Assembly: GCA_031372065.1 (NCBI GenBank)
Contig: JANMKN010000131.1
Coordinates: forward strand, 1-16,976
Direction of reading: 5' to 3'
Length of the DNA stretch: 16,976 bases
From: Abditibacteriaceae bacterium
GTDB lineage: Bacteria; Armatimonadota; Abditibacteriia; Abditibacteriales; Abditibacteriaceae
The position numbers were made by a program, and so were the translations under genes. Of the stretch, positions 1 to 16,976 are shown one piece after another. The notes below the pieces were generated by a model. That model worked only from the letters and a program-made list of their open reading frames with translations. It was not told the DNA's origin and did not search any database. The first letter of the stretch is position 1, and every line of letters begins with the position of its first letter.

Positions 1-1
1 C

Positions 2-61
2 GGTTTCGTCGCGCAGCACATTTGGCGCGACGTGCCCGAACTGCCACACGCAGCGGAATAA
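2..61 (+). CDS. Possible 3' end of a convergent gene entering from outside the window (...GFVAQHIWRDVPELPHAAE*)
   Basis: Open frame 2-58 ending in TAA 59-61, about 20 nt before a bidirectional terminator-like hairpin. Too short to identify. Confidence 0.35.
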   Translation, partial: GFVAQHIWRDVPELPHAAE

Positions 62-79
62 ATACTTGCATCTAAATAC

Positions 80-115
80 AAAAGCGCCGCATAATTTTAA
101 TTCTGCGGCGCTTTT
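80..115. terminator. Probable bidirectional intrinsic terminator
   Basis: Perfect 12-bp inverted repeat AAAAGCGCCGCA (80-91) / TGCGGCGCTTTT (104-115) with T-runs on both strands, 14 nt past the hydrolase stop. Confidence 0.75.
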
Positions 116-129
116 CTATTTTCCAACGC

Positions 130-1011
130 TCACGGCGCGACCAAATGCAACGTCAAAAACAAGATGGCGCCGGTTAATAATTTTTGTCCCGTTTCGGGAC
201 TTTGCGGCAGGCTGTGGCCTTCGCCTTCACCTTTAATCATTTGCACTTCGATGCCTTCTTTTTTGAGGCGATCATAAAGGCGCTGTGATTGGTCAAGCGG
301 CACGAGCGGGTCAGCCGTTCCATGATAAATCAGCATCGGCACGGTTTTCTTGTCTACAAAGGCAATCGGCGAGGCGTCTTTATAAGCGGCGGGGTCTTCT
401 TCGGGCGTTTTGCCGATAAGGTTTTTCACCAATGCCATGCCAACGGGAGAAACGTTCGATTCTTCCGGCTTCAAGGTGAGATCCGTCGGGCCGAACAAAT
501 CAATCACGCAGTTCACGCGGCTCGAATACTGCGCCAGATTGGGGTCGCTGTTGTCCCGCGTGTCGCGCGTGCCGAGAAAGGCCACCAAATGCCCGCCCGC
601 CGAAGCGCCCAGCGCGCCTAAACGATTCGGGTCAATGTTATATTTCTTGGCGTTGGCGCGAATCCAACGCACGGCGCGCTGCACATCGTCCAACGGTGCG
701 GGCCATTTGTTGGCATTTTCTTTCACCAAACGGTAGTTGACCGAAAATGTCACGAAACCGTTGTCGGCCAGGCCGCGACACGCATCAGCAAACTCACTTT
801 TATCGCCGCCCACCCAACCGCCGCCATGCACCGCGATAAGCGCCGGCAAGGGCGCGCCGTTATTGTCTTTGCGATAAACGTCCAACTTCAGTTGTTCGCC
901 GCCCGCTTCGCCATAGACGACATCTTTTTCCTCTTGCGCTTGCCCACGCAGCGCCGCGCCGAGCAGCAAAAGAAAAATCCCGCCGTAGCGCACAACATTT
1001 TTGATTCTCAT
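130..1011 (-). CDS. Exported alpha/beta hydrolase (HSL-like esterase/lipase, BD-FAE-like)
   Basis: HGGGW oxyanion motif, GASAGG nucleophile elbow, HGTADPLVP (Asp) and GEGH (His). Start reassigned to ATG 1011 (MRIKNVV...): AAGGAG lies ~10 nt upstream and a signal-peptide-like segment (GGIFLLLLGAALRGQA) follows. Confidence 0.9.
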   Translation of the reverse strand: MRIKNVVRYGGIFLLLLGAALRGQAQEEKDVVYGEAGGEQLKLDVYRKDNNGAPLPALIAVHGGGWVGGDKSEFADACRGLADNGFVTFSVNYRLVKENANKWPAPLDDVQRAVRWIRANAKKYNIDPNRLGALGASAGGHLVAFLGTRDTRDNSDPNLAQYSSRVNCVIDLFGPTDLTLKPEESNVSPVGMALVKNLIGKTPEEDPAAYKDASPIAFVDKKTVPMLIYHGTADPLVPLDQSQRLYDRLKKEGIEVQMIKGEGEGHSLPQSPETGQKLLTGAILFLTLHLVAP

Positions 1012-1087
1012 TGAAAATTCACTCCTTGAAATTCTGCCTTCCTTTGACAGCAAAGCCAGATGAACGCGGCACGTTGCCTCTTGAACT

Positions 1088-2821
1088 TTAAATCTGCCGA
1101 ATGCGCTCGATGACGTTTTCAACATTTATCGTTTCATTGAGTGATTTATCACGCGTGCGCACTTCGACTTCACCCGTTTCTTTGGTGTTGCGGCCCGCGA
1201 CGATTTGCACAGGGATACCGAACAAATCGGCTTCGGCGAATTTGCCGCCGGGACGCTCGTTGCGGTCATCGAACAGCACGTCTACGCCCGCGCGTTGCAA
1301 GTCTTCATACAACTTTTCGGCGATGGCGCGCGTGGCGTCGTCTTTTTCCAAGTTCAGCAAATGCACATCGAAAGGCGCGACGTTTTTGGGCCAGATGACG
1401 CCGTTTTCGTCGCGGTGCGCTTCGGCAATCGCGGCGATAATGCGCGACACGCCGATGCCATAACAGCCCATCTCGAAAATCTGTCGCTTGCCGTTGACAT
1501 CAAGAAAACCGGCGTCCATCGCCTTGGAATACTTGTTGCCGAGTTTGAAAACGTGGCCCAGTTCGATGCAGCGCGCTTCTTGCAAAACGCCGCCACCGTT
1601 CGGTGAATTTTCGCCCGCTTTGGCCTCGCGCAAATCGCCCCAATGCGAAACTTGAATATCGCGTTCGACATCCACACCGCGCAAGTGAAAACCATCTTTG
1701 TTGGCGCCGGTTGTCATGCGCTTGCGACCGCGTAAACTTTCGTCGGCAAAGATTTTTCGCACCCCCCCAGCCCCCCTTGGTAAGGGGGGAGAAACCGCGC
1801 CGAGGCTGCCGGGATGCGCGCCGAGCAACTCGAAAATCTCATCGGCATTCGCCGCGCGCAAATGCGCGGCGCCGAGCGCGCCCGTCAGTTTGCTTTCGTT
1901 CAGTTGATGATCGCCGCGCAACAAAGCGAGAACAGGCACGGTTTGGGGTTGGCCTTTTTCATCTGCCAAAGTCGCCATGTAAATCAAGGTTTTGATTTGA
2001 TGCACCGCCGGAGCGCCGCCTTCAAATTGTGTGAGCGCTTCGATAGTGACGATGCCGGGCGTGGCGAATTCTTCGAGTTCGTCGCCGATGTCATCGCGGT
2101 CAGCGACGGGTTCTAAGATCGAAGACGCCATCTCCAAGTTCGCGGCGTAGCCGTCGGCTTCGCAAAAGAGCATGGTATCTTCGCCGCTGTCGGCAATCGC
2201 CATGAATTCTTGCGTGTCGAAGCCGCCGATGCCGCCGCCTGCCGCTTGCACGATTTGAAATTTCAGGCCGCAGCGCGTGAAGATTTTCTTGTAGGCGGCC
2301 ACCATCTTGTCGAACGATTCATCCAAGCCCGCAAGGTCGCGGTCAAACGAATAAGCGTCTTTCATGATGAATTCGCGGCCCCGCAAAAGTCCGGCGCGCG
2401 GACGCGGCTCGTCGCGGAACTTGCCTTGAATCTGATAAAGCGTGACGGGCAATTGCTTGTAGCTGGAAATCGAGTGGCGCACGATGTCGGTGACGACTTC
2501 TTCGTGCGTCGGGCCGAGCAAATATGGCGCGCCTTTGACATCTTCGAGCTTGAACAAAATATCGAGTTTGTCGCGACCGGTTTCGGCCCACAGTTCGGCG
2601 GGATGCATCGCGGGCATCAAGAGTTCGACGGCGCCCGCGTGATTCATTTCCTCGCGCACGATGTTTTCGACCTTGCGCAAAACGCGCCAACCGAGCGGCA
2701 AATACGAATAAATGCCCGCGCTTAACTGCCTGACAAAAGCGCCGCGCAACAGCAAAGCGTGACCGGGATTGTCCGATTTCACTTGCCGCAACGTCGGCGC
2801 GAAAAATTGAGATTGTCGCAT
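1088..2821 (-). CDS. proS: Proline--tRNA ligase, bacterial type with INS editing domain
   Basis: 577 aa. Motifs GIYSYLPLG, PTHEE, FRDEPRPRAGLLRGREFIMKDAYSF, IELGHVFKLG, MGCYGIGVSR; editing insertion (IKTL, GSLG, GAN..H); C-terminal anticodon-binding domain (DDRNERPGGKFAEADLFGIP). AAAGGA RBS upstream. Confidence 0.98.
   Translation of the reverse strand: MRQSQFFAPTLRQVKSDNPGHALLLRGAFVRQLSAGIYSYLPLGWRVLRKVENIVREEMNHAGAVELLMPAMHPAELWAETGRDKLDILFKLEDVKGAPYLLGPTHEEVVTDIVRHSISSYKQLPVTLYQIQGKFRDEPRPRAGLLRGREFIMKDAYSFDRDLAGLDESFDKMVAAYKKIFTRCGLKFQIVQAAGGGIGGFDTQEFMAIADSGEDTMLFCEADGYAANLEMASSILEPVADRDDIGDELEEFATPGIVTIEALTQFEGGAPAVHQIKTLIYMATLADEKGQPQTVPVLALLRGDHQLNESKLTGALGAAHLRAANADEIFELLGAHPGSLGAVSPPLPRGAGGVRKIFADESLRGRKRMTTGANKDGFHLRGVDVERDIQVSHWGDLREAKAGENSPNGGGVLQEARCIELGHVFKLGNKYSKAMDAGFLDVNGKRQIFEMGCYGIGVSRIIAAIAEAHRDENGVIWPKNVAPFDVHLLNLEKDDATRAIAEKLYEDLQRAGVDVLFDDRNERPGGKFAEADLFGIPVQIVAGRNTKETGEVEVRTRDKSLNETINVENVIERIRQI
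1761..1790. repeat. Short palindromic repeat in-frame within proS
   Basis: ACCCCCCCAG-CCCCCCTT-GGT-AAGGGGGG-A: an 8-bp hairpin plus C-rich tail, encoding SPPLPRGAGG after GSLGAV. Confidence 0.7.
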
Positions 2822-2889
2822 GATGGTTTTCCTTTAAGGCTTTTGCAGTATAAACGTCTCGCTCATAATTGGGCATGGCAAGCGTGCCT

Positions 2890-2951
2890 GCGGCGGGGCA
2901 AGCGCCTGAGAAATGCCGGACGAGAAAATCCTTATGCGATTGCCCCGCCGC
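2890..2951. repeat. Inverted repeat (REP-like hairpin) upstream of proS
   Basis: GCGGCGGGGCAAGCGC (2890-2905) vs GCGATTGCCCCGCCGC (2936-2951): 15/16 complementary, 30-nt loop. Confidence 0.6.
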
Positions 2952-2984
2952 GATCTGCTTTGGACTACTTCCAACCCTATTTTC

Positions 2985-3173
2985 AGCACGTCCAAGCGCA
3001 AAATCGGCCCCGCGAACGCCGATAAAGGCCCCGCCATCGGCGTCCACGGCGCCGATATTCCCGTCCACGGCGCCGTGGACGGGAATATTGGCGCCGCTAT
3101 CCTCGTTCGCAGCACCGAGATTGGCCTTGGGAGCGCCATTTTACGGCTTTTGGGCCTGAATTGTCGGGTTTTC
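2985..3173. repeat. Degenerate 21-nt-period array with a central 50-bp near-perfect palindrome
   Basis: RGCNCS-type anchors (AGCACG, GGCCCC, GGCCCC, GGCGCC x3, AGCACC, AGCGCC, GGCCTG) every 21 nt from 2985. Bases 3047-3096 form a loopless palindrome, 24/25 pairs, centred at 3071/3072. Confidence 0.7.
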
Positions 3174-3223
3174 GAGAGCGCTGGCGTAGACTGGCATACT
3201 TTCTTGCACGACCAGAGCCTAAG

Positions 3224-4387
3224 TTACTGCACGAGGCGCACGCGTTCGCCAAAGGGGAATTGTTCTAACGCGAGGCCGCCTACGGTGACGACCCACAGCA
3301 CGGGGATTTCTGGCGGCTTCTCCGGGAATGTGCCATAGCCGTCAGTGAGGTAAATTGCCAGCGCAGTTTCATGCGCGGCAGAGTTTTCTTCTAACTTTTC
3401 AAAGAAAGGCCGAAAGCTGGTGCCGCCCCCGCCCACCGGCGGCGGCAGCGGGCCGTGTCCTTCGAGCCGATGCGGGCCGTTCAAAGCGGCGTCGGCGTAG
3501 TATAAATCGCAAAGTAGATGCGGATATGAGGCTAAAATGCCCTGCACTTCGCTCAAAAACTCGCGCATAATCTCGTCGCCAATCGAACCGCTGGTGTCCA
3601 CGCAAACATGGCAGCGCACCGATTCGCCCTGCAAAGCTTCGAGATACAAGCCGCGCCCCACAAAACGCCGATCATAGCCGGAAAAGTCCGTCGGCGTCTG
3701 CACCAGATAGCGCCATAGCCACGCGCGCCAATTCAAGCGGCCCGGTTCGAGCGAATCCAGTTCGCGGCGCATTCCCGACGGCACATCACCGTGCAAAGAA
3801 CGCGCAATGATCCGCGCCCGCTGCATGGCACCGCGCCAATGGCCCTCAATAGACACGCGCCGCATATCCTGCGGGCTGGTATTGCCGTCGCCGCCGGGCG
3901 AGGCTTCCAATAAATCGGACATTTTGAGCGGCGGCAGCTTCTCCAAATCGCGTTGCAGCAGTTCGTAGACCTCTTCGGAACTGTAGTGCGCCAAGCGGTC
4001 ATCGCGCATCCCGCCTACGGGCAATGCCGCGCCCGGTTGGGCGAGAATCATCCCGTTTATCACGATGTCGGCGGCGATATTCCACACCAAAGGGTCGCGC
4101 CTTCCGCGCCTTGTGCAGTGTCCGAGCGCCGCGTGCAACACTTCGTGCAATAGCAAACCGTCCTGCTCGGCGGGCGTGAGCGGCGCCCAGAAGTCGGGGT
4201 TGATAAAAACCGTCAAACCGTCGGTGGCGGCTGTCGGCACCATCCTCGTCACTTCGTAGCGGGCGAACAAAGCCAGCGCTGCGAGGAACGGCTGACGCGA
4301 GCGCAGTCGCAGCATCGAATGGCTGATTAACTGCTCCGCATTAGGCGCGAGTTCGGGGACTTCGACAGTCGTTTCGGCTTCGCTCAT
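3224..4387 (-). CDS. HEXXH metallopeptidase-like + vWA domain protein (DUF2201-like)
   Basis: TAATDG, LLLHEVLHAALGH (HEXXH), WNIAADIVIN; C-terminal vWA with VDTSGS (MIDAS), GGGTSF and YLTDGYG. ATGA overlap with the upstream ATPase. Confidence 0.9.
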   Translation of the reverse strand: MSEAETTVEVPELAPNAEQLISHSMLRLRSRQPFLAALALFARYEVTRMVPTAATDGLTVFINPDFWAPLTPAEQDGLLLHEVLHAALGHCTRRGRRDPLVWNIAADIVINGMILAQPGAALPVGGMRDDRLAHYSSEEVYELLQRDLEKLPPLKMSDLLEASPGGDGNTSPQDMRRVSIEGHWRGAMQRARIIARSLHGDVPSGMRRELDSLEPGRLNWRAWLWRYLVQTPTDFSGYDRRFVGRGLYLEALQGESVRCHVCVDTSGSIGDEIMREFLSEVQGILASYPHLLCDLYYADAALNGPHRLEGHGPLPPPVGGGGTSFRPFFEKLEENSAAHETALAIYLTDGYGTFPEKPPEIPVLWVVTVGGLALEQFPFGERVRLVQ

Positions 4388-5388
4388 GGCGCGAGAATCT
4401 TCTGATAATCGGCGAGAAATTCTTTTAGCTTGTCGTCTTTTTGCACATAAAGCGCAAAGGCGCCCATTTTACCAAGGGCGCGCATCTGCTTGAACAAATC
4501 CACCGCGTAAAGTTGCAGCCATTCGGCGGGCGCCTTCTCGACCAGCCACTTGAAACCGCGATAGCCGCGCTCGGCTTCCTTGGCGCGCACCGTCAGGCCG
4601 ATGGTTACTGCGTAGCGCGCCGATGGCTCGGTGGGAAAGGCGATGCGCTCGCCACCTTCGCCCGAAAGTATCGGCTCCAAGTCGGGCAAAACGCGGTAAA
4701 GCTCGATATACGATTGAAATTCCGTCGCCGTGGGCGTGCCGACCACCGATGCGACATCCAAACCGACGCCATGCAGTCGGCTCGCCATGACCCACGAACG
4801 CGGCGAAGGCCACGCCGGACGTTGCGCGTCGGTTTTGTGCAAGAGTTCGGGCCGAAAGGCCAGAAACGCGATGACTTGCTCATGCACATTGGTCGCCAGC
4901 GCGTGTGCTTTGAACGAATCCCAATCGGCTTCGACTTCGAGGTGCAAAAAACGATTGGCCAGAGGCGAGGGCATATCGAAAACCGCCGCGCGATCTTCCT
5001 TGCGATTGCCCGCCGCCCAAATAAACCAGCCCGGCGGCACGGTGTAAGAGCCAACGCGCCGGTCAAGCACCAACTGCTGCGCCATGCCCTGCATGGTTGG
5101 CGGCGCAAGGTTGAGTTCATCGAGGAACAACACGCCGCGCCCGGCACGCGGTAGAAACTCCGGCGGATACCAACGAGACAATCCATTTTCGGCGACAGGC
5201 AAACCACGCAAATCCGTCGGCGCCAGTTGCGAAAGGCGCAGGTCTATGAAATCCAAACCTTTGGCCTCGGCAGTCTGCGCCACGATGGAGCTTTTGCCGA
5301 TGCCCGGCGGCCCCCAAATCATCACGCTCAGTTTCAATTCGTTGTCAATTAAGGCATCAAGGTATTGGTTAAGGGCTTCAGGTGTCAT
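4384..5388 (-). CDS. MoxR-like AAA+ ATPase (typical DUF2201 partner)
   Basis: Walker A GPPGIGKS, DLRLSQ..PTDLRGLP, Walker B LFLDE, sensor-1 AAGNR, Arg finger PLANRF, PSPRSW. Confidence 0.92.
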   Translation of the reverse strand: MTPEALNQYLDALIDNELKLSVMIWGPPGIGKSSIVAQTAEAKGLDFIDLRLSQLAPTDLRGLPVAENGLSRWYPPEFLPRAGRGVLFLDELNLAPPTMQGMAQQLVLDRRVGSYTVPPGWFIWAAGNRKEDRAAVFDMPSPLANRFLHLEVEADWDSFKAHALATNVHEQVIAFLAFRPELLHKTDAQRPAWPSPRSWVMASRLHGVGLDVASVVGTPTATEFQSYIELYRVLPDLEPILSGEGGERIAFPTEPSARYAVTIGLTVRAKEAERGYRGFKWLVEKAPAEWLQLYAVDLFKQMRALGKMGAFALYVQKDDKLKEFLADYQKILAP

Positions 5389-5428
5389 GTAGATTCATTA
5401 TTTGTGCGTGGCGATGAGCGCTGAAAGG

Positions 5429-6967
5429 TCACAACGGCAGTTTCGCCTGCATCTCGCCGTAAGCATCGAAAAGTTCTAACTGCCCGCCACTTTCATCGGC
5501 AAATAAGCTGACAGCTTGATCGCCGCCCGGCGCTTGGAGCATGATTTGTCCGCCATCCTCGCGCGCACCAAAGGCGCCGCGTGGCGCGCCCGTGCGTCCG
5601 CAGACCATAACCATGCCACCCTCATCACCGGTGCCGATAGCGGCTTGCATCATACCTTCGCTATCGCAAACCTTCAAAGTGGCGCCGTTGTCTTGCATAG
5701 CTAATTGGGCCACTTGCTGATCTTTATCATTCTTTAGCGAGAGGCCGCCACCAAAAACACCGTTGTGTTCAACCGCGCCAATGCCAACCGCTGTTATGTT
5801 GTTTTCCATCAATAAAGACAAACGCCCGCCTCGTTCGTTGATGTCAAAGAGGCCGCGCGGCTGCGTATCTTTATCAAATAAAGCTAACGCGCCGCCGTTG
5901 CGGTTGAAAGTCAATTGCGCTTTCAATTGACCATCGTTGTCTTTTACGGTGACGGCACTGCCTCTATCGTGTCCCGGCATATCACCTAAAATCAAAACTC
6001 CGCTGTTCTTGGGGCCTTCAACCGCTAAAGTTCCTGCGCCTTTCATGGCCGTCGCAAAAATGACGTTCTTATCGTTTTTATCATTGAGTGCCAGACTGCC
6101 GCCCTCTGGCGAACAATTTAGCACCACCATAACCGGGCTGCTTTTACTGCCTTTTAGCTCAAGACGCCCGCCTTCTTTATCCACCAAAAGATAGGCGTGT
6201 TGGCCGCGCCGTCCGCGCGCTACGACTTTGCCGCCATCTTCATCTACACCAAGGATGACGGGCGTTTGACCATCGGCGTCCAACAACAGCGCGACGGGCC
6301 GATTATCGGCCACCGCCAAGGCAATACGAGGGCGCTGCTTGTCGTCGTTTAGGGTCAGGCGCCCGCCGTTTTTCTCGGCCATCATGCCAACGCGCGCTGT
6401 ATCGTTTTGGTCAATGACCTGAATGTTGCCGCCTTCTGCACCCGCCATCAGGAAGGCTTGCGGATTGCCTTGGGGGTTCAGCACGCTGACGGCGCCGCCT
6501 TTTTCCAAGGCGCGCACTGCGACGGCGGGTTTGCCATCCTCCCCAAAGAGGAAAACATGGCCGCGTTCTTTCTCGGAGCCGATTTGCACATGGACATCAT
6601 GTTGCGCGCCCCGTAATTCCAGATGACCGCCGTCATTGCGCATTTCGAGATTGACTTTTTCAGCTCCTTTGGTGTCACACAGATAGAGAAAACCACCAGT
6701 CTCGTCTTCGAAACTGAGTTCTGCCCGTCGTTTGCGATTGACATCCTCTACGGCGGGGTCTTCAATAATCAGCGACTGCACTTTGAGGCGCGCATAACCG
6801 ACGAGATGTTGCAGATCGTCGGGCAAGCCCAATGCTTGTTGGAGTGCACACATTTGCTCTGCTTGATGCTCAATTTTCTCCCGTAAAATCGTGATCTCAT
6901 CTCGCAAAGCCTCCATATCTCCAACGGATGCGTGGGCATTTTGCGTATCTGTGTTTGGTGTTTCCAT
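5429..6967 (-). CDS. Hypothetical protein: N-terminal coiled coil + ~19 tandem ~22-aa beta-type repeats
   Basis: 512 aa. Heptad-like MEALRDEITILREKIEHQAEQMCALQQAL, then repeated GGxLxLxDxxxxxxxxLxxxxx units to the C-terminus. AGGA RBS upstream; 19-nt and 40-nt gaps to neighbours. Confidence 0.8.
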   Translation of the reverse strand: METPNTDTQNAHASVGDMEALRDEITILREKIEHQAEQMCALQQALGLPDDLQHLVGYARLKVQSLIIEDPAVEDVNRKRRAELSFEDETGGFLYLCDTKGAEKVNLEMRNDGGHLELRGAQHDVHVQIGSEKERGHVFLFGEDGKPAVAVRALEKGGAVSVLNPQGNPQAFLMAGAEGGNIQVIDQNDTARVGMMAEKNGGRLTLNDDKQRPRIALAVADNRPVALLLDADGQTPVILGVDEDGGKVVARGRRGQHAYLLVDKEGGRLELKGSKSSPVMVVLNCSPEGGSLALNDKNDKNVIFATAMKGAGTLAVEGPKNSGVLILGDMPGHDRGSAVTVKDNDGQLKAQLTFNRNGGALALFDKDTQPRGLFDINERGGRLSLLMENNITAVGIGAVEHNGVFGGGLSLKNDKDQQVAQLAMQDNGATLKVCDSEGMMQAAIGTGDEGGMVMVCGRTGAPRGAFGAREDGGQIMLQAPGGDQAVSLFADESGGQLELFDAYGEMQAKLPL

Positions 6968-6986
6968 GTCTCAATCCTTTGCGTCT

Positions 6987-9464
6987 TTAGTGTGCGTCAT
7001 TTTGCGTCTTTAATTGCAACGTTTCGCGCGCGGCGGCGGCTACGGCAACGTTGGAATCTTCGGATAGGTAAGCCAAAATCTGTCGCGGCGCGCCCGCGTT
7101 GCGTGCCACGGCGAGGCGCTCCATCCAGCGACCTTGGAAAGCGGCCTTGCGCAGTATATCCTGCGCCGTTTCGGGATTGGAAAGGGCGCAAAGTCGCACG
7201 GTGACACCCTGACTGGTGGCAGCATCCTTCAGCATTTTCGCGCGGCGCGCAGTTTTTGCTTCAGCAGGTGTGTTCAGATTCTCTAAGGCGGCAAGGCGCA
7301 CTTTGGCGCTGGGATGTTGGGTTAATTCGGCCAAAAGCGCAGGCGGCGTGAGCGAATGTGCGGCGATAGAACCTAAAATCCCACTTGCTGCATTTTGTCG
7401 CGCGCGATGATAATCCGATTTTGCTGCCAATGCCAACTCAGCTCGCGCCGCCGCTTCCAATACTTCAGGTGTAACGGCCCAATAGTTCACGACTTGTTGG
7501 CGGATGAGGCGACTGTAATACCACTCTTTCTCTGGAAATTCCCATGCTTTGATTTGCAAGTCGGGAGGAAAAGCCAGCACCTCTTTGCCCCGTGCCCGTT
7601 CAAAGTTGCCATGATATATGAATGAGATTCGCGGATACCATCCTAAAAGTGGAATCAGAGCCTCCAGAACGGGACGCGTGAGTCTGTTATGATTTGCCAT
7701 ATCGTGCGCAATACTGGGAAAGCGTTCCAACAAAGTCAGGAACGCTTCATCAGGAACGAAATGATTATCAAAACCGTGACACATTCGTTTAGCTACATCA
7801 AGCGATAGTTCCTCTTTTGCCATTTGGATAAGAACATAACCGGGCGTTCGCTTGATTCCGGCTACTGCCGCGCGCACTTCGTCGCTCGGATCGCGCGATA
7901 GGCGCTCGAAAATCTCATCGGGAATGTCGCCTGCTAAAATCACGGCGACGCGAATATTGGGAGCTTCCGTATCGAGCAATGCCAAGCGCTCGGCGAGTGG
8001 CAGCTTCTCATTGCCCGCCGCACAATGCCGGACATAAGAATCGTTATCCCGTAAAAGCTGTCGCAATAGTTCCACGCTGGCAGAGGCACTTTGCGCGACG
8101 TTGGCACGTATGTGCGAATCGTTAAACGTGGCCGCTTCTGCAATGACTTCGTCCGGCACTGGCTCTTGATGAAATTGCTTACTTAACCACTCACGTCTTG
8201 CTTCTTTTGGTGTGAGTGGGGCATCTATGGCAGGGCACTCATCGTTTTCGTCATCGCGCTCACTCAATACCCGGTCAAAACGCACATAGCGATCAACTTT
8301 AATCGCTGGATTAACTGTTGTGCTATGGCGAACGTGCCATTCTACATCTTTTGACAAAGTGAGCAGGACATCACGCGGGCAATCGCGACGGCGGGCGATT
8401 TTAGAACGCACATCCTCATCGGCGTCCTTGGCTAACAAACGCAGCGTCGCTTCATCTGCTGCACGATTACGCGCTACGCTGAAACGCACGTCCTTGTGGG
8501 CATCAGAAGCCAAGCGCGCCAATGCCTGAATTGGGCAAGCGCTGTTTACCGCCACCGCCTCGCGCACGGCGGCGGAAGCATCCGCAGATAACTGTTCAAG
8601 TAAGCCCGACGGGCATTGTTTATTTTTTGCGACGGCTTTGCGCAATGCAGCATGGCCGGTTGAGGCCAAAGAAATCAAAGTTTGCGGTGGAGTGGAGGAG
8701 TTTTCTGCCACGCAACGACGCACAATGTCTGCTTGATGTAGTTCGGCCAGTTCTATCAGCGATTCGGGAGGTGTATTCGGATGGCGCGCTGCCAACTTGC
8801 GCGCGAAGGGGCCACCCTGAGCCAAGGCGACGAGTTTTTCCGGCGCCATGTCGGCTTTGCCTTTGCCAACACATTGCAGGGACGGATCCGCGCCCGCTTC
8901 GCGCATCCATAACACGCGTTCGCGCAATGGTTCAGCATCCGGTAGGGCACGAAGTGCTGTTCGCGCATACCCGCGCAAGCTGCCCACGGCACATTCCAAA
9001 GCAGCTTCCACAATCCAGTGCGGTGCCAGCCCTGAAGCCAGCAGTTCAGCCAAAGCCGCGCTGCCGGTGAGTGGCAATTCCGGCAGCGTGGCTTTATCTG
9101 CGACAGCGCCATTCGCTCGGTGCAGTCGCACACCTTCACGAATTTCGGCGTTGGAATGGCGCATCAGCGGCGGCAGAAATTCACGCGGCGGGTTTTCCAG
9201 TTTGAGAATCTGCCGCAGTGCCACAACGGGGAATTCAGCGGGCAGACCGGGGTTTTCCAGCAGCAGCAGCGGCAACACCGGATTGCGCAGCACAGATTCC
9301 CAACACCAGCGCGCCACATAGAGTAGCACATCGGTAGGCGCGTTCGGATTTTGGGCCACAAGACGCCCTATGTAACCCCGAAAGCGTGATAACTCACGCA
9401 ACCGCTCCGGTGTCGTCTCAGGATTCGTTGCTTCCTTGTGCAAATTATCATAGTAATCACTCAT
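6987..9464 (-). CDS. LRV/HEAT-like helical repeat protein (paralog 2)
   Basis: 825 aa. Repeats of type VRxAVAxNxxTPxxxLxxLAxD; N-terminal ATNPETTPERL...VAQNPNAP...NPVLPLLLLENP. ATGA overlap with paralog 1. Confidence 0.88.
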   Translation of the reverse strand: MSDYYDNLHKEATNPETTPERLRELSRFRGYIGRLVAQNPNAPTDVLLYVARWCWESVLRNPVLPLLLLENPGLPAEFPVVALRQILKLENPPREFLPPLMRHSNAEIREGVRLHRANGAVADKATLPELPLTGSAALAELLASGLAPHWIVEAALECAVGSLRGYARTALRALPDAEPLRERVLWMREAGADPSLQCVGKGKADMAPEKLVALAQGGPFARKLAARHPNTPPESLIELAELHQADIVRRCVAENSSTPPQTLISLASTGHAALRKAVAKNKQCPSGLLEQLSADASAAVREAVAVNSACPIQALARLASDAHKDVRFSVARNRAADEATLRLLAKDADEDVRSKIARRRDCPRDVLLTLSKDVEWHVRHSTTVNPAIKVDRYVRFDRVLSERDDENDECPAIDAPLTPKEARREWLSKQFHQEPVPDEVIAEAATFNDSHIRANVAQSASASVELLRQLLRDNDSYVRHCAAGNEKLPLAERLALLDTEAPNIRVAVILAGDIPDEIFERLSRDPSDEVRAAVAGIKRTPGYVLIQMAKEELSLDVAKRMCHGFDNHFVPDEAFLTLLERFPSIAHDMANHNRLTRPVLEALIPLLGWYPRISFIYHGNFERARGKEVLAFPPDLQIKAWEFPEKEWYYSRLIRQQVVNYWAVTPEVLEAAARAELALAAKSDYHRARQNAASGILGSIAAHSLTPPALLAELTQHPSAKVRLAALENLNTPAEAKTARRAKMLKDAATSQGVTVRLCALSNPETAQDILRKAAFQGRWMERLAVARNAGAPRQILAYLSEDSNVAVAAAARETLQLKTQNDAH

Positions 9465-12028
9465 GTCAGTGGCTCCTCAACTTCATCGGGCGCATCAAGC
9501 GCCGCTAACGTTTCGCGCGCTGCCGCTGCCACGGCGACGTTGGAATCGTCGCGTAATTCTTCCAAAATTTCGCGCGGTGCGCCCGTATTGCGCGCCACCG
9601 CGAGGCGTTCCATCCAGCGGCCTTGTTTGATGGCTTTGCGCAAGAGTTTTACATCGGCTTCAAGGCTGCTCAAGGCGCATAAGCGCACAGTGGCGCTTTG
9701 GCTGGAAGCGGCTTGGGGCAACAATGCTTTACGTCGCGCGGTTTTGGAACGGGTCGGCGTGTGCGGGTTATCCAACGCCGCCAAACGCACTTGGGGGCTG
9801 GAATGGCGCGTTAATTTCGACAGCAGCGATGGCGGCGTGCGCGGATGGCTGGCAACAATGCCCAGAACGCCGTCCGCCCAGCTTTGGCGGCGCTGCCACG
9901 AGGCACGTCGCTTGGCTTCTTGCTGTTGGAGTCGCGCGATTTCGACGATGGCTTCGGGCGTAATGGCCCAATATCTAAGAGCCGTTAAATGCAAACGCCG
10001 TTGCCAGTGATATTCTTCTTCCGGCAGTTCACAGATTTTTAAAATCGTCTCGGTAGGCCACGGCGTAAGAGTGCGCTTGCGGTAACCATGCGCGAACGAT
10101 TGATGCCAGAATAATCCCCGACGTTGCGAGGAGTTTAAATGCGGTAGTAGCACTTCCACGATGGCCGGCGTAAGATGGTCATAGTTCGAAATGCGGTCAG
10201 CTAAATCGGGCATCCGTTCCAAGACAGTCAGAATCACGACATCGGACACGCGTTGGTCGAACGAGATTTCGTAGAGAGCAGAGAACATATGTTGTAAAAC
10301 GCTTTTCTCCGTTTCCTCGCGTGCCATGCGCAAACGAACTTCATTCGGTGTGAAGCGACTGCCCGCGACGCGCAAGCGCAGCCACTGGTTTTCGTCACGC
10401 GACATGACATCGAAGACTTCATCCGGCATATCACCGGCTTCTATGGCTTCGGCGCGCACCGAAGCACTTTCATCCGCGCAAAGTTGCAGGCGCAGTTCGC
10501 GTGGCAAGAGCGGGTTCCGCGCTATCGAAGAGCGCACCTGCCGATCTTCATCGTGCAGGCGCGAAGCTAACATTTCTGGCGTCAGTTGCTTGTCGTAACT
10601 GGCGATGCGCCGAATTTTGGCACTGGGGTGCGCCAGTGCTTCGCGCAGAATTTCCATCGGCACCGGCTTGGCCCTAACCACATGGAGCATACGCGCCTTT
10701 TCTAATTCTTCGGGCGTGGGCGGCGCATCCATCGGTTTGAGCGAGGCATTCGTGTCCTCCCAATCCCGAAAAGCTTTATCCAAGACACGCTGCCTGTAGA
10801 TTTCGCTATCACCCGGCGCTGTCGGATTTTCGGCAGCTCTCACTGCCACCAAAAACTCTTTATCCGCCATCAATTTGAAAAGCAAATCCTTTGGGCAATC
10901 GCGCCGCTTGGCGATGGTTTCGCGCACGCCATCATGAGCGTCTTGCGCCAGCACGCGCAGGGTCGCTTCGTCCGAACGGGAATTGCGCGCTAAGATTTCC
11001 CGCACATCGTGATACGGATCGGACGCCAAGCGTGCCAAAGTGCCCGCCGCGCTGCCGCGATGCGCCGCCACGCTACAGCGCACCTCCATCGAAGCATCGC
11101 CCGCCAACTGATCGAGTAAGGCCGAGGAGCAACTTTTATTTTTCGCGACGGCTTTGCGCAGCACCGTATTCCCGGTGGCGGCCAGCGAGATGAGCGTTGC
11201 GGAAGGCGTGCTGGGATTGGTCGCCGCGTAGCGCCGCGCGATTTTGTCTTGATGCAATTCGGCTAATTCCGACAAAATCGCGGGCGGCGTGTTGGGATGT
11301 TTGGCGGCCAACTGGCGCGCAAACGGCCCGCCGCGCGCCAGCACAGCGAGCCGTTCGGGAAGCATGGCTTGATTGGCCTTCGTGATATATTGCAAATGCG
11401 CATCGGCACCGGCTTCTTGCAACCACGCCACGCGCTCTTGCAATGCGGCATCGCCGAGGCGTTGCACAGCGGGCAAGGCATGACGACGCAGCGTGCCCGA
11501 CGCCGATTCAAGAGCCGATTGCACAATCCAACGCGGCGCCAAGTCCATCGCCACCAGTTCGGCCAACGCCGCGCCGCCGTGAATCGGCACATCGGGTAGC
11601 GTAACGGGCGCAGGTTCACCGCTTTGGCTGCTCCGATTCCCTCGATTGGCGCGATGCAAACGCGCCGCTTCGCGGATTTCGAGGTTCGGATGGCGCACCA
11701 GTGGCCCAAAAAACTCGCGCGGCGGCTCTGCCATTTGCAAAATCTTGCGGAGCGCCAACACGGGAAACTCCGCTGGCAAACCGGGATTTTCGAGCATCAG
11801 CAAGGGCAAAACCGGATTATTTAACACTTCCTGCGTATAGTTTCCTGCCAGCCACAGGAGAATGTATTCCGGTGTATTGGGATTCGACGCGACGGCCCGT
11901 TGCACGCGCCGTCCCCAACTCGCCAGCCAGCGAAGTCGCTCTGGCGAAGTTTCAGGATTAGTGGCTTCGGCGACGAAATCGGCATCATCAAGAAAATAGT
12001 GCCTGCGCCGTCTTTTTTTTCTTGCCAT
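9461..12028 (-). CDS. LRV/HEAT-like helical repeat protein (paralog 1)
   Basis: 855 aa. Same repeat type and same N-terminal ATNPETSPERL...VASNPNTP...NPVLPLLMLENPGLPAEFPV block; shared C-terminus GRWMERLAVARN...DSNVAVAAAARETL. Confidence 0.88.
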   Translation of the reverse strand: MARKKRRRRHYFLDDADFVAEATNPETSPERLRWLASWGRRVQRAVASNPNTPEYILLWLAGNYTQEVLNNPVLPLLMLENPGLPAEFPVLALRKILQMAEPPREFFGPLVRHPNLEIREAARLHRANRGNRSSQSGEPAPVTLPDVPIHGGAALAELVAMDLAPRWIVQSALESASGTLRRHALPAVQRLGDAALQERVAWLQEAGADAHLQYITKANQAMLPERLAVLARGGPFARQLAAKHPNTPPAILSELAELHQDKIARRYAATNPSTPSATLISLAATGNTVLRKAVAKNKSCSSALLDQLAGDASMEVRCSVAAHRGSAAGTLARLASDPYHDVREILARNSRSDEATLRVLAQDAHDGVRETIAKRRDCPKDLLFKLMADKEFLVAVRAAENPTAPGDSEIYRQRVLDKAFRDWEDTNASLKPMDAPPTPEELEKARMLHVVRAKPVPMEILREALAHPSAKIRRIASYDKQLTPEMLASRLHDEDRQVRSSIARNPLLPRELRLQLCADESASVRAEAIEAGDMPDEVFDVMSRDENQWLRLRVAGSRFTPNEVRLRMAREETEKSVLQHMFSALYEISFDQRVSDVVILTVLERMPDLADRISNYDHLTPAIVEVLLPHLNSSQRRGLFWHQSFAHGYRKRTLTPWPTETILKICELPEEEYHWQRRLHLTALRYWAITPEAIVEIARLQQQEAKRRASWQRRQSWADGVLGIVASHPRTPPSLLSKLTRHSSPQVRLAALDNPHTPTRSKTARRKALLPQAASSQSATVRLCALSSLEADVKLLRKAIKQGRWMERLAVARNTGAPREILEELRDDSNVAVAAAARETLAALDAPDEVEEPLT

Positions 12029-12039
12029 GAGAAAATAAG

Positions 12040-12197
12040 CCCCTCACCCCTCCTGCCCAGAGGGCACCCGCGCTTCGCGGGGAGAGGGGTGTCTAAAGGC
12101 ATACGCTCCGAACTCTTTCAACCGGGCAAGAGCGTAATGCACCAGACACCCCTCTCCCCAGCGCAGCGGTCGGGGGAGAGGGGCCGGGGGTGAGGGC
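12040..12197. repeat. ~158-bp palindromic element: two inverted boxC-like units around a ~58-nt spacer
   Basis: Left unit CCCCTCACCCCTCC...GGGGAGAGGGG (~12040-12089); right unit CCCCTCTCCCCAGCGCAGCGGTCGGGGGAGAGGGGCCGGGGGTGAGGG (12149-12196). Spacer self-complementary (TGTCT/AGACA, GCATACGCTC/GAGCGTAATGC). Confidence 0.8.
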
Positions 12198-12214
12198 TGT
12201 GAGCAACGTAGTCG

Positions 12215-13195
12215 CTACGGTGCGGCCAGTCCGCTGTTGCGCTTGCCCTCGGCCACGGTGCGGCCTGTGGAATCGCGCAGTTCCACGTCGTCAACTTCGC
12301 CTGTCACCACGATATTGGGCACTTCGAGGCTTTGCATATTTCCTATGGGCGCGTAGGGAAAGGTCAGTTCGAGCGCGCCTTCTTTGAGAAAAACGCTGGC
12401 CACTGGCACATCGGCGGGCACCACGAACCACAACGTAATGCCGGTTAAGGTGGCTTGCCAGTTGAAATCAAACTTGGGCACATTGTCGCCGCCTTCCGAC
12501 GGAAAAATGCTCGGCAAACTGGCCGCCAGTGGCGTGTTGGGAAACGACAGGCGCACCGCGTTGGAATAGGATTGCAAACGCGCCACAATCGAATCGTCTT
12601 CGCGCAATTCGACGCTGACATCGCCGAATTTAGCCTCGCGCTCTGCGCGTAGGGCATTGAGTTTGGCGCTTTCCAAGGCGTCAATGGCGCGCGTTTTTTC
12701 CAAAATGAGGTCGTGTGCGTCCTGCAAATCGGCCAAAGTGAAGACACCCATCGTCATGGTGGCGGGTGGAGTTTTGGCCGCGTTGACGAGCGCCCAATGG
12801 TCTATAAAACGGTGCAAAATATCCAGATAATTGGCCGGATAAACCGCGCCGATATTGGGCACCGTGCTACCAAGAGAATGCTTGCCGCCCAAAAAAGTGC
12901 GCACCGCCGCTTTGTAATTCATCAGATAAAACCACACACCGGGCGGTTGGGTGTTGTCGGTGCCGAAAATCGCATCGCGTTCGGCGCGCAAGGTAGGCAA
13001 CTGGATTTCGACGGCACTGGTGATGTTCTCGCCGAGTGTGTGATATTCATCGAACAGGGCGAATAGTTCGGTTTGTCCGAAACCCGGTTCAATCATCAGT
13101 GGCGTAGCGGGTGGCAATTCGGCGTTGACCAGCGGATAATGGCCGCGAAACTCATTCATCACCGTGGTGCGCTCGGCTTCGTTCAAGCGTGGCAT
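12215..13195 (-). CDS. Hypothetical protein: two tandem ~115-aa helical modules plus a C-terminal beta-rich domain
   Basis: 326 aa, GAGGAG RBS 6 nt upstream. Internal duplication FRGHYPLVNA/FIDHWALVNA, LRAERDAIFG/LRAEREAKFG, YKAAVR/YSNAVR. Confidence 0.85.
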   Translation of the reverse strand: MPRLNEAERTTVMNEFRGHYPLVNAELPPATPLMIEPGFGQTELFALFDEYHTLGENITSAVEIQLPTLRAERDAIFGTDNTQPPGVWFYLMNYKAAVRTFLGGKHSLGSTVPNIGAVYPANYLDILHRFIDHWALVNAAKTPPATMTMGVFTLADLQDAHDLILEKTRAIDALESAKLNALRAEREAKFGDVSVELREDDSIVARLQSYSNAVRLSFPNTPLAASLPSIFPSEGGDNVPKFDFNWQATLTGITLWFVVPADVPVASVFLKEGALELTFPYAPIGNMQSLEVPNIVVTGEVDDVELRDSTGRTVAEGKRNSGLAAP

Positions 13196-13245
13196 GACAA
13201 ACTCCTCGTAACCTTGGATAAAATAGAAGACTTTTTGCCGGAGTC

Positions 13246-13309
13246 GGACACTTCATAATATGTCCCTGCGGGTCTCAAGATTTTCGACGGGACACGCTAC
13301 AAGGTGTCC
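13246..13309. promoter_or_regulatory. Two GGACA-N10-TGTCC inverted-repeat (operator-like) sites
   Basis: GGACA cttcataata TGTCC (13246-13265) and GGACA cgctacaagg TGTCC (13290-13309), 44 nt apart, 50-115 nt upstream of the 326-aa gene. Confidence 0.5.
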
Positions 13310-13369
13310 AAAAAGCGTCCGACAACGTAACACGAACCCTGGCAATAGGTCAACTGGTGTTTATTATTA

Positions 13370-13436
13370 TGGCGAAAAGGGGAGAGTTTTGGCAGGCAAA
13401 AATCCACTTTTTCTGCCAAAACGCCCTTTCGAGCCA
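13370..13436. repeat. Imperfect hairpin
   Basis: Perfect 10-bp GTTTTGGCAG (13386-13395) / CTGCCAAAAC (13413-13422), extended imperfectly by TGGCGAAAAGGG / CCCTTTCGAGCCA. Confidence 0.55.
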
Positions 13437-13479
13437 ATTATTTCCCGATTTTCACTCCCCAAACGCCCAAAATTCCGCC

Positions 13480-13790
13480 CAAAACGCCTCGCATCGCCCA
13501 CAATTTGTCTGTGACGCCGCACAATCTGCCTGTGACACCACACGAGACCTTTGGTATGGCGCACGAGACGATTAGGACGGCACACGAGACGTTTGGTATC
13601 GCGCACGAGACGCCTGTGATGGCAGACAATTTCAAATTGTGCGCCGTCCCAACCGTCTCGCGCGCCGTCCCAACCGCCTCGCGCCTCATCACAGACAACT
13701 TGCGCGCCCTACCAAACCCATCGCGCCCCATCCCAACCACCTCGTGTGCTACCCCAAACGATATGCGAGCGATACCAGCCATTATGCCCA
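13480..13790. repeat. Head-to-head (palindromic) array of degenerate 21-nt repeats
   Basis: Left arm has 6-7 units (e.g. ACGAGAC-GTTTGGT-ATCGCGC); right arm has ~7 units of the reverse complement (e.g. GCGCCGT-CCCAACC-GTCTCGC); centre ACAATTT-C-AAATTGT at 13626-13640. Confidence 0.85.
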
Positions 13791-13873
13791 CCGCGCTACC
13801 CAATTATGCCAACTTATTTTTTAATGTGTAGCAAAAACGTATCACACGCCAAGCCGCGGCCAAAAGGAAACTA

Positions 13874-14983
13874 TTAAAATCGGCCTATTAATGATTGGGG
13901 CGGCTTTTCTTTGCCGCCATCAGTGCGAAGGGCCTTAACAACACTTTCAAATTGTGCCTCAAACTTGCTGTTATCATTTTCCCAGCCGGTAAAATCAGCA
14001 GCCAATCGTGAGCGCACTTGGTCAGCTTTGCCATCTTGCCATTGGAATAAATAACCATCAATATTCAAAGGGATAAGCGCCAACACTTTTTTGTTGTATT
14101 GTTTCTGCAACTGCTGTTCTTTCACAAAGGCTTTGTTGATTTCGTTATTTACCCACCAACTGCGCAACGACGCTTCCGAACAACAAAGTAACACCTTATC
14201 CCACAAGCGAATGCCTTCATCTACCACATCGAAAATGTTATCGCCGGGATTGAGTTGATGTTCATCCAACCAACAACGAATGCCGCGTCCTTGTAATTGG
14301 TCATGTAAACGACGCGCAAACGGTTTGTCTGCATGACTGTAGGAAATGAAACAGGAATAAAATTGAATTGGTTGATTAGTAAATGAAGGAAGATAGGTAA
14401 TCAAGTCTTCTGGCACACCACAACCGCGCCAAAATACATTAGGGACTTTGCCATAATTATAAATCAATGTTTCTATATCAAGGTTAGAAGGTTGTATATG
14501 CCTAACTTCGTTTAATCCGTTTGCGTTCTCAAAATCAAGTCCAGCTAAAATAGTCGATCCCAATCGTGTATCATTCCACTGGCTGGTGGCAAGAGGAAGA
14601 CTCTTTAGAGTCGCAAATCGAAAATCTACTCCCCGAAAATCTACTCCTGTGCATTGTGACCACGCAATTTGTGCGCCCTGAAAATCCACTCCTCGAAAAA
14701 CGGCATCTGTGCATACCGTTCCGATCAAGAAAGATACGGGAAGTAGTGAACCAGTAAAATCACTTTTTGTGAGGTTTGCTCCCTCAAGTTGCACGTTCTT
14801 CAAAGTAGCGCGGCATACATTTGCTCCAGATAAGTCAGCATTACGAAAGTTGATGGCCTCAGCCTTCAAGTCGTCTAATGTTGCACCAGACAAATTAGGA
14901 TTGATCTTAACATTGTCTGCTCGCCATTGATTCCAAACATCAACGCCCTGCTTCAAAATTTCAACGTGTTCTGGATTTGCCAT
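13874..14983 (-). CDS. Pentapeptide-repeat + TIR (TIR_2-type) domain protein
   Basis: MANPEHVEILKQGVDVWNQWR N-terminus, A(D/N)LxG-type pentapeptide repeats, then FYSCFISYSHADKPFARRL...CWLD...SWWVNNEI (putative catalytic Glu). Visibly more AT-rich than flanking genes. Confidence 0.92.
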   Translation of the reverse strand: MANPEHVEILKQGVDVWNQWRADNVKINPNLSGATLDDLKAEAINFRNADLSGANVCRATLKNVQLEGANLTKSDFTGSLLPVSFLIGTVCTDAVFRGVDFQGAQIAWSQCTGVDFRGVDFRFATLKSLPLATSQWNDTRLGSTILAGLDFENANGLNEVRHIQPSNLDIETLIYNYGKVPNVFWRGCGVPEDLITYLPSFTNQPIQFYSCFISYSHADKPFARRLHDQLQGRGIRCWLDEHQLNPGDNIFDVVDEGIRLWDKVLLCCSEASLRSWWVNNEINKAFVKEQQLQKQYNKKVLALIPLNIDGYLFQWQDGKADQVRSRLAADFTGWENDNSKFEAQFESVVKALRTDGGKEKPPQSLIGRF

Positions 14984-14992
14984 AATCGTTCT

Positions 14993-15131
14993 TTAATCTG
15001 CTGCTCCAAAATGCTCATCGCCGCTTATTGTGCGCACTTTGCAATAGCTTTTTATTAAAGCTATCGGGGAATTCATTGAAAGGCGGCTTCCGAGCAATAA
15101 AAATGTTGGTGTCAAAGGTAACGCTGGGCAT
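14993..15131 (-). pseudogene. Internally deleted PIN/VapC-like toxin remnant
   Basis: ATG 15131 gives MPSVTFDTNIFIARKPPFNEFPDSF (PIN beta1 'hhDTNhh' motif), then a stop at 15015. A shifted frame reads IKSYCKVRTISGDEHFGAAD* to 14993. Total only 139 nt. Confidence 0.55.
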
Positions 15132-15145
15132 CGGCTTTTAAAATT

Positions 15146-15355
15146 CTAATAGCCTTCTCCGTTGCGCTCGGCAATGCGCTTCCATGCTTTCAACAAAGCC
15201 TTGCCACCTTGGGCCGCGTGTTCTGTCTTGGAGATGCGGCCATTTTGTGGAGAGTCCTTTATTGTGCCATTCGACCCAATTTTGCCATTGCTTCCTTCCT
15301 GCTTAAAGGAAGATTTAGCCGTCTTTTCTGTCACTTTCGTTGCTTTGGTTGCCAT
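15146..15355 (-). CDS. Small basic protein, possible antitoxin partner of the PIN remnant
   Basis: 69 aa, GAGGG RBS upstream, low-complexity N-terminus and a C-terminal amphipathic helix (KALLKAWKRIAE). Ends 14 nt before the PIN-like start. Confidence 0.6.
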   Translation of the reverse strand: MATKATKVTEKTAKSSFKQEGSNGKIGSNGTIKDSPQNGRISKTEHAAQGGKALLKAWKRIAERNGEGY

Positions 15356-15408
15356 TTTTTTCCCTCACATCAATTTTAGCACTTCACAAGCACTTTTGAG
15401 GCAGATTC

Positions 15409-16734
15409 TCAATCGTTTTTCGGTGCCAGAGGCAGTTCGAAGGTGAATTGGGCGCCGCCGCTTTTGCCTTCGAGGTTTTGCGCGTGCAAAGTGCCGCCGT
15501 GTTCGTGGATAATCTGGCGCGTAATGGCGAGGCCGAGGCCGGTGCCTTCTTCGCGGCCTGTGACAAACGGCTCGAAGATGGTCTTTAGTAACGTATCGGG
15601 AATGCCGGGGCCGCTGTCGGTGATGATAATGTGCGCGTGTTCGGCGGCGCTGTTGAAACGCGTGGCGATTTGGATGTTGCCGCCGTCGGGCATCACTTGC
15701 ACGGCGTTGCGCAGGACATTGAGCAAGGCGCGTAGCAGCGAAGGCGCGTTGAAATACAGCCACGGCAAACTGGGATCGTAATCTTTGACGAAATTGACGT
15801 TCTTTTTATCGCCGCCCGCCAACAAACAAGCGCGGTCAAGAACCTCATGCACGTTGCCGCGCGTGAATTGCAGCGGCGTGGGACGCGCTACGGTCAGCAC
15901 ATCATTGAGCAAAAGTTCGAGACGATGCGTTTCCTGCGCGATGATTTCGGAGTGATGGCGCACCATTTCGGCGTTTTCGGGATGGCGCTGCATTTGCCGC
16001 GCAAAACCGCCCATCGTGACCAGCGGATTGCGCACTTCGTGGCTGACGTGCGCCACTGTTTTGCCGAGCGTGGCTAACGCCGTGCCGCGCGCAATGTCCG
16101 CCTGCGCTTGTTGTAATTCTTCGTTGGCACTTTTCAAGCGACGCAGCAGCACCGACGGATAACCGAACATCAAGGCGATCAGGAAAAAGCCCATCACCTG
16201 CCCCAACACCGCAACCAGCGAAAACTCACGCGGCGCAAAAGCCAGCAGCGGCACATAAAACGCCGAAAGTGCCAGCGCCGAAAGCAATCCCCCACGCATT
16301 TCAAAGAAAAACGCGCCCGCCAACAGCGGCGCCATCGCGTAAAGTCCGTAAGGCGACTCCGAGCCGCCCGTCAGCGCCAAAAACAAAGCGGCTAACAACA
16401 AATCTACCGCCAGCAAGCACGGACGGCGCAGCAATTGGCGATCAAACCAATCGTTATATACGCTCAAAGCCACATTCGTCGCTATCGCCGCGCCCAACAC
16501 CAGCCAGTCGAGGATATTCTTGTATTGGTTTGGCCCCAACACTTGCAGCAACGGCGGCAGCAGACTGAGCCAGCGCACGCCCAGCAAAAAGAGCATCACG
16601 TTTTCATCGCGAATGGCACGCCGCAGCCAACCGGGTAAGGCCATGAATTCTTTTGGCTTGCCCGCTGCGGCCAAAGGCGACGAAGAACTGATTTTCAGCG
16701 ATGACGAGGTGCTTTTAGTAGACATAAAGCTCAC
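15409..16734 (-). CDS. Membrane-bound sensor histidine kinase (HisKA + HATPase_c); start may be ATG 16725 or later
   Basis: About 5-6 hydrophobic helices, coiled coil, H-box SHEVRNPL, N-box NVLRNAVQ, DSGPGI, IFEPF, GTGLGL. Confidence 0.93.
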   Translation of the reverse strand: MSFMSTKSTSSSLKISSSSPLAAAGKPKEFMALPGWLRRAIRDENVMLFLLGVRWLSLLPPLLQVLGPNQYKNILDWLVLGAAIATNVALSVYNDWFDRQLLRRPCLLAVDLLLAALFLALTGGSESPYGLYAMAPLLAGAFFFEMRGGLLSALALSAFYVPLLAFAPREFSLVAVLGQVMGFFLIALMFGYPSVLLRRLKSANEELQQAQADIARGTALATLGKTVAHVSHEVRNPLVTMGGFARQMQRHPENAEMVRHHSEIIAQETHRLELLLNDVLTVARPTPLQFTRGNVHEVLDRACLLAGGDKKNVNFVKDYDPSLPWLYFNAPSLLRALLNVLRNAVQVMPDGGNIQIATRFNSAAEHAHIIITDSGPGIPDTLLKTIFEPFVTGREEGTGLGLAITRQIIHEHGGTLHAQNLEGKSGGAQFTFELPLAPKND

Positions 16735-16846
16735 TTACTTAGTGATGTTGATAGGAAGAGCATAACTTTTTGTTTAGGTTACGGAAATGTTTACCCTGCG
16801 CTGTGTGCTTACGATAGGCGCTGTAAAGAGCGACTACGTCGCTCGC

Positions 16847-16976
16847 TCCCCTCACCCGACCTCTCCCCCGAACGCTACGCTGGGGAGAGGGGTTTTTCAC
16901 TCCGATGCTTCTGCCCGTTTAAATCGGCAAAACGCGTATTAGGCAAGTTCTCCTCTCCCCAGCGTAGCGTTCGGGG
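16847..16976. repeat. Second copy of the boxC-like inverted-pair element (cut off by the window end)
   Basis: CCCTCACCCGACCTCTCCCCCGAACGCTACGCTGGGGAGAGGGG (to 16892), ~58-nt spacer, then its reverse complement CCTCTCCCCAGCGTAGCGTTCGGGG (16952-16976). Confidence 0.8.

Follow-up and report, generated by a model that had tools for sequence, protein, structure and literature searches.

A head-to-head array of degenerate 21-nt repeats upstream of an orphan gene in an Abditibacteriaceae bacterium, and the genome-wide class to which it belongs

The array and its neighbouring genes

The window, that is, the whole stretch of 16,976 nucleotides analysed here (assembly GCA_031372065.1, contig JANMKN010000131.1), contains an array of 6+7 units of 21 nt in two convergent arms, which lies about 280 nt upstream of a gene encoding a protein of 326 aa and reading away from the array. 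The features of the locus are listed below.

12215..13195, minus strand: cognate orphan gene, 326 aa; predicted two helical repeats and C-terminal FN3-like beta-sandwich, net charge -16
13366..13395, minus strand: sigma70-like promoter match, by consensus only, in the interval from array to gene
13388..13422, no strand: inverted repeat between array and gene, overlapping the -35-like hexamer and without a good U-tract
13479..13499, plus strand: degenerate, weak seventh left unit; this edge is common to a gene-less copy on contig C261
13500..13625, plus strand: left (gene-proximal) arm of six 21-nt units starting at 13500, 13521, 13542, 13563, 13584 and 13605
13626..13640, no strand: dyad centre ACAATTT-C-AAATTGT with its axis at 13633, made of the unit's first heptamer, 1 nt and the inverted heptamer
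13641..13787, minus strand: right (gene-distal) arm of seven 21-nt units, the same repeat read on the minus strand
13803..13830, minus strand: extended -10-like match directed towards the array; possibly incidental, given that its hexamer is similar to a degenerate unit

The array was confirmed as real and far beyond shuffled sequence. At lag 21 its identity reaches 0.62, where the best lag of any of 300 dinucleotide shuffles gave no more than 0.37, and the inverted 21-nt lattice that the first-pass annotation had expected of a reverse-complement comparison reaches 0.58 against a maximum of 0.30 (again 300 dinucleotide shuffles). Folding was likewise compared with shuffles and both strands exceeded them (z of -4.65 for the plus and -7.15 for the minus strand). 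Unit alignment bore out the six left units and the centre at 13633 that had been proposed from the letters alone, and it extended the minus-strand reading of the right arm as the same unit to seven units ending at 13787. The register had been described as free of indels, and 0 were found in the left and 0 in the right arm; the arms had been described as other than simple mirror copies, and cross-arm identity is 0.60 at the mirror offset and 0.51-0.65 in other registers. The proposed 3x7 sub-repeat had to be given up, as lag-7 and lag-14 identities in the window array (0.23-0.29) equal background; a period of 7 is seen only in the pooled conservation profile of its 13-member family and in the heptamer centre. 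Misassembly, which had been named as a possible source of error, is contradicted by contigs from a second sample of the same study, covering 13386-13675 and 13725-14215 with zero differences. One contig of a possible source run also covers 12167-15400 with zero differences.

The neighbours of the array are the orphan gene, a pentapeptide-TIR gene and LRV-repeat genes, and the region from 3224 to 14983 of the window is conflict-like in content (DUF2201/vWA and AAA ATPase genes, two LRV-repeat paralogs and the pentapeptide-TIR gene). The 326-aa protein was without a match in Pfam, NCBIfam, PADLOC and PHROGs, and 13 other homologues with 37-57% identity were retrieved from databases. Its model, with a pLDDT of 90, consists of two helical repeats and a beta-sandwich. 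Foldseek with this model returned nothing at E<=0.001, and VIA-align gave a best Z of 9.0, with generic helical matches and FN3 domains at Z of about 7; no DNA-binding fold was matched in these fold searches. Two candidate identities were rejected, namely the DGR chain 8ub7_B, whose Z of 7.1 is indistinguishable from background, and DUF6261 (PF19775, an Atlas lead at 0.86), to which the genome has no match at E<=0.1. A search of the genome contigs with the single 326-aa protein gave one weak, irrelevant match. A single low-depth contig of run X3 carries 16 base differences from the orphan gene within 12348-12524; the 13 that are listed change nine codons, seven of them with a new residue, where the FN3-like domain begins. 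These differences may be diversifying, or may stem from another paralog.

Genome-wide identification and classification of 21-nt arrays

A sequence-blind scan detected 261 loci at lag 21, versus 0-24 at each other lag between 10 and 40. Short, 3-periodic and 7-periodic loci were then removed, leaving 227 arrays, most of which have 8-13 units; at least three inverted units occur in only 30 of them. The arrays were grouped into 106 unit families at a cross-score cut-off of 40 and 122 at 50, a cut-off of 20 having been dropped for 40 because it chained 192 arrays together. The period is kept across unrelated unit families, and each family retains its own consensus across loci. Arrays are enriched in convergent gaps and near stop codons, their edges are more degenerate than their centres, and the dyad symmetry of the unit is modest (53% vs 35%). 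Of 170 pairs of family members, 7 were collinear in unit order at p<=0.01 and 19 at p<=0.05; most unit orders therefore look scrambled. Pure 7-nt tandem arrays are separate from this class (G000 contigs C4, C69, C189, C225, C280, C320, C351, C357 and C405).

The unit family of the window comprises 13 arrays, of which only the window's own adjoins an orphan gene, and four of which lie near contig ends. The head-to-head form is a trait of this family, because 12 of the 13 members have convergent arms at a heptamer dyad (14-15 nt in ten, 14+21 nt in two). A second head-to-head 21-nt array, with a different unit and without a linked gene, is located at 2959-3174 of the window. It has 63-nt inverted arms at 2992-3054 and 3068-3130 and is flanked by a DUF2201 gene and a tRNA-synthetase-like gene that we take to be proS.

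Linkage between arrays and orphan genes

Four close paralogs of the 326-aa gene each have an upstream periodic array built of a different unit. Upstream lag-21 identity is at least 0.55 in three of the four, the fourth being a 20-nt array judged by eye, and as background the lag-21 threshold was passed upstream of 173 of 4286 other genes. At homologue loci in other genomes (22 scored of 23 found, one partial match being left out), upstream lag-21 identity is at least 0.5 in 13 of 22 and downstream in 0 of 21. The positive loci are 9 of 10 in G041, 3 of 3 in G003 and 1 of 2 in G001, with 0 of 7 in G054, G004 and G038 together; the array is absent at 9 of the 22, including all four in G054. Among metagenome sequences, arrays were found at two of three distinct loci that retain upstream DNA.

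Clustering of flanking proteins resulted in nine orphan families with 67 members; their number is to be read as about nine, and their union in one superfamily would be conjectural. An array on the expected side is present at 45 of 63 members with enough flank versus 4% of other genes, a count that is partly circular since the families were seeded from array neighbours, which does not apply to the paralog and cross-genome counts. The genome holds 46 gene-linked arrays. Unit similarity and protein similarity were unrelated (Spearman 0.02 over all 94 within-family pairs), and units are in common only in the 10 closest protein pairs, where common descent explains the sharing. Most orphan families are acidic (pI 4.5-6), only the FN3-bearing ones were matched in PHROGs, to tail proteins, and three orphan proteins had no plasmid or phage match.

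Other periods and positions were also recorded. A 310-aa FN3 subgroup (G000 C14:13245, C159:31541 and C219:10485) has upstream arrays of 41-42-nt period rather than 21; a family of 155-160 aa (G000 C234, C239, C382, C43 and C69) has a 21-nt array downstream in 5 of 7 members; and upstream of L175 (G022:C138), which is distantly homologous to the 232-aa family, the period is 22 nt, not 21.

Gene-less copies and comparison with relatives

Of the 56 unit families with several members, 29 include a gene-linked array, in most cases just one. No master was recognised for the other 27 families and for 116 of 185 unlinked arrays, where 185 is the count before four further linked genes were found and 181 the number of gene-less arrays afterwards. 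Gene remnants lie within 600 nt of 2 of the 181, and flank DNA in common with the master was detected for 3 of 75 gene-less arrays. Four sites were compared with congeners; synteny was broken at two of them, and at two orthologous gaps with intact synteny the array is absent in 3 of 3 congeners each. One of these loci is a member of the window family, and at one empty site two congeners have just 21-30 nt between the flanking matches. The neighbour genes are presumably zwf and hemC, which they resemble.

Sampled relatives yielded no true arrays in 400 kb of G002, 291 kb of G003, 75 kb of G001, 200 kb of G012 and 200 kb of G054; G041 had four in 400 kb, kept after inspection of 7 raw loci by eye. 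At the density of this genome, about 15 per 400 kb would be expected. Four profile searches found no orphan-gene matches in G002 and G012 and at least 14 in G041, while G003 has four or five orphan genes, three of them with arrays, and 0 gene-less arrays in its 291 kb. We infer that array gain in this lineage is simpler than repeated loss.

Coding DNA just past an array matches the unit in register more often than expected (top three phases in 17 of 57 cases, p=0.002), perhaps through target choice or because array edges are blurred. A REP-like flank is common to four members of the window family. Hitch-hiking with REP elements was rejected genome-wide, as REP-like words occur in 8 of 105 versus 154 of 2424 gaps, with no association. 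A REP-like palindromic element, abundant here and in three congeners, occupies 12040-12200 and 16829-16976 of the window.

Helical phasing and conservation of register

One turn of DNA corresponds to 10.5 nt, and 21 bp to two helical turns. Conservation power at 10.5 nt was 0.255 for 33 gene-linked and 0.179 for 70 gene-less family representatives, with nulls of 0.10 under column permutation and 0.13 under block permutation (reached by 0 of 150) and a period-3 power of 0.07-0.09. A first test, of 10.5-nt power against the 21-nt harmonic, gave p=0.12, a non-significant excess. The window array alone has no clear 10.5-nt peak (0.20, exceeded at two shorter periods), and when its family is pooled the peak is at 7.

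Register is held in gene-less and linked arrays alike at about 22% divergence from consensus. Phase shifts per substitution amount to 0.003, and gap openings per mismatch to 0.038 versus 0.187 in a REP-like control, although the array scan favours indel-free arrays. Changes from C:G to G:C are in excess (0.085 vs 0.055), and A/T columns are the more conserved in the window family. The first-pass annotation had suggested selection on spacing rather than recent slippage, and the rarity of phase shifts and gaps, together with the 10.5-nt phasing, supports this.

A proposed docking array for a cognate protein

The array-gene link, the gene-specific units, the 10.5-nt phasing, the kept register and the dispersal are all observed. 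The explanation that we put forward, and to which we give an even chance of being right, is that the window array is a phased DNA docking array for a cognate protein, with satellites seeded elsewhere. The array would then be the non-coding half of a two-part module, consisting of about twelve 21-bp units directly upstream of a helical-bundle/FN3-like gene. It would act as a stretch of double-stranded DNA with one docking site per turn, all on one face, for a protein that is most likely the product of the neighbouring gene. By binding next to the -35 region, this protein could control the orphan gene, and the head-to-head form would suit a two-fold symmetric complex growing outward from the centre. 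Array-only copies may be seeded at new intergenic sites with the help of the bound protein and host recombination, and each gene would thereby act as master of a satellite set of its own, in the way that RAYT does for REPINs. For the copying step, a search for a nuclease, recombinase or reverse transcriptase found none.

The main difficulty for docking is the apparent nature of the protein, which is acidic (net -16) and, judging from its model, without a known DNA-binding fold or active site, together with the many families that seem masterless. Also counted against it are the lack of relation between unit and protein similarity, the 9 of 22 homologues without an array, the G003 genes that have arrays where 291 kb hold no gene-less one, the lack of a clear 10.5-nt peak in the window array itself, and its G-U pairs, which favour a sense-strand RNA.

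Alternative explanations

A host protein that senses DNA geometry, such as a nucleoid-associated protein or an activator, might read the phased site instead, leaving the orphan gene as a regulated passenger and the satellites as side products. We consider this fairly unlikely. It would account for acidic orphan proteins without a DNA-binding fold, for paralogs about 40% identical that carry unrelated unit sequences and for the same period in unrelated families, and excerpts of PMC8161180 do suggest nucleoid or transcription roles for 20-21-nt repeats; however, array load tracks gene load in the sampled relatives, each unit family keeps its own consensus across loci, and the 10.5-nt signal is stronger beside genes.

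In a further scenario, which we judge unlikely, transcription of the array along the gene's strand would yield a long hairpin or repeat RNA, and this RNA would bind the protein or neutralise it, much as in type III toxin-antitoxin systems. In the window copy the minus strand has the folding z of -7.15, G-U pairs on the gene's sense strand number 140 versus 49 over all cross-arm pairs and 21 versus 8 in mirror register, an extended -10 match lies at the distal end, and a palindrome precedes the gene. Of the 29 inverted arrays that were folded, none has a larger strand asymmetry than the window copy, and among 10 gene-linked inverted arrays the sense strand gives the better fold in 7 (p=0.064). 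Several results speak otherwise: most arrays are single-armed (at least three inverted units in 30 of 227), mirror pairs show no excess over other cross-arm pairs (0.655 vs 0.631, p=0.18, 24 arrays), distal -10 matches over 41 loci are balanced (12 sense vs 11 antisense), terminator-like hairpins number 2 of 41 sense versus 3 antisense, and ToxN-type and Rfam matches are absent, four sub-threshold Rfam matches to plant and animal miRNA hairpins being taken as chance. The G/T skew of the window array, moreover, continues into its flank. A -10-like hexamer lies between array and gene at 27 of 41 loci in sense and 16 of 41 in antisense orientation, and orientation to local transcription was not significant (11:4, 5:9). 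The RNA hairpin proposed at first pass finds support in the window copy, which folds better on the gene's sense strand, and is weak as a general function; the strand asymmetry and G-U excess keep an RNA role alive for this locus.

It is very improbable that the array encodes a heptad-repeat peptide, although frames are open across it on both strands (13505-13831 plus, 13438-13803 minus), 21 nt make seven codons, and homologue P0007 is annotated with a heptad N-terminal extension. A genome-trained coding model scored these frames at +0.01 and -0.17 versus 0.49 for the neighbouring gene (genome-wide medians of -0.12 for arrays and 0.37 for genes), open frames in arrays barely exceed those in permuted units (1.84 vs 1.60), no period-3 signal was found in the coding scan or the conservation spectrum, and there was no Pfam match. 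By these computations the window array is apparently non-coding, contrary to the translated heptad-repeat ORF that the first-pass annotation had allowed for.

Functionless slippage satellites or an assembly artefact would fit lineage-specific arrays with edges more degenerate than centres, found preferentially in convergent gaps and close to stop codons, places that tolerate insertions, but are hardly credible given a second sample identical base for base over the covered parts, one dominant period, scarce indels at 22% divergence, the C:G to G:C excess (0.085 vs 0.055) and a gene link that recurs in other genomes.

Comparison with known systems

Constant-length, non-coding tandem repeats of 20-21 nt, in species-specific and unrelated families within each bacterial genome, were described by Subirana and Messeguer (PMC8161180), who note that the repeat length equals two DNA turns; at most about 30 arrays per genome appear in their table as excerpted. 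The window array and its class agree with these satellites in constant 20-21-nt units, several families, non-coding nature and species specificity (PMC8161180; PMC6749651, in the parts available), and differ in number, with 227 per genome here. The partner gene, the head-to-head families, the empty-site comparison and the 10.5-nt conservation reported here are not named in the excerpts of PMC8161180. Our verdict is that the array is a member of a published, unexplained repeat class whose protein partner and master-and-satellite layout are undescribed; in the openly available literature searched, no paper linking such arrays to these genes was found. The first-pass annotation had overlooked the linked gene, the genome-wide class and these published satellites. 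Its statement that the array is not CRISPR, iteron or REP holds as regards membership.

The RAYT-REPIN system (10.1101/2021.07.10.451892, as excerpted) is similar in having a gene beside cognate repeats and gene-less cognate repeats in extragenic space, and the missing plasmid or phage match of three orphan proteins is a further likeness. Here, in contrast to the excerpted account, the partner is no HUH/Y1 transposase and has no Pfam or NCBIfam match, the repeats are phased and tandem rather than palindromic doublets, no link to high-copy REP-like words exists, families are far more numerous, and their turnover is apparently faster. Seven Y1 matches lie elsewhere in the genome, three with an array within 2 kb. 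At G000 C343:2635-3704, a 22-unit array comes after a Y1 transposase gene that has palindromic flanks, and seven bases of the array core recur in those flanks.

Iterons and plasmid centromere or operator arrays (P1, R6K, R1 parC, pSM19035 parS) combine spacing of about two turns, a position at the promoter of the adjacent gene, and direct and inverted arms. The window array resembles them in all three respects, whereas it has no adjacent Rep, ParA/ParB or ribbon-helix-helix protein, and the arrays here are chromosomal, highly degenerate and present in hundreds of copies.

With type III toxin-antitoxin systems (PMC3401426, in part), the window locus has in common a repeat array, a palindrome and a small gene. 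It differs from that partial description in its degenerate 21-nt unit versus 36 nt, in lacking a ToxN/CptN/TenpN-type match in Pfam, NCBIfam and PADLOC, in having no terminator or distal promoter as a rule over 41 loci, and in its many gene-less copies. CRISPR was rejected, as the degenerate units are contiguous and without spacers, no Rfam match exceeds the gathering score and no cas gene is among the scanned neighbours. Diversification of the diversity-generating retroelement kind was rejected as well, there being no RVT_1 match in the 94% complete genome and A/T columns being the more conserved.

Implications

It is still an open question in the literature why bacterial satellites hold on to a period of 20-21 nt as their sequences change. 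With a partner protein now named, and with one master array and its twelve cognate satellites in a single genome, this question becomes testable. In the widest form of the docking proposal, which we hold only tentatively and think rather less probable than its failure, dozens of non-enzymatic helical proteins would each carry and propagate their own two-turn DNA barcode, forming a bipartite chromosomal replicator without a transposase and supplying the missing partner that would account for constant-length 20-21-nt satellites across many bacteria. Should binding prove cognate, the arrays and their genes would provide many natural orthogonal protein-DNA array pairs and would suggest that intergenic DNA spreads by a route not yet recognised.
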